Shown here piece after piece: positions 1 through 64,000 of a stretch of DNA of 64,000 bases. Location: NCBI GenBank assembly GCA_038209365.1, contig JBBQXS010000002.1:19038-83037 (forward strand), written 5' to 3'. Both the position numbers and the translations under genes were made by a program. The stretch's first letter is position 1; every line of letters begins with the position of its first letter. Under the pieces are notes generated by a model. That model saw only the letters and a program-made list of their open reading frames with translations. It was not told where the DNA came from and did no database searches. This DNA is from Acidimicrobiia bacterium. GTDB taxonomy: Bacteria; Actinomycetota; Acidimicrobiia; IMCC26256; PALSA-610.

Positions 1-115
1 CGGATCTTGCGCGGCACTGCTCGACACATACACGGTGCGGACCGTGCGCCGACCCGCGCGCAGGAGCTCGTGCACGGCGCGGCGGCCCTCGACCTGCTCG
101 CCGCCGACCCCCGAG

Positions 116-1495
116 TCAGGCTTCGTCATCGGGTCGGAGCCGGCGCCACACCGTGCCGTCCGGGGTGTCCTCCAGCACGATGCCGCGGGCGCGGAGCTCG
201 TCGCGCAAACGGTCGGCCTCGGCCCAGTCCTTGCGCTCGCGCGCTTCGTCGCGCGCCGCGACGAGCGCGCGGATCTCGTCGTCGAGCTGTTCGTCGTCGT
301 CGAGCCACGTCAGACCCAGCGCGCTCCAGAGCTCCCGCACGGTCGCGGCCAGCCGGGCCGCGTCGTCGTTGCGTCCGGCATCGAGTGCGATGTTCGCGTC
401 GCGTACGAGCTCGAAGACGAACGCGAGCGCGGCCGGCGTGTCGAAGTCGTCGTCCATCGCGTCGCGAAACGCCGACGTGTCGACCACCTCCGCCGCGGGG
501 AGCCCGGCACGCCGCACACGTCGCATCAACGCGTCGACGCGCTCCACGGCCTTGTCGGCATCGGCGAGCTCCTTGTCGCCGAGCTCCATCTGTCGGTGGT
601 AATGCGTCTGGAGAACCAGCAACCGGAAGGCGCGCGGATCGAACTCGTCGAGCACGTCCTCGAGCGTCGTGAAGTTGCCGAGCGACTTCGACATCTTCTC
701 GCCCTCGACGTTCACCATCGCCGAGTGCAGCCAATAGCGCGCGAACACGTGGCCGGCCGCTTCGGCCTGCGCGATCTCGTTCTCGTGGTGCGGAAACTCG
801 AGGTCGGTACCCCCGCCGTGGATGTCGAAGCCGTCGCCCAGGATGTCGAGCGACATCGCGGAGCACTCGATGTGCCAGCCCGGCCTCCCCGGGCCCCACG
901 GCGAGTCCCACTGCGGCTCGCCCGGCTTGGCGGCCTTCCACAGCGCGAAGTCGATCGGCGAGCGCTTTCGCTCGTCCACCTCCACCCGTGCGCCCGCGCT
1001 GTCGCGCAGCTCGGCGACGGTCCGGTGCGACAGCTTGCCGTACCCGGGGAACGTGTCGACCTCGAAGTAGACGCCCTGGCCCTCGACCACGTATGCGCTT
1101 CCCTTCGCGATCAGCTCGGTGATCAGTGCCTGCATCTGCGGGATGAACTCGGTCGCCCGTGGCATGTCGTCCGGCGGCGCGACGTTCAGGCGCGACATCT
1201 GCAGCCAATAGTCCGCTTCATAGGTTCGGGAGAGCTCGGACTCGGTCGTCGAACGCTCGGCTGCCCGCGCGATGATGCGGTCTTCGACGTCGGTGATGTT
1301 GGTGACATAGGCGACGTCGCGACCCGACCACATGAGGTAGCGCCGGATCGTGTCGAACACCACCGCGGTGCGGCCGTGGCCCAGGTGCGGCACGTCGTAC
1401 GGCGTGGGCCCGCACACGTACATCGACACCTGGCCCTCGATGCGGGGGACGAAGTCGACCTTTGCGCGTCGCGCCGTGTCCTGGATGCGCAGCAC
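116..1495 (-). CDS. cysS: Cysteine--tRNA ligase
   Basis: [14 protein letters not shown] (HIGH), [10 protein letters not shown] and KMSKS motifs. Confidence 0.97.
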
Positions 1496-1536
1496 CGGGA
1501 GAGGCTAGCGAGCGTCGGCCGGCGAGCCGATGAGCA

Positions 1537-2034
1537 TTACCCCCGCGACAGGAGCGCGACCGCCCAGACGGCGATCCCTTCGGCCCGCCCGATGGCGCCG
1601 AGCCCTTCGCCGCGCTTGGGGCGCACCGCGGCGCCGATGCCGGGGCCCATCGGCTCCCGGGCCGGCGCCAGCGCGGCGACGAGATTGGCCGTCATCGCTT
1701 CGACGTGGTGCCCGAGCGTCGGCCTTTCGGCGGCGACCACGACGTCGACGTTCTCGATCCACCAGCTCTTGTGGCCGAGCTCTCGGGCGACCTCGGCGAG
1801 CAATCCCATCGAATCGGCGTCGCGAAAGCGTTCGTCGGTTGCGGGGAACATGGTGCCGAGATCGGGCAGGCCGGCCGGTCCGAGCAACGCGTCGGCGACA
1901 GCGTGCGCGACGGCGTCCCCGTCGGAATGACCCGCGAGCCGGGGCGCATCGTCGATGCGGACGCCACCCAGTACCAGCGGCGGGTCGATCCCGAACGGGT
2001 GGACGTCGAAGCCGAGCCCGACGCGCATCCTCAC
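1537..2034 (-). CDS. ispF: 2-C-methyl-D-erythritol 2,4-cyclodiphosphate synthase
   Basis: RVGLGFDVH, GHSDGD, DALLG..DLG..FP motifs; follows ispD. Confidence 0.96.
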   Translation of the reverse strand: MRMRVGLGFDVHPFGIDPPLVLGGVRIDDAPRLAGHSDGDAVAHAVADALLGPAGLPDLGTMFPATDERFRDADSMGLLAEVARELGHKSWWIENVDVVVAAERPTLGHHVEAMTANLVAALAPAREPMGPGIGAAVRPKRGEGLGAIGRAEGIAVWAVALLSRG

Positions 2035-2669
2035 GAGCGCACACCTTCGATCAGCGACTGTGCCAGCTCGAGGTCGTCGGCCCGCGTGAGCTTGAGATTG
2101 CGACGCTCACCTTCGACGACCACGACCTTCCCGCCATCGGCCTCCACAAGCGCGGCATCATCGGTGTCGATGCCGTCGCGGGCGTGTGCCGCGCGCAACG
2201 CCTCGGCGCGAAAGGCTTGCGGCGTCTGGACCGCGACCAGCCCATCGCGTGAAACCGTCTCCAAGACGTCACGGTCACGCACACGCTTGAGGGTGTCGAC
2301 GACGGGAAGCGCAGGCACCGCGGCGTCGACGCCCGCGCGAATCGCTTCGATCACGCCGGCAAAGAGCCCGCGGGACGCGAGGGGCCGGGCCGCGTCGTGC
2401 ACGACGACGACCTCAGCGGTCTCGGGCACACACGCAAGACCGGCGCGCACCGACTCGGACCTCGTCGCACCACCGATTGCCGCGCGAACCCCCGCCGGAG
2501 GCTCCCACGTCGCGCCCGGCGGGAGCACGACGACGACGCCGTCACACGATTCACAGGCAGTTCCGACCGCGCGATCGAGCACGGTCGAGGCGCCCAAGCG
2601 CGCAAACTGCTTCGCGCTCCCGAACCTCGCGCCCCCACCCGCCGCGACGACGATGGCCCAGGTCTCCAC
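2031..2669 (-). CDS. ispD: 2-C-methyl-D-erythritol 4-phosphate cytidylyltransferase
   Basis: AAGGGARFG..KQF, VHDAARP, QTPQAF, TDD motifs; start re-assigned to GTG at 2669 inside ORF 2031..3398. Confidence 0.95.
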   Translation of the reverse strand: METWAIVVAAGGGARFGSAKQFARLGASTVLDRAVGTACESCDGVVVVLPPGATWEPPAGVRAAIGGATRSESVRAGLACVPETAEVVVVHDAARPLASRGLFAGVIEAIRAGVDAAVPALPVVDTLKRVRDRDVLETVSRDGLVAVQTPQAFRAEALRAAHARDGIDTDDAALVEADGGKVVVVEGERRNLKLTRADDLELAQSLIEGVRS

Positions 2670-2689
2670 GTCGCCAGTCTGGCAGGTGA

Positions 2690-3736
2690 CTAATTCTCGA
2701 GGCGGGCGAACAGCAGGCGTCCGGCCGAGGTCGGGACGACCGACGTCACCTGCAACATCACCTCCGGGCCGCCGACGAGCTCGTGCCCGCCGTTCACGAC
2801 GACCATGGACCCGTCGTCGAGGTGGCCGACGCCCTGACCGGTCTCCTTGCCTTCGCGCGTGAGCGACACGCGGACGTAGTCGCCCGGGCCGATCGACGGC
2901 GTGAGCTCCTGCGCGAGCTTGCGCAGGTTGCACGTCGGCACACCCTGGAGCTCCGCGTTGCGTGAGAGCGGCCCGTCGTTGGTGAGCATCCGGAGCTGTA
3001 GCCGACGCGCCAACGCGATCAACTTCGCGTCGACCTCGGCGTGCTCCGGCACCTCGTCGTCGAGGACGAAGAGACGGACGTGGCCTTCCTTGCGCAGAAC
3101 TTCGAGTGTTTCGAGGCCGCGTCGCGCCCGCCGGCGCTTCACGTCGTCGCTCGCGTCGGCGAAGCCTTGGAGCTCGTCGAGCACGAACCGAGCGACCATC
3201 AGATCCCCGCCGAGGACACGGGAGCGAGTGAGCGGGAGCAGCTGACCGTCCATGACGACCGATGTATCGACGAGCACCCCGTCGCGCGCGTCGAACGCTT
3301 GGGCGCGCACGAGCGGCCGGGTCGACAGCCCGAGCATCTCGAGCACGGCTTCGGCTTGGTAGGCGACGATGCGGTATCCGGCCCACGCGAGCACCCATGC
3401 CCCGAGCGCGACGACGGACACCGCGAAGCGAGTATCGAGCAGGAGGGCGAACGGCACGACCAGCACGAGCGCGAGTGCGGATCCGGCGATCGCACCGAGC
3501 GTGCCGGCGACGAGCCGGGCGGGAGAGCGGCGGTCCACCCGGCGCTCCACGGCACCCAGCGCGCTGTCGAGGACGCGGCCGAGCACGCCACCCGTCACAT
3601 AGCCGAAGAGGCAGCCCAGCATCCCACCGATGCCCTGCGCCTCGGTGCCGAGCCGCCGGGCGACCCAGAAGCCCGTGGCGGTGCTCAGCACGGCGACGAG
3701 GAGGCGAACACCTTCGACGAACATCGGCTTCTGCAT
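2690..3736 (-). CDS. Membrane-anchored PIN/TRAM domain protein (YacL-like)
   Basis: N-terminal TM helices, PIN motif VDTSVVMDG / VLDELQ / TND, C-terminal GKETGQGVGHLDDGSMVVV TRAM signature; start approximate. Confidence 0.88.
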   Translation of the reverse strand: MQKPMFVEGVRLLVAVLSTATGFWVARRLGTEAQGIGGMLGCLFGYVTGGVLGRVLDSALGAVERRVDRRSPARLVAGTLGAIAGSALALVLVVPFALLLDTRFAVSVVALGAWVLAWAGYRIVAYQAEAVLEMLGLSTRPLVRAQAFDARDGVLVDTSVVMDGQLLPLTRSRVLGGDLMVARFVLDELQGFADASDDVKRRRARRGLETLEVLRKEGHVRLFVLDDEVPEHAEVDAKLIALARRLQLRMLTNDGPLSRNAELQGVPTCNLRKLAQELTPSIGPGDYVRVSLTREGKETGQGVGHLDDGSMVVVNGGHELVGGPEVMLQVTSVVPTSAGRLLFARLEN

Positions 3737-3811
3737 CGGCCGGCAGGGTCCCTGCTTGACCAACGCGTCGAGGAGGCCCTCAGGCCCGGCCGGAATGGGG
3801 CCGATGGTCAA

Positions 3812-3827
3812 TGTGACCTACGACACA
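3812..3827. promoter_or_regulatory. Putative CRP-family binding site
   Basis: TGTGA-CCTACG-ACACA, one mismatch from TGTGA-N6-TCACA, between divergent PIN/TRAM gene and crp. Confidence 0.65.
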
Positions 3828-3883
3828 CTGGGCGGTTCCGAGGTGGGCTCGGATAGCCTCCCGCGAACAAGGACCGGCGCGAC

Positions 3884-4552
3884 ATGGCGGCACGCACGCC
3901 CGTGCTCGACAAGACCGACCTCTTCGGCACCCTGCCCCCGGAGCTGCTCGAGCAGCTGCGAGGTCGGACCGCGCTCGCGCGGTACCGCCGCGGGGACCCG
4001 ATCTTCGAAAAGGGCGACCCGGCGACGCACCTGTACGTCGTGTTCTCCGGCCGAATCGCCATCGTGGCCAAGGCCTCCGACGGCCGCGAGTCGGTGCTCA
4101 CGGTGCTCGGACCGGGCGCGCTGTTCGGCGAGATGTCGATGTTCGACGGCGGCGTGCGGTCGGCCAACGCCCGGGCGTTGACGACCGTGCACCTGATCGC
4201 CATCGAATTCGAAGACGTTCGGGACGTCCTCGCCCGCCGGCCCGAAGTGCTGTGGGCCGTCGTTCGCATCCTCGCCCGTCGTCTGCGCGCCACCGACGAG
4301 GCACTCGCGGACGCGATGTTCCTCGACGTGACGGGCCGCACCGCCAAGCGTCTGCTCGAGCTCGCCGACGGCGAGGACGATTTCCGTATGCCGGTCACAC
4401 AAGAAGAGCTGGCGGGAATGGTCGGCGCGTCGCGCGAACGAGTGAACAAGGCGATCGCGTTGTTCGTGAAGCTCGGTTGGCTCGAGATCTCCGGCCGCAG
4501 CCGCTACCGCATCGTCAACCGCGACGAGCTCGAGATCCGCGCAACGATTTAG
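3884..4552 (+). CDS. crp: Crp/Fnr family cAMP-binding transcriptional regulator
   Basis: cNMP domain FGEMS..RSA and HTH TQEELAGMVGASRERVNKA typical of actinobacterial CRP. Confidence 0.9.
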   Translation: MAARTPVLDKTDLFGTLPPELLEQLRGRTALARYRRGDPIFEKGDPATHLYVVFSGRIAIVAKASDGRESVLTVLGPGALFGEMSMFDGGVRSANARALTTVHLIAIEFEDVRDVLARRPEVLWAVVRILARRLRATDEALADAMFLDVTGRTAKRLLELADGEDDFRMPVTQEELAGMVGASRERVNKAIALFVKLGWLEISGRSRYRIVNRDELEIRATI

Positions 4553-4576
4553 CTTTGTCGCACTTGGTGTGACTGA

Positions 4577-5311
4577 CTAGCCCTTGATCCAGTCGAGGGT
4601 CTTCTGCCAGGCGGCGGCTGCGTCGTCGGGGCGGTGGACGGGCCGATCGGGATCGTGCACGAAGCCGTGTTCGGCCCCCTCGACGACAACGATCTCGCAG
4701 TCGTCGCGCTCCTTCCACGCAGCGCGCAACGCGTCGATATCGGCGGCGGGCGTCCACGGGTCGGCCGTGCCGAAGAATGCGAGCGTCGGCACCATCTGTG
4801 ACGCGACGTCGAGCGGTTCGATGCGATGGCCGGGACCGCGCCACTCGTCGGGCGTTCGCAACATTCCGTAGAACGCCACGGCCGCGTCGAACCGGTCCGT
4901 CGCCGCCGCCTTGAACACGTAGTGGCCACCCATACAAAACCCGAGCACGGACACACGCGCCACGTCGTCCTCGACGACGAGCAGATCCGCCGCAGCGGAG
5001 AAGATCTCGAGCTGCTGCGAATCATCGAGATCCTTCACATGGGCCAACCGCTCCTCCACGGAAGATCGAGACGACTCCGGCTGCGAAGCAAAAGGCTCGA
5101 AGACGAGAACGGCAAGCCCATGGGAAGCAAGCAATCCCGCCATGTCCTCGAAGAGCGGCCGGAGCCCACCCACATCCGGATGCAGCACCAGCCCACCAAC
5201 CGGCATCCCATCCGGCCGCGCATGAAACACCGGCACATCCATCCCATCCACAAGAAGCGTGCGCGCCTCAGAACTGATGTCGTAGATCGGGCCGTGAGAA
5301 AGAGCCGCCAT
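4577..5311 (-). CDS. Dienelactone hydrolase family protein
   Basis: GFCMGG nucleophile elbow, FYG, HGF motifs. Confidence 0.9.
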   Translation of the reverse strand: MAALSHGPIYDISSEARTLLVDGMDVPVFHARPDGMPVGGLVLHPDVGGLRPLFEDMAGLLASHGLAVLVFEPFASQPESSRSSVEERLAHVKDLDDSQQLEIFSAAADLLVVEDDVARVSVLGFCMGGHYVFKAAATDRFDAAVAFYGMLRTPDEWRGPGHRIEPLDVASQMVPTLAFFGTADPWTPAADIDALRAAWKERDDCEIVVVEGAEHGFVHDPDRPVHRPDDAAAAWQKTLDWIKG

Positions 5312-5337
5312 AAGAGAGTGAGACTAGAAGAGACGGA

Positions 5338-5432
5338 GGCGGCGGAGAGGCCCGGAGGGAGCCTGGGGGGTGGGTGGGGACCGCCGGAGCGAATGCGGAG
5401 GCGGTCGGCGACCGGAGGGCTTCTCCGCCGCC
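5338..5432. repeat. Intergenic inverted-repeat element with G-tracts and inner hairpin
   Basis: GGCGGCGGAGAGGCCC (5338-5353) pairs with GGGCTTCTCCGCCGCC (5417-5432); inner GACCGCC-ggagcgaatgcgga-GGCGGTC; G-runs 5357-5379. Confidence 0.7.
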
Positions 5433-5448
5433 GCCGCCAAGGGCACGC

Positions 5449-6519
5449 TCAGGCGTAACGATCGAGAATCGAAGTCTCGGCAACACGCGACAACCCGTCC
5501 TTGATCGCACGCGCGCGCGCTTCGCCGACCCCCTCCACCTCGACCAGGTCCGAGATCGAAGCGCGCATGATCTTCGGCAACGTCCCGAACCGCTCGACCA
5601 CATGGTCGGCGATGAGCTCGGGCAGCCGCGGGATCTTGCTCAGCAGCCGGTAGCCGCGCGGCTGCGTCGACGAGTCCAGATCCATTTCCTGCGACAAATG
5701 CAGGATGCCGGCGACCACGCGCAGATCGAGCAGCTCGTCGTCGCTGATCTCGGCGAGGCGCGAAGTGACCTGGGTGAGCATCCAGTCGGGCGATTCCACG
5801 AAGTAGTCCTTGCCGACGAGGCGCAGGTCGACGAGCACGCCACCGGTGAGCTCTTCGAGTTGTAGCTCCACGAGACGGCCGTCGAGACCGAGCTCCACGA
5901 CATAGCCCTCGATCTCCTCCGCGATTCTCCGGACCATCTCGGCGCGCTGGAGCACCGTGACGACGTCCCGCAACGTGACCAGGTCTTCGACTTCGAGGGC
6001 GGACAGCGCGCCGGTCACACCGTCGAGCCGAGACTTGTAGCGACCGAGGATCTGGAGTGCCTGGTCGGCCCGGGCGAGCACGCGCGGGATGGGCTCGAGG
6101 GTCTGCTTCATCCCCTGGTAGTGCACCGAGACCATGCTCATCTCTTCGGAGACCGTGATCACCGGCACGGAGATCTGGCGGGCGACCCGCTCGGCGGTGC
6201 GGTGACGAGTCCCGGTCTCGGTCGTGGGGATGTCGGGGTCCGGCACCAGGTGCACGTTCGCGCGGGCGACGCGGGTCCCGTCCGAGGCAAGGATGATCGC
6301 GCCATCCATCTTCGCCAGCTCCGACAAGCGTTGCGGGGTGAACTCGGCATCGAGGAGGAAGCCGCCGGAACAGATGTTCAACACGTCGGGACCGTCGCCG
6401 ATGACGATCAACGCGCCCATGTTCGATTGCAGGATTCGGTCGATGCCCTCCCGCAGCGGCGTGCCCGGTGCGACGAGGCGAAGCGCGGCGTAGAGGGCTT
6501 CTGATCGGCGCTGGGCCAA
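5449..6519 (-). CDS. disA: DNA integrity scanning diadenylate cyclase DisA
   Basis: VAPGTPLREG, KMDGA, GTRHRTAER DAC motifs, C-terminal HhH; TTG start after GGAGGA. Confidence 0.96.
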   Translation of the reverse strand: MAQRRSEALYAALRLVAPGTPLREGIDRILQSNMGALIVIGDGPDVLNICSGGFLLDAEFTPQRLSELAKMDGAIILASDGTRVARANVHLVPDPDIPTTETGTRHRTAERVARQISVPVITVSEEMSMVSVHYQGMKQTLEPIPRVLARADQALQILGRYKSRLDGVTGALSALEVEDLVTLRDVVTVLQRAEMVRRIAEEIEGYVVELGLDGRLVELQLEELTGGVLVDLRLVGKDYFVESPDWMLTQVTSRLAEISDDELLDLRVVAGILHLSQEMDLDSSTQPRGYRLLSKIPRLPELIADHVVERFGTLPKIMRASISDLVEVEGVGEARARAIKDGLSRVAETSILDRYA

Positions 6520-6550
6520 CAAGTCCTCCGGGTCGGAACTGGCCGCCAGC

Positions 6551-7891
6551 CTACCCTCCCGCGCCCAATGCCGCACCCAGACCCTCGCCGATATCGGCGA
6601 CGCGCACGAGCGTGATCCCCCGCACGTCGGGCGTCGACGTCGGAACGATTGCGCGGCGAAAACCGAGACGAAGCGCTTCGGTGAGACGACGGGGCGCGTG
6701 CGCCACTTGCCGTACCTCGCCGCCCAACCCGAGCTCTCCTATGACGACCGTGTCAGGTTCGATCACACGATCCACGCGCGCGCCCGCGATGGCGAGCGCG
6801 AGCGCGAGGTCGGCGCCGGGCTCTGCGACGCGCACTCCGCCGGCGATGCTCGCGTACACGTCACGTTCGTTGAGTCCGATGTCGGCGCGCTGTTGCAGCA
6901 CGGCAACGAGCATGGCGAGCCGGCTGCCGTCGATCGACTGCGCGATGCGGCGCGCGATCGGTGCGGATTTGTCGGCGACCAGCGCTTGCGCTTCGACGCA
7001 CAACGGACGGGCGCCCTCCATCACGGCCGCGACGACCGAACCCGGCGCCGCTGATCGCCGGTCGGCGAGGAACAGCGCGCTCGGATCGGCGACCGGCGTG
7101 AGACCGGTCTCGTTCATCTCCATGAGGCCCAGCTCATCGGTCGCGCCGAACCGGTGCTTCAGCGCGCGCAGCATTCGGAGCGCGTGATGGCGGTCGCCTT
7201 CGAAAGAGAGCACGGTGTCGACGACGTGCTCGAGCGCGCGCGGTCCGGCCAGTGAGCCGTCCTTGGTGACATGTCCTACGACGACCACCGCGACGCCACG
7301 TTCCTTCGCGAGCCGCACGATGACTTGGGCGCCGTCGCGTACCTGCGCGACAGAACCGGCCGATCCCGGGCTGTCGGGATCGTGCACGGCTTGGATCGAG
7401 TCGATCACGCACACGGCCGGCACGATCGTGTCCACGTGGGCGGCGATCGCCGGCAGCGACGTCTCCGAGACGACGAACAGCTCGGAGGCAAGCGTGCCGA
7501 GTCGATCGGCGCGCACGCGTACCTGCGCGACCGATTCCTCGGCGGTGACCAGCAGGCAGCGGACGCCCGCGGCGGCCATCGCGCCGAGTGCCTGCAACAA
7601 CAGCGTGCTCTTCCCCATGCCGGGCTCACCGCCGAGGAGCGTGACCGACCCGGCGACGAGCCCACCGCCGAGCACGCGATCGAGCTCGGGCAGACCGGTC
7701 GGCATGTGGGCCGCACCGAGCGCGTCGACTTCGGCGATCGGCACCGCCCGGGTGGCTGTCGCACCGGCCCCGGTCGCGGTTGCCCCGTCCGTGAACGAGC
7801 CCCACTCGCCACAGTCGGGACAGCGCCCGAGCCACTTCGGGGAGTCGTGCCCGCACGCCTCGCACCGGTACCGAACGAGTGTTCGTGTCAT
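6551..7891 (-). CDS. radA: DNA repair protein RadA/Sms
   Basis: C4 zinc finger, GEPGMGKST Walker A, KHRFG (KNRFG variant), Lon-like C-terminus. Confidence 0.96.
   Translation of the reverse strand: MTRTLVRYRCEACGHDSPKWLGRCPDCGEWGSFTDGATATGAGATATRAVPIAEVDALGAAHMPTGLPELDRVLGGGLVAGSVTLLGGEPGMGKSTLLLQALGAMAAAGVRCLLVTAEESVAQVRVRADRLGTLASELFVVSETSLPAIAAHVDTIVPAVCVIDSIQAVHDPDSPGSAGSVAQVRDGAQVIVRLAKERGVAVVVVGHVTKDGSLAGPRALEHVVDTVLSFEGDRHHALRMLRALKHRFGATDELGLMEMNETGLTPVADPSALFLADRRSAAPGSVVAAVMEGARPLCVEAQALVADKSAPIARRIAQSIDGSRLAMLVAVLQQRADIGLNERDVYASIAGGVRVAEPGADLALALAIAGARVDRVIEPDTVVIGELGLGGEVRQVAHAPRRLTEALRLGFRRAIVPTSTPDVRGITLVRVADIGEGLGAALGAGG
7872..7885. promoter_or_regulatory. Putative LexA (SOS) box at radA start
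   Basis: CGAAC-GAGT-GTTCG matches the core of the actinobacterial TCGAAC-N4-GTTCGA box. Confidence 0.6.
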
Positions 7892-7898
7892 GGCCAAG

Positions 7899-7920
7899 AA
7901 GCTATCGGCGCCGTGTGACA
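7899..7920 (-). promoter_or_regulatory. PafBC/RecA-NDp type promoter, probably leaderless radA mRNA
   Basis: Minus strand TGTCAC-N10-TAGCTT, 7 nt before the radA ATG; known consensus TGTCGG-N10-TANNNT. Confidence 0.65.
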
Positions 7921-7958
7921 CGAACGCGGACGGGCGGCGGTCTCGGGACCACTCGGGT

Positions 7959-8753
7959 TTACATCAGTGGGGCGCGGTCGCGATCGAGGAGCTGCTCGGC
8001 CTGTCCCCGCTTGGTGCGGCGGCGACGTTGGCGCCGGGCACTCGCCGATGCTGCCAGGAGGAACAACCCCGCGAGCAGCGCGAGTGCAACCGCGATGCCG
8101 AGCTTCACCATCCTGTCGTAGTAGGTCCTCGACTGCGACGCCGCCACGGTGCTCACGGTGCCGGTCGTGGCGTCGTAGGTTTTCGCGGTCCCGTCCGGGA
8201 GCCGCACCACCACGGTGAGGTGGAGCGCGCTGCGAAGCTCGCGGGTGAGTTGCTCGTCGAGCGTCTTGGGATCGAGTCCCGCGAGTCGCAGCCGTGCCGC
8301 GAGGTCCTTGTCACTTCCGAGCCCGCTGGCCGGCGTACGGAGATCGACGACGAGCGCCAAGGCGTCGCGCGAGCTGAACCAGCGCCGCTCGCGGGTGATT
8401 CGGGGATCGCGGAGGAGCCCATGCGCTCCGACGAGATCGGCGAGTCTGCGGGCGAGATCCGCCTGGTCGCGAAAGACGTGGGTGAATGTGAGCGACGCCG
8501 TCGAACGGACGCCCGGCGTCCAGCGCGACACCTTCCAGCCCGCGGCGCGCAGATCGGCGAGCGGCACCTGGCGCGAGGCGGCGGCGACGCCGCCCAGCCG
8601 CGTGATCGCATCGCGGTCGAGGACGAGCGTCGTGCGAATCGTTCCCGACCCGTCGCTCGCCAGCGTCACGTCGACGCGAACATCGACCCGGCACCCCGCG
8701 AGCAGCACGGCACCGATCGCGATCATTCCCCACACGCGACGAACCTGCGTCAC
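7959..8753 (-). CDS. Putative lipoprotein (LppM-like) with C-terminal TM helix
   Basis: LLAGC lipobox, DGSGT motif, C-terminal hydrophobic helix plus basic tail. Confidence 0.7.
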   Translation of the reverse strand: MTQVRRVWGMIAIGAVLLAGCRVDVRVDVTLASDGSGTIRTTLVLDRDAITRLGGVAAASRQVPLADLRAAGWKVSRWTPGVRSTASLTFTHVFRDQADLARRLADLVGAHGLLRDPRITRERRWFSSRDALALVVDLRTPASGLGSDKDLAARLRLAGLDPKTLDEQLTRELRSALHLTVVVRLPDGTAKTYDATTGTVSTVAASQSRTYYDRMVKLGIAVALALLAGLFLLAASASARRQRRRRTKRGQAEQLLDRDRAPLM

Positions 8754-8807
8754 AGACCAGCGATTATCGCCGGAGAATGACGCAGGTTCGAATTGAGCGT
8801 CTTCGTC

Positions 8808-11303
8808 TTACTCGGGTGTACCGCTCCCGGCGAGCTCGACCGGCGGCGGCTCGATGCCCTGCACGTTCCGGAACACGACCTCGTCGCCCTCGGCGTCGAC
8901 CACGATCGTGTCGCCGGCGTGAAATTCCTTCCAGAGGATCTTCTCCGAGAGCGGGTCCTCGATCAGACGTTGGATGGCGCGGCGCAACGGCCGCGCGCCC
9001 AGTGCCGCGTCGTACCCCTTTGCCGCGACGAGCAGCTTCGCGGGCAGCGTGAGCTCGAAGCCGAGCCCCTGCGACTCCAGCTGCCGTTCGACACGCTTGA
9101 TCAGCAGGTCGACGATCTCGGTGATCTCGTCCGTCGTGAGGTTGTGGAACACGATGATGTCGTCGATGCGGTTGAGGAACTCGGGCCGGAAGTGCCGCTT
9201 GAGCTCGTCGTGCACCTTGTCCTTCATCTTGTCGTACGTCACGTGCTCGTCGGATCGCGCGAACCCGAGCGATGCCTTCTTGAGGTCGGCGGTACCGAGG
9301 TTCGACGTCATGATGATGACGGTGTTCTTGAAGTCGACCGTGCGACCCTGCGCGTCGGTGAGCCGTCCGTCCTCGAGGATCTGCAACAGCGTGTTGAAGA
9401 CGTCGGGGTGGGCTTTTTCGATCTCGTCGAAGAGCACGACCGAGAACGGCTTGCGCCGCACGGCCTCGGTGAGCTGACCGCCTTCGTCGTAGCCGACGTA
9501 GCCGGGCGGCGAACCGACGAGCCGGGACACGGTGTGCTTCTCCATGTACTCCGACATGTCGAGCTGGATCATGGACGACTCGTCACCGAACAAGAACTCG
9601 GCGAGCGCCTTGGCGGTCTCGGTCTTCCCGACACCCGAGGGACCCAAGAAGATGAAGGAGCCCGAAGGTCGCTTCGGGTCCTTGAGACCGGCACGCGTCC
9701 GCCGGATCGCCTGTGACACCGCCTTGATGGCGTCGTGCTGACCGACGATCCGCTTGTGCAGCTCCTCTTCCATGCGCAGGAGCTTCGCGGTCTCTTCCTC
9801 TGTGAGCTTGTACACGGGGATACCCGTCCACAACGCGAGCACCTCGGCGATCGACTCCTCGTTCACCTCGTTGAACAAGTCGACGCCTTCGGCGCGCCAC
9901 TCGCTCTCCTTGGAGGAGCGCTGCTCGAGCAACGACTTCTCGCGGTCGCGCAACGATGCGGCGCGCTCGAACTGCTGCGCCTCGATCGCCGCCTCCTTCT
10001 CCTTGCGGACCTTCGCGATCTGGTCTTCGAGCTCGCGGTAGTCGGGTGGCGCCTGCATACGACGGATACGCAGGCGCGAGCCCGCCTCGTCGATGAGGTC
10101 GATCGCCTTGTCGGGCAGGTGGCGGTCGGAGATGTAGCGGTCGGCGAGGTTCGCCGCGGCCACGATCGCCTGGTCGGTGATCGTGACGCGGTGGTGCGCC
10201 TCGTAGCGCTCGCGCAGGCCCTTCAAGATCTCGATGGTCTGCGCGACCGTCGGCTCGTCGACCTTGATCGGCTGGAATCGCCGTTCGAGCGCCGCGTCCT
10301 TCTCGAGGTGCTTGCGGTACTCGTCGAGCGTGGTGGCACCGATCGTCTGGAGCTCACCGCGGGCGAGCATCGGCTTGAGGATCGACGCCGCGTCGATCGC
10401 GCCTTCGGCCGCGCCCGCGCCGACGAGCGTGTGCAGCTCGTCGATGAACAAGATGATGTCGCCGCGTGTGCGGATCTCCTTCAGCACCTTCTTCAGGCGC
10501 TCTTCGAAGTCGCCGCGGTAGCGGGAACCCGCGACCAGCGCGCCGAGGTCGAGCGTGTACAGCTGCTTGGCATGCAGCGTCTCGGGCACGTCGCCGTCGA
10601 CGATGTTCTGCGCCAGCCCCTCGACGATCGCGGTCTTGCCGACCCCGGGCTCACCGATCAGCACCGGGTTGTTCTTGGTGCGGCGGCTCAGCACCTGCAT
10701 CACGCGCTCGATCTCGCGCTCGCGCCCGATCACCGGGTCGAGCTTCTTCTCGCGTGCGAGCTGCGTGAGGTTCCGGCCGAACTGGTCGAGGACGAGCGAG
10801 CCGGACGGCTGGTTCTCCCCGCCGGCGCCCTGAGTCGCGCCCTGGCCCGCCGCTTCCTTCGTCCCCGCGTAGCCCGAGAGCAACTGGATGACCTGCTGGC
10901 GGACGCGAGACAGATCTGCGCCCAGCTTCACGAGCACCTGCGCGGCGACACCCTCGCCCTCGCGGATCAACCCGAGGAGGATGTGCTCGGTGCCGATGTA
11001 GTTGTGCCCGAGCTGCAACGCCTCCCGCAGGGAGAGCTCCAAGACCTTCTTCGCACGGGGTGTGAACGGGATATGACCGGACGGTGCCTGGCCGCCGTGG
11101 CCGATGATCTCCTCGACCTGGGCGCGCACGGCTTCGAGTGAGATGCCGAGCGACTCGAGTGCCTTGGCCGCGACGCCCTCACCCTCGTGGATCAGGCCGA
11201 GCAGGATGTGCTCGGTACCGATGTAGTTGTGGTTGAGCAGGCGCGCTTCCTCTTGGGCGAGGACCACGACTCGTCGGGCTCGGTCGGTGAAGCGCTCGAA
11301 CAA
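8808..11303 (-). CDS. clpC: ATP-dependent Clp protease ATP-binding subunit ClpC
   Basis: [20 protein letters not shown], two Clp-N repeats, two AAA+ modules ([16 protein letters not shown]), UVR domain. Confidence 0.98.
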
Positions 11304-11462
11304 AATGATCCGCCTCTCGGTGAGCTTGCGGTGCGTCCACTCTATCGGCCGGTCGCCCGCCGACTTTGGCGCCGGAGCCCGGTCTGAGTGGCTTCTTTCG
11401 TATTTCCCAGGGCTCTACGGAGCATCCGTCGGGGGTGCTCCACGATGACCCTGAGCTTGTTC

Positions 11463-11490
11463 TCTACGCCTGAGTCATTCGGATCATTCC
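11463..11490 (-). promoter_or_regulatory. Putative SigH/SigR-type ECF promoter for clpC
   Basis: Minus strand GGAAT-N18-GTAGA versus consensus GGAAT-N18-GTT. Confidence 0.5.
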
Positions 11491-11539
11491 CGAGGCTCCC
11501 GAATCGACCCTCTCGGGCGGCCGGCCGTACGCTCCTCGC

Positions 11540-12517
11540 GTGTCTCTCGTCGACGACGTGGACCTTCCGCCCCTGGCCGGCGACCTGGTCCGGGTCGAGG
11601 CCCGCCTGAACCAGGCCGTCCGTGCCGAGGACCGGTTCCTGGGCGACGTGGCGGGCCACCTCCTGGGAGCAGGTGGCAAACGCCTACGGCCGGCCTTGTC
11701 GCTCTGCGCGGGCTACGCGGCCCGGGGCGCCGACGGTCCGGCGAGCGCGGAGGTCGTGACCGGCGGGTCGGCCGTGGAGCTCGTCCATCTCGGGTCGCTC
11801 TACCACGACGACGTGATCGACGAGGCCGAGACGCGGCGGGGCGTGCCTTCGGTGAACGCGCGCTGGTCGAACATCGTCGCGATCCTCGCCGGCGACTATC
11901 TCCTCGCCCAGGCGTCGACGCTGGCCGCGTCGCTCGGCGCCGACGTCGCCGGGCTCCTGGCCTCGACGATCGGCGAGCTCTGCCGGGGCCAGGTGCTCGA
12001 GCTGCAACACCTCTTCGACCCCGATCGGTCGGAGGAGTCGTACCTCTCGGCGATCGAAGGCAAGACCGCGTCGCTGATGGCAACCGCGTGCCGCATCGGC
12101 GCGATGGTGAGCGGGGTGTCGGCCGACACCCTCGACGCGCTCACGCAGTTCGGCCATCACCTCGGCATGTGCTTCCAAGTCGTCGACGACGTGCTCGACG
12201 TCACCGCCACCGAGGCGGTGCTCGGAAAGCCGACCGGGAACGACGTGCACGAAGGCGTCTATACGCTCCCTGTGATCTACGCGCTTGCGGGCTCGGGCGA
12301 GTTGCGCGAGTTGCTCGGTCGCAAGCTCGAATGGCCCGAGGTCCGCCAAGCGGTCGACCTGATCGCAACCGCAGAGGTCGTCGACGCGTCAACGACCTTG
12401 GCGCGCACGCATGCCACGAAGGCGTCGGAAGCGCTCGCCGGCGCGGCCGAGCTCGACGGTGAGGTGTGCGAGCGCCTCCGCAGGCTCGTCGACGGCCTCG
12501 TCAGCCGCTCCAGCTGA
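11540..12517 (+). CDS. Polyprenyl diphosphate synthase (heptaprenyl-type)
   Basis: GGKRLRP, HDDVID..RRG, GKTA, FQVVDDVLD. Confidence 0.93.
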   Translation: MSLVDDVDLPPLAGDLVRVEARLNQAVRAEDRFLGDVAGHLLGAGGKRLRPALSLCAGYAARGADGPASAEVVTGGSAVELVHLGSLYHDDVIDEAETRRGVPSVNARWSNIVAILAGDYLLAQASTLAASLGADVAGLLASTIGELCRGQVLELQHLFDPDRSEESYLSAIEGKTASLMATACRIGAMVSGVSADTLDALTQFGHHLGMCFQVVDDVLDVTATEAVLGKPTGNDVHEGVYTLPVIYALAGSGELRELLGRKLEWPEVRQAVDLIATAEVVDASTTLARTHATKASEALAGAAELDGEVCERLRRLVDGLVSRSS

Positions 12518-12525
12518 CCGTCGCG

Positions 12526-12915
12526 ATGGCCTCGGAAACCGATGCGCTCCGCGACGCGTTCATGGGACGCGTGAACGCGTGGCTGGCCGCCGACCTCGAC
12601 GCATACATGGACTGCTGGGCCGACGACATGGTCATCGAGCTGCCGTCGGGCCTGATCGACGACAAGGCGGACTACCGACGGTTGGTGAAGGGTGGGTTCC
12701 GCTGGGCCGAACCGGTGTCGTTCGTCGTCCATCACCTCGCGTACACGACAACGACCGGCGACGTCGTCCTCGCGGACTGGACGATCCGCGCCCGCCGGCG
12801 CGAGGACCACTGCGTGATCGAGTGGCGCGGGCTCTCGGTGTGTGAATTACGCGAGGGCAAGATCGCATGGTGGCGCGAGCACCACCTTGCGCCACCCGCG
12901 CCCATAGCCGGCTAA
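12526..12915 (+). CDS. NTF2/SnoaL-like domain protein
   Basis: Size about 130 aa, WLAADLDAY..WADD, GKIAWWRE pattern. Confidence 0.8.
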   Translation: MASETDALRDAFMGRVNAWLAADLDAYMDCWADDMVIELPSGLIDDKADYRRLVKGGFRWAEPVSFVVHHLAYTTTTGDVVLADWTIRARRREDHCVIEWRGLSVCELREGKIAWWREHHLAPPAPIAG

Positions 12916-13739
12916 GCCGCAGGGACGTCGGCGGAGGCGTCGACCTCGTCGAGGAACGACAGCACGACGTCGTTGAAGCCGTTGGGCGACTCTGCCATCA
13001 ACCCGTGCGCGGCACCGCGCAGCACGTACAGCCGGGCGTTCGGAATGAGCTCCGCCACCTCTTCCGCGTCGCCGAGCGGCGTGAGCGTGTCCTGCGACCC
13101 GGTGATCACGAGAGTCGGCGCGGCCACACCGGGAAGCTCGAACCGCAACTCGTCGGAAGCATCGAGGATCGCGTCCACCTGCGCGATGAATGCGTGCGGC
13201 TTCGTCTGTATCAGCACACGCGCGAGCACGTTGACGAACACACCGAGACGGCGCTGCAACCGCGGACCGATCAGCCAGCGCATGCCGTCATCTCGCAGCC
13301 CGGCCATGCCGCGCTCGCCGACCGCGTCGGCCCATTCGGCGAACAGCTCGCGCCGCCATTCGTGGTGGCGGCACCCGGTGCACGCGAGCGTGAGCGAACG
13401 CACGCGCTCGGGATGCCGTACGCCGATGATCTGTGCGATCACACCGCCCATCGACGCGCCGACGATGTGCGCGCGCTCGATCCCCTCGTTGTCCAACACC
13501 TGCAGGACGTCCTTGGCCATGCGCGTCAGGTCGTAGGGGCCGGGCGGCGCGTCCGAGGCACCGACCCCCCGGTTGTCGACGGCGATGCAACGGTGGCGGC
13601 GGCCGAATGCTCCACGTTGGAGTGCCCACCCGCGGCTGTCCATGCCCAGGCCTTGTATGAGCACGACCGGCGTACCGTCACGCCGCCCCCACGTGCTGTA
13701 CGCAATCTTCGTGCCGTCGTCGGTGACGATGTCCGGCAT
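12912..13739 (-). CDS. Alpha/beta fold hydrolase
   Basis: DNRGVGAS, GASMGG, D and H of catalytic triad. Confidence 0.9.
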   Translation of the reverse strand: MPDIVTDDGTKIAYSTWGRRDGTPVVLIQGLGMDSRGWALQRGAFGRRHRCIAVDNRGVGASDAPPGPYDLTRMAKDVLQVLDNEGIERAHIVGASMGGVIAQIIGVRHPERVRSLTLACTGCRHHEWRRELFAEWADAVGERGMAGLRDDGMRWLIGPRLQRRLGVFVNVLARVLIQTKPHAFIAQVDAILDASDELRFELPGVAAPTLVITGSQDTLTPLGDAEEVAELIPNARLYVLRGAAHGLMAESPNGFNDVVLSFLDEVDASADVPAA

Positions 13740-13779
13740 GTCCCGAAGGCTACCGGGATCGTGCGCGGTGCCGGTCGCC

Positions 13780-14466
13780 TCAGGTTTCGTTCAGCAGCGC
13801 CCGCACCGCCACGCGCATCGCGTCGGCGAAACGCGCCGCGGCAAGCGGGTCGTCCGGGTCGTACGGGTCGTCGAGCGTCACGAGCGGGCCGAAGCGGACA
13901 TGCCACGGGCCCAATGCCGTACCGAACGGACCACCGGGCATCACGGCCGCGGGGATGATGCGGGCGTGCGTGAGCGCGGGCATCAGCGCGTGCGGGGGCG
14001 CGCCTGCTCCTGTGCGCAGGAAGGTGTGGGCGAGCGGGACGCCGACGAGATGACCGGCGCGCAGCGCGACGCTGATGTCCGGCTCGCTCGCCGCGATCGC
14101 GCCGAACCGCCGCGCAAGCGCGCCCAGGAACGGCACCGCGGGCGCCCCGATCACGCGCAATCGACGTCCGGTGACCCGTTGCACCGCGAGGCAGAGTGCG
14201 GCGGGCTCGACGACACCGAAGCCCCGGTTCGCAACGATCGTCGCGGGGCCCTGCTCGGGCACGTGTTCACCACCACTCACCCGCACCGGCAGCGCGACCG
14301 TGAACGCGGGCGCGACGAGGTCTGCGAGCTGCGGGTCGAGGCCGAAGGGGTCGATCGGAAAGCGTCCGGAGAATCGCCGCTTGACTGCGGTCACCGGCGC
14401 TTCCGGCCGTCCGACACGTTCGTCGTCGAGTCGATCCAGCGACGTCACGCTACAGATGCCGGTCAC
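13780..14466 (-). CDS. PlsC/lysophospholipid acyltransferase-like protein with degenerate HX4D motif
   Basis: DPFGLDP N-terminus, V.GGEHVP..GPA.IVAN, W.VRFG; coupled to SDR gene as in the mycobacterial Rv0501/Rv0502-like pair. Confidence 0.72.
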   Translation of the reverse strand: MTGICSVTSLDRLDDERVGRPEAPVTAVKRRFSGRFPIDPFGLDPQLADLVAPAFTVALPVRVSGGEHVPEQGPATIVANRGFGVVEPAALCLAVQRVTGRRLRVIGAPAVPFLGALARRFGAIAASEPDISVALRAGHLVGVPLAHTFLRTGAGAPPHALMPALTHARIIPAAVMPGGPFGTALGPWHVRFGPLVTLDDPYDPDDPLAAARFADAMRVAVRALLNET

Positions 14467-15437
14467 GCCACTTGCTCCTGTCCGGTCGCGATCGGCACCA
14501 CGTCGGCCCACTCGAACAGCTCACGAAGCACGTCTTGTGTCGATGCGAGCTTCGTGAGCTGCAGCATCTCGCGCGCGCGGCTGCCGTCGCCGGTGCAACC
14601 GTTGCGGAGGAGCTCGACGACGTGCGGCGCGATCGCGGCGCCGGCAATCTCTGTAGCGCGCGCTACCGCGCCCCACATTCGCGGGGGCACCGGGAGCGGG
14701 ACCCGGCCGCCGAGGCGCGCCGCTTGCCAGGGTGTGGCCGCGCCGGGACCGACGACGTTGCACGGACCGTCGACGCGATGCTCGATCGCGGCGACCATCG
14801 CGTCCGCGGCGTCGTCCGGGTGCAGCAGCGAGAACGGCGGGTCCGCGAAGGCGCTCACGGGCACGACGGGGAGCCGCAGCAGCCGCCCGAGCGGGCTCGG
14901 CACGTGCGACCCGACCACGGGCGCGTACCGCAGCGCGCAGACGCGAACATCCGCATGGAGCAACGCGATGCCCTTCGCTATACCTTCGACCTTCAAGAGG
15001 GAGCGTCCGTACGGCGTGCGTGGCACGGGCACGACGTCCTCGTCGGGCACCGACACCTTCGCGGTGCGCGGTCCGTACACCTCGAGACCACTTCGCAGCA
15101 CGACGTACTCGAGTTTGCCCGCACGTGCCGCCGCACTGAGCGTCGCGATCGCGGAGAGCTCGGTGCGTTCCGCCGCCGACGCGGGTGTCATGCGCGACGC
15201 CGGCTCGTACACGCCGAAGTGCGCAACGACGGTCGGTGCGTAGTCCTGCACGAACGCAGCGAGCCGATCGCGGTCGCGCGGATCGATACGTCGGAACTCG
15301 GTCCGCCGGAGTCGCCGGCGCGGCGGCACGAAGTCGACACCCATGACGTCGTCCGCCCATGACCGCTGCTCGATCAGCTGCGCGACGCGCGTACCGAGCT
15401 CGCCACCCATTCCTGTGATCAACACCCGCTGACTCAT
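14463..15437 (-). CDS. NAD-dependent epimerase/dehydratase family (extended SDR)
   Basis: RVLITGMGGELG Rossmann motif, VYG, ADPPFSLLHPDD. Confidence 0.85.
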   Translation of the reverse strand: MSQRVLITGMGGELGTRVAQLIEQRSWADDVMGVDFVPPRRRLRRTEFRRIDPRDRDRLAAFVQDYAPTVVAHFGVYEPASRMTPASAAERTELSAIATLSAAARAGKLEYVVLRSGLEVYGPRTAKVSVPDEDVVPVPRTPYGRSLLKVEGIAKGIALLHADVRVCALRYAPVVGSHVPSPLGRLLRLPVVPVSAFADPPFSLLHPDDAADAMVAAIEHRVDGPCNVVGPGAATPWQAARLGGRVPLPVPPRMWGAVARATEIAGAAIAPHVVELLRNGCTGDGSRAREMLQLTKLASTQDVLRELFEWADVVPIATGQEQVA

Positions 15438-16927
15438 GACTGTCCTGCCTCGGGTCGCAGGTGGGGGAACATGATGACCTCACGGATCGAGGTGACGCCG
15501 GCGAGCAACATGATCAGCCGGTCGATGCCGAGCCCCATGCCACCGGTCGGCGGCATGCCGTACTCCAGCGCGCGCACATAGTCGGCATCGATGCCGTGTG
15601 CCTCGACGTCGCCGAGCTGCTTGAGCGTGGCCTGGGCCTCGAAGCGCCGGAGCTGTTCGATCGGATCGTTCAGCTCACTGAAGGCATTGGCGAGCTCGCG
15701 GCCGCGCACGATCAGCTCGAAGCGCTCGGTCATCGCCGGATCATCGCGGTGTGTACGTGCGAGGGGTGAGACCTCACGCGGGTAGTCGCACACGAAGGTC
15801 GGCCCGGCGATGTTCGCCTCCGTCGTCTTCTCGTAGATCTCCAGCACCAGCTTCCCCGAACGCCAATTGTGCTCCCACGGTACGCCCAGTTGGTCGCACG
15901 CCTGACGCAGCGCCTCGACGGGCTGGGAGGGGTGCACCCGGACCCCGGCGTGCTCCCGCACGAGGTCGACGAGCGGGCGGCGCTCGAAGGGCGGCGTGAG
16001 ATCGACCGGAGTGCCGTCCCATTCGACATGCGTCGTACCGATCGCGGCCCGGGCGGCCTCCGCCACCAGCTCCTCGGTGAGGCGCATCATGTCGTGATAG
16101 TCGGCAAACGCCTCGTACAGCTCCAACATCGTGAATTCGGGGTTGTGCCGCGTCGACAACCCCTCGTTCCTGAACACGCGAGCGAGCTCGAACACCTTGT
16201 CGTAGCCACCGACGATCAAGCGCTTCAGGTACAGCTCAGGGGCGACGCGGAGGTACAGGTCGGTATCGAGGGCGTTGTGGTGCGTCACGAACGGCCGGGC
16301 GGTCGCGCCTCCAGGAATTGGATGCAGCACCGGCGTCTCGACCTCCTCGAACCCCCGCGCCCGAAGGAATGCACGGATCGCGGAAATGGTCTCGAAACGG
16401 ATGTCGAACACGCGGCGCGCGTCGTCGTTGGCGATGAGATCCACGTACCGCTGCCGGTAGCGCGTATCGGTGTCGGTGAGCCCGTGCCACTTCTCGGGCA
16501 GCGGGCGTAGCGCCTTCGACAGGACGGAGAATTCCGCCACCTTGACCGAGAGCTCACCGCGCTTGGTCTTCATGACCGTTCCTCGCACGCCCAGCCAGTC
16601 GCCGCGGTCGACCTCGGCGACGAAGCGATCGAACCCGGCGTCGCCGAGCTCGCCCTTGGAGACGAACAGCTGCATCGTGTCGGTTCCGTCGCGCATGGTG
16701 GCGAACACGAGCTTGCCCTGGTCGCGGAGCAGCAACACACGGCCCGCGACGCGGACGACGTCGTCGGTCGACGCGCCCTCGTCGACCTTGTCGTCCCAGT
16801 GCGAACGCACCTCGTGCAGTGTGTGCGTACGATCGAACCGCGCCGGATATGGGTCCTCGCCGCGCGTACGCATCGCCTCGACCTTGGCGAGCCGCGCCGA
16901 GAACTCGTCACCGGCCTCCGCGTTCAC
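15434..16927 (-). CDS. lysS: Lysine--tRNA ligase (class II)
   Basis: GGATARPFVTHHN, FRNEG..HNPEFTMLE, GMPPTGGMGLGIDRL; GTG start overlaps coaX stop. Confidence 0.97.
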   Translation of the reverse strand: MNAEAGDEFSARLAKVEAMRTRGEDPYPARFDRTHTLHEVRSHWDDKVDEGASTDDVVRVAGRVLLLRDQGKLVFATMRDGTDTMQLFVSKGELGDAGFDRFVAEVDRGDWLGVRGTVMKTKRGELSVKVAEFSVLSKALRPLPEKWHGLTDTDTRYRQRYVDLIANDDARRVFDIRFETISAIRAFLRARGFEEVETPVLHPIPGGATARPFVTHHNALDTDLYLRVAPELYLKRLIVGGYDKVFELARVFRNEGLSTRHNPEFTMLELYEAFADYHDMMRLTEELVAEAARAAIGTTHVEWDGTPVDLTPPFERRPLVDLVREHAGVRVHPSQPVEALRQACDQLGVPWEHNWRSGKLVLEIYEKTTEANIAGPTFVCDYPREVSPLARTHRDDPAMTERFELIVRGRELANAFSELNDPIEQLRRFEAQATLKQLGDVEAHGIDADYVRALEYGMPPTGGMGLGIDRLIMLLAGVTSIREVIMFPHLRPEAGQS

Positions 16928-17688
16928 GCATTCCTCTCGAAGATGATCCTCAGACCGTAGAGGGTCAGCCACGGCTCGTAGTACCGGACCGTGCGTGAAT
17001 GCGGGATGATCGGCTCCGCGAGACCGCCGGTGGCGATGACCTCGCACGGACCGAGCTCGGCGACGAACCGGTCGACGAGCCCGTCGACCTGCGCGCTGAA
17101 GCCGTAGATCATGCCCGACTGGATCGACTCTGCCGACGTCCGGCCGATCACGTGCTTGGGCTCGGTGAGCTCGACGCGTCGGAGTCCGGCCGCACGCCCG
17201 AACAGCGCGTCCATCGAGATCTCGACGCCGGGAAAGATCGCCCCGCCGAGATACTCCCCCTTGTCGCTCACCGCTTCGATCGTGGTCGCGGTGCCGAAGT
17301 CGACGACGATCGACGGGCCCCCGAACAGGTCGTATGCACCGACGGCGTTGGCGATGCGATCGGCACCGACCTCCTTCGGGTTGTCGTAGAGGATCGGCAT
17401 GCCGGTGCGCACTCCCGGCTCGAGGACGAGCGCGGGAAATCCGAAGTACCGATCGGTCATCGTCCGCAGCTCGGCAGTCACGCGCGGCACACCCGACGAG
17501 ATGGCGACCCCGGTGATCGACGCGTCGAACGAGAAGCCGTGGAAGCCGAGGAACTGCTGCACCATCAACGCGAGCTCATCCGACGTACGGTCGGCAACCG
17601 TCGCGATGCGCCAGTGGTCGACGAGCTCGGCATCGCGGAACAACCCGACGACCGTCTGGGTGTTCCCTGCGTCGATCGCTAGCAACAC
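16924..17688 (-). CDS. coaX: Type III pantothenate kinase
   Basis: LLAIDAGNT, VGADR, VDFGTATT, ATGG. Confidence 0.96.
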   Translation of the reverse strand: MLLAIDAGNTQTVVGLFRDAELVDHWRIATVADRTSDELALMVQQFLGFHGFSFDASITGVAISSGVPRVTAELRTMTDRYFGFPALVLEPGVRTGMPILYDNPKEVGADRIANAVGAYDLFGGPSIVVDFGTATTIEAVSDKGEYLGGAIFPGVEISMDALFGRAAGLRRVELTEPKHVIGRTSAESIQSGMIYGFSAQVDGLVDRFVAELGPCEVIATGGLAEPIIPHSRTVRYYEPWLTLYGLRIIFERNA

Positions 17689-17689
17689 G

Positions 17690-17796
17690 GTCGCACGACG
17701 CGGTGAGCGGAGCGGAGCGGAGCGAACTCACCGGAGCGGCGAGCGTCCCGTAGGGCGGCGCCGGGTATCCCGGCGGCCGAGCGAGTGCGACAAAGC
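17690..17796. repeat. Multi-hairpin intergenic element with GAGCG repeats
   Basis: Outer stem GTCGCAC/GTGCGAC, inner CGGTGAG-(CGGAG)3-CGAA-CTCACCG and GCCGGG-tat-CCCGGC hairpins. Confidence 0.7.
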
Positions 17797-17797
17797 A

Positions 17798-18637
17798 TCA
17801 TCGGATGTCGAGACCGATGTCGAGAATCCGAACCGAATGTGTCATTGCGCCGATCGAGATGAAGTCGGCGCCCGCCTCGGCGTAAGCGCCGACGGTATCT
17901 AGCGTGACGCCGCCGGACACTTCGACCTTGGCCTTGCCTTTGACAGTCTTGACCGCGGCCCGCACCTCGTCGGGGGTCATGTTGTCGAGCATGATGCAAT
18001 CGACATCGGCGTCGCGCGCCTCGGCGACCTGCTCCGGCGACTCGCACTCGACTTCGATCGTGCGCCCGGGCCAGCGCGCCCGCGCGTGCTCGACGGCCTG
18101 GGCGATACCGAGCACCGCCAGGTGGTTGTCCTTGATGAGCACCGCGTCCGACAAGGACTCGCGATGGTTGAAGCCGCCGCCGGCGCGAACTGCCGCCTTC
18201 TGCGCCGCGCGCATGGTCGGAATCGTCTTGCGAGTGTCGAGGATGCGTGCCTTGCCGTGCGCCGCCCGCACGTACCGCCGCGTCACCGAGGCAATGCCCG
18301 AACAGTGGCACAGGAAGTTGAGTGCGGTGCGTTCTCCCGCCAGGATCGCTCGCAACGAACCGGTCAACTGCCCGAGCTCCGCACCGGCCTCGACCGACTC
18401 GCCGTCATGCACCGCCCACTTGATGTCGACGTTCGTGTCGAGCTGCCGGTAGGTCTCGATGACGAACGCGGTGCCGGCGAGCACGCCTTCCTGGCGGCTG
18501 ACGAAGGCCGCGGCCGCCGTCCGGTCCTCGCCGACGCACGCGATCGAGGTGATGTCACCGAGCAGCCCGAGGTCCTCGGTGAGGGCATCCTCGACGAGGC
18601 GGCGGACGACCGTGCGAGGCGGGTCGAATCTGATCAT
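17798..18637 (-). CDS. nadC: Nicotinate-nucleotide diphosphorylase (carboxylating)
   Basis: ED...GDIT, ERTALN, DTRKT, NHR..LSDAVLIKDNH, IMLDN. Confidence 0.96.
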   Translation of the reverse strand: MIRFDPPRTVVRRLVEDALTEDLGLLGDITSIACVGEDRTAAAAFVSRQEGVLAGTAFVIETYRQLDTNVDIKWAVHDGESVEAGAELGQLTGSLRAILAGERTALNFLCHCSGIASVTRRYVRAAHGKARILDTRKTIPTMRAAQKAAVRAGGGFNHRESLSDAVLIKDNHLAVLGIAQAVEHARARWPGRTIEVECESPEQVAEARDADVDCIMLDNMTPDEVRAAVKTVKGKAKVEVSGGVTLDTVGAYAEAGADFISIGAMTHSVRILDIGLDIR

Positions 18638-20259
18638 GATGGCTCTCCTACCGCAACGGCGCCCAGGGCGACAAAGGCCGGAGCGAGTCGTGCGCGCAGC
18701 ACGAAACGGCCCCTGAGCATGTCGGAGCTCCTCGGGTAGTCGCGCCGTGTGTGCGCCCCGCGGGATTCCAGACGAGCGATTGCTGCCGTCACGATCGCGC
18801 GCGACACGCGCAACAGGTTGCACACCTCGTACGAGCCGATCGTTCGTGGCGGGACGTTTTCGGCGAGTCCCCACAAGTCGGCGAGTGTCTCGGACGCGAG
18901 CCGCAGGCCGTCGGCGTCTCGCACCACCCCGCAGTCGGCGGACATCACACGCTGTAGCGAAGCGCGCAGGTCCGCGGGATCGGTCACGCCCGTGGTCTGC
19001 CCCTGCGGGGACACGAGCGGATCGGGCTCCGGTTCGTCTTCGAGGCCGACGTCGAGGACGCCGTGCATCGCGCCGGTAGGCGCGGCTTCGGTCTTGCCGG
19101 CCTTGATCGCCTCGACGACGCGTCGTCCGAACACGAGCCCGTCGAGAAGTGAGTTCGACGCGAGCCGGTTGGCGCCGTGCACACCGCTGCACGCCGTCTC
19201 GCCACACGCCCACAAGTGCGGGAGGGTCGTGGCGCCGTCGAGGTCGGTGACCACACCGCCGGACATGTAGTGCGCGGCGGGTGCGACGGGCAGCCAATCG
19301 TCCTCGGGGTCGAGTCCGACGGCCTGGCACGCGGCCCAGATCGTCGGGAAGTGGTGCTCGAAGTCGTCGATCATCGTGGCGTCGAGCCACATGTGATCCA
19401 TCTCGGTGAGCTGCATCCGCTCGTGAATGCCACGGGCTACCACGTCCCGCGGCGCGAGGTCTGCCAGCGGATGCAGGGCCGCCATGAAGGTCACGCCGTC
19501 GTCGTCGCGGAGGACCGCTCCCTCGCCACGCAGTGCTTCCGACAGCAAGGGCCGCGGCATCGAGACATTGTGGAGCGCGGTGGGATGGAACTGCACGAAC
19601 TCGAGGTCCGCGCACGCGACCCCCGCCCTCAGCGAGAGCGCGACGCCGTCACCCGTCGACAACGTCGGGTTGGTCGTCACCGCGAAGCACTGGCCCGCGC
19701 CACCGGTGGCGAGGACGACGTCGATCGCGCGGACCAACTCGATCTCTCCGTCAGCTCGGAGTGCCAGCACCCCGGTGCACCGGCCTTGTTCCACGAGCAA
19801 CTCGATCGCGAACCAGCCCTCGCCCACCTCTACGTCGGAGTTGCGCACTGCCGCGACGAGCGCGCGCTCGATCTCGGCACCTGTCGCATCGCCGCCCGCG
19901 TGCACGACGCGGGCGAGCGAGTGGCCACCTTCGCGGGCAAGGAGCAGCTCGGCTTCCTCGGTGTCGAAGCGCGCGCCGAGCGCGGCGAGCTCGCGCACGC
20001 GGTCCGGGCCCTCGGTCACCAGCGTGCGCACGGCCTCGACGTCGCACAGGCCCGCGCCTGCGGTCAGGGTGTCGGCCAGATGCAACTCGGGCGAGTCTGG
20101 TTCGGCGAGCGCGGCTGCGACACCCCCCTGCGCATAGCGCGTGGCGGAGTGCGAGAGCTCACCCTTCGTCAACACGAGCACCGAAAGGCCCCGACGGGAC
20201 GCGTGCAGCGCGGTCGTCAACCCCGCGACGCCACTCCCCAACACGAGGACGTCGAACAC
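18634..20259 (-). CDS. nadB: L-aspartate oxidase
   Basis: GSGVAG, AQGGVAAA, EGGHS, QFHPT, HGANRLASNSL. Confidence 0.96.
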   Translation of the reverse strand: MFDVLVLGSGVAGLTTALHASRRGLSVLVLTKGELSHSATRYAQGGVAAALAEPDSPELHLADTLTAGAGLCDVEAVRTLVTEGPDRVRELAALGARFDTEEAELLLAREGGHSLARVVHAGGDATGAEIERALVAAVRNSDVEVGEGWFAIELLVEQGRCTGVLALRADGEIELVRAIDVVLATGGAGQCFAVTTNPTLSTGDGVALSLRAGVACADLEFVQFHPTALHNVSMPRPLLSEALRGEGAVLRDDDGVTFMAALHPLADLAPRDVVARGIHERMQLTEMDHMWLDATMIDDFEHHFPTIWAACQAVGLDPEDDWLPVAPAAHYMSGGVVTDLDGATTLPHLWACGETACSGVHGANRLASNSLLDGLVFGRRVVEAIKAGKTEAAPTGAMHGVLDVGLEDEPEPDPLVSPQGQTTGVTDPADLRASLQRVMSADCGVVRDADGLRLASETLADLWGLAENVPPRTIGSYEVCNLLRVSRAIVTAAIARLESRGAHTRRDYPRSSDMLRGRFVLRARLAPAFVALGAVAVGEPS

Positions 20260-20322
20260 GCGCCTCAGCTCGATATTTTCTGGGTCGACTCCACGCTTCG
20301 CTCCCCTCCGCCGTCGTCTTCC

Positions 20323-20739
20323 TCAGCCTAGGTGCAAGGAGGGATGGTCGCGGATCCAAACCAGGTTCGAGCCGTTGCGCTCGACCGCTTCGCGCTCGCT
20401 GATCTGCCGGTTCGCCTCGTCGACATGCACGATGATCGGCGCGTAACCGGCGAGCTCGCCTTCGCTGTACGACGCATACGAGATCACGATCACGCGATGT
20501 CCCGGCTCCACGAGCCGCGCGGCTGCCCCGTTCAGGATGACGTCACCGGGCGCGCCTTCCATCGCGTACGTCTCGAAACGCGCGCCGTTGTCGATATCGA
20601 GCACGGCGACCTGTTCGAATGCACGAATGTCGGCGAGGGCCATGAGGTCGCGGTCGAGCGTGATGGAGCCGACGTAGTCGACATCCGCGCCGGTGATCGT
20701 GGCGCGATGGATCTTCGACTTCATCATCGTGCGTTGCAT
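20323..20739 (-). CDS. panD: Aspartate 1-decarboxylase
   Basis: MKSKIHRATIT, YVGSITLD, NGARFETY, NGAAARL. Confidence 0.96.
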   Translation of the reverse strand: MQRTMMKSKIHRATITGADVDYVGSITLDRDLMALADIRAFEQVAVLDIDNGARFETYAMEGAPGDVILNGAAARLVEPGHRVIVISYASYSEGELAGYAPIIVHVDEANRQISEREAVERNGSNLVWIRDHPSLHLG

Positions 20740-21725
20740 ACGGTTCCCTCCACCTTGCTCCCTGGCTCCGCTGCGTCCGTACGATGCCTATGGCTCCCTC
20801 GCTCCGCCGTCCCTGGCTCCGCTGCGTCGGCACGGTTGCTCCGGATGCCGAGATCGGCTGATGCCTCGCCGCCTCGCACCGACAGCTGCACGTTGTCGAT
20901 GAGACGGGTCTCCCCGACTCGCGCGGCGACGGCAAGCAGCACGTCGCCCTCGATGTCTCCCGAGCACGGCGTGAGGTCGTGCGCGTCACGCAGTTCGAGA
21001 TACTCGACCTCGACGCGCGGTTCGGTCGCCACGATCCGCGCCGCGACTGCAACCGTGGCGTCCACGCCGCGAACGCCTGAGATCACGGCGTCGGCAGCCG
21101 CTTCCAGCGCGCGCGAAAGCACGAGCGCCGCGTCGCGTCGCTCTGTCGACAGGTACGCGTTCCGGCTCGACATCGCCAGGCCGTCGGGCTCACGCACGAG
21201 CGGACACCCGACGACATCGACCGGCAGGTTCAGGTCCGCCACCATCCGGGTGATCACCGCGAGCTGCTGCGCGTCCTTGCGACCGAAGAACGCCGTGCAC
21301 GGCCCGGTGATCCCGAACAGCTTGGTGACCACGGTGGTCACGCCGTCGAAGTGCGTCGGCCGCACTCCGCCGCAGAGTCCTTCGGTGAGCCGGCCGACGT
21401 GGACCGTCGTGAGCGGCGCACCGTTGGGATACATCTCTTGCCGGGATGGCGCGAACACCAGGTCCGCGCCTTCCGCCTCGCAGGCGGCGAGGTCACCAGA
21501 GAGGTCGCGCGGGTACCGATCCAGATCCTCGTGCGCACCGAACTGGAGCGGGTTCACGAAGATCGTCACGACGACGAGATCCGTGGCAGCCCGGGCCGCA
21601 CGGATCAGGGAACGGTGCCCGTCGTGGAGGTATCCCATCGTCGGCACCAACCCGACCCGCCCGCCTCGGGCCCGGGCGCGCTCACACGCGGCACGCAACT
21701 CCGCGATCGTCTCGACGTAATGCAT
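20724..21725 (-). CDS. panC: Pantoate--beta-alanine ligase with repeat-containing C-terminal tail
   Basis: VPTMGYLHDGH, FVNPLQF, FGRKDAQQ, GLAMSSRN, RLIDN. Confidence 0.95.
   Translation of the reverse strand: MHYVETIAELRAACERARARGGRVGLVPTMGYLHDGHRSLIRAARAATDLVVVTIFVNPLQFGAHEDLDRYPRDLSGDLAACEAEGADLVFAPSRQEMYPNGAPLTTVHVGRLTEGLCGGVRPTHFDGVTTVVTKLFGITGPCTAFFGRKDAQQLAVITRMVADLNLPVDVVGCPLVREPDGLAMSSRNAYLSTERRDAALVLSRALEAAADAVISGVRGVDATVAVAARIVATEPRVEVEYLELRDAHDLTPCSGDIEGDVLLAVAARVGETRLIDNVQLSVRGGEASADLGIRSNRADAAEPGTAERGSHRHRTDAAEPGSKVEGTVCNAR
20759..20828. repeat. 19-bp direct repeat, two copies 51 nt apart, in the panC tail
   Basis: TCCCTGGCTCCGCTGCGTC at 20759-20777 and 20810-20828. Confidence 0.9.
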
Positions 21726-21790
21726 GTTCGGCCTCGCTCGGTTCCGGCCTCGATGGGTCCGGACTGGCGGGTCTGACGCCTGCAATCGTA

Positions 21791-21839
21791 CAACCTGCGC
21801 GGGCGGACCCGCCTCTCGGGGGATAGGCCGCGCAGGTTG
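21791..21839. repeat. 12-bp perfect inverted repeat between DUF2520 gene and panC
   Basis: CAACCTGCGCGG / CCGCGCAGGTTG. Confidence 0.75.
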
Positions 21840-21843
21840 GAGA

Positions 21844-22701
21844 TCAGGACGTGTCGGATGGGCGGCTGCCGGACTTCAGGTCGTCGAGCAGGCGGTCGAG
21901 GCCGGTGTCGCGGCTGCCGGTCAGGCGCGCCGCCTCCCGCGCCAGCGCGCGATACGCGTCCCGCTCCGGCGGGTCGAGCTCGCGCAAGTGCTGTTCGACG
22001 GTCGCGAGGTCCCCGCGTTGGACGGGTCCGGTAAGTGCCTGTGACGGACCGAGCGAGAAAGCGTTCTGTACCGACGAGACCACCAGCTGGGCGAACGCTT
22101 CGTACGGCACGCCGCACGTTGTCGCCAGACGGTCGACCTGGCCCAGCAGCGCGACCAGATGATTCGACGCCACTACTGCCGCGGTGTGATAGCGGATGCG
22201 GTCGGCGTCCGCGACCTCGAACGTGCGCAGTCCGAGCAAATTCGCGATCTCGGTGACACCCGGGTCGCCGGCCACGGCCGCCCACGCGCCCCGCAGTCGC
22301 TCCACCCCGATCGTCGACGACGGGAACGATTGCAACGGGTGGAGCGCGCCGACACGAATGCCCGTGCGCCTCTCGAGCAGCGTGTCGAACACGTCGACGC
22401 CGCGTGAGCCGGCGAGGTGAAAGACCAGCGCCCCGGGCTCGATCGACGGTTCGGCAGCCAGCACCGCTTGCTCGATGGCGCGGTCAGGTGTTGCCACGAT
22501 GACGACCGAGGCACCGCGCGCGACTTCGGAAACGAGCGCGGGACGCGCCGCGAGGCACGCGGCCGCAGCCGACGTCGATGCGGCGTCGGGCGCCCGGCCC
22601 GCAACCGCAACGACGGTCCAGCCCTGCTCCACCAAGGCAAGGCTGATCGTCGTTCCGGCGCGGCCGGGGCCGATCAACGCGACGGTTCTGACCCCTTCCA
22701 C
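21844..22701 (-). CDS. Rossmann-like + DUF2520 protein (PanG-type ketopantoate reductase candidate)
   Basis: IGPGRAG, HPLQSF, YH.AAVVASNH, LTGPVQRGD; sits upstream of panC. Confidence 0.88.
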   Translation of the reverse strand: MEGVRTVALIGPGRAGTTISLALVEQGWTVVAVAGRAPDAASTSAAAACLAARPALVSEVARGASVVIVATPDRAIEQAVLAAEPSIEPGALVFHLAGSRGVDVFDTLLERRTGIRVGALHPLQSFPSSTIGVERLRGAWAAVAGDPGVTEIANLLGLRTFEVADADRIRYHTAAVVASNHLVALLGQVDRLATTCGVPYEAFAQLVVSSVQNAFSLGPSQALTGPVQRGDLATVEQHLRELDPPERDAYRALAREAARLTGSRDTGLDRLLDDLKSGSRPSDTS

Positions 22702-23165
22702 CAAGAACGCAACTGTACCGCCGCTTCGCGGACCCCTTTCCACGACGCAGCGGCGTCGACGAGGTGGGGCGCGACATCGCGCAGCGGCGCGAGCACGAAC
22801 CCCCGTTCCCACATGCGTGGGTGCGGGAGGATGAGATCGGGATCGTCGAGCGCGAGGTCGCCGTGCAAGAGCACATCGACGTCCAGGGTGCGTGATCCGA
22901 AGCGTTCGCCGCGCACGCGATGCGCCTCCCGTTCCAGCTGTTGCGCGAGTGCCAGGAGCGCGTGCGGATCTAGGTCGGTTTCAATCGCGACGACTGCATT
23001 CAGGTAGGGGTCTTGCGGTGGGCCGCCGACGGGCACGGTCTCATAGACGCGCGACACCGCGCCGACGCGTACGCCCCGCGCGCCGGCGAGGCCGTCGACG
23101 GCCGCTTGCAAGCTCGCGAGCCGATCACCGAGGTTCGAACCGAGCGCGAGGTAAGCGCGCGTCAC
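22674..23165 (-). CDS. folK: 2-amino-4-hydroxy-6-hydroxymethyldihydropteridine diphosphokinase
   Basis: AYLALGSNLGDR, YLNAVV, RTLDVD, LPHPRM.ERGFVL.PL. Confidence 0.96.
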   Translation of the reverse strand: MTRAYLALGSNLGDRLASLQAAVDGLAGARGVRVGAVSRVYETVPVGGPPQDPYLNAVVAIETDLDPHALLALAQQLEREAHRVRGERFGSRTLDVDVLLHGDLALDDPDLILPHPRMWERGFVLAPLRDVAPHLVDAAASWKGVREAAVQLRSWWKGSEPSR

Positions 23166-23512
23166 CGTTCGATGCGCACGCCGACGTGCCGGAGCATCGC
23201 TCGGACGGGCGGCTGCAACTTCCGCACTTCGACCACGACGCCGACCACTCGCGCGTCCGATCGGCACACCTCGGCGATGCGCGTGGCGAGGCGCTCCAGC
23301 AGCCGGAAGCTCTCCGAGGAGATCACGCGGCTCACTGCTTCGCTAGTCGCGCCGTAGTCGACCGTGTCCTCGAGCGCATCGCTGTTCCCCGCGGGCGAGA
23401 GGTCCACCAGCAGCTCGACGTCGACCTCGAAGGGTTGCGGCCGTGTTTGCTCCTCGGGCAACACCCCGTGGACACCGAGCGCACGAATGCCGGCGATGAC
23501 GATTCGATCCAC
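23162..23512 (-). CDS. folB: Dihydroneopterin aldolase
   Basis: MDRI, HGVLPEE, TVDYG, LLERLA. Confidence 0.95.
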   Translation of the reverse strand: MDRIVIAGIRALGVHGVLPEEQTRPQPFEVDVELLVDLSPAGNSDALEDTVDYGATSEAVSRVISSESFRLLERLATRIAEVCRSDARVVGVVVEVRKLQPPVRAMLRHVGVRIER

Positions 23513-23599
23513 GACGCGACGGTATCAACGTGCCATTGCACACGAACATCAAATGACGAGGGATGGCCGCCGGAGCGCCGACCACTGTGGTAGTCCGGT

Positions 23600-25008
23600 G
23601 TGATGCGGCGTACGAAGATCGTTGCGACGATCGGTCCCGCGACCTCGACGCCGGAGACGATGCGGGCGCTGCTCGACGCAGGCGTCGACGTCGTGCGGCT
23701 CAATGCCGCGCACGGCACGGCCGACATCCCGGCGCGTGCCGTACTCGCGCGTGACACCGCCGACGAGCTCGGGCGCGCGGTCGGTGTGCTCGTCGACTTG
23801 CCCGGCCCGAAGTTGCGTACGGGCCCGATCGCCGGTGACGAGGTGGAGGTCGTGACCGGCAGCACGTTCACGCTCGTCGCGGTGCCGATCGAAGGCGACG
23901 CGAACCATGTCTCGACGACGATCCCGGAGCTCGCACATTGGGTCGATCCGGGCGACGAGGTGTACCTCGCCGACGGTGCGATCGTGCTACGGGTCGTCAC
24001 GATCGACGGCGCGGACGTGCGGTGCGAGGTCTTGCGCGGCGGTGTCCTGCGCTCGCGCAAAGGAATGCACGTGCCCCGGGCCGAGGCTCATGTCGAGCCG
24101 TTCACGGAAGCCGACGCCGCCGCGCTGCGCGTTGCCGTGCACATCAAGGCTGATTTCGTCGGGCTCTCGTTCGTACGCCGGCCCGAAGACTGCGAGTCGG
24201 TGCGAGCCCGGCTCCCGAAGCGCCGCGCGAAGCCCCAACTCGTCGCCAAGGTCGAGACGGCCGTTGCGCTCGACCATCTTCCCGGCATCGTCGGGGCCGC
24301 AGACGCGGTCATGGTGGCGCGTGGTGATCTCGGGATCCAGATACCTGCGCGGCGCGTGCCGCTGATCCAAAAGGAGATCATCCGGTACTGCAACGCGTCC
24401 GGCAAGCCGGTCATCACTGCGACGCAGATGCTCGAATCGATGACCGAAGCGCCGTTGCCGACGCGCGCCGAGGTCAGCGACGTCGCGAATGCGGTCCTCG
24501 ACGGGACGGACGCGCTGATGCTGTCGGAGGAGACCGCGGTCGGCCGTTATCCGGCGGACACAGTGCGGACGATGTCCGAAGTCGCCGAAGTCGCCGAGTC
24601 GTGGCCCCACACGCGAATGACACCGGAAGGCGTGCATGCCGATGGCGACGACGACCGCGTTGCCTGGGCCGTCGCGCACGCGGCGGTGCAGGCGGCCGAA
24701 GATCTCGCCATCGCCGCGATCGTCTGCCCGACCCAGAGCGGCACGACTGCCGCGTTGCCGCGTTCCGACCTTCGGTTCCCATCGCAGGCATCGCAGGCTC
24801 GCCGGAGGTATTGGGTCGACTGTGTCTCGTGTGGGGTGTGCGGCCGATCGCGACGCCCGCGGGTGCGGGAGAGGACCACGTGCGCGCCGCGGTCCGCGCG
24901 GCACGTGGCTGCGGGTTGGTGCACAAGGACGAGTTGATCGGCGTCGTCTACGCGTCGCCCGGCAAGCGCGCGGGCGCGACCGACACTGTCCGCGTCGTGA
25001 GGGTGTAG
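23600..25008 (+). pseudogene. pyk: Pyruvate kinase, frameshifted near 24750 (real lesion or assembly indel)
   Basis: RRTKIVATIGPA, DLPGPKLR, MVARGDLG, ATQMLESM, DGTDALMLSEETA in frame from 23600; C-terminal RVAAFRP..LVWGV..TDTVRV only in frame of ORF 24601..25008. Confidence 0.88.
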
Positions 25009-25013
25009 ACCGG

Positions 25014-25532
25014 CTAACGAAGCTCGTTGAGCGTGACCGCGACGATCTCGCGCCCGGACGCGTCGAGGCTGCGCGAGGTGAGCTTCTCGATCATCGAGAT
25101 GGCATGCGGCCCGTGGTCGACGAACCCCGCGTACAGCAGATAGCCGGCGAGCACCCCGAGCAGGCGGTCGCCGAACTCCTCGTGGTGGAGATACAGCTTC
25201 TCGTCAGGATCGTCGAGCAGCTTCGTGAGCGTCGCGAAGATCGCGGTGAGGCGTGGTGCGAGCTCGTCTCGCGGACCGAGCGGGACGTGCACGTACGCAA
25301 TGCCCGCCTCGTCGTACGCATGCAGGTTGTGCGGGGAGTCGAGCAACGAGACCACGTGGGTGAACGCGTTGACCGACAGCCAGATCAGCTCCTCCTGCCG
25401 GCGCACCTTGCGGTGGTTGCGCGCGAAGCCTCCGGGCCGCTCTCCCGCACCGAGTCGGTCCTTGATGACCCACGTGAAGTAGCGGGGCTGCAATCCCTGC
25501 GCCCAGCGGCCACGCAATCCCCCGCTGGTCAT
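25014..25532 (-). CDS. Protein-tyrosine-phosphatase-fold protein lacking the catalytic Cys
   Basis: FTWVI..LGAGERPG, G/AF..VVSL, YVHVP pattern; P-loop position reads LHHEEFGDR; overlaps folP stop. Confidence 0.65.
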   Translation of the reverse strand: MTSGGLRGRWAQGLQPRYFTWVIKDRLGAGERPGGFARNHRKVRRQEELIWLSVNAFTHVVSLLDSPHNLHAYDEAGIAYVHVPLGPRDELAPRLTAIFATLTKLLDDPDEKLYLHHEEFGDRLLGVLAGYLLYAGFVDHGPHAISMIEKLTSRSLDASGREIVAVTLNELR

Positions 25533-26410
25533 GCGGCGATGCCGTCCTCTGTCGCACGGTCCATCAGGCCGAGCAGATCGACCGCGCGCCGCGACCGTTC
25601 CACGTCGTGCACCCGTACGACCGCCGCGCCGTGCGCGAAGCACCACACCGTGACGGCCAGCGTCGCGTCCTCGCGGGTCCCGGGGCCGTGATCCAGATCT
25701 CCGAGCAGACGACCGAGGAAGGATTTGCGCGACGCGCCGACGAGAAGCGGCACGCGGACGATGGAGGCGAGCTCCGGGAGTCGTCGCAGCAGCTCGATGT
25801 TGTGGTCGGCGTTCTTGGCGAATCCGACGCCGGGATCGCCAAGGATCGAGCGCGCGTCGATACCGGACGCGAGCGCGCGCTCGACCCGCGTGCGAAGCGC
25901 CTCACCGACCTCGCGCACGACGTCTCCGTAGTGTGCCTGGTCCTTCATCGTGCGGGGGGTGCCGCGCGTGTGCATCGCGACGTAAGCAGCGTCGGCGTCG
26001 GCGACCGTTGACAGCATCTCGCCGTCGGACGTTCCGCCCGATACGTCATTCACCATCGACGCACCCGCCTCGAGCGCGCTGCGTGCGACGGCAGCCTTCG
26101 TCGTATCGATGCTGACCGGCACGCCGGCATCGGCAACGAGCGCGCGCACGACGGGCAGTACGCGACGCAGCTCTTCGTCGGCATCGACCGGCTCCGCGCC
26201 CGGTCGCGTCGACTCCCCGCCCACGTCGAGCACGGCCGCGCCCGCCTCGGCGAGCGCGAGGCCATGGGCGATCGCCGCCGGAGCGTCGAAGTACCGACCA
26301 CCGTCGGAGAAGGAATCGGGCGTGACGTTGACCACACCCATCAGCGCCCGGCGCGGCAGATCGGCGACGATCAGGCGGGGGGAACCGGGCACGTGGCCGA
26401 GACTAGCCAC
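25529..26410 (-). CDS. folP: Dihydropteroate synthase
   Basis: MGVVNVTPDSFSDGG, DVGGESTRPG, SIDT, DPGVGFAK, GASRKSF, VRVHDV. Confidence 0.96.
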   Translation of the reverse strand: MASLGHVPGSPRLIVADLPRRALMGVVNVTPDSFSDGGRYFDAPAAIAHGLALAEAGAAVLDVGGESTRPGAEPVDADEELRRVLPVVRALVADAGVPVSIDTTKAAVARSALEAGASMVNDVSGGTSDGEMLSTVADADAAYVAMHTRGTPRTMKDQAHYGDVVREVGEALRTRVERALASGIDARSILGDPGVGFAKNADHNIELLRRLPELASIVRVPLLVGASRKSFLGRLLGDLDHGPGTREDATLAVTVWCFAHGAAVVRVHDVERSRRAVDLLGLMDRATEDGIAA

Positions 26411-26433
26411 CGCTTGTCGTCTCCCGGGTCAGG

Positions 26434-27039
26434 TTACGAACGGCCGACGCCTGGTCCGAGCAGCGCCATGACCTCGGCACGGGTGGCCGGATTGTCCTTG
26501 AACAGCCCTCGCACGGCGGAGGTGACGGTCAGTGCGCCGGGCTTGCGGACACCACGCATCGACATGCACAAGTGCTCCGCTTCGATGAGCACGAACGCGC
26601 CACTCGGACGCAAGACTTCGACGAGCGCGTCCGCGATCTGGGTCGTGAGCCGCTCCTGCACCTGCGGTCGCCGGGCGTAGCCGTCGACGAGTCGCGCCAA
26701 CTTCGACAGACCCGTGATCCGCCCGTCGGCGCCCGGTATGTACGCGACGTGCGCGCGCCCGTGGAAGGTCGCGAGGTGATGCTCACACTGAGAGAAGAGA
26801 GGGATGTCGCGTACGAGCACCATCTCGTCGTGCTCCGCCTCGAAGGTCACGACGAGATGCTTCGACGGATCCTCGTGCAAACCGCCGAACAGCTCCGCGT
26901 ACATCTCGGCGACGCGACGCGGCGTGCGCTGCAAACCGTCGCGGTCCGGATCCTCACCGATCGCGATCAGGATCTCGCGCACGGCTTTTTCGATGCGCGC
27001 CACATCGATGCCTTCGGGTGCCGGGTCCGGGAGAGTCAC
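26434..27039 (-). CDS. folE: GTP cyclohydrolase I
   Basis: [42 protein letters not shown]. Confidence 0.96.
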
Positions 27040-27584
27040 GTCATCAGTCCGTCCATCGGGCCTTCGTACTCGGCGACATAGGGCAGGTTCCGGTAGCGCT
27101 CGTCGACATCGAGGCCGTAGCCGATGACGAACTTCGGGGGGATGCGAAAACCGACGTACTTGAGGTCGGGATCGATTCTCTGCAGCCCTTCCTTGAGAAG
27201 GAGCGCACACACCTCGAGCGACGCAGGGTTGCGTGCCTTCAAGTTCTTGCGGAGGTACGCGAGGGTGAGCCCGGAGTCGACGATGTCCTCGACGATCAGC
27301 ACGTGGCGATCCGTGAGATCGAGGTCGAGGTCCTTCATGATCCTGACGACGCCGCTCGTCCGAGTTGCAGATCCGTACGATGACACCGCCATGAAGTCGA
27401 ACTCCACCGGCAGGTCGATCGCGCGGGCGAGGTCGGCCATGAACATGAACGCGCCCTTGAGGATGCCGACGAGCAGCGGTGGATGATCGTCGTACTCGGC
27501 CGCGATCTCCTTGCCGAGCTCACGAATGCGTTGCTGCAATTCGTGCTCGTCGACGACGATCCGACCGACGTTCGGGTCGTTCAT
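27036..27584 (-). CDS. hpt: Hypoxanthine phosphoribosyltransferase
   Basis: [37 protein letters not shown]. Confidence 0.96.
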
Positions 27585-28789
27585 GGGTACGACGGCTCCG
27601 CGCTCAGCCAGAGGAAACGACGCGTGCTCGTCGAGACGCGCACGCGGCGATCGACACCGTAACCCACCGCCCAAACCGGTCCGCCGCAGTCGACGATCGG
27701 GGTGCGCTCTCCGGCCCGGATCACGGCCGTGCCGGCGATCAGGTCCGCGTCACACACGGCGAGCCATCGCCCGTCGGGCCACGCAGCGGGCGGTCCGTGC
27801 TCGATCCACGCCTCGAGCACCAGGGCGCCGAACTGAGCGCGGCCGGGCAGTGAGAGTGCGGCGTCCCCGGGCGCGGGCGGGTTCGCGACATCGGTACGCA
27901 CGAGCCGCATGCCGATACGGCGGATCTGCGAACCCCCCGGCAGCTCGGTCGCAACCCGGTCGCCGCGCGCGACCGCGAGGACGCGCTCGATCGTTGCCGA
28001 CGACGGCGGCGGCGGGCCGAGCTGTTGTCGCAGCATCCGGCGCGCGAGCGCGACGGGCATCGCGGCGATCGCCTTGGCGTCATCGGTCCGGCGTTCGGCG
28101 GCCAGCGCGTCGAGCAGCGTGTCCTCGTCGCGCAGGAGCTCGGCCTGGCGGGCGAGCACCTCGACGAGATCGCGATCGGCGCCGCGCTCGAGCCGAGGAA
28201 TGATCTCGCGCCGCAACCACACGCGTCGGTGGTGTAGGTCGCCGTTCATGGGATCGTGTACCGGCGCGTAGCCCAAGCGTGCACACAGCTCGTGCGTGTC
28301 GGCGCGCCGCATCGCGAGCAGCGGCCGGCGGACAAGGCCGCGTTGCTGCGGGATGCCCGCGAGCCCGGCGGTGCCGCTGCCGCGCAACACGTGCATCAAC
28401 ACGGTCTCGGCCTGATCGTCGCGTGTGTGCGCGACGAGGGTCGCCCGCGCCTGCACGTCGGCGCGGGCCCGCTCCAGGGCCGCGTACCGCGCGTCGCGGG
28501 CGCGCGCCTCGAGATTGGCGCCGGCCGCGACCTCGACGACCTCCAGACGCGACGCCGCGCCCAGACGGTCGGCAATCAAGGCGACCGCGGCGGCTTCGTG
28601 CGCAGTGCCGGCGCGCAAGCCGTGATCGACGTACACCGCGACCGTGTCGAAGCCGAGCGCGCACGACATCGCGAGGAGCGCGACCGAGTCGGCACCACCG
28701 CTGCACCCGACGACCACCCGCGCGCGTGCCGGGAGATCATCCAGGGCGACGAGACGGGCGAGCCATGGGTCGCAGGCCGGGACGGTCAC
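27581..28789 (-). CDS. tilS: tRNA(Ile)-lysidine synthetase
   Basis: SGGADS PP-loop, VDHGLR, E..AR..RY, AHTRDDQAET, RPLL. Confidence 0.94.
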   Translation of the reverse strand: MTVPACDPWLARLVALDDLPARARVVVGCSGGADSVALLAMSCALGFDTVAVYVDHGLRAGTAHEAAAVALIADRLGAASRLEVVEVAAGANLEARARDARYAALERARADVQARATLVAHTRDDQAETVLMHVLRGSGTAGLAGIPQQRGLVRRPLLAMRRADTHELCARLGYAPVHDPMNGDLHHRRVWLRREIIPRLERGADRDLVEVLARQAELLRDEDTLLDALAAERRTDDAKAIAAMPVALARRMLRQQLGPPPPSSATIERVLAVARGDRVATELPGGSQIRRIGMRLVRTDVANPPAPGDAALSLPGRAQFGALVLEAWIEHGPPAAWPDGRWLAVCDADLIAGTAVIRAGERTPIVDCGGPVWAVGYGVDRRVRVSTSTRRFLWLSAEPSYP

Positions 28790-28803
28790 CGCGTCGTGCG
28801 AGG

Positions 28804-29916
28804 TCAGTGCCGGACACCGGCCCGGGCCGAGCTCACGCGGAACAACCAGCGGTCCGGCGCGTCGAGCTCGGCCAACGTCGGCAGGTTGCCGGGGGCTTCC
28901 CACGCGGCGTCGACGGCGTTCGGTCCGGCCAGCGCGATCGCGCCGCGCACGAACTTCTCGCCGACCTCGTACTGACGCATCTTCTGCTCGAGCCCGAGCA
29001 GCTTGTGCATCGCGGACGCGATCCCCCGCTGCTGGCGTCGTGTCTGGAGCACCCGCGACATGCGCTCTTGCCCGACGACGTGCCGGCTTCCGAGATCGTC
29101 CATGACGACGTTGCCGTGACCTTCGAGCAGCGACATCAGTGCCTGAACCTGGCTGAGCACCCCACGTTGCTCGGGCGACGCGAAGAGGCCGACGACGCCG
29201 CCGTCGTCGAGCGGGTTCCTGCCGGCGCGAATCTCGTCGACCGCCTTGGTGACCGCGCGGATGACGGTGCGCGGGTCGGGGTCGACGAGGTCGAAGGCCT
29301 GCCGGACCAGGCCGAGGAAGTGCGCGCGCATCCAGGGCACGCCGGTGAACTGGGCACGGTGCGTCACTTCGTGAATGGCGATCCACAAGCGGAAGTCGCG
29401 TGGGCGGAACGCGAACCGCTTCTCCAACCCGAGGACGTTGGCGCCGACGTAGTACACGGCGTCTCCGGGCGCCGCTCCCGGCTCCGCTGCATCCGTATCG
29501 GGAACCAGCAGATCGTATTGACCCAGGACGCGCTGGGAGAGATAGCCCAGCAGCGCGCCGAGCTCGCCCGCCGCGACGCGACGGCTCATCGGCGCGAGCG
29601 GGTTGTGCGCGAGGCGGGCGCCGAAGCGCTGCATCAGCGGATCGAGCATGGTGCGCATCGACGTGAGGTTCGAGTCCACCCACTCGCGACGGTCGAGGAC
29701 GCGGGCCGACACGTTGCCGGGCGCGCGCAGCCCGGTGTGCTCGGCGACCAGCTTCTCGGCATGGACAGTGAGCGCTTCGAAGTCGGCCTGGAGCGACGCG
29801 GCGAGATAGGAGTCCGAAAGTGGGTCGCGCCCGGCGACGAGGCGGGCGATACGACGCGCAGTCGGCCAGTCGACGGGATCCGGCGCCCTGACCTCGGTGG
29901 TCTCGGTGGAGGTCAC
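28804..29916 (-). CDS. Zinc-dependent metalloprotease (zincin) of the family found upstream of actinobacterial tilS
   Basis: VDW, RVLGQYD, HEVTHRAQF, MSLLEGH, KMRQY..GEKF. Confidence 0.88.
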   Translation of the reverse strand: MTSTETTEVRAPDPVDWPTARRIARLVAGRDPLSDSYLAASLQADFEALTVHAEKLVAEHTGLRAPGNVSARVLDRREWVDSNLTSMRTMLDPLMQRFGARLAHNPLAPMSRRVAAGELGALLGYLSQRVLGQYDLLVPDTDAAEPGAAPGDAVYYVGANVLGLEKRFAFRPRDFRLWIAIHEVTHRAQFTGVPWMRAHFLGLVRQAFDLVDPDPRTVIRAVTKAVDEIRAGRNPLDDGGVVGLFASPEQRGVLSQVQALMSLLEGHGNVVMDDLGSRHVVGQERMSRVLQTRRQQRGIASAMHKLLGLEQKMRQYEVGEKFVRGAIALAGPNAVDAAWEAPGNLPTLAELDAPDRWLFRVSSARAGVRH

Positions 29917-30137
29917 TTGCGTGGGCGACCCTTGACCTCGAGCCTGCCCACCTTGACGTAGTACTGGGCGATGAGATTCGCCATGACACCGGCGAAGCCG
30001 ATCGCGAGCAGCGGTGCGATCCAGTAGAACCACGGCCGGTGGCTCCCGCGCTCGACGAACGCGAGGATGCCCAGTGCAAGCCCGGCGAGCGCGACCACGA
30101 CACCGGTGATCAGCGACACGATGGTGGACGGCCTCAA
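29913..30137 (-). CDS. Small two-TM membrane protein
   Basis: TTG start after GAGGAGG, two hydrophobic helices, stop overlaps next start. Confidence 0.65.
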   Translation of the reverse strand: MRPSTIVSLITGVVVALAGLALGILAFVERGSHRPWFYWIAPLLAIGFAGVMANLIAQYYVKVGRLEVKGRPRK

Positions 30138-30210
30138 CGCTCCTCCTCGAACCGGTCGCTGCATCGTAGGCCGGGCGGCCGGTGCGCCTCGGAAACGAGC
30201 GGTGCACGGC

Positions 30211-30441
30211 TCAGGTGTCGATCTGCAGGGCCTTGGCGATGCGGTCCCGCAGCTCGGCGGGCACCTCCTCGTGGCACTTCGACACGATGACCCGTCGCAA
30301 CTCGATCTCGAAGGTGAAGCCTTCGGCGCACGGGGGGCACTCGTCGAGATGCCGAGTGATCGCCCGGCGTCTCCAAACCGTCAGCTCACCGTCAAGATAC
30401 TCATAGACACGGTGAATCGTCCCTTCGCAGTCCTCTCCCAC
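30211..30441 (-). CDS. rsrA: ZAS anti-sigma factor (RsrA/RshA)
   Basis: C..I..VYEYLDGE, HLDECPPC (HxxxCxxC); directly after ECF sigma. Confidence 0.9.
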   Translation of the reverse strand: MGEDCEGTIHRVYEYLDGELTVWRRRAITRHLDECPPCAEGFTFEIELRRVIVSKCHEEVPAELRDRIAKALQIDT

Positions 30442-30442
30442 T

Positions 30443-31027
30443 TCACCCCCCCGAAGCCGTCTCGACCCGCGGTCGCAGGTTGTTCTGCTCGGCGTAGTCC
30501 CACAGTTTCTTCTGCAGTGCCCGCCTGCCCCGGTGAATCCGACTCATGACCGTGCCGATCGGCACGTCGAGGATGTCCGCGATCTCCTTGTACGAGAAGC
30601 CTTCGACGTCCGCGAGGATCACCGCCATCCGGAACTGCTCGGGAATCGACTCCAGCGCCTCTTTCACCTCGGCGTCGGGAATGCCCTCGAGCACCTCGGC
30701 CTCGGCCGTCCGCGCCGCGTCCGCGGCCTCCAGTCCTCCGAGTCGCCGGTAGATGTAGAAGTCCTCGACGTCGTCGAGGTCGACCTGGTCGGGCCGGCGC
30801 TTCTTGGCGCGGTACTGGTTGATGAAGGTGTTCGTGAGGATCTTGTAGAGCCACGCCTTGAGGTTCGTGCCCTCGCGGAAGCCCCCGAAGCCGCGGTATG
30901 CGCGCAGGTACGTCTCCTGCACGAGGTCCTCGGCATCCGTGGGGTTGCGCGTCATCCGCAATGCGGCCGCGTACAGTGCCGACATGTACGGCATTGCCTC
31001 TTCGGCGAAGCGCGCCTGGTCGGCCAT
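30443..31027 (-). CDS. sigH: ECF RNA polymerase sigma factor SigH/SigR
   Basis: [42 protein letters not shown]...GTVMSR.HRGR. Confidence 0.92.
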
Positions 31028-31147
31028 GGGTCGAGGGTACCCGGCCGGCCAAATCGAGCAGCCCCCGGGGGCGATTGGCGCTACAGGACCCGGCACCGGA
31101 CCCCACCGTGCGAGGTGTCGAGCCTCGCGATCGTGTGAGACTCGGGC

Positions 31148-32224
31148 ATGGCGCCGAGTGGGCTGCTCTCGGGAGTGCGGATCCTGGACTTCACGATCTG
31201 GCGACCGGGCCCCTACGCCACGCAATTGCTCGGCGAGCTCGGCGCCGAGGTGTGCAAGGTGGAACCGCCCGGCGGCGATCCGATGCGCGCCTATCCCGGC
31301 CTGTTCGCGGCGTTGAGCGTCAACAAGCGCAGCATCGTGCTCGACCTGAAGACCGACGCCGGCCGTGGGCGCGCGCTCGAGCTCGCCACGGACGCCGACG
31401 TCGTCATCGAAGGGTTCCGGCCGGGTGTCGCCGCCCGCCTCGGCATCGGCTACGACGACGTGCGGGGTGTGAACGCGCAGGTCGTGTACTGCTCGGTCTC
31501 GGGCATGGGACAACTGGGTGAGCTGTCGACCGCGCCCGGCCACGACATCAACTTCCAGGCGTGGAGCGGCGCGCTCGCGCCCGACGGTGGCACACCGGTC
31601 GTCGCCGCGGTGCCGATCGCCGACCTCGCGGGCGGGATGGCCGCCGCGTACGCGGTCTGCGCCGCAATCGTGAACCAGCTGCGGACCGGTACGGGCGAGC
31701 GCATCGACGTGGCGATGGGCGACGTGCTCGCGACGTGGACAGGCGCGGTGGCACCCGCGGCACGAGGTGTGGACCCGTCCGCTCGGGGTGTGCCCGGCTA
31801 CGGCGTGTTCCAGGCGGCCGACGGCGGCTGGATCACGCTCGGCATCATCACCGAGGACCATTTCTGGGCCGCGCTGTGCGACGTCCTCTCGCTGGCCGAT
31901 TCTCGCGAGATGCAGTTCGTCGACCGTATGACACACATCGAGTCGCTCCAGGCGCGCATCGCGGGCGCGATCGCTCGACACCCGCGCGACGAAGTGGTGG
32001 ACGCCCTCTTGGCCGCGGGCATCCCGGTGGCTCCGCTGCTCGACCGGGCGGAGATGTTGCGGCTGTCGCACTTTCGCGAGCGCGAAGTGGTGACCTTCGA
32101 CGCGGGGTCGACGAGCGCGGCGACCGGACACCCGGTGCGGTTCGAGCACCATCCTGCCGCTCGCACCTCGCGCGCGCCTACGCTCGACGAACACAGGGGC
32201 ACGGGCTTTCGTCCTCGGCCCTGA
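31148..32224 (+). CDS. CaiB/BaiF CoA-transferase family III
   Basis: [39 protein letters not shown]. Confidence 0.92.
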
Positions 32225-32402
32225 GGCTCAGCGGCTACCGCACAGCGTGAGCGCAACGACAACGCGTCGTGGTCGCCGGCTCGAACCGACTGTCCGTTCG
32301 TCAGCCCGGTCCCTCGGATCTGTGCCGGCACGGTCGAAGGAAAGATGTAGCGCTGCTCGGGGACCTGAGCAGCAGGGGCGGATCCACTCTGGGGAGGCGT
32401 TT

Positions 32403-33236
32403 GTGGCACGCGTAGTCACATGGAAGAAGACCGTCCGCCGACGCGTGGTCGTCGGCGGGGCAGGGCTGACGGTCGGCGCGGTGATCCTGTTCGTCGCCGC
32501 GGCGATGCCGGCGTTCGCTCACACTCCGCTGCTCTCGGGCCACACTGTGTGCAGCAACGGTCGACACGTCATCACGTGGTCGATCGGCAACGACTTCCAC
32601 CTGCCGATGACGATCACCTCGGCCAGGGCGACCAAGGGCACCGCCTCCTATGCCGTCACCGGCTATCAAGCAACGGTCGGGCCGAACGGCAGCGCCTCGG
32701 ACACCACGTCGGCCCACACCATCGTGCCCGCCGGCGCCACCGGGAGCGTCACGCTGACCGTGCACGCACGGTGGACGGATGGTTTCACGACCTCCCGCTC
32801 GACCTCCGTCTCGTTGATCGGCCCGTGCATGGGCGCGACCACGACGACGCTGGGTTCCCAGGGATCGACATTGCCGCCGCCGACCACGACGCCGACCACC
32901 GCCGGCCCCCCGACGAGCCTGCAGACGACCACATCGACCGTCGGCTCGCAGGGTTCCACGTTGCCGCCGCCGACGACGTCGACGGTCGCCTCGCTGGGAT
33001 CGACCTTGTCGCCGCCGACGAGTCAGCCGGGGGCGAACGGCGCGGACAATGGTGGGACGCCGATCGCGCCCCTCGGTGGGCCGAGCGGACCGCCCAGCGG
33101 AACGAGTATCGCCCGGCAGCTGCCGTTCACCGGCAGTGGCTACACCGGACCGATCCTCGGAGCCGGCTCACTCCTGCTCGGTGGCGTCGCGGTTGCAATC
33201 GGCTCCGCGCGCAAGCGCCGCCGCGAGACCATCTGA
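32403..33236 (+). CDS. Secreted LPxTG-type surface protein with Thr/Pro-rich repeats
   Basis: Signal peptide ending PAFA, three GS(Q/L)GSTL.PPT repeats, LPFTG followed by TM helix and RKRRR. Confidence 0.8.
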   Translation: MARVVTWKKTVRRRVVVGGAGLTVGAVILFVAAAMPAFAHTPLLSGHTVCSNGRHVITWSIGNDFHLPMTITSARATKGTASYAVTGYQATVGPNGSASDTTSAHTIVPAGATGSVTLTVHARWTDGFTTSRSTSVSLIGPCMGATTTTLGSQGSTLPPPTTTPTTAGPPTSLQTTTSTVGSQGSTLPPPTTSTVASLGSTLSPPTSQPGANGADNGGTPIAPLGGPSGPPSGTSIARQLPFTGSGYTGPILGAGSLLLGGVAVAIGSARKRRRETI

Positions 33237-33273
33237 GGGAGATCGGCTCGTGGCGGGTCACCACGCTCACGGG

Positions 33274-36200
33274 TCAGCCGGAAGGGGCGATGACGCCGAC
33301 GTTGTCGATGATCACGGCGGGGACGCCACCGCTCCATGAACCCGACACGTACAAGAGGACCCCGATGTCGCCTGCTGCTTGCAGCGCGGCCGGGGTCGCG
33401 CCTGTGCTGGTGACGAGCCAGCTCTGCGGCTCCTGACTGCCCTTGCGCCACACCTTTGCGCGCAACGTGGTGGTCGTCGTCCCGGCGACGACGAATCGGG
33501 TGCGGAGAATGTCGCCGGGATTGACGTGCAACGCGGGAACGGTGGTGTTGGCGAGGATGGTTTCGGTGCCGCCGACGGTGCGGACCAGGTAGGCGATGAC
33601 GCTGCCGTCCGGCATGTAGCGCAGCTTCAGGCGATGGTCGTTGCCGTTGGAGACGCGCCGACCGATGAGCGAGACGTACGCGCCACCGCCACTCGCCGCG
33701 CTGTCGAGCGCGACGTCGGAGGTCATGTCGATGTCGGTCTGCCGGACACCGGCGAGGTACGCGGCGCGGCTCGCGGACACCGCGCCGACGATGCGGCCCG
33801 CGCCGTTCACGGTCGAGAACGCCGACGCGGTGCCGGACAGCGTCCAGGGCCCACCGAGATCGGCCGTGCCGAGGCCGTTCGAGACGACGCGTTCAAAGGT
33901 GTCGGAGGCGTAGCCGTCGGTGATGGTGACGGAGCCGGTGGTGGTGGCGGCGGCGGCGCGGTCGTCGGTGACGGTCAGCGTGACCGTGAAGGTGCCGGCC
34001 GTCGCATACGTGTGTTGCGGTGTCGGACCGGTTGTGGTGGCCGTGTCGCCGAAGTCCCAGGCGTAGGAGGAGATGGTGCCGTCCTGGTCGGTCGACGTCG
34101 AGGTGAACGACGCCGTGTGGTACGTGACGGCGGCGGTGAACGACGCCTGGGGCGGGATGTTGGCAGGCGGATCGGTGACGGTGATGCTGCCGGTGACGGC
34201 ACCCGTCCCACCTCGGTCGTCGGTGACGGTGAGGGTGACGCTGTAGGTGCCGGCGGTCGCGTAGGGGTGTTGGGGTGTCGAGCCGGAGCCCGTCGTTCCG
34301 TCACCGAAGTCCCAGGCGTACGACACGATCATCCCGTCGTCGGTCGAGCCGGTGCCGTCGAACGATCCTGTCAGGAAGTGGGCCGATGAGCTGAACGATG
34401 CCGTCGGCAAGACGTTGGGCAGGCCACTCCCGCGTCCGCTGGCCACGTAATGGGCGCGGATCTGGCCGAGCGAAAGTGCGTCGCGGTAGATCGCGACTTC
34501 GTCCATGTTCGCCGCGATGGCTTCGCGCGACGGCGTGGACGGCCATGACGTGAGCCGGTCGCCGCCCACGCGCCAATATCCCCGGTATACCTGCGCCTTG
34601 GTGACCGCGGCGTTGGCGGCGACCTGGTCGCCGTCGACGTAGAGCTTCATACCGTCGCTGCCGAGCGTTCCGACGACGTGATGCCATTGGTCGTCCCGAT
34701 AGCTGGCCGGACTGTTGATCGTGATGCGTGTGCCCATGTCGGGCCGGACACCGAAGTAGATCTGTCCCGCGTTGTTCATGTAGAGCAGGCGGTCGGTGCC
34801 GTCGGTACCGCTGCGGTCGGTGTTGCTGTCACCGAAGCCGAGGATCTTGCCGCCCTGGTTCGTGTTGGTCCGCAGCCAGGTTTCGAGCGAGAACTTCTGG
34901 GGGCCCGACTGCCAGTACGGAGAAGCGCCCTGGACGGTTGACGTGGAGGAAGTGCCGGGGAAGTCCGTCGCGGCATCCGTGTCGTTGAGCAGCGCGCCGG
35001 TGATGTTGCGGTTGTTCGCGCTGTTCAATGTCAGATCGTTCGAACCCGACCGGTCATACGCGGTCGTGCCGCTCCCTTCACCGAGCCGCCACTGAACATC
35101 GGGGTTGTCGGCCAGGACACTTGCCGCGTAGCTCGACGCGGTCGGCGCGCCGGCGGGGATGGTGCCCGACGCCGGCGGGCCGGCGAAGCCGTTGCCGAAG
35201 GGATCTGTCACGCGGATCCGATACGTCTGCGTCGAGCCGGGTGACGCGGTGGTGTCGACGAACCCGAGCGGCGGCCGGTTCCACCACGTGGTGTCGGTCT
35301 GGAACGTCTTGAGCACGGTGGACGTGGCGGTGGTGGCGCCGCGCAGCACTTCGACCTTCAAGCGTTGGTTGTCACGATCCCAGGCCGCCTTCCATCCGAC
35401 GCGCACGGTGCCCGGCCCCAGCGGCGTCAGGGTGGGCGTCAACTCGGTGTAGTTCTGGACCGGGTCCACGAGCGGAGAGATCGCGCGCTTGGCGAACCGG
35501 ACGAGACCTTGCTGGGCGATACCGTTCACGCGCGGGAACTCGCCGCCCAAGACCGTGTAGTCACCATTGCTGGCGACGCTCCATGCCGCTTGACCCTGAC
35601 CGGTGTAACTGCCCGCGGACGGTGTCGGCAACCAGTGCAACGGCTGCGCCGCCGGCATCCGCGCGAACGGCGCCCAGTTGGGGTTCGTGCCGACCGCGTT
35701 CGTCAACGTGGGTGAGCGATGCTTGTTGATCGCGCCCGCGCGCTGGTACAGCATCGGATCCGGATACTGCGGGTTCCAGTCCAACATCCCCCAGTCATGA
35801 GGATGCCCGACCGTGTAGAGCACATCGCCGGCGACCGCGATGCCGTAGTTGTCGCCGCGCCCACCATCGATCCAATCGATCACGCCCGTGAGGGGATCCG
35901 CCGCAAACACCCCTTCGAAGTTCGCGGTCGCGCCTCCCCCGAAGAACGCCCAACCGACCCCGTAGATCTTCTCGCCATCGGTCGTCAGCTCCGCAATCGC
36001 CGCGCTCCCGCCACGATTCTGGATCACGGTGTTCGCGGCCCACGGCTGCACGGCCCCGGTCACACCATCCAGCGACCCCATACCCCACTGCTGAGATCCG
36101 TTCAGTGCATAGAACGAGCCGCCGACGATGACGCGGCCGCTCGCCGGGTGCACCACCATCGTGCGCACCAAACCATCGGCCGCGGGCGCCCACGGCAACA

Positions 36201-36882
36201 CTGCACCCGTGTTCGCATCGACGGCCGCGAGACGTGACCGTGCGCGGAACCCAGTCGCGCTGGTCCCGACCGTGGTGAAGTCACCTCCGAGATACAGCGT
36301 GTTGCCGTTCAGCGCGAGTGCTTCGACCGTCGCGTTGGCTCCGGGGTTGAACGCCCGCACCGCGCCGGTCTGCGCGTCGACCGCCGCGATGCGGCTCCGC
36401 GCCTGGCCACTGACCTGGTCGAAGTCGCCGCCGACGTAGATCGTCGAGCCGTCTGCCGACGCGGCAAGGCGCAAACCCTGCGCATTCAACGTCGGAGCCC
36501 ACGACGTGACCAGCGCGCCGGTGGTCAGGTCGTAGGCCAAGATGTTCGATCGGGCGGTCTCATTCGTGCCCGGTGCGGCCCCGGCAGGACGCGCCCGCGT
36601 GAACCTGCCGGTGGCGTACACCCGGTTCCCGACGATCACCTGGGCCCACACCACGCCGTTGATCTGCACCGTGGGCAATGCCGCCGCCGACACCGTCTCC
36701 GGCGACGCGGGATCCACCGGCGCCGTATCCGCCGCGGCAGGAGCGCTTTGTAAACCCGCGACGACGATCGAAAGGTTCACGCCCACCAACACGACGGCGA
36801 GCAGACCCGCCGCTGACCGGACGCGAACACGCACCAGTGCCCAGAAAGCCGCTCGCCCTGTCGTATACAACGAACGCCCCAC
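33274..36882 (-). CDS. Large secreted beta-propeller + LamG + 2x PKD domain protein
   Basis: Signal peptide, LPTVQINGVVW, YVGGDF repeats, WHHVVGT..KLYVDG LamG, two Y.WDFGD..HxYATAGT PKD repeats; true start probably slightly downstream. Confidence 0.88.
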   Translation of the reverse strand: MGRSLYTTGRAAFWALVRVRVRSAAGLLAVVLVGVNLSIVVAGLQSAPAAADTAPVDPASPETVSAAALPTVQINGVVWAQVIVGNRVYATGRFTRARPAGAAPGTNETARSNILAYDLTTGALVTSWAPTLNAQGLRLAASADGSTIYVGGDFDQVSGQARSRIAAVDAQTGAVRAFNPGANATVEALALNGNTLYLGGDFTTVGTSATGFRARSRLAAVDANTGAVLPWAPAADGLVRTMVVHPASGRVIVGGSFYALNGSQQWGMGSLDGVTGAVQPWAANTVIQNRGGSAAIAELTTDGEKIYGVGWAFFGGGATANFEGVFAADPLTGVIDWIDGGRGDNYGIAVAGDVLYTVGHPHDWGMLDWNPQYPDPMLYQRAGAINKHRSPTLTNAVGTNPNWAPFARMPAAQPLHWLPTPSAGSYTGQGQAAWSVASNGDYTVLGGEFPRVNGIAQQGLVRFAKRAISPLVDPVQNYTELTPTLTPLGPGTVRVGWKAAWDRDNQRLKVEVLRGATTATSTVLKTFQTDTTWWNRPPLGFVDTTASPGSTQTYRIRVTDPFGNGFAGPPASGTIPAGAPTASSYAASVLADNPDVQWRLGEGSGTTAYDRSGSNDLTLNSANNRNITGALLNDTDAATDFPGTSSTSTVQGASPYWQSGPQKFSLETWLRTNTNQGGKILGFGDSNTDRSGTDGTDRLLYMNNAGQIYFGVRPDMGTRITINSPASYRDDQWHHVVGTLGSDGMKLYVDGDQVAANAAVTKAQVYRGYWRVGGDRLTSWPSTPSREAIAANMDEVAIYRDALSLGQIRAHYVASGRGSGLPNVLPTASFSSSAHFLTGSFDGTGSTDDGMIVSYAWDFGDGTTGSGSTPQHPYATAGTYSVTLTVTDDRGGTGAVTGSITVTDPPANIPPQASFTAAVTYHTASFTSTSTDQDGTISSYAWDFGDTATTTGPTPQHTYATAGTFTVTLTVTDDRAAAATTTGSVTITDGYASDTFERVVSNGLGTADLGGPWTLSGTASAFSTVNGAGRIVGAVSASRAAYLAGVRQTDIDMTSDVALDSAASGGGAYVSLIGRRVSNGNDHRLKLRYMPDGSVIAYLVRTVGGTETILANTTVPALHVNPGDILRTRFVVAGTTTTTLRAKVWRKGSQEPQSWLVTSTGATPAALQAAGDIGVLLYVSGSWSGGVPAVIIDNVGVIAPSG

Positions 36883-37103
36883 GTTCCAGTGCCGTATAAG
36901 TCAACGGCACACTCGTCCGGTAACGGGACGAAGCCTAGATGCTGATGGCGTGCAATGTCACGACGCGATGAGTCACGATGAGACGCGACATCGACAAAAA
37001 CGCGCATGCAAGATCTCGACAACGCGAATGATCCAAGCTTTGTCAGGTCTCCGCAACTCCGAGACGCCAATCATTGTCAGTTGCGACGCTCGAACGCGTC
37101 GCG

Positions 37104-38951
37104 TTATTCGACTCGGTACGGGATAGACGTCACGGCGGTCCGTTTACGGAACAGCAGCCGACCCTTGAGGATCAGCGCGCTCTGGTTGTGCAGGAGGTGC
37201 TGCCACCAGTGTTCGACGAACAGTTCCGGAATCACCACGGTGATGATCGTGTTCGGCCAGCGTCGTTCGAGCTCGTCGACGAAACCCAGGGTTGCGTCGA
37301 TGAACGCAAGCGATGGCGAAACGACAATCTCGAGCGGTACTCGGAGATCGTGCCCCATCCATTCCTTCTCGATTCGCTCTGCGTCCTCGGGCGTCGCGAC
37401 GACGGTCGTGGCGAGGAGGTGATCGGGTGCGATCGACTCCGAGTAGGCGAGCGCTTCGAGCGCCCCCGCGTGCACCTGCCCCACCAACACGGCAACAACG
37501 TGTCGTCGCCTCGGGGGCCGATAGTCGGGCGGAGCATCCAGCGCGGTCGCGAAGGTCACGTAGTGGCGACGAATCGTCTTGAAAAGTATGACGATCATCG
37601 GGATCACCAGGATTGGGACCCACGCGCCGCTCGTGAACTTCGTGATCGCCACGATGAGCAGGACGAGCAGCGTCGCGACGGCTCCGATCGCATTGAGCAC
37701 TGTGCTTCGCCGCCAACCCGCTTCGCGGAGCCGCAGATGGTGGCGCACCATTCCCCACTGCGAAAGCGTGAAGGAGGTGAACACGCCGACTGCATACAGC
37801 GGGATCAGCGCGTTCGTCAGTCCGCCGAACGCGACAAGCAGCCCCGCGGCCGCCGCCGCGAGGACGATGATCCCGTTCGAGAACACGAGCCGGTCACCAC
37901 GATTCGCGAGTTGGCGGGGCAAATAGCCGTCCTTGGCGATGATCGATGACAGGCTCGGGAAGCCGTTGTACGCGGTGTTCGCGGCGAGCGTAAGGATCGC
38001 CGCCGTCGCGAATTGCAGGAGTACGAACAGGGCACCGCGACCGAACACCGCAATTCCCAGCTGGGCGATGACCGTGCGGTCGTGGCTCGGGTACGGACGG
38101 AGACGGTGCGCAAGCACTGAGACGCTGAAGAACAGACCACCCAGCAACACGCCCATCCAGACGAGCGTCGTTGCCGCGTTCCTCGCCTCCGGTCGCCGGA
38201 AAGCCGGCACACCGTTTGAGATCGCTTCGATACCGGTGAGCGCCACTGCGCCCGACGAGAAGCCTTTCAAGAGCAGGAACAAGCCGAGCGTTCCACCGGC
38301 CTCACGACTCCCGTCGAAGTTCTTCGGATCGAAAGGTACGGGATTGATGTGTCCGAAGTAGGAGCGCGAGAGGCCGTACACGACGAGCGCGCCGAGCACA
38401 CCCATGTAGATGTAGGTGGGCAACGCGAAGAAGCGGCCTGATTCCTTGACCCCTCGCATGTTCGTGAGCGTGATGAGCACGATCAGCACGACCCCGACGA
38501 TGACGCGCTGATGACGCAGTCCTTCGAATTGCGGGATCGAGATGATCGCCGCCACGCCGGCCGAGATCGACACGGCGACGGTGAGCACATAATCGACCAT
38601 CAACGATGCGCCTGCGACCAGCGATGCGAGTTCGCCGATGTTTTCGCGACTCACGACGTACGCGCCACCGCCGTTCGGATACGCAAAGATCACCTGGCGG
38701 TACGAGACGATCACGATGGCGAGCAAGGCCGCCACGACGACAGCAATCGGGACCAAGCGGCTGAGGCCCAGAGCGAGACTGGACGCGCCCACGGCGGTGA
38801 CGAAGAGGATCTCCTCGGTTGCGTACGCGGTCGACGACAGCGCATCTGATGAGAAGACCGCGAGCGCGATCCTCTTCGTCAGCCGCTGCTCCTCCATCTG
38901 GGTCGTTGCCAACGGTCGACCCACGAGGATCCGCTTCAAGAGCCCCAGCAT
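37104..38951 (-). CDS. APC family permease, KimA-like K+ transporter (copy 1)
   Basis: ALAVFSSDALSSTAYATEE, YPNGGGAY, VDYVLTVAVS, ALTGIEAISNG, WWQHLLHNQSAL. Confidence 0.9.
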   Translation of the reverse strand: MLGLLKRILVGRPLATTQMEEQRLTKRIALAVFSSDALSSTAYATEEILFVTAVGASSLALGLSRLVPIAVVVAALLAIVIVSYRQVIFAYPNGGGAYVVSRENIGELASLVAGASLMVDYVLTVAVSISAGVAAIISIPQFEGLRHQRVIVGVVLIVLITLTNMRGVKESGRFFALPTYIYMGVLGALVVYGLSRSYFGHINPVPFDPKNFDGSREAGGTLGLFLLLKGFSSGAVALTGIEAISNGVPAFRRPEARNAATTLVWMGVLLGGLFFSVSVLAHRLRPYPSHDRTVIAQLGIAVFGRGALFVLLQFATAAILTLAANTAYNGFPSLSSIIAKDGYLPRQLANRGDRLVFSNGIIVLAAAAAGLLVAFGGLTNALIPLYAVGVFTSFTLSQWGMVRHHLRLREAGWRRSTVLNAIGAVATLLVLLIVAITKFTSGAWVPILVIPMIVILFKTIRRHYVTFATALDAPPDYRPPRRRHVVAVLVGQVHAGALEALAYSESIAPDHLLATTVVATPEDAERIEKEWMGHDLRVPLEIVVSPSLAFIDATLGFVDELERRWPNTIITVVIPELFVEHWWQHLLHNQSALILKGRLLFRKRTAVTSIPYRVE

Positions 38952-38962
38952 TCAAGCCAAAA

Positions 38963-39760
38963 CTATTCGTCTCGGTGAGGATCAGGCACGTCTCGAACAA
39001 GACGTCCGAGATCTTCGGACGAGGCTGACGCAAACACACTTCCGAGCTGATCGGCCAGCGCAATCGCCACCACGCGCTCGTCCAACGTCACCGACCGGTC
39101 GGGGTCGCCCACCAGCACCATTCGCGCCACCTCGCGGCCCGATTCAACGACCGAAAGCTGCAGGCCGTACTCGGGAAGCGCGAATCCGCCCCCCACCCAG
39201 CGGTGCTCGGCACTTTGTATCGTGCCGGCGCGTTCGAGCACCGGCAGGGGCCATTGGAAGGGCGCGAGCTCGATCCAGCAGTCACGGAGCCGTAAGAGTG
39301 CGATCATCTCGTCCTTCACCAAGCGCGCGATCTCCTCGAGAGACGCCCCCATGGCAACTCGCTCCGCAACGCGGTGCACTCGACCGATCGCTTCGGCGGC
39401 GCGGTCGCGATCGCGCCGAAACCTACGACCTCTCGCCGCGACCTCACCGACCACCAGGCCGACGGCCAGGAGAATCATCACCGTCTCGACGTCGTCTGCG
39501 CTGTCCACGCGCATCGAAACGAATGGACGCGTCAGGAAGAAATCGAACGACAACGTCGCGCTGACCGCGGCGACCCCTCCCGCGGCTCGACCTCCGACGA
39601 TCGCCGCACACACCACGACAAGCACGAGAATCAACGCGAGATTCGCGTTGTCGATCACATCCCGCAGCGGCACGAGTGCGATCGCGACGGCGACCGAGCC
39701 GAGTCCGCCGAGCGCGAGCCCGGCCAACCTCCGGTCGTCGTCCTCCTGGTCTACCCGCAT
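38963..39760 (-). CDS. Stand-alone DUF4118 (KdpD-like TM) + GAF-like protein
   Basis: NANLAL..VLVVV.AAI.GG..G, LSFDFFLTRP TM signature; no kinase domain. Confidence 0.8.
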   Translation of the reverse strand: MRVDQEDDDRRLAGLALGGLGSVAVAIALVPLRDVIDNANLALILVLVVVCAAIVGGRAAGGVAAVSATLSFDFFLTRPFVSMRVDSADDVETVMILLAVGLVVGEVAARGRRFRRDRDRAAEAIGRVHRVAERVAMGASLEEIARLVKDEMIALLRLRDCWIELAPFQWPLPVLERAGTIQSAEHRWVGGGFALPEYGLQLSVVESGREVARMVLVGDPDRSVTLDERVVAIALADQLGSVFASASSEDLGRLVRDVPDPHRDE

Positions 39761-39847
39761 GGCGTCTTCATTCTCTCCCCATGCGAACGGCGCCGCCCGC
39801 ATCGACCGCTCTCCGGGAGCGGCCGATGTCGGCGGCACCCGATCCGT

Positions 39848-40201
<354 letters not shown>

Positions 40202-41441
40202 TCAGGCGCGCTCGAGCGCGTAGCCGCTCTCGGAATGCTGGGTGATGTCGAGCCCGCGGTCTTCGTCGTCTTCGGTGGCGCGGATACCGCCGGGGAGGAC
40301 CGCCTTGAGCGCCAATCCGATCGCGTACGAGACCGCGAACGAGAACAACAGCACCGCGCCGACCGCGATCAGCTGCTCACCGAAGAGTCCCCAGCCGCCG
40401 CCGAAGAATGCGCCGTCCTTGCCCGCCGGATTCACACTTGCGTCGGCAAACAAGCCGAGCAGCACCGAACCGATGATGCCGCCGACGAGATGGACGGCCA
40501 CGACGTCGAGCGAGTCGTCATAACCGAGCTTGAACTTCAGAGAGATCGCGAGATAACACACGCCACCTGCGATCCCACCGATCGCCACAGGCGCGAGCCC
40601 GCCGACGAAGCCCGCGCACGGGGTGATCGCGACCAGACCCGCGACCGCACCCGAGGCCGCGCCAAGGGTCGTCGCGTGGCCGTCCTTGATGCGCTCGACG
40701 ACGAGCCAGCCGAGCATTGCCGCCGCCGCCGCGACAAAGGTGTTGAGGAACGCTTGGGCCGCAACCAGGTTGGCGGCGAGTGCCGAGCCGGCATTGAACC
40801 CGAACCAACCGAACCAGAGAATGCCCGTTCCGAGCAGGGTGAGCGGCAACGAATGCGGCGGCATCGCCTCCCGCGGCCAGCCCCGCCGCCGGCCGAGCAG
40901 CAACACCAGCGCCAGCGCGGCTGCACCGGCGTTGACGTGCACGACGGTGCCCCCCGCGAAGTCGAGCGCACCGCGGTCGGCGAGCCACCCGCCCGCGAAC
41001 ACCCAGTGCGCGACGGGCAGATATACGAGGACCGACCACGCGGAGATGAAGCCGACCCAAGCAACCCACCGCATGCGATCGGCGATCGCGCCGGTGATGA
41101 GCGCGGGCGTGATCACCGCGAACGTGAGCTGAAACGCGACGAACGCAAGGGTCGGAATGGATCCCGACACGCCGTTGGTGAGGTCCTTCAACCCGACGTT
41201 GTCGAAGTTTCCGATCCAGCCGGCATTGCCGGTGTCCGAAGGCGAGGCTGTAACCGAACAGCACCCACAGGACCGTCGCGATCCCCATTGCGAAGAAGTT
41301 CTGCATCAACATTGCGAGCACGTTCTTGGCCCGTACCATCCCGCCGTAGAACAGCGCGAGGCCGGGAGTCATGAAAAGGACGAGCGCGGTGCTGGCGAGC
41401 ACCCACGCGGTATCTCCGGTATCGATCTCCGGCACGTTCAC
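40202..41441 (-). pseudogene. amtB: Ammonium transporter Amt, frameshifted near 41237 (real lesion or assembly indel)
   Basis: DTGDTAWVL..ALV.FMTPGLALFYGG in frame from 41441; FQLTFA, DFAGGTVVH, WFGWFGFNAGS, DDSLDV..VH in frame of ORF 40202..41191. Confidence 0.9.
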
Positions 41442-41525
41442 AGCTCCTGAGTGTGCGGGCGCGCGCGTGCGCGGCGCCCGAGCGGTCGCGGAACCGCGCG
41501 CGCGTACGTCTGTCGACGCGGGCGG

Positions 41526-41894
41526 TTAGCTCAGGGTGTCGCGAAGTGCCGGCGGCCCGCGACGCGTTGCGCTGCCGCGCCACTCGATGACGGGCACGAC
41601 CTTGTCGCGCATACGGGCGAGGGCGAGGCTCGTCGGGCAGGCGCACGCGATGAGGACGGCGCGCATCTGCCCGACGGGCCAGGTGAGGCGGGGTTGGTGC
41701 GGCTCGACGCGGGCCGCAAAGGAGACCAGATGCGACCGGATGGGCGACACCGCCGCGTATGAGGTCGCGGCGTCCCGTTGCGCGGCGCCCTTCGCGGCCG
41801 GCGATGCGACCGACACCAACACGCTCGCGACGAGAGCCGCGCTGACTGCGAAGCGAAAAAACCGCCGTTGCGTCGAGAGCAGATCAATGCCGAT
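41526..41894 (-). CDS. Candidate leader/arrest peptide with signal-like N-terminus and C-terminal RGPP
   Basis: ORF 41526..41822 frame stays open upstream, giving QRRFFRFAVSAALVASVLVSVASPAAKG; ends RRGPPALRDTLS; start codon uncertain. Confidence 0.55.
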   Translation of the reverse strand: MGIDLLSTQRRFFRFAVSAALVASVLVSVASPAAKGAAQRDAATSYAAVSPIRSHLVSFAARVEPHQPRLTWPVGQMRAVLIACACPTSLALARMRDKVVPVIEWRGSATRRGPPALRDTLS

Positions 41895-41916
41895 GGTCGA
41901 ATTCTGGCGACCAATT

Positions 41917-41954
41917 GTTACAGGAGTGTTCCGGAACGTGACACGCGTATGAAC
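41917..41954 (-). promoter_or_regulatory. GlnR-box-like array upstream of the amt operon leader
   Basis: Minus strand TTCAT-N6-GTCAC-N5-GGAAC-N6-GTAAC resembles GTNAC-N6-GAAAC boxes; CAGAAT -10-like hexamer at 41906-41901. Confidence 0.5.
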
Positions 41955-41980
41955 ATCGGCATGTGCTCACCGTCGCCGAC

Positions 41981-43540
41981 TCAGGCGGTCGTCGTTGTAC
42001 CGGGGGCCTCGCGGATCCAGACGTCGAGTCTTCCGACCCGCGTATGTCTGTAGCCGGCGCTGGATACTGATTGGCTCCATGCCTCGAGTTTTTTCTCGAG
42101 GCTCGGAGATCGTTTGGTCGTAAGAGGATCCGCGACGACGGCACGCGGTCTCGAATCTCGCGCGGGAAGCGACGCGACGACGTGGACGCGCTCGCTCGGC
42201 GACAACGCGAGTTGCATGACGTTCGCCGCACCGACAACGAACACTTCGTGCGCTCCTTGGCTCGCGATCAGCTGCGCCGCGCGTTCGTAGTCGCCCCGAT
42301 CGATCGTCGCGACGTTGACGACCGACGAGACGAGCATCACCGCGAGCACCACCGACCACGCGACGGCCAGCGTTTGAAACCACCCACCTCGCAACGCGTT
42401 CTTCACGACGGCCTGCGCGCCGACTCCGGCCGCGAGTACGAGGCCCGGAAGCCAGATCACGTAATAGTGGGCCAGCATCAGCCCACTGCCGATGGCAAGG
42501 CCGAAGTAGGTCACCACCGTCGCGGCGAGTCCATAGACCGCCGCCGCCCGAGCGGGCGAAAGCAACCCGATGACGGCGAGGATCACGAGCAGCGCGGTTC
42601 CGAATCCGCCGATCCCATCGCTCATGAACCGGAGGCCGGCCCACCAGGGCGCATGCTGGTAGATCTTGCTGCCGATCAGGATCGTGTGACCTGCCGCCGC
42701 GTGGGCGCCCTGGAAGCGCAGCATGTAATGGATCTGATCGAAGGACCCATGCCACCCGAGTGGCAGATACACAACCACGACCGCAGCGAGTCCGGTCGCA
42801 AGGTACGACCCGGTGAGCGCGAGCGACCGGGACCACTCCTGCCGGAGACGCCGCGTGCACACGAAGGAGAGCACGATCACGGGCGCGATGAGCAGCCCGG
42901 GCGCTTTGGAGGTCGCCGCCCATCCGGTGGCCAGGCCGGCAAGGGCCGCCCACGGCAGCGATCCCCGTGCTCGGGCCTCCCACCCGGCCCAGAGCGCGAG
43001 CGCGACGAAACCCGTCGCGACCGGATCGAGCAAGGCGAGCCGTTCGATGCGGGGGCCGGCGGGCGCATACCCACCCATGACGCCTGCGTGCGGAAGTAAT
43101 CCCCAGAAGGCAGCGGCAGAGATCGCGGCGACCAGGCCCACAAGGCGATATGCCCACACCGCGACGATGAGCGCTGTCGCGATGCCGGCGAGCGCGGAAA
43201 CGACCCGCGCCGACGTATAGCCCTGTCCGAAGAGCTCTTGCGCGAAGCCGAAGAGATACTTGACGAGCGGCGGCGCCTCACGAACCGATTTGAAGCTGCC
43301 GTGTACATACGCCCAACCGGAATGTACATAGGTGGGTTCGTCGACGGCGCGATCACCTCGACTGAGACCGAACAAGTGCACGAATGACGTCGCCGCAAGA
43401 ACAAGCGCGAGGAGCAAGAACCCAAGCCATCGTTGCGAAAGCGTGGCACGCCGATCGCGCCGACGATCGCGACTTCCGTCAACCTCGCGGGCGGGCGCTT
43501 CCACGGACTGGTGGACAAGCGCCTTGACGATCGCGATCAC
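41981..43540 (-). CDS. GT-C (ArnT/PMT-like) membrane glycosyltransferase
   Basis: DEPTY motif after first TM, PPLVKYL, ARVVSAL, ATSK, many TM helices. Confidence 0.8.
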   Translation of the reverse strand: MIAIVKALVHQSVEAPAREVDGSRDRRRDRRATLSQRWLGFLLLALVLAATSFVHLFGLSRGDRAVDEPTYVHSGWAYVHGSFKSVREAPPLVKYLFGFAQELFGQGYTSARVVSALAGIATALIVAVWAYRLVGLVAAISAAAFWGLLPHAGVMGGYAPAGPRIERLALLDPVATGFVALALWAGWEARARGSLPWAALAGLATGWAATSKAPGLLIAPVIVLSFVCTRRLRQEWSRSLALTGSYLATGLAAVVVVYLPLGWHGSFDQIHYMLRFQGAHAAAGHTILIGSKIYQHAPWWAGLRFMSDGIGGFGTALLVILAVIGLLSPARAAAVYGLAATVVTYFGLAIGSGLMLAHYYVIWLPGLVLAAGVGAQAVVKNALRGGWFQTLAVAWSVVLAVMLVSSVVNVATIDRGDYERAAQLIASQGAHEVFVVGAANVMQLALSPSERVHVVASLPARDSRPRAVVADPLTTKRSPSLEKKLEAWSQSVSSAGYRHTRVGRLDVWIREAPGTTTTA

Positions 43541-43705
43541 CTGCGAAGCGTGTAGTACTCACCGGCGAAGGTTGTCGCGGTCGCGGGGGCAGCGGTACCC
43601 AGAGCAACCATCACGCTGATCATGTCACGCGAGCCATATGCCCGCGGGAATCACGTATCCCAATGTGGCACGACAGCCCAACACCAGACAATCCGTCGAC
43701 CAACC

Positions 43706-44401
43706 TCAGAGCGCGTTGAGCATGTCAGCCAGTTGCGCGGGTTGGCTGATCATCGCCATGTGCCCGGCGTCGAGATCGATCACCTCCGCGCCACCGAGGT
43801 TCGTGATCATCTTGTCCTGGACGGCGGGAATGATGCTGGCATCTCGCAACAGCCGGATGTAGGTGCGCGGGATCGGGTTTTGAAGGCCGCGGAGATCGAC
43901 TGGCTCAGTGAGCACAAGATCGGCTTCGGGTACGAGGCGCTCGAGTGTGAAGGCAGCCTGATCGGGGTCCATCTCGTTGCAGAACATGCGGGCCGCGACC
44001 TCGGGGTGAAGCGTCCCGTGTTCAGTGATACGTCGTCGTCCATCCGAGCGGCGACTTCTGCGGATGCCGGGAAGCACGTCGGCGATTGTCTGGCCGTCCG
44101 TGGGGACTGCACAGGCGATGAACACCAGCCGACGCAGCCGATCGGGCACCCGCGCGGCGACGCCGGGCAGCGTGATTCCGGCGAGGGAATGGCCGACGAG
44201 TACGACCTCGGTGAGGTCGTTGGCGATGATCTCGTGTTCCACCTCTTGGACGAAGTCGGCCACCGTGACCTGCGCGAGATCGGCGGGGCGGTTGCCGCGG
44301 CCGGGGAGATCGACAACGTGCACGGGCTTTGCGAGGAGTGGTGCGAGCAGGTCCCAGCAGGAACCGGCAAATCCACCGCCATGGACCAACACGAAGGGCA
44401 T
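43706..44401 (-). CDS. Alpha/beta hydrolase (Abhydrolase_6)
   Basis: MPFVLVHGGG, DLPGRG, GHSLAG, AGHM. Confidence 0.88.
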   Translation of the reverse strand: MPFVLVHGGGFAGSCWDLLAPLLAKPVHVVDLPGRGNRPADLAQVTVADFVQEVEHEIIANDLTEVVLVGHSLAGITLPGVAARVPDRLRRLVFIACAVPTDGQTIADVLPGIRRSRRSDGRRRITEHGTLHPEVAARMFCNEMDPDQAAFTLERLVPEADLVLTEPVDLRGLQNPIPRTYIRLLRDASIIPAVQDKMITNLGGAEVIDLDAGHMAMISQPAQLADMLNAL

Positions 44402-44477
44402 ACGAATCTCCTTTGCCACGCAGCGGTTCTCGGCACCCCGCTGGTCCGCAACTTGCCCGTCGCGCCAGAATGCGCAG

Positions 44478-45017
44478 GTGCGCAGGCTACCGAAGCGAGC
44501 AGACCTGCCCGTCTTCACTGCCGTCGGTGTCGCGCTCCATGTCGGACTGCCGTTGGCCTTGGCACGACACGACCCGAGTCACAGGCCGAATGCACAAGTG
44601 TCACGCATCACCAAGCGCGCCGGCCAGTTGCTCGTCGCAAGCGGCGCGACGATTGTGGTGTCGGCGACGCTGGAACACCTTCGTCACGACAGATCGTCGC
44701 GTGAGCGGGCGCCTTGGCCTGGAGCGGTTCCCGAGTTCATCGTGTTAGGTGGGCCGTACGCGTTCTCACGAAACCCGATGTATGTCGGCGAGCTCCTCAT
44801 GTGGCTCGGCTGGACGCTCTTGCTCGACAGCGGCACCGTCGCCGTCGGATCGGCGACCATGGCTGGCGCGATGGCGTTGGTTGTACGGCGCGAGGAACGC
44901 CGCCTGAACGCGACATTCGGTGACGAATACCGCCAATATGCGGACCGCGTGTCGAGATGGGTAGGTGTCGCTTCATTCGCGCGCGTGCCGCACGCTACGC
45001 GCGCGCAAACGGCGTAG
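44478..45017 (+). CDS. Isoprenylcysteine/phospholipid methyltransferase family membrane protein
   Basis: GPYAFSRNPMYVG, REERRL..FGDEYRQY..V.RW; start uncertain. Confidence 0.75.
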   Translation: MRRLPKRADLPVFTAVGVALHVGLPLALARHDPSHRPNAQVSRITKRAGQLLVASGATIVVSATLEHLRHDRSSRERAPWPGAVPEFIVLGGPYAFSRNPMYVGELLMWLGWTLLLDSGTVAVGSATMAGAMALVVRREERRLNATFGDEYRQYADRVSRWVGVASFARVPHATRAQTA

Positions 45018-46410
45018 AGCCATTCCGCGGCGTGGCCTTCTCGAGCTCGGCGACGGCGTCGTCGATGTAGCCCGCGAGCTGCGCGACATCCGGCAGCAGG
45101 TCAGGGCACACCTGGAAGCCGAAGCTGACCGTGTCGAGATAGCTGACCACGGTGATGTTCAGGCCCATGCCCTCGATGAGTGGGCCCATCGGCAACATCT
45201 GCGAGACGCGACCGCCGGCGATCCAGAGCGGGAAGTCGGGCCCACGCACGTTCGAGATCATCAGGTTCGCGAGAGGTGGCAGCCGGTCGGCGAGGTGAAG
45301 CGCCGACACCGCGTGCATCGCGGGGGCGATGGTCTTCGGTGGGAGTATCGATGCAAGCGACTGCAACAGTTCGTGGCCGCTCTGCTCGTAGAAGTTCTTT
45401 GCCGCGGCGGCGCTACGGGTCGTCGCCGCGACGCGCTCTCCCGGGTCTTCGATGTGCACAGGGATCGCGTAGAACATCGTCGAGAACCGGTTCCCGCCGG
45501 TTGCATCTTCGAGCGTGCGCTCCGAGACGGGGATTGCGGCAACCAGCGGCCGGTCGGGGAGCTCGTCGCGATCCATGAGATACAGCCGCAATGCACCCGC
45601 ACAGACGGCGATGAGCAGGTCGTTCAACGTCGCGCCGTACGCCCGCCGGATCTCCTTCAGACGTGAGAGTTCCACGGACGTGAACTCGACCGTGCGTCGC
45701 GGTGTCAGCGCGCGGTTGAACGGGAGGCGTGGCGCGGTCAGCGGCAACGCGAGGTCGGGATCGCCCGCGCGTTGCACGGCCCGCACGAGTGTGCTCGCGA
45801 CGCGGGGTGCCGACCGCGCGAAGTCGCGTGCCCATCGCACGCTGCCCCGGATCGACTCGCGTGCCTGATCGGCGACGGTCAGCCTGTGCGGCTCGGGGTG
45901 GGGCGGGACGACCACCGGTGGGGCGTGCGGTTCGAGATCGAAGAAGGGCGCGAGGCTTTCGATGCCTGACGCGCCGTCGAGCACGGCGTGATGCACTTTG
46001 CAGATCACCGCGACACGGCCGTCTTCCAACTCGTCGACGAGCCACATCTCCCAGAGCGGACGATCACGACGGAGTGGGCGCGACGCGATGTCGCCGGCGA
46101 CCCGTCCGAGCGCCTGGAGATCCTTCGGTGGGGCAAGGAGTGCTTGATGCAGATGACTGTCGACCGCGAGATCGGGCTCGTCCGTCCACACCGGGTTGGA
46201 CAAGCCGGGAAGCGTCTGCAGCCGCCGGGAGCCCATAGGGACCAGCGGCAAGCGACTCTCAATACGGTCGCGCGCGACCCGGTAATGGTCTTCACGATGG
46301 ATGTCGGGATCGGGCTCGATGAGCAGCACCGCGAGAATGTTCAGCTGCTGCGCTTCCGTCTCGAGAGAAAGCAGCGCCGCGTCGAGTGTCGAGAGGTACT
46401 CAGCCGCCAT
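44995..46410 (-). CDS. Wax ester synthase/diacylglycerol acyltransferase
   Basis: LSTLDAALLSLE, RPLWE, KVHHAVLDG (HHxxxDG), NL.ISNV.GP, LNITVVSY. Confidence 0.94.
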   Translation of the reverse strand: MAAEYLSTLDAALLSLETEAQQLNILAVLLIEPDPDIHREDHYRVARDRIESRLPLVPMGSRRLQTLPGLSNPVWTDEPDLAVDSHLHQALLAPPKDLQALGRVAGDIASRPLRRDRPLWEMWLVDELEDGRVAVICKVHHAVLDGASGIESLAPFFDLEPHAPPVVVPPHPEPHRLTVADQARESIRGSVRWARDFARSAPRVASTLVRAVQRAGDPDLALPLTAPRLPFNRALTPRRTVEFTSVELSRLKEIRRAYGATLNDLLIAVCAGALRLYLMDRDELPDRPLVAAIPVSERTLEDATGGNRFSTMFYAIPVHIEDPGERVAATTRSAAAAKNFYEQSGHELLQSLASILPPKTIAPAMHAVSALHLADRLPPLANLMISNVRGPDFPLWIAGGRVSQMLPMGPLIEGMGLNITVVSYLDTVSFGFQVCPDLLPDVAQLAGYIDDAVAELEKATPRNGSTPFARA

Positions 46411-46550
46411 GCGGGCAGCGTAGGAAAAGGTGCCTCTCGGCGGCAACAACCGCGCATCCGCTCGCGGACGGCTCCCGAACGCGAGCAAATGACGGTCCGC
46501 TACGGCGACCCGGCTCGCCGCAGGGCACAGACACGCTTCCCATACCTGGG

Positions 46551-46623
46551 AGCCGGAGAGGGGACTCGAACCCCTGGCCTGCTCATTACGAGTGAGCTGC
46601 TCTACCGACTGAGCTACCCCGGC
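46551..46623 (-). tRNA. tRNA-Thr(CGT)
   Basis: Minus strand GCCGGGGTAGCTCAGTCGGTAGAGCA-GCTCA-CTCGTAA-TGAGC-AGGCCAGGGGTTCGAGTCCCCTCTCCGGCT cloverleaf, anticodon CGT. Confidence 0.97.
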
Positions 46624-46658
46624 GGAATTCGATCAGTGTAGTGCGCGTACCTGCCTGA

Positions 46659-49139
46659 TCAGCCGAACCGTAGGAGCCGGTCCGTGGCGCGCCGGGCATC
46701 TTCGCGTCTGCGTTCGAAGGTCACGCCGATCCACATCAACAGGACGCCGATCGCCGCGAGCGGGACCCACTCCGGCAGCCGGGCTGCGGCCGGTCCGAAC
46801 GTGTCGATCGCGAGCACGAGCAGCGCCGTCCCACCGATCGCGAGTGGAGCTTGCAGGCGCTTCCACGCCCCGAACAGGACCACGGCGAACGCGATGACCG
46901 CCGAGGCGACTGTGCGCGCGACGTCGTCGTTCGCGATGCCGATGGCGAGCGTGGGACCGAGAGCGATCACGATGGCCGGGCCGATCGTGAGCCACGAACG
47001 CGCGGGGCCGGCGCGCCATCCGACGAGACCGGCCACCAGTGCGAGCAACGCGGCCGGGCCCGTGTACGCCTCCACGACCGCGACGTGCGCTGTTGCGAGC
47101 CATGCCCAGGTCGCCGCGAGCGCGGACACCGCCGCCGCCCAGCTGTAGAGCGCGGCACGGTCGCGTCGCAGTGCCGTGGCCAGCATGAGTGGGACGAGTG
47201 TGGTGAGTGCGCCGGCTACCCACGCCGAAGATGACGACGAGAGGACGAGTCCGACACCGCATGCAACTGCGCCGGTGAGCTGCAGCGCGTCACCGTCGGC
47301 AGCTCGTGAGCGCAGATGCGCCCCGAACAGGATGACCACGCCTGCGGCGGCGACGACGGCGAATCCGGCCGGCGCGGGACCGACATCGAATGCCGCCGTC
47401 CACACGCCGGCCAACGCGATCGCCAATGCGCCCGCGCTGAGAGAGGCTGTGACGCGCACCATGTCCGACACCGCGACCATCGCGGCGAGTGCGGCAGCGA
47501 CTGCAACGACGAGCAGCACCGTGATGGACGCATCACGCGTGACCGCGGCCCAACCCGCGGCCGGGACGACGGCCAGCAACACGGTGGGCAGGACACCGAC
47601 CGACAGCCGAGGTGACGAACGGTCGAGGGCGGCGACGGCGAGCAGCACGACGCACACGGTCGCGACGGCGGTGACCAACGTCATGCGAGCAGAAGCCCCC
47701 GCCACGACCGGCGCAAGGCCGATGCCGAGAATCGCGAGCGCAACCGCACCGCCGGCGCCTCGCCGCGTTCTCGCCGCGACGAACCCCAGCGCGCCAGCGG
47801 CGACCGCGAGCGACGCGACCGCCGGCCAGTAGGCCTCGAACGGATGCCGGGTGGGATCGCCCGCGTACGCGTTGCGCGCCACGACATCGAGCGAGCCCGT
47901 CCACGCATCCCCGAACCACGCCAAGGGACCGAACGCGGCCGCGAGCCCCACGACCGCCGCCCATGCCAGACCCGGCGAGGCGTATGCCGCCGTCGCCGCA
48001 TACGCCGGCTTGTGCCACCGAACGGGCGCGAGATACCGCGCGCCCACGGCGGTGACAGAAGCGACGAACGTTGCCCACGCGAGGAGACCCTGCGGACCGA
48101 ACGACGTCGCGGCGACCGTCACCAGCGCACCAAGGAGCACCGCGACGACAACACCGGCAAGCAAATCCGCGGTGTCGCGCGACACTCGACGGCGCAACAC
48201 AGCCGCGGGTGCGAACGCAAGTGTGCTCACGACCGCCGCCGGACAGAGCGACTGCGTGAACGTGTGAGTTGTGGTCGCCGCCACGGCCGCGAACCCGGCC
48301 GCAAGCGCCCACGGAATCAGCGCATGCAGCCCGAGAACGAGCTGAACGCCAAGCGCCTGTCGAGCAGGCTCCGTGTCACTCACGACGAAGCGTCGCACCA
48401 CCGCCACGGCCGCGGAGATCAGCCCCAACGCGAGCGCGACGCTCCATGCCGCTCCGGCGACGGCAGGGACGAGCAGCTCGACCGACAACGGCAACAGGAT
48501 CGCGATCGCCATACGACTCGTCCGCGCACCGACCGCACGTCCGAGCACGAATGCGAAGGACGCCGCGACGACTGAACCGAACGCCCACCACGTCGACCCG
48601 GAGATCTCCGCGCCCACACCAGCGCGGTGCAGGGCATGCCAGTCGATGAGCACGAGGCCGATGGCAAGCGCGGTGAATGCATCCGCACTTGCAGGCAGAC
48701 GCCGGCGCAGCGCGAGCGCGAGCCCGGTGAACACGCCCGTCACCGCGCCGAGCAACGAGGCGCGTCCGCCATCGCCGAGGTGCGACCACGCGACCGCGGT
48801 GAACGTCAACGCGGACGCCGCCAACAACGCGGCGCCGACCCACAGGAGGACGGAGCGAACGCGGTCGACGGTCCACTCCGGTGCGCCCGACCGCGGAGGA
48901 GCCTGGTGTACAGAGGGCTCCGGCGGCGCGTTGTCGGAGATGACCGACCACCGGAGCTGCGTGAGCTGCGCGACCAGCGTCTGCCGCTGCGACGTGAGCT
49001 CCATCATCCGCTCGTCGACATCACCGATGGAGGCGACGAGCTCGCGCAACGTCGTCGCGCTGGCACCGTGGAGATCGAGCCCGCACCACGAACAAAAGTT
49101 TTCATCGTCGAAGGCGGCGCCACAGGCAGGACAGTTCAC
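46659..49139 (-). CDS. Large polytopic membrane protein with N-terminal zinc ribbon (SCO7613-like C-terminus)
   Basis: CPAC..CSWCG.DL, LLWVGA.LL..AL.F...AW, VEAYT.P, RSW...GPA, G..FERR. Confidence 0.8.
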   Translation of the reverse strand: MNCPACGAAFDDENFCSWCGLDLHGASATTLRELVASIGDVDERMMELTSQRQTLVAQLTQLRWSVISDNAPPEPSVHQAPPRSGAPEWTVDRVRSVLLWVGAALLAASALTFTAVAWSHLGDGGRASLLGAVTGVFTGLALALRRRLPASADAFTALAIGLVLIDWHALHRAGVGAEISGSTWWAFGSVVAASFAFVLGRAVGARTSRMAIAILLPLSVELLVPAVAGAAWSVALALGLISAAVAVVRRFVVSDTEPARQALGVQLVLGLHALIPWALAAGFAAVAATTTHTFTQSLCPAAVVSTLAFAPAAVLRRRVSRDTADLLAGVVVAVLLGALVTVAATSFGPQGLLAWATFVASVTAVGARYLAPVRWHKPAYAATAAYASPGLAWAAVVGLAAAFGPLAWFGDAWTGSLDVVARNAYAGDPTRHPFEAYWPAVASLAVAAGALGFVAARTRRGAGGAVALAILGIGLAPVVAGASARMTLVTAVATVCVVLLAVAALDRSSPRLSVGVLPTVLLAVVPAAGWAAVTRDASITVLLVVAVAAALAAMVAVSDMVRVTASLSAGALAIALAGVWTAAFDVGPAPAGFAVVAAAGVVILFGAHLRSRAADGDALQLTGAVACGVGLVLSSSSSAWVAGALTTLVPLMLATALRRDRAALYSWAAAVSALAATWAWLATAHVAVVEAYTGPAALLALVAGLVGWRAGPARSWLTIGPAIVIALGPTLAIGIANDDVARTVASAVIAFAVVLFGAWKRLQAPLAIGGTALLVLAIDTFGPAAARLPEWVPLAAIGVLLMWIGVTFERRREDARRATDRLLRFG

Positions 49140-49208
49140 GATCCCCCCTCCGATATCCCCCAATAGACGTCGGACGCCCGGCCCGGCGGCCGCGTTACAT
49201 AGGGACCG

Positions 49209-50291
49209 TCAATGTCCTGGCGGGAGGGACAACAGCAGGTACGTCAGGCGAACGATCCCCTTCTCGTTGATGGGGAAGGCTTCGCGCGCCTCGCGGCAGG
49301 CGTCGAGGGCGGCAACCGCAGCGCGCGGTTCGATGTACAGCACCGTGCGATCGCGGTTGAGCGTCGGCGCGGGTGACGCGAGCACATCGCGATAGACGGA
49401 TTCGATCGCGGTGACTCCTTCGAGCAACAAATCGATGCGCGTCCGGCGTGTTTCGCGCCTGTGTCGTTCCTCGATGCGCCTGCGCAAGCGTTGCGCGTCG
49501 CGATCGACATAGCCCAACCGCTCCATCTCGGCGTCGAACTCTTCGAGCTCGACGCGTTGACGATCAGTCACGGTCGATGCCGCGGCCTCGACGGCGGCAT
49601 CGACCTCTTGCGCGAGTGCGAGCGCCGTCGCGCCGTGGCCGTCGACGCGAGCCGGCACTGAGGCGAACGCGTCGCGCAGCTCGCGTAGCGGACCCACGAA
49701 CGCCTGGGCGCGCGCAAGCTGACCACCGGCCAACCCCGCCACACGCTCGGCCTCCGCCGCCGGTACGCCCTGGCGCTCGAGCGCTGCCTCCACCGCACCG
49801 TCGGCAAGCGGCGCGAAGTCGATGCGCTGACAACGCGAACGGATCGTCGGTAGCAAGTCGTCGGCGACGGACGTGACGAGAAGGACAACCGTGCGCGCCG
49901 GGGGTTCCTCGAGGGTCTTCAGCATTGCGTTCGCAGACTCGTTCTGGTTCCCGCGCAGCCGTTCGGCCTCGAACAGGATCAGTACCTTGCGCTCCGCCTC
50001 GATCGGTGCGCGCGCCGCTTCGGGCAGGATCCGCTCGCGCACGTCTTCGCGCACGCGATAGGAGGCACCGGCCGGTTCGAACTCCACGACGTCGGGATGC
50101 ACGCCACGCTGGACGAGTCGGAGGCCACGTTCGTCGTCGCCGACGCCGATCAACATCGCGGCGAATCCGCGCGCGGCCTCTTCGACACCCGAACCACGCG
50201 GACCGACGAGGAGGTATGCGTGCACGGGCCGTGCCGCGGCACGTTCGAGCGTCTCGAGAGCGCGATCCTGTCCGACAACACCGGTGAACAC
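49209..50291 (-). CDS. holB: DNA polymerase III subunit delta'
   Basis: VVGQ, HAYLLVGPRGSG, HPDV, NAMLKTLEEPP, LLPTIRSRCQ; follows tmk. Confidence 0.9.
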   Translation of the reverse strand: MFTGVVGQDRALETLERAAARPVHAYLLVGPRGSGVEEAARGFAAMLIGVGDDERGLRLVQRGVHPDVVEFEPAGASYRVREDVRERILPEAARAPIEAERKVLILFEAERLRGNQNESANAMLKTLEEPPARTVVLLVTSVADDLLPTIRSRCQRIDFAPLADGAVEAALERQGVPAAEAERVAGLAGGQLARAQAFVGPLRELRDAFASVPARVDGHGATALALAQEVDAAVEAAASTVTDRQRVELEEFDAEMERLGYVDRDAQRLRRRIEERHRRETRRTRIDLLLEGVTAIESVYRDVLASPAPTLNRDRTVLYIEPRAAVAALDACREAREAFPINEKGIVRLTYLLLSLPPGH

Positions 50292-50318
50292 CTCTCGCAG
50301 ACTATGCAGGCCGGGCGA

Positions 50319-50918
50319 CTACGGAAGGACGTGCTCGACGGCCTCCCGGACGTGGAGCTCCACGTCATCGGGCTCAGCACTCCCGTCGACGACGCACCAC
50401 CCCCGCTCGGCGGCGAGCTCGCGATACGCGGCGCGAACGCGCGCGTGGAAGTCTCCGCCCGCGCGCTCGAGCCGGTCACGCACGACCGCGACCCGCTCCT
50501 CGGCGATGTCGTCGGGCACGTCGAGGACGACGACGACGTCGGGCACCAGCCCCCCGGTGGCGACGGCATCCATCTGCTCGACCGCCGCGACCCCGAGACC
50601 GCGGCCTACCCCCTGATATGCGAGCGTCGACGGCGAGAACCGATCGCTGATCACGACCGCGCGCCGCGCCAGCGCGGGCCGGATGACCTCGGTGACGTGC
50701 TGCGCGCGATCGGCGAGCATCAACAGCAGCTCGCTACGCGGGTCGAGCGGACCCTCTCTGTGCAGCAACAGGTCACGTACGTGCGCACCGAGCTTGGTGT
50801 CGCCCGGTTCGAAGGTCGACACGACCTCGTGGCCATTTCCGGTCATCCATGACGCGAGCCGCGCGGCTTGGGTGCTCTTCCCGCTCCCTTCTCCGCCCTC
50901 GAGCACGACGAACGTCAC
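50319..50918 (-). CDS. tmk: Thymidylate kinase
   Basis: FVVLEGGEGSGKSTQ, EPG, ADRAQH, SDRF..ST.AYQG. Confidence 0.95.
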   Translation of the reverse strand: MTFVVLEGGEGSGKSTQAARLASWMTGNGHEVVSTFEPGDTKLGAHVRDLLLHREGPLDPRSELLLMLADRAQHVTEVIRPALARRAVVISDRFSPSTLAYQGVGRGLGVAAVEQMDAVATGGLVPDVVVVLDVPDDIAEERVAVVRDRLERAGGDFHARVRAAYRELAAERGWCVVDGSAEPDDVELHVREAVEHVLP

Positions 50919-52303
50919 GGCGTGACGGCTTCCGCGCGCCGCGACCTTCGCATTCGTCGCCGTGCCGCGAGCCCGGAAAGCACGGTCAAGCCGCCACCGG
51001 CCCACAACGCGAGGCGCACACCCGGCAAGCTCAGGTCGGCCGAGCCGATCGAGACCTCGCCGTTGAAGAGTCGATCGGCAAGCGCGCCGAGGCCGCTCGC
51101 GACGAACGGCCCGAGAGTGAGCGAGAGCAGCAAGCACACGCGGACGACGGTGTAGAGCGTCGCGAACGTGCGGCCGCGCATCTCGTCGGCGACGGACTCC
51201 TGCAACAACGTGAACCCGGTGACGTACGCGCATCCGGCGGATGCGCCGAAGACCCCGACGAGGAGTATCGCGAGCGCGAGCGTCGACACCCATGCGAGGA
51301 CGCCGATGGCGATCCCGGTCACGACGACCGCCGTCGTGAATACGGCCTCGCGTGGCAGCCGGCGCTGCAACCACAGCAACGTCGCAACTCCGATCGCGGC
51401 GCCGATGCCGAGCGCAGTCGTGAGAAATCCGAACGCGGAGTCGTCGGCTTTGAGGATGTCCTTCGCGAAGATCGCGCCGAGCGGCACGATCGAGCCACCG
51501 CCGATGAGACCACCGGCGAGACCGATCATCACGCCCCGCACGACGGAATTGGAACGGATGAACCGTAAGCCGTCGACGATGTCGCGCCACGTTTGTCGCG
51601 GGGGCGGACGCTCGGTCTCCCCGTGCCCGCCGGCATGCCCACCGTTGGACAACGTGAGTCGTGAGATCAAGAACGCCGACATCAGGAATGTCAGGCCGTC
51701 GACCCAGATCGCAAGCGACGTCTGCCCGACGCCGAGGCGATCGAGAAGATCGAAGTTGCCGAGCCACGATGCCACCGCGGCAAGCAACGCGAACATCAGC
51801 GAACCGACCGGGAACGTGCCGAAGGCCGCCACGAGCCCGAGCGAGTTGGCGGACGCGAGTTGGTCGGGATCCTTGACGATGTTCGGGACACTCGCGTCCT
51901 TGGCCGGACCCCAGAGCAGGGTCATCACCTCGATCGAGAACGAGATGACGACGAGGCCGAGGAGGTTGTGCCAGAACGGCAGTACGGCGAGCAGACCGGC
52001 GCGCCCGATGTCGCATGTCACCATCACGGCCTTGCGATTCCAGCGATCGACGAACGCGCCGCCGATCGGCGCGAGCAGGAAACCCGGGAGCATGCGGGCG
52101 ATCATCACGAGCCCGACGGCGTTGGTGGAAACGTCCTTCGCGAGCACGAGGATCGCCAAGAGCGCGGTCCAGTCACCGATGCTCGAGACCACCTGCGCGG
52201 AGAAGAGCCGGGTGAATCCGGGCGCCCGGAACACCTCCCACGGCTTCGGTGGGATGGGTTCGTGCTCGGGGGAGGGCGGAATGAACGGCGCTTGGTCGCT
52301 CAC
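50915..52303 (-). CDS. MFS transporter (DHA3/H+ antiporter-like)
   Basis: SSIGDW, DRWNRK.VMV.CD..R, LLQE.V..EMRGR.FA; multiple TM helices. Confidence 0.9.
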   Translation of the reverse strand: MSDQAPFIPPSPEHEPIPPKPWEVFRAPGFTRLFSAQVVSSIGDWTALLAILVLAKDVSTNAVGLVMIARMLPGFLLAPIGGAFVDRWNRKAVMVTCDIGRAGLLAVLPFWHNLLGLVVISFSIEVMTLLWGPAKDASVPNIVKDPDQLASANSLGLVAAFGTFPVGSLMFALLAAVASWLGNFDLLDRLGVGQTSLAIWVDGLTFLMSAFLISRLTLSNGGHAGGHGETERPPPRQTWRDIVDGLRFIRSNSVVRGVMIGLAGGLIGGGSIVPLGAIFAKDILKADDSAFGFLTTALGIGAAIGVATLLWLQRRLPREAVFTTAVVVTGIAIGVLAWVSTLALAILLVGVFGASAGCAYVTGFTLLQESVADEMRGRTFATLYTVVRVCLLLSLTLGPFVASGLGALADRLFNGEVSIGSADLSLPGVRLALWAGGGLTVLSGLAARRRMRRSRRAEAVTP

Positions 52304-52327
52304 GGTCCCGCCAGCCTAGGTTCGGCC

Positions 52328-55045
52328 CTACTCCCCCGCGGGTTTTGCGGCCTTCTTCGTCGCCTTCTTGGCAGTCTTCTTGGCGACTTTCTTCGTTGCC
52401 TTCTTCGGCGTCTTCTTGGCGGCCTTCTTCACCGTCTTGCGAGGCTTGGTCGGGCCCTGTTCGGCCTTGGCCCGTAACAGGCCGACCGCTTCGTCCAGTG
52501 TGAGCGCGGCCGGATCGAGTCCGCGCGGCACCGTGGCGTTCACCGTGCCGTCGGTGATGTACGGGCCATAGCGGCCTTCGAGCACGCGCACGGGCGCACG
52601 AGTGTCGGGGTTCTCGCCAAGCTCCGCGATCGGCGGCTTCTGCTGGCGGCCACGGCGCTGCTTCGGTTGTGCGAACAGGGCCTCGGCTTCTTCGAGGGTG
52701 ATCGTGAACAGCTGGTCTTCGGATACGAGGCTGCGCGTGTCGCCATCGGCGCGCTTCAAGTACGGGCCGAACCGTCCTGGTGACGCGAGGATCTCACGGC
52801 CTTCGGCATCGGCGCCGACGACGCGCGGCAAGCTCAGCAAGCGCAGCGCGTCCTCGAGCGTGACGGACTCCGGTGTCTGCGACGAGAACAACGAGGCGCG
52901 CTTCGGTTTCTTCTTCGAGCCCTCTTCCTGGTCACCGAGCTGGACGTACGGCCCGAAGCGACCGGTGAGCACGTACGCCGGCAGTCCCGTCTCGGGATCG
53001 GTTCCCAGGGTCTTCGGGCCTTCTGACTGCTTGGCGATCAGCTCGAGCGCAAGCGGGATGGTCAGCTCGTCAGGCGCGATGTCCGGTGGCAGCGACGCGG
53101 TCTCGTGCTCCTCGCGCTGCACGTACGGCCCGTAGCGGCCCACCCGGACCACGAGCTCGTGGCCGGTGTCGTCGGTCCCGATCGGAATCGTGCTGACACC
53201 GCGCGGATCGATGCGCGCGAGTTGTTCGTCCGACACGAGGTCGCGCAATCCGGGGCTGCCGTTCCCGTAGTAGAAGGAGTGGAGCCACTTCTCCGCCTCC
53301 TCCTCACCTCGGGCGATGACGTCGAGCGCCTCTTCCATCGTCGCCGTGAACGAATAGTCGACGAGATGGCCGAAGTGCCGCTCGAGCAAGTTGGTCACCG
53401 CGAACGCAGTCCATGCGGGGACGAGCGCGCTCCCCTTGCGCCAGACGTAGTTCCGGGCCTGGATCGTCTCGATGACCGCCGCGTAGGTGGACGGGCGTCC
53501 GATGCCGCGCTCCTCGAGCTCCTTCACGAGGCTCGCTTCGGTGTACCGGGCGGGCGGCTTGGTCTCGTGACCGACGGACGCAAGCTCGGTGCACGTCATG
53601 TCGTCGCCTTCGGCAACGGCGGGAAGTCGCGTCTCTGCTTCGACCTCATCGCCTTCGTCGACGTCCTCGATGTACGCGCGCCGCCAGCCGAGGAAGTCGT
53701 ACGACTTGCCCGACGCCCGGAATATCGCCGCCTCGTTGTTCGTCGACGCGGCCCCCAGACGGATGGTCAGCTTGCTGCCGCGCGCATCGGCCATCTGACA
53801 GGCAACCGTGCGGATCCACACGAGCTCGTAGAGCCGCTGCTCGTCGCCGTCGAGCTCCCCGCGCACGTCGTCGGGCGTGCGGATGCGATCGCCGGCGGGC
53901 CGAATTGCCTCGTGCGCCTCCTGCGCGTTCTTGACCTTGCTCTTGTACGCGCGGGACTCGGCAGGCAGGTACTCGTCGCCGTACTGCTCGCGGATCGCCG
54001 TGCGCGCGGCGCCGATCGCCTGCTCGGACAGGTTGGTGCTGTCCGTACGCATGTAGGTGATGTACCCGCGCTCGTACAGCCGTTGCGCGACGGACATCGT
54101 GCGAGATGCCGTGAAACGAAGCTTGCGCCCCGACTCCTGATGCAGCGTCGAGGTCGTGAACGGCGCACGAGGCCGTTCGATGAACGGATCCGAGTCGACC
54201 GACACCACGCTGTACGGCACGTCGCGCAAGCGGTCGGCGAGACCGGCGGCGTGGTCCGCATCGAGCAGCACGACGTCATTCGCGCGTGCGGCGGCGATCG
54301 CGCCGGTGGCCGGGTCGAAGTCTCGTCCCTCGGCGACGCGCTTGCCGTCGAGCTCCGCGAGCGCGGCAACGAATGGCTGCCCGGCGTCCGGCGTCGACCC
54401 GTCGACAACGAAGGTGCCCTCGAGGTCGTGCCACTGCCCCGAGCGGAACCGCATGCGCGCCCGTTCGCGCTGGACCACGAGGCGCACGGCGACGCTCTGG
54501 ACCCGACCGGCCGACGCGGCCTGGCCACGGCCGAACACCCGCCACAGCACGGGCGAGGTCTCCCAGCCGACGAGCCGGTCGAGGATGCGCCGGCCCTCCT
54601 GCGCCTCGACGAGCTTCATGTCGAGCTCACGCGGGTGGTCGAGCGCTTCGCGGATCGCGCGCGGGGTGATCTCGTGGAACACCATCCGCTTGACGGGAAC
54701 ACGCGGCTTCAACACTTCCAGGACATGCCACCCGATCGCCTCGCCCTCGCGATCCTCGTCGGTCGCGACGATGAGCTCGTCCGCGTCCTTGAGCGCCTGC
54801 TTCAAGTCGGCGACGACATTCTTCTTGTTGCGGTGCACGACGTAGACGACGTCGAAGTGGTCATCGGGGTCGATGCCCGCGAGACGTCCGTGCGTCTCCT
54901 TCTTGGCGTCCGGTACCTCTTCTTTGCTCCCCGGGAGATCGCGGATGTGCCCGACGCTCGCCTTCACGGTGAAGTCGTTTCCGAGATAGCTCGCGATGGT
55001 CTTGGCCTTCGCGGGCGACTCGACGATCACGAGCGGTTTTGCCAC
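52328..55045 (-). CDS. topA: DNA topoisomerase I
   Basis: LVIVESPAKAKTI, ATDEDREGEAI, SAGRVQS, YITYMRTDS, GRYGPY repeats, Lys-rich tail. Confidence 0.98.
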   Translation of the reverse strand: MAKPLVIVESPAKAKTIASYLGNDFTVKASVGHIRDLPGSKEEVPDAKKETHGRLAGIDPDDHFDVVYVVHRNKKNVVADLKQALKDADELIVATDEDREGEAIGWHVLEVLKPRVPVKRMVFHEITPRAIREALDHPRELDMKLVEAQEGRRILDRLVGWETSPVLWRVFGRGQAASAGRVQSVAVRLVVQRERARMRFRSGQWHDLEGTFVVDGSTPDAGQPFVAALAELDGKRVAEGRDFDPATGAIAAARANDVVLLDADHAAGLADRLRDVPYSVVSVDSDPFIERPRAPFTTSTLHQESGRKLRFTASRTMSVAQRLYERGYITYMRTDSTNLSEQAIGAARTAIREQYGDEYLPAESRAYKSKVKNAQEAHEAIRPAGDRIRTPDDVRGELDGDEQRLYELVWIRTVACQMADARGSKLTIRLGAASTNNEAAIFRASGKSYDFLGWRRAYIEDVDEGDEVEAETRLPAVAEGDDMTCTELASVGHETKPPARYTEASLVKELEERGIGRPSTYAAVIETIQARNYVWRKGSALVPAWTAFAVTNLLERHFGHLVDYSFTATMEEALDVIARGEEEAEKWLHSFYYGNGSPGLRDLVSDEQLARIDPRGVSTIPIGTDDTGHELVVRVGRYGPYVQREEHETASLPPDIAPDELTIPLALELIAKQSEGPKTLGTDPETGLPAYVLTGRFGPYVQLGDQEEGSKKKPKRASLFSSQTPESVTLEDALRLLSLPRVVGADAEGREILASPGRFGPYLKRADGDTRSLVSEDQLFTITLEEAEALFAQPKQRRGRQQKPPIAELGENPDTRAPVRVLEGRYGPYITDGTVNATVPRGLDPAALTLDEAVGLLRAKAEQGPTKPRKTVKKAAKKTPKKATKKVAKKTAKKATKKAAKPAGE

Positions 55046-55205
55046 AGGATGCTCTCGAACTCTCCGGGGTGGGGGTCGCGTCTTTCTCGGCAGTCGGGTC
55101 GCGGACCGTAGCCCGCCCCTCTTTTCCGTAGTGCCATGGACGACCCGCCGGTGTCAAACTGTGGCCGAAGTATCACTCTCAGTACACGGTCTAACGTTCC
55201 CGGCT

Positions 55206-55847
55206 GTGTTGGCTCTCGACTGGCTGGATCCCCGGGACCTGATCGACACCTTCGGGGCCGCAGGCCTGCTCCTGGTCGTCTTCATCGAGTCGGGGCTCGT
55301 GCCGGCGCCCCTGCCGGGCGACTCCCTGCTGTTCATCGCCGGATTCTTCTGCTCGACCAAGGCCGGCGGCAGCGACCCTCACCTCAACCTGGCCGTCGTG
55401 GTGCTCGGCTCCTTCGTGGCGGCCGTGCTCGGCGCCCAGCTCGGCTATCTGCTGGGCGAACGGTACGGGACGCGTCTGTTCAAGCCCGATGCTCGCCTCT
55501 TCAAGACCGAGTACCTCGAGCGGGCCCAGGGGTTCTTCGACCGCTCCGGACCGCGGGCGGTGATCTTGGCGCGCTTCATCCCGTTCGTGCGGACGATCGT
55601 GCCGATGCTGGCCGGAACGAGCCGGATGCCGCAGCGCTCGTTCGCGATCGCGAACGTCGCCGGCGCCGCATTGTGGGCGGTCGGGGTCAGCCTGCTCGGC
55701 TTCTTCCTCGGCAAGCAGATCGGCGCGGACAACATCGACAAGTACTTGTTGCCCATCGTCGCGGTGATCATCGTCTTGTCGCTGATCCCGCCGTTCCTGG
55801 AGTATCTCAAGCACCGCCGCCGGCGTGCGGCCACGGAAACGGAGTGA
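55206..55847 (+). CDS. DedA/VTT family membrane protein
   Basis: VFIESGL..PLPGDSLLF.AG, LARFIPFVRT. Confidence 0.92.
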   Translation: MLALDWLDPRDLIDTFGAAGLLLVVFIESGLVPAPLPGDSLLFIAGFFCSTKAGGSDPHLNLAVVVLGSFVAAVLGAQLGYLLGERYGTRLFKPDARLFKTEYLERAQGFFDRSGPRAVILARFIPFVRTIVPMLAGTSRMPQRSFAIANVAGAALWAVGVSLLGFFLGKQIGADNIDKYLLPIVAVIIVLSLIPPFLEYLKHRRRRAATETE

Positions 55848-56293
55848 GCGCGCATTACCGGGCGCCCGGCTGGTTCACGCGCAACATCTTCAATCGCGTC
55901 GTCGCGGGTCTGACCCGGCTCGGTGTGTCCGTGTGGGGCTCGCGGATGTTGCGTGTGCGCGGGCGCAAGACGGGCGACGTGCGCACCACACCGGTGAACC
56001 TGTTGACCTACAACGGGACGCGCTATCTCGTCGCGCCTCGCGGCGAGACGCAATGGGTGCGGAACATCCGCGCCGCGGACGGGGCGGGCGAGCTCGCCTT
56101 GGGCCGCAAGGTCGAGGCCTTCCGCGGCGTCGAGCTCTCCGACGATCAGAAGCCCGACGTGCTGCGCGCGTACTTGAAGCGATGGAAGGCAGAAAGCGGG
56201 GTGTTCTTCGACGGCGTCAGCGCCGACTCTTCCGATGGCGAGGTTGCCCGCATCGCGCCCCAACACCCCGTCTTCCGCGTCGAACGTACCTAA
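55844..56293 (+). CDS. Deazaflavin (F420)-dependent nitroreductase family oxidoreductase
   Basis: GRKTG..RTTPV, WVRNIRA, HPVFR. Confidence 0.85.
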   Translation: MSAHYRAPGWFTRNIFNRVVAGLTRLGVSVWGSRMLRVRGRKTGDVRTTPVNLLTYNGTRYLVAPRGETQWVRNIRAADGAGELALGRKVEAFRGVELSDDQKPDVLRAYLKRWKAESGVFFDGVSADSSDGEVARIAPQHPVFRVERT

Positions 56294-56330
56294 GAGGGTC
56301 TCGCTCTCTCACGCGTTGCGCCGCGGCGCC

Positions 56331-56912
56331 CTATGTTGCGTCCAAGTCGGCGACAGCCACCTTGTCGAGCGCGGGCCCGCAGAACATGTTGTTGCTGCCT
56401 GCGGTGCGGCTACGGAACTGGAGGCGAGAGGTCGAAGCCGTGGGCGTCACGTAGATCTGATGCGTCACCCAGCCCATGTTCTGCGCGGAGCGACCCGTAA
56501 TGTCGAACTGCAAGCTTGCGAGCGTCACGCCGTCCCACTCGACGACGAGCCGCTTGATCGACGGACCGCAGAGAGGGTTGCCGGCGAGCGAGAACACGAT
56601 CACGTAGCGATTACCGGGGACGGTGGCGAGGTCTTGGGCGATCGCACCTGGGGACACCCCGGTCATATCCAGCGACTGCCGACCCTCTCGGGCCTGCCAG
56701 AGGTCATCAGCCGCCACGTCCACCGAGCCTTGCGTCACCTCCCAGGCGCCGAGCGTCTCGCCTTCTTCGAACAGTTGGGCTCCCGACGCGACGACCGGAG
56801 TCTCGAAGCCGTAGTTGTCCACGTCGACGGGTTGACACGAAGCCAAGGTGAGAGTGATCGCCGTCACGCCAATGAAGACGACGAACCTGTTTCGGAGTAG
56901 CTGCACGCCCAC
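56331..56912 (-). CDS. Lipoprotein with DUF642/choice-of-anchor C-like domain
   Basis: LTLASC lipobox, GFE.P, WQA.EG.QSLD, F.LAGNP, MGW, GPALD.V. Confidence 0.75.
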   Translation of the reverse strand: MGVQLLRNRFVVFIGVTAITLTLASCQPVDVDNYGFETPVVASGAQLFEEGETLGAWEVTQGSVDVAADDLWQAREGRQSLDMTGVSPGAIAQDLATVPGNRYVIVFSLAGNPLCGPSIKRLVVEWDGVTLASLQFDITGRSAQNMGWVTHQIYVTPTASTSRLQFRSRTAGSNNMFCGPALDKVAVADLDAT

Positions 56913-57070
56913 CCCCTCGGGTGATTCCCACCATGACCCTCCGCTCTTCGACGATGACAGTCAAGGGCTCGGTCGATCGCGGTGAGCACATCGCCGATCG
57001 GCGCTCGTCATGCCACACGCGTGCGGATGGGGGGCTCCCGGGTGTTCCGCGTCGAACGTCCTTCAGTCAC

Positions 57071-59464
57071 CTAGGAGACCGGCGCGGGCGTCGCCTTGTC
57101 GATCGGCGCGTCGGGTGATGCCGCCAGCGTGGCGCCCGAACGCTTCGAGAACATGATCGCGGTGAGCAGCACGACCAGCGCGACCCCGGCAACGCTGTAC
57201 CGCGCGGCCTGATTGTCCTGCAGGCTGATCACTGCGGGGAGGATCAGCAGCGAGACAAGGTTCATCACCTTGATCAACGGGTTGAGCGCAGGACCCGCGG
57301 TGTCCTTGAAGGGGTCGCCGATCGTGTCGCCGATGACCGCGGCCTTGTGTGCGTCGGAGCCCTTCCCGCCGTAATGCCCGTCTTCGATGTACTTCTTCGC
57401 GTTGTCCCACGCGCCACCGGAGTTCGACAAGAAGTTCGCCATCAGCTGGCCGGTGAGAATGACGGCCGCGAGGAACGCGCCCAACGCGAGCGCGTTGATG
57501 CCGAACCCGATGATCACAGGAGTGAGCACGGCGAGGAGCGCGGGCGTGGCGAGCTCACGCAGCGATGCGGCGGTGCAGATGTCGATGACCGGCGCGTAGT
57601 CGGGCCGCTTCTCGCCACTCATGATCTTGCCGTCTGCGAATTGACGCCGAACCTCCTGCACGACGACGTTGGCGGTGCGCCCGACCGCGCGGATCGCCAG
57701 CCCGGAGAAGAGGAACGCCACCGATCCGCCGATGAGCAACCCGATGAACTGCTTCGGATCGGCGACATTGATCTTCACGAGATCGAAGACGTTCAAGACC
57801 TTACCGGTGATCGCGTCCTTGGTGCCGATCAAACTCGAGATCGCGTCGTCCTCGTTGCCGATCGTCTCGATGAAGCTTGCGAACAACGCGACTGCGGCGA
57901 TGACGGCCGAGCCGATCGCGAAGCCCTTGGTCACGGCCTTGGTGGTGTTGCCGACGGCGTCGAGGCTCACCATGATGCGTTCCGCTTCACCTTCGAACTC
58001 GCCCGACATCTCCGCGATGCCGGCCGCGTTGTCGGCGACGGGGCCGAACGTGTCCTCCGACACCACCACGCCGGTCGTCGCGAGCATGCCCATGCCCGTG
58101 AGCGCCACGAGATACAGCGAGAACTGGATCTTGCCGCCGCCGAGGCCGATCGCCGTTGCGAGCGCGCCGGAGATGGCGACGACTGCCCAGACCGACGACT
58201 CGAGGCCACTGCTGACGCCCGCGAGCACGGCGGTCGCGGGCCCACCCGTGGCCGCCGACTCCGCGATCTCCTGGACCGGCTTGGTCTCGGTGGAGGTGAA
58301 GTACTCCGTGATGCGCGACGCGACCTGCGCGAGCACGAGACCGGTGACGACCGCGCCGAACATCCGCCAACCCACGTTCGACAACAAGACATCTGGACCG
58401 TCGGGGTTCTTCACGTACACGAGCGCCAGCACCAGCGTGCCGATGATCGTGAGGACTCCTGCGGTCAGGAAGCCACGGTTGATCGGCGCCATCGCCGACT
58501 TGTCCTTCTCGGTGGCGCGCACGGCGAACACTCCCGCGATCGACGCGAGCACACCGAGGGCACGAGCCGCGAGCGGGAACAGCGCACCGATCGCCCAGAG
58601 CTCCGGACGCTCGGGGAAGATCACCTGGAACGCGGGGACGCCCAAGATGATCGATGCGACGAGCGTCACCTCGTAGGACTCGAAGAGGTCGGCCGCCATG
58701 CCCGCGCAGTCGCCGACGTTGTCGCCCACGTTGTCGGCGATCGTCGCAGGGTTACGGGGATCGTCTTCGGGAATTCCGGCCTCGACCTTGCCGACGAGGT
58801 CGGCACCGACGTCGGCTGCCTTCGTGAAGATGCCACCGCCGACACGGAGGAACAGCGCGAGGAGCGAACCACCGAACCCGAACCCCACGAGGATCGCCGA
58901 GCTCGTGTTCTGGAAGATCATGATGATGACCGTCGCGCCGAAGAGCCCGAGCCCGACCGTGAACATGCCGGCGATGCCGCCGGTTCGGAACGCCACCGAG
59001 AGGGCGCGCGGCATCGATCCGCTCTTCGCGGCCGCGGCGGTGCGCACGTTGCCGCGCACGGCGAGGCTCATGCCGATGAATCCGGTGAGTCCCGACATGA
59101 TGCAACCGAGGATGAACGCGCCGGTGCGGAAGACGCCGGATTGCGCGTACGAGAGTGCTTCGGCGCCGCCGGCCTTCTTCACCGACGTCGACGTGACGAA
59201 CACGATGACCGCGAGCGGGATCAGGATCACAGCGATCGTCTTGAACTGGCGACGCAGGTACGCCATCGCGCCTTCCTGGATCGCCTTGGCGATCTCGCGC
59301 ATCTTCGGCGTGCCCTCGTCCTCGGCCAGCACGCCTTTCATGAGGAAGAGGCCGACGAGGACGGCGAGCACCGCGGTCAGCGCGGACGCGATGAGGATCA
59401 GCCACTCACCTTCGTGCAAGTTGAAGACCTGGTAGCCACCTTCGGTGGCGAGCGCGTGCGTCAT
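57071..59464 (-). CDS. hppA: Membrane-bound pyrophosphatase, K+-independent type
   Basis: GGIFTKAADVGADLVGKVE, DNVGDNVGD, GNTTKA (Lys indicates K+-independent), GDTIGDPFKDT. Confidence 0.96.
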   Translation of the reverse strand: MTHALATEGGYQVFNLHEGEWLILIASALTAVLAVLVGLFLMKGVLAEDEGTPKMREIAKAIQEGAMAYLRRQFKTIAVILIPLAVIVFVTSTSVKKAGGAEALSYAQSGVFRTGAFILGCIMSGLTGFIGMSLAVRGNVRTAAAAKSGSMPRALSVAFRTGGIAGMFTVGLGLFGATVIIMIFQNTSSAILVGFGFGGSLLALFLRVGGGIFTKAADVGADLVGKVEAGIPEDDPRNPATIADNVGDNVGDCAGMAADLFESYEVTLVASIILGVPAFQVIFPERPELWAIGALFPLAARALGVLASIAGVFAVRATEKDKSAMAPINRGFLTAGVLTIIGTLVLALVYVKNPDGPDVLLSNVGWRMFGAVVTGLVLAQVASRITEYFTSTETKPVQEIAESAATGGPATAVLAGVSSGLESSVWAVVAISGALATAIGLGGGKIQFSLYLVALTGMGMLATTGVVVSEDTFGPVADNAAGIAEMSGEFEGEAERIMVSLDAVGNTTKAVTKGFAIGSAVIAAVALFASFIETIGNEDDAISSLIGTKDAITGKVLNVFDLVKINVADPKQFIGLLIGGSVAFLFSGLAIRAVGRTANVVVQEVRRQFADGKIMSGEKRPDYAPVIDICTAASLRELATPALLAVLTPVIIGFGINALALGAFLAAVILTGQLMANFLSNSGGAWDNAKKYIEDGHYGGKGSDAHKAAVIGDTIGDPFKDTAGPALNPLIKVMNLVSLLILPAVISLQDNQAARYSVAGVALVVLLTAIMFSKRSGATLAASPDAPIDKATPAPVS

Positions 59465-59485
59465 TGGACTTCCTCGGTCTCGGGG

Positions 59486-60142
59486 TTAGGCCGATTTCTG
59501 GACGTATACCTGGTTCGCGACAGTTGCACCGAGCGTGCGTTCCTTGCCGCCGACGCGGAGCACGAGCGGTCCGTCGAAGGGGTGCTTCTCTTTCACTTCC
59601 ACGACCACGCCCGGCCGCAAGCCGAGCGTGTCGAGGAAGGCAACGATCTCGGGATCCGTGGAGCCTGACACCGCGACGACGGCGGTGTCGCCCGGCTCGA
59701 GCGCGTACAGCGGCGGCATCAGCGGCAGCTCCGCGGTTTCCTTGGCCGGGATCGGGAACCCGTGCGGGCACGCCGCCGGACGATCGAGCGCCACGAACAA
59801 CCGGTCCTCGACCTCCTGGGGCAGGTCGTGCTCGAAGCTGGTCGCGAGCCGGTCGGCTTCGTTCCAGGCGTATCCCAGCATGTCGGCGAGGAAGCGCTCG
59901 ACGATGCGGTGCCGGCGGATCGACCCGATCGCCGCCCGGCGTCCGCCGTCGGTCAGCTCGACGCCCCGATAGGGCTTGTGGTCGACGAGGCCACGGTCGG
60001 CGAGGCGCTTCATGGTCGCAGTGATCGTGCCGGGCGAAAGGCCGAGCCGCTCGGCGAGGACCCCGGTGTGGGCGTCACCGTCGCCGGAGAGGCGATAGAT
60101 GGCCTTCAGCGCCTCGCGATCAGGTTTGGACAGGGCGTCCAC
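59486..60142 (-). CDS. DtxR/MntR family metal-dependent regulator with FeoA domain
   Basis: LKAIY, HTH, RRHRIVERFL, EH, CPHG.PIP, LGLRPG..V.V....PFDGP. Confidence 0.92.
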   Translation of the reverse strand: MDALSKPDREALKAIYRLSGDGDAHTGVLAERLGLSPGTITATMKRLADRGLVDHKPYRGVELTDGGRRAAIGSIRRHRIVERFLADMLGYAWNEADRLATSFEHDLPQEVEDRLFVALDRPAACPHGFPIPAKETAELPLMPPLYALEPGDTAVVAVSGSTDPEIVAFLDTLGLRPGVVVEVKEKHPFDGPLVLRVGGKERTLGATVANQVYVQKSA

Positions 60143-60169
60143 TTCGGATTCGATGCCGGGGAAGTTAAG

Positions 60170-60186
60170 TTTTGCCCCGACCAAAA
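60170..60186. promoter_or_regulatory. Candidate autoregulatory operator of the DtxR/MntR gene
   Basis: TTTTG-N7-CAAAA palindrome in an AT-rich patch just upstream of the regulator. Confidence 0.4.
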
Positions 60187-60187
60187 G

Positions 60188-62077
60188 TCAAGGTGTCGGC
60201 GGGCTCCCCTCCTGCTCCTCTTCGAGGTGGTACGGCACCGAGGTCACGACCGTTCCCTTGCGGTACAGGAGCCGGCCCTTGAGGAACAGCGCGCTCTGAT
60301 TGTGCAGGAGGTGGCTCCACCACGACGAGACGACGACCTCGGGGATGACGACGGTGATGATGTCGTTGTCGTAGCGGGCGTCGAGCTCGTCGATGAACCG
60401 CAAGATCGGCCGCGAGAGCTCCCGGTACGGCGAATACACGATCTCGAGTGGGATCTCGATGTGCCGCTCGGACCACGCGTCCTCGATGCGCTCGCGCTCC
60501 TCGTCGTCGGACACGACGGTGACCGCGAGCAGCCGGTTCGGTGCGAGCGAGCGTGCGTACGCGAGTGCTTCCAGCACGCCGCGATGCAAGCTGCCGACGA
60601 GCACGACGACGGTGTGGTTCATGCGGCGCGGGCGGAAGTCCGGCGCGACTCGAAGTGCCTGGGCGATCGTGTCGTAGTGCCGCTTGATGCCCTTGAACAA
60701 CAAGACGATCAACGGGATGACGACCAACGGCACCCACGCACCACCGGTGAACTTCGTCGACGCGATGACGATCGCGACGATTGCAGTGGCGATCGCGCCG
60801 ATGCCGTTCACGGTCGCATGGAATTGCCATCGCGACTCCCGCTCCTTTTGGTGGTGGCGAACCATGCCCGCCTGCGAGAGCGTGAACGAGACGAAGACAC
60901 CGACCGCGTACAGCGGGATCAGCGCGTTCGTCTTCCCGCCGAACACCGCGATCAGGATGCCGGCAAGAATCGCGAGCACGAGCACGCCGTTCGAGAACAC
61001 GAGACGGTCGCCACGGTTTGCGAGCTGCCGCGGCAGATAGCCGTCCCGGGCGATGATCGACGACAAGCGTGGAAAGTCCGCGTACGCCGTGTTGGCGGCG
61101 AGCGTGAGGATCCCCGCCGTCGCCAGCTGGAGGAACCAGAAGACGAAGTTGTCGCCGAACACCTGCTTGCCCATCTGCGCGAAGACCGTGACCTGCTCGC
61201 TGGGATACGGGCGGAGATGGTGGGCAAGGACCGACACCGCGAGGAACAGCGTCCCCAGGATCACCGCCATCCATGTGAGCGTCGTCGCGGCGTTTTTCGA
61301 CTCCTGGCGACGGAACGCGGGCACACCGTTCGAGATCGCCTCGACACCCGTGAGGGCGACCGCACCTGACGAGAAGCCCTTCAGCAACAAGAACAGCGTC
61401 AGATGGCCACCGGTCTCCTGCACGTTCTTCAGCGCCAGATGAGGATCGAACGCGACAGGATCGACGCCGCCGAACCACCCGAAGTACGTCTTCGTCAGCC
61501 CGAGGAACACCAGCGTGGTGAGGATGACGATGTACGCGTACGTCGGGAACGCGAAGATGCGGCCGGACTCCTTCACGCCGCGCAGATTGACGATGGTGAT
61601 GAAGGCGAGGATCCCGAGGCAGATCATCACCCGTGAGTCTCTTCCGCCCGCGAACTGCGGGATCGAGACGATCGCGGCGACACCGGCCGAGATCGACACC
61701 GCGACCGTGAGGATGTAATCGACGAGCAGCGACGCGCCGGCGACCAGCGACGGGATCTCGCCGAGGTTCTCACGGCTGACGATGTACGAGCCGCCGCCGC
61801 TCGGATAGGCATAGATCGTCTGGCGGTACGACGTGGCGACGATCGCGAGCAGGATCGCGACGGTGATCGCGATCGGCACGAGCTTCGAGAGCCCGAGCGC
61901 AAGGCTCGACGGCGCGACCGCGATGACGAACAAGATCTCTTCGGTTGCGTATGCGGTCGAAGAGATCGCGTCCGACGAGAACACCGCCAGCGCGATCGTC
62001 TTGCTCAGGCGTTGATGTTCTTGCTCGGACGTCGCGAGTGGGCGACCGACGAGCAGGCGCTTTACAGTGTCGAGCAA
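60188..62077 (-). CDS. APC family permease, KimA-like K+ transporter (copy 2)
   Basis: ALAVFSSDAISSTAYATEE, YPSGGGSY, ALTGVEAISNG, WWSHLLHNQSAL; divergent from trkA pair. Confidence 0.92.
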   Translation of the reverse strand: MLDTVKRLLVGRPLATSEQEHQRLSKTIALAVFSSDAISSTAYATEEILFVIAVAPSSLALGLSKLVPIAITVAILLAIVATSYRQTIYAYPSGGGSYIVSRENLGEIPSLVAGASLLVDYILTVAVSISAGVAAIVSIPQFAGGRDSRVMICLGILAFITIVNLRGVKESGRIFAFPTYAYIVILTTLVFLGLTKTYFGWFGGVDPVAFDPHLALKNVQETGGHLTLFLLLKGFSSGAVALTGVEAISNGVPAFRRQESKNAATTLTWMAVILGTLFLAVSVLAHHLRPYPSEQVTVFAQMGKQVFGDNFVFWFLQLATAGILTLAANTAYADFPRLSSIIARDGYLPRQLANRGDRLVFSNGVLVLAILAGILIAVFGGKTNALIPLYAVGVFVSFTLSQAGMVRHHQKERESRWQFHATVNGIGAIATAIVAIVIASTKFTGGAWVPLVVIPLIVLLFKGIKRHYDTIAQALRVAPDFRPRRMNHTVVVLVGSLHRGVLEALAYARSLAPNRLLAVTVVSDDEERERIEDAWSERHIEIPLEIVYSPYRELSRPILRFIDELDARYDNDIITVVIPEVVVSSWWSHLLHNQSALFLKGRLLYRKGTVVTSVPYHLEEEQEGSPPTP

Positions 62078-62223
62078 CTTCCGTTCCCGTCGGGTTGACC
62101 CGTTCGTGCGGGCGTCAGCATGCCATCCGTCGGGCGCGCCATCCGGCACCGGGTTTGTGCCGGAGCGCTCGTAGGGCCGTAGCATCCTGCGACTGCAGGA
62201 CCACTGGGGACACGGGAGGCCGG

Positions 62224-62883
62224 GTGCACGTCGTCGTCATCGGCTGCGGGCGGGTGGGCAGCGAGCTCGCGGCCGCGCTCCAGCTCGCGGGCCATTCGGT
62301 CGCCATCGTCGACAAGAACGCACGGGCCTTCCGCCGGCTGACGCCGGACTTCAAGGGCACGCAGGTCGTCGGCTTCGGGTTCGACCGCGACGACCTCGCC
62401 GAGGCGAACATCGACGGCGCCGGAGCTTTCGCCTCTGTGACGAACGGCGACAACTCCAACATCCTGTGTGCCCGCATCGCGCGCGAGACCTACGGGATCG
62501 AGCGCGTCGTCGCCCGGATCTACGACCCTCGCCGCGCGCTGATCTACCAGCGTCTGGGTATCCCGACCGTTGCGACCGTGGCGTGGACGACCGACCAGGT
62601 CCTGCGCCGCCTTCTGCCGGCGGAGACACTGCACGACTGGGTCGACGCCACCGGCAAGGTCGGTCTGGTCGAGCGCCCCATCCCGTCCAAGGCGATCGGA
62701 AAGAAGCTCGCCAAGCTCAATTGGCCGGGCCGGTTCTGGCTGACCGCCGTGACGCGCTTCGGCAAGGCGGAGGTCGTGACCAGCGACCTCGTCGGCCAGG
62801 AAGGCGACGTGCTCGTGTTCGTGAGCGCGATGGACGCGCTCGACGAGCTGCAAGCACACATCAACTCGGGCGGAGGTGACTGA
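62224..62883 (+). CDS. trkA: TrkA/CeoB-like RCK potassium uptake regulatory protein
   Basis: HVVVIGCGRVG, GFGFDRD, GDNSNI, ARIYDPRRA..YQRLGIPTVATV.WT. Confidence 0.92.
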   Translation: MHVVVIGCGRVGSELAAALQLAGHSVAIVDKNARAFRRLTPDFKGTQVVGFGFDRDDLAEANIDGAGAFASVTNGDNSNILCARIARETYGIERVVARIYDPRRALIYQRLGIPTVATVAWTTDQVLRRLLPAETLHDWVDATGKVGLVERPIPSKAIGKKLAKLNWPGRFWLTAVTRFGKAEVVTSDLVGQEGDVLVFVSAMDALDELQAHINSGGGD

Positions 62884-63545
62884 TGCGCGTCGCGATCGCC
62901 GGCGCCGGCAACGTCGGGCTGTTCCTCGCGAACGACCTCGCAGGCGCCGGTCATGAGGTGCAGATCATCGAGGAGAGCCCCGAGGTCGCGGCGCGGTCGC
63001 ACGCGGCCGAGGGCGTCGAGTGGCTGGTCGCCGACGCGTGCGAGGTGAGCTCGCTGCGACAGGCCGGCCTCGAGCGTTGCGACGTCGTGGTCGCCGCGAC
63101 CGGCGACGACGAGGACAACCTCGTGATCTCGTTGCTCGCCAAGCAGGAATTCGGCGTGCCGCGCGTTGTGGCGCGCGTCAATCATCCCAAGAACGAGTGG
63201 CTGTTCAACGAGAATTGGGGTGTCGACCTCTCGGTGTCGACGCCCCACCTCATCAGCGCGTTGGTCGAGGAAGCGGTGTCTGTCGGACGCCTCGTCCGCA
63301 TCCTGCAGTTCGAAGGCGGCAACGTCCAGTTGGTGGAGGTCACCCTTGCCGAGGATGCCCCGGTCGTCGACAAGGCGATCCGCGACCTCGACATACCGCG
63401 CGACGCGACGATCGTCGCAGTCGTGCGGTCGGAGCACGTCGTGATGCCTCGCGGCGACACAGTGTTCGAAGCCGGCGACGAAGTCCTCGCGATGGTGACG
63501 CGAGAATCTGAAGGCGACGTAAGAGACATCTTGACGGGCAGCTGA
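62883..63545 (+). CDS. trkA: TrkA/CeoC-like RCK_N + RCK_C protein
   Basis: MRVAIAGAGNVG, ATGDDEDNLV.SLLAK.EFGVPRVVARVN.PKNEWLF. Confidence 0.92.
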   Translation: MRVAIAGAGNVGLFLANDLAGAGHEVQIIEESPEVAARSHAAEGVEWLVADACEVSSLRQAGLERCDVVVAATGDDEDNLVISLLAKQEFGVPRVVARVNHPKNEWLFNENWGVDLSVSTPHLISALVEEAVSVGRLVRILQFEGGNVQLVEVTLAEDAPVVDKAIRDLDIPRDATIVAVVRSEHVVMPRGDTVFEAGDEVLAMVTRESEGDVRDILTGS

Positions 63546-63573
63546 GGTCGAACGCGCAGCCGCGGCCGCCCAG

Positions 63574-63924
63574 CTAGGAAAGCGTGTACACGGGGTTGTA
63601 CATGAAGCGTTCGGCGCCGTGCCGGGTGACGACTCCTTGGAGCACCACGCGACGGCCAGGGGTGAAGCCCGCGACCCGGCGGCGGCCGAGGAACACCGCC
63701 GTGATCGAACCCCGCCCGTCCATCACCGTCGCTTCGAGCGCGTCGGCGCCGGCCCGGGGGACGATGCGTACGGACCGCACCTCGCCCGCGACGGAGACCG
63801 GGCAGCGGCATTCGACCGCGTCGAGTGGCGTACCGCCGTGCGCGTCGCACCACGAGGTGAGCTTCTCGCGGTCGATCTCATCGGTCGGCTTCGTGAGCCG
63901 CTCTACGAATTTCCGCAGGGCCAC
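63574..63924 (-). CDS. OB-fold nucleic acid binding domain protein
   Basis: V.GEVRSV, LEA...DG, FLGRR.VAG, YNP.Y; typical neighbour of actinobacterial ceoBC. Confidence 0.85.
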   Translation of the reverse strand: MALRKFVERLTKPTDEIDREKLTSWCDAHGGTPLDAVECRCPVSVAGEVRSVRIVPRAGADALEATVMDGRGSITAVFLGRRRVAGFTPGRRVVLQGVVTRHGAERFMYNPVYTLS

Positions 63925-64000
63925 GAGCCCTCCTCGTGCATTTTTGCGTCAATTTTCAGTCGCAGGGTCCGCAGCGTACCCCCGTTCAGGTGGCAAGCTA

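Follow-up and report, generated by a model that had tools for sequence, protein, structure and literature searches.

The SecM-secA system of E. coli, together with MifM-yidC2 and VemP-secDF2, follows a plan in which an N-terminal export or membrane signal precedes a C-terminal arrest sequence. The A site holds Pro-tRNA at the arrest point, and the Shine-Dalgarno (SD) sequence of the downstream gene stays hidden in an mRNA helix until the stalled ribosome disrupts it (PMC7897499). ApdA and ApcA are found in actinobacteria, and that source reports that no SD-sequestering hairpin was predicted for ApcA, ApdA, or ApdP (PMC7897499). RAPP and RGPP leaders before genes of diverse function were published in December 2025 (Fujiwara et al., EMBO J 2025; PMC12992588). 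There, arrest at RGPP is described as the most stable, the most context-tolerant, and refractory to EF-P, and RGPP as the tetrapeptide most excluded across phyla. Of the small proteins of Streptomyces lividans that have RAPP or RGPP at the C-terminus, all seven arrested, in vitro as well as in vivo (PMC12992588). The RAPP leader CruR of Bordetella pertussis, associated with a TonB-dependent receptor, carries a Cys/His ligand-binding domain, and its arrest is proposed to be relieved by copper (PMC12992588). The downstream genes named in the main text of that paper include sec genes and those for TonB receptors, copper proteins, DsbA/thioredoxin, sigma factors, and enzymes; an ammonium transporter is not named in that main text.

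The window, which is the whole 64,000 nucleotide stretch of Acidimicrobiia DNA analysed here, contains a candidate leader of this kind in the gap before amt and glnK. It is proposed that this gap encodes a translated leader of approximately 115 aa that belongs functionally to the RAPP/RGPP ribosome-arrest class, a scheme that, taken as a whole, has about even chances of being right. Three of the features that define the RAPP-like class are present: an R-(A/G)-P-P core, its C-terminal position in a small (<300 aa) protein, and a co-oriented gene 55 to 91 nt downstream, in four of the four genomes with the leader.

Like the S. lividans SLIV proteins, the leader would be an Actinomycetota small protein of unknown function with R-[A/G]-P-P near its stop, putative N-terminal signal or TM segments, and a co-oriented gene downstream, and in both cases the motif is under-represented elsewhere in the proteome. 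The likeness is one of features; here the downstream genes are those for an ammonium transporter and GlnK, and arrest, demonstrated for the SLIV proteins, is only predicted. The plan of SecM-secA, as of MifM-yidC2 and VemP-secDF2, would be shared by the leader, for which a comparable SD-hiding helix is predicted, although SecM has the motif RAGP rather than RGPP and the leader has two hydrophobic segments. Unlike the substrates that monitor Sec or YidC, it precedes amt (PF00909) and glnK (PF00543), neither of which is protein-localisation machinery. The feedback logic of a 'monitoring substrate' is therefore not transferable to this locus.

ApdA and ApdP, with RAPP, and ApcA, with a RAPG core (PMC12992588), resemble the predicted leader peptide in their length of 100 to 130 aa, N-terminal signal or anchor, and conserved C-terminal arrest core. 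However, they sit before secDF or yidC, and only for the leader described here is an SD-sequestering helix predicted. A previous reading of the window from its sequence alone (the sequence-only reading) had listed all three as RAPP/RGPP peptides, which is right for ApdA and ApdP but not for ApcA. CruR is similar in being a C-terminal R-x-P-P leader of a transport gene outside the secretion machinery that stalls with a Pro codon in each of the P and A sites; in contrast, no residues in the loop of the present leader stand out as ligand-binding, and a ligand is not proposed. Attenuation leaders of the trpL type are very short ORFs with runs of regulatory codons and terminator/antiterminator hairpins, whereas this leader has approximately 115 codons, a terminator consensus scan of 41350-42150 found no terminator-like site, and there is no Rfam leader.

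The leader frame and its start

The minus-strand frame 41966..41526 is free of stops, its upstream limit being the TGA at 41969-41967. It reads ...STQRRFFRFAVSAALVASVLVSVASPAAKG...EWRGSATRRGPPALRDTLS, ends in ...WRGSATRRGPPALRDTLS, and closes at the TAA at 41528-41526. The co-oriented ORF that the sequence-only reading had placed in the gap before amt, ending in RGPP (codons 41561-41550), was thus confirmed in both frame and codons. The leader ORF is drawn at 41526..41894 (minus strand), as 122 codons from a conserved in-frame ATC at 41894, a candidate start; the first canonical in-frame start, GTG 41822, would give 98 aa. GC content by codon position (0.71/0.61/0.88) is coding-like. No Pfam family was found in the ORF at E <= 0.01 and no Rfam match in the leader region, the best E-values there being 0.7 and 0.86, far below gathering scores. 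An antisense ORF (41536..41952, plus strand) shares its third codon positions with the leader frame, but has a GC1 lower than its GC2; antisense frames are interrupted by stops in at least one relative and this ORF was rejected.

Two hydrophobic segments were identified on the Kyte-Doolittle scale, both on the minus strand. The first, H1 (FFRFAVSAALVASVLVSVA, 41805..41861), is preceded by RR and is signal-peptide or signal-anchor like, with a 15-residue mean of 2.41. The second, H2 (AVLIACACPTSLALA, 41616..41660), scores 2.07, with its end 21 residues upstream of the first RGPP Pro.

A conserved promoter- or operator-like block at 41895..41954 (minus strand) contains GTCAC (41942-41938), GGAAC (41932-41928), and GTAAC (41921-41917), with spacing of approximately 11 nt, and a -10-like CAGAAT (41906-41901). 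It is kept between the genome of the window (G000) and its relative G004, whereas sequence further upstream is not. The order G(G/A)AAC-n6-GTAAC, -10-like hexamer, 6 nt, and in-frame ATC is present in all four genomes with the leader, and this ATC is the sole start candidate that they have in common. The repeats resemble GlnR boxes, defined as gTnAc-n6-GaAAc (PMC5826061), and are putative GlnR sites. A sigma-70 consensus scan gave no match. There is no canonical in-frame start before H1 in G000, in G021, or in the catalogue protein P0006, and no SD is visible before any candidate leader start; both were counted against the arrest reading.

The starts offered by the sequence-only reading fared differently. 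GTG 41822 is indeed the first canonical one, and ATC 41894 does follow CAGAAT, with 6 nt intervening. The idea that TTG 41887 would be in frame if the T6 run at 41861-41856 were really T7 is unsupported, since the run has no indel in the contigs of X1, X3, and X2 (three runs, two studies) and the independent protein P0006 reads RRFFRF, identical to the window. The far-upstream start assigned to P0006 was also rejected: the window has a TGA there, G004 is unrelated there, and the position is 5' of the promoter-like block. A ribosome starting at TTG 41887 could reach the leader frame by shifting -1 on the T TTT TTC heptamer, which is a remote idea; the heptamer is absent from G004, G012, and G021.

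Downstream are amt (Pfam Ammonium_transp, PF00909; 40202..41435, minus strand) and glnK (Pfam P-II, PF00543; 39848..40186, minus strand). The Amt N-terminus, VPEIDTGDTAW..., is without a signal peptide. A 2-nt deletion beside 41235 disrupts amt in this assembly, so that Pfam positions 1-61 are in one frame and 80-399 in another. Two extra letters are found near 41235 in the contigs of X2 and X4; the contig of X1, the probable source sample, is the same as the window. The frameshifted amt of G000 was counted against the arrest reading.

Conservation and rarity of the RRGPP leader

Colinear homologues are located directly 5' of amt in G000, G004, G012, and G021, which represent three genera, and the ORF family adjoins amt in every one of the four genomes that have the ORF. 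The upstream neighbours vary: a PMT_2 glycosyltransferase, a divergent STAS-like ORF, a repeat protein, and a membrane protein, the last three labels being readings of the translations rather than the results of searches. The sole further relatives in the public protein catalogues searched are P0005, P0006, P0007, P0010, and P0011. The homologues in G004 (TTG start) and G012 (ATG start) are both 114 aa and are the only ones of the four genomic ORFs with a canonical start before H1.

Identity to the G004 leader drops to 27-32% across the family. The shared plan is RR, a hydrophobic segment, approximately 45 aa, a second hydrophobic segment, a basic tail of 19 to 21 aa, RRGPP, 6 to 7 aa, and the stop. 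RR and the hydrophobic H1 are kept in all four genomes, bearing out the basic and hydrophobic N-terminal segment that had been noticed in the window. The aligned equivalents of H1 in G004, G012, and G021 score 2.4 to 2.85, those of H2 score 2.3 to 2.8 in G012 and G021, and the spacing from H2 to the predicted stall, counted by hand, is 19 to 21 residues throughout.

RRGPP, encoded at 41550..41564 (minus strand) in the window, is invariant in the four genomic ORFs and the five catalogue proteins. Its five codons vary among the four genomes solely at synonymous third positions, and the stop comes 6 to 7 residues later in ORFs of about 114 to 122 aa. The sequence-only reading had proposed looking for conserved upstream ORFs ending in R[AG]PP before related amt genes; an ORF ending RRGPP-x6-7-stop was found in each of the four genomes with the family. 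Motif and tail are the best-conserved part of the leader, the hydrophobic and loop regions being less so. A 6-nt in-frame indel separates the G000 and G004 leaders. GC3 is highest in the leader frame, and this frame is without stops, in all four genomes; another sense frame is likewise stop-free in all four. The dN/dS is 0.49 between G000 and G004 and 0.7 to 0.8 for more distant pairs, which was counted against the arrest reading. With values of 0.49 to 0.8, the leader peptide outside the motif is, by this measure, weakly constrained. Judged by its relatives, the leader is not a chance ORF, since three other genomes and five catalogue proteins have kept both the ORF and its RRGPP.

Within a single genome the motif is not significant. 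R[AG]PP occurs in the last 15 aa of 230 of the 48,468 open frames of 45 to 320 aa in G000; the leader alone survives filters for GC pattern and hydrophobicity, which likewise leave one frame for the A[AG]PP control. In a crude set of 3,483 G000 ORFs, there are 11 RGPP against 35 expected, an approximately three-fold depletion, and 21 RAPP against 51, while the controls are 40 AGPP against 47 and 59 AAPP against 68. Retention of RGPP despite this depletion and its exclusion across phyla implies that it is used for stalling.

Of 263 genomes from the order, 4 have the leader, and among 401 sampled from the class G000 is the only one; amt orthologues that are approximately 80% identical are without it. 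Scans of metagenome contigs, using the alignment and P0005 as queries, found no leader locus, and in a scan of genome contigs the G004 contig was the sole match. Three profile matches were not accepted: G003 (E 0.008) has stops in frame, G167 (E ~1e-3) has neither amt nor RGPP, and G125 (E ~1e-3) is marginal. Other motif-bearing frames 5' of amt were set aside as they look like out-of-frame shadows, for example L023, where RDPP ends a 322-aa Arg-rich frame, and L022, where RAGP is 440 nt away.

Predicted pairing at the amt ribosome-binding site

The amt ribosome-binding site (RBS; 41433..41449, minus strand) has the SD AGGAG at 41448-41444 and a conserved start, GTG 41435-41433. The sequence-only reading correctly identified this SD and the GC-rich runs nearby, which alternate in GC at about 41505-41494 and 41477-41457. 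Its distance of 84 nt from leader stop to amt holds for GTG 41441, but the start conserved in the four related genomes is GTG 41435, at 90 nt. The spacer is 90 to 91 nt in G000 and G004 and 55 to 56 nt in G012 and G021. In the window it is GC-rich with local hairpins (41452..41525, minus strand), and all four genomes keep the hairpin adjacent to the SD.

The tail codons and stop (41526..41552, minus strand) form a predicted anti-RBS: counted from the stall P site, nucleotides +4 to +23 are expected to base-pair with the SD of amt, its start codon, and the spacer between them. A duplex search found tail nucleotides complementary to the amt SD in four of four genomes. The pairing is present in three of the four minimum-energy folds, the G004 fold pairing the RBS with a different partner, and in predicted ensembles its probability is approximately 1.0 in G000 and G012 and 0.4 to 0.95 in G021. 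The duplex energy in G000, -30.3 kcal/mol, is matched by none of 142 other uORF windows; across the four genomes the matching windows number 0/142, 2/146, 8/153, and 31/153. With a ribosome masked at the stall site, the RBS takes less energy to open: 11.6 instead of 20.3 kcal/mol in G000, 12.8 instead of 15.9 in G012, 10.9 instead of 13.6 in G021, and 9.4 instead of 10.5 in G004. Pairs were compared by eye from the duplex search, because MAFFT could not align the short-spacer and long-spacer leader tails. One pair is kept by a double-sided change, CCUGAG/CUCAGG in G000 versus CCUGAU/AUCAGG in G012, in a set of four sequences that has almost no power to detect covariation.

Leader folding energies are not better than those of shuffled sequences (z = -0.86 and +0.36). 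The opening energy of the amt RBS is unexceptional, the uORF-bearing leaders L036, L014, and L018 ranking 6th, 12th, and 24th of 29 amt leaders. The predicted pairing of the post-stall codons with the amt SD and start codon is only suggestive, and RNA support for control by the leader is weak against these controls.

It is conceivable, if somewhat unlikely, that the leader is an ordinary small membrane or secreted protein of the amt operon, perhaps an accessory subunit of Amt, with RRGPP serving its own function or biogenesis, for example an insertion pause, and without translational control of amt. Such a protein would be of normal length, with its two hydrophobic segments conserved, and would fit an RBS occlusion that does not exceed that of amt leaders lacking the ORF, and folds no better than shuffles. 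ApcA, ApdA, and ApdP are also without a predicted SD-sequestering hairpin (PMC7897499), which was counted on the same side; since none was predicted for these peptides, structure predictions are weak guides. However, conservation peaks in the motif and tail rather than in the hydrophobic or loop regions, and a dN/dS of 0.5 to 0.8 is high for a structural subunit. Tail complementarity to the amt SD in all four genomes and the keeping of a tetrapeptide depleted about three-fold in the genome, which implies a use in stalling, also argue against it.

Proposed control of Amt by a predicted stall

Under the arrest reading, a promoter just 5' of the ORF would produce a single leader-amt-glnK mRNA, and this promoter is probably nitrogen-regulated because of its GlnR-box-like repeats. 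The nascent leader would consist of RR and the hydrophobic N-terminus H1, a loop of approximately 45 aa, H2, and the basic tail. The ribosome would stall at RRGP-P while its P site is occupied by the first Pro codon (CCG, 41555-41553) and its A site by the second (CCG, 41552-41550), an assignment made by analogy with the CruR toeprint (PMC12992588). In free mRNA, the 20 to 25 nt past the stall, comprising the last 6 to 7 codons and the stop, would pair with the amt SD and GTG. A stalled ribosome would cover these nucleotides, freeing the RBS, and Amt output would scale with the duration of the stall. Release would most likely be through a pulling force from co-translational membrane targeting or insertion of the leader, this signal being the most conjectural part of the scheme. 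There is no evident reason for a membrane-insertion signal to raise synthesis of an 11-helix membrane protein, which was counted against the arrest reading.

The leader probably controls the amount of ammonium transporter and is a probable lineage-restricted member of the RAPP/RGPP class, its arrest and regulation being putative. The ribosome-arrest monitor gating Amt that the sequence-only reading envisaged stands in part: related amt leaders keep the co-oriented RRGPP ORF, the basic and hydrophobic N-terminal segment, and a tail able to pair with the RBS, but the RNA evidence does not stand out from controls and the element is rare.

It is improbable that the stall serves localisation rather than sensing, with the H1/H2 nascent chain on a paused ribosome tethering the amt-glnK mRNA at the membrane and thereby bringing Amt synthesis to the translocon. 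Comparable mRNA tethering has been proposed for SecM-SecA and, in eukaryotes, for XBP1u. Its anatomy would be identical to that of arrest control, and it would provide a rationale for a membrane-targeted leader beside a polytopic membrane protein that has no signal peptide. However, there is no direct evidence for it, close amt orthologues manage without the leader, and the observed tail-RBS complementarity would not be needed. An untranslated 5' leader RNA, with the open frame and RGPP arising incidentally from GC-rich sequence that is conserved at the RNA or DNA level, would suit the two lineages without a canonical start before H1, the lack of an SD, the second stop-free sense frame in all four genomes, and the 230 of 48,468 open frames that end in R[AG]PP by chance, but is very improbable given RRGPP codons that vary only synonymously, an in-frame 6-nt indel, maximal GC3 in the leader frame of all four genomes, hydrophobic segments that persist despite 27-32% identity, and no Rfam match (best E 0.7 and 0.86).

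Control of nitrogen acquisition is thought to be well mapped, through GlnR at transcription and GlnK plugging of Amt. A more elaborate form of the arrest reading is unlikely: a nascent-chain sensor would gate nitrogen uptake, namely a membrane leader with two segments that stalls at RRGPP on a GlnR-type, near-leaderless mRNA with a non-canonical AUC start 6 nt after the -10, where membrane insertion or contact with existing Amt would set the stall length and thus decide how long the RBS is open. If true, this would make the leader the first arrest peptide to have a nutrient channel as its target, and would add translational control as a second layer above that by GlnR and GlnK.

The amt target alone appears to be new, the principle of RAPP/RGPP leaders being already known. 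The sequence-only reading had regarded this target as undescribed, which agrees with the main text of PMC12992588, although leaders before genes of diverse function had already been published there. The general importance of the element is limited by its rarity (4/263 genomes of the order). The locus is compact, with one motif and one predicted helix, and it raises the question, left open by PMC12992588, of what causes stall release if the controlled gene product plays no part in handling the leader. RAPP/RGPP arrest peptides were first tied to the secretion machinery and were extended in 2025 to metal, redox, and sigma-factor genes; if the arrest reading is true, the amt-glnK operon would extend the arrest-peptide principle to nitrogen acquisition.

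The leader frame and its relatives

A PMT_2-type glycosyltransferase ORF (41981..43540) and amt are separated by 540 nt, and on the minus strand this gap contains a leader frame that follows an in-frame TGA (41969-41967), is open from 41966 to a TAA at 41528-41526, and is translated as ...STQRRFFRFAVSAALVASVLVSVASPAAKG...EWRGSATRRGPPALRDTLS before the stop. Its RGPP codons lie at 41561-41550, where the sequence-only reading had placed them, and GTG 41822 is its first canonical in-frame start. The GC content by codon position (0.71/0.61/0.88) resembles that of the neighbouring amt and glnK. Because the window is 68% G+C, open frames by themselves carry little weight; another sense frame is also without stops across the same 114 codons, and three of the four leader-bearing genomes likewise have one stop-free antisense frame there.

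A search of 40 related genomes, including that of the window (G000), with the translated frame gave a single strong match beyond G000. This is in G004, of the same genus (61% identity, E = 3e-46), where a 114 aa leader with a TTG start, MKHRRQVHFALAAFLVVGALVAIAG...LGWRGSATRRGPPVLRDALI, is immediately upstream of amt. The sequence-only reading had proposed that amt leaders of relatives be compared for conserved frames ending in R[AG]PP, and such frames are indeed present. The upstream regions of 29 amt loci from relatives, scanned for co-oriented frames with arrest-like C-terminal motifs, returned G000, G004 and a third case from a different genus, G012 (114 aa, ATG start, ending ...NVNRRGPPHHATLI, 56 nt before amt). 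A profile built from the leader sequences added a fourth from a third genus, G021, ending ...SVSRRGPPRPATLI 55 nt before an intact amt. The profile searches, which scored few candidates per genome so that absence means 'not found', gave robust matches in 4 of 62 genomes of the family, the identical four among 263 of the order, and G000 itself alone in an even sample of 401 genomes of the class. Relatives in protein catalogues were limited to P0005, P0006, P0007, P0010, which resembles the G012 leader, and P0011, which is of the G021 type and was called from an internal GTG. A further match of the leader query, to eight short parts of the 886-aa P0008 (E = 4e-8, 36% identity), is probably due to Ala/Ser-rich repeats of low complexity.

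Upstream of the leader each of the four genomes has different genes, and amt is always downstream, thus the leader moves together with amt. The leader-bearing amt orthologues form a tight group, with 90-97% identity across the first 67 residues. Upstream-region scans found no leader ORF before the amt of four other relatives (G013, G029, G030 and G006; about 80% identity) or before the other amt copy of G000, a paralogue on contig C34.

RRGPP is kept in every leader sequence, with identity to the G004 protein down to 27-32%. Across the four genomes its codons vary solely at synonymous third positions (CGT/CGA/CGG/CGG; CGC in all; GGG/GGC/GGA/GGG; CCG/CCG/CCC/CCA; CCG/CCG/CCG/CCC), and the 6-nt indel between G000 and G004 is in frame. 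All members share a common plan: a basic stretch with RR, a first hydrophobic segment (H1; Kyte-Doolittle 15-residue mean 2.4-2.85), about 45 residues, a second segment (H2; 1.8-2.8), 19-21 mainly basic residues, RRGPP, and 6-7 residues before the stop. H2 stands out clearly as a transmembrane helix in G012 and G021, less so in the G000/G004 lineage. A ribosome at the predicted stall would have H2 still within its exit tunnel, with H1 and the loop outside.

RGPP and RAPP are reported to cause robust, EF-P-refractory arrest in many N-terminal contexts, to be the most avoided tetrapeptides of bacterial proteomes, and to concentrate near the C-termini of small secretory or membrane proteins (PMC12992588, EMBO J, December 2025). 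In a crude set of 3,483 ORFs from G000, RGPP was observed 11 times against 35 expected and RAPP 21 against 51, with AGPP (40 against 47) and AAPP (59 against 68) as controls. R[AG]PP falls within the last 15 aa of 230 of the 48,468 open frames of 45-320 aa in this genome, and the leader is the only one of these that passes filters for coding-like GC by codon position and for a hydrophobic segment. One frame likewise remains with the A[AG]PP control, therefore conservation, rather than the single-genome count, carries the case.

Start codon and putative promoter region

A canonical start is present before H1 in G004 (TTG) and G012 (ATG); in-frame inspection found none there in G000, the near-identical P0006 lineage or G021. 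The earlier suggestion that TTG 41887 is the start, with the T6 run being in truth T7, is refuted. Contigs from public sequencing runs of two studies (X1 and X3; X2) span the run without an indel, upholding T6, and P0006 likewise reads RRFFRF. Within 41855-41887, TTG 41887 opens the +1 frame, in which the T6 run gives a T TTT TTC heptamer. A -1 slip there would lead into the leader frame, in the G000 lineage only, and the site is probably a coincidence.

All four genomes have a -10-like hexamer (CAGAAT, CAGACT, CAGACT, CACGCT), then 6 nt, then an in-frame ATC (41894 in the window). In G012, ATG directly follows the conserved ATC. Either the A of ATC would be the transcription start, making the mRNA nearly leaderless in G012, or ATC would be a non-canonical start codon.

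Upstream of the hexamer, all four genomes have G(G/A)AAC-n6-GTAAC direct repeats at about 11-nt spacing (41917-41942 in the window, with equivalents in the extracted loci L036 and L047), and G000 and G004 have an extra GTCAC one helical turn further upstream. These elements are similar to the GlnR box of actinomycetes, gTnAc-n6-GaAAc (PMC5826061). Scans of 41350-42150 found no sigma-70 consensus promoter and no U-tract terminator, which fits a putative activator-dependent promoter before the leader and a putative single leader-amt transcript.

Predicted pairing at the amt ribosome-binding site

Ensemble predictions for G000, G012 and G021 join the amt Shine-Dalgarno (SD), its spacer and the GTG by base pairing to the last leader codons and stop, nt +4 to +23 past the first Pro codon. 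G000 and G012 have pair probabilities close to 1, and those of G021 range over 0.4-0.95. The ribosome-binding site (RBS) has a different partner in the minimum-energy fold of G004, where a duplex search still gives the same three helices. At the centre of the pairing, CCCUGA of the tail faces UCAGG/UCGGG of the SD. With 31 nt around the stall site kept single-stranded to mimic a stalled ribosome, the predicted RBS opening energy falls from 20.3 to 11.6 kcal/mol in G000, 15.9 to 12.8 in G012, 13.6 to 10.9 in G021 and 10.5 to 9.4 in G004. The drop starts 1-3 codons ahead of the stall position in the first three. By duplex energy the tail is the best or near-best RBS partner inside the leader, being matched by 0/142, 2/146, 8/153 and 31/153 other leader windows in the four genomes.

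One pair of the helix is changed on both sides between G000 and G012, from G-C to U-A, in a comparison of four sequences that is too small for statistical covariation and includes two spacer classes unalignable by MAFFT. Whole-leader folding energy is no better than that of shuffles (z = -0.86 and +0.36), and three leaders with the ORF rank just 6th, 12th and 24th in RBS opening energy among 29 relatives' amt leaders. Because of these results and the four-sequence limit, an RNA switch at the amt RBS is suggestive only. No SD-hiding hairpin is predicted for ApcA, ApdA and ApdP in PMC7897499, which sets out search criteria for arrest leaders, whereas tail-RBS pairing is predicted for the amt leader.

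The amt gene and the proposed role of the leader

In the window, amt is split into two frames at 41230-41240 (minus strand), where 2 nt are deleted behind the codons of ...YSLAFG. In contigs of soil runs X2 and X4, two additional letters behind 41235 restore the frame; the contig of X1, the probable source run, agrees with the window. Either amt is a true pseudogene in this population or the deletion is an error also present in the source reads. Single-nucleotide indels at other sites shift amt in G004 (L002, about 1000-1060; extra C in a C run) and G012 (L036, about 2200-2240; missing G in GCGGCG), and amt is intact in G021. It is thus broken in three of the four leader-bearing genomes, by assembly error or decay.

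The second amt paralogue of G000 (C34:46657-47607, minus strand) is 71% identical. Downstream of it, at a distance of about 3 kb, is an ORF of 239 aa (C34:43044-43763, minus strand) ending ...PPRAPPWRESG, and elsewhere in G000 an ORF of 371 aa (C7:67102-68217, plus strand), HNH-like in its C-terminal region, ends exactly in ...DRAPP. Downstream of glnK are a DUF4118-domain ORF (291 aa) and an amino-acid permease (615 aa) at 37104-39838 (minus strand); no glnD-like gene was found among the ORFs scanned there.

RGPP/RAPP ORFs occur upstream of genes far beyond sec and yidC, and arrest was seen in 7/7 S. lividans candidates (PMC12992588). The main text of that paper does not mention ammonium transporters ('ammoni' is in the methods only). 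Literature searches found no work joining 'ammonium transporter' with 'arrest peptide', and nothing relevant for amtB with 'leader peptide' or 'ribosome stalling' among the matches listed. In the literature examined, amt-glnK is not named as a target of a RAPP/RGPP-type leader.

From the observed anatomy, conservation and amt linkage of the leader and the predicted complementarity, we infer the following course. A probably GlnR-dependent promoter would give a single leader-amt-glnK mRNA. The leader would be translated from its start until the ribosome halts at RRGP-P; in the CruR stall the two Pro codons occupy the P and A sites (PMC12992588). The halted ribosome would sit on the anti-RBS tail, exposing the amt SD and start codon, and the RBS would close again on release. 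The releasing signal would probably be a force that arises as H1, the loop or H2 is targeted to or inserted into the membrane, a signal with no obvious link to an ammonium channel. The stall may plausibly serve instead to tether the amt mRNA to the membrane. The full regulatory reading, with an RGPP stall controlling amt, we regard as evenly poised. On its sequence, the leader is a genuine, conserved and lineage-restricted ORF, with the core motif, C-terminal motif position, small size and co-oriented downstream gene that mark the RAPP/RGPP arrest-peptide class, and with a candidate N-terminal signal or membrane segment.
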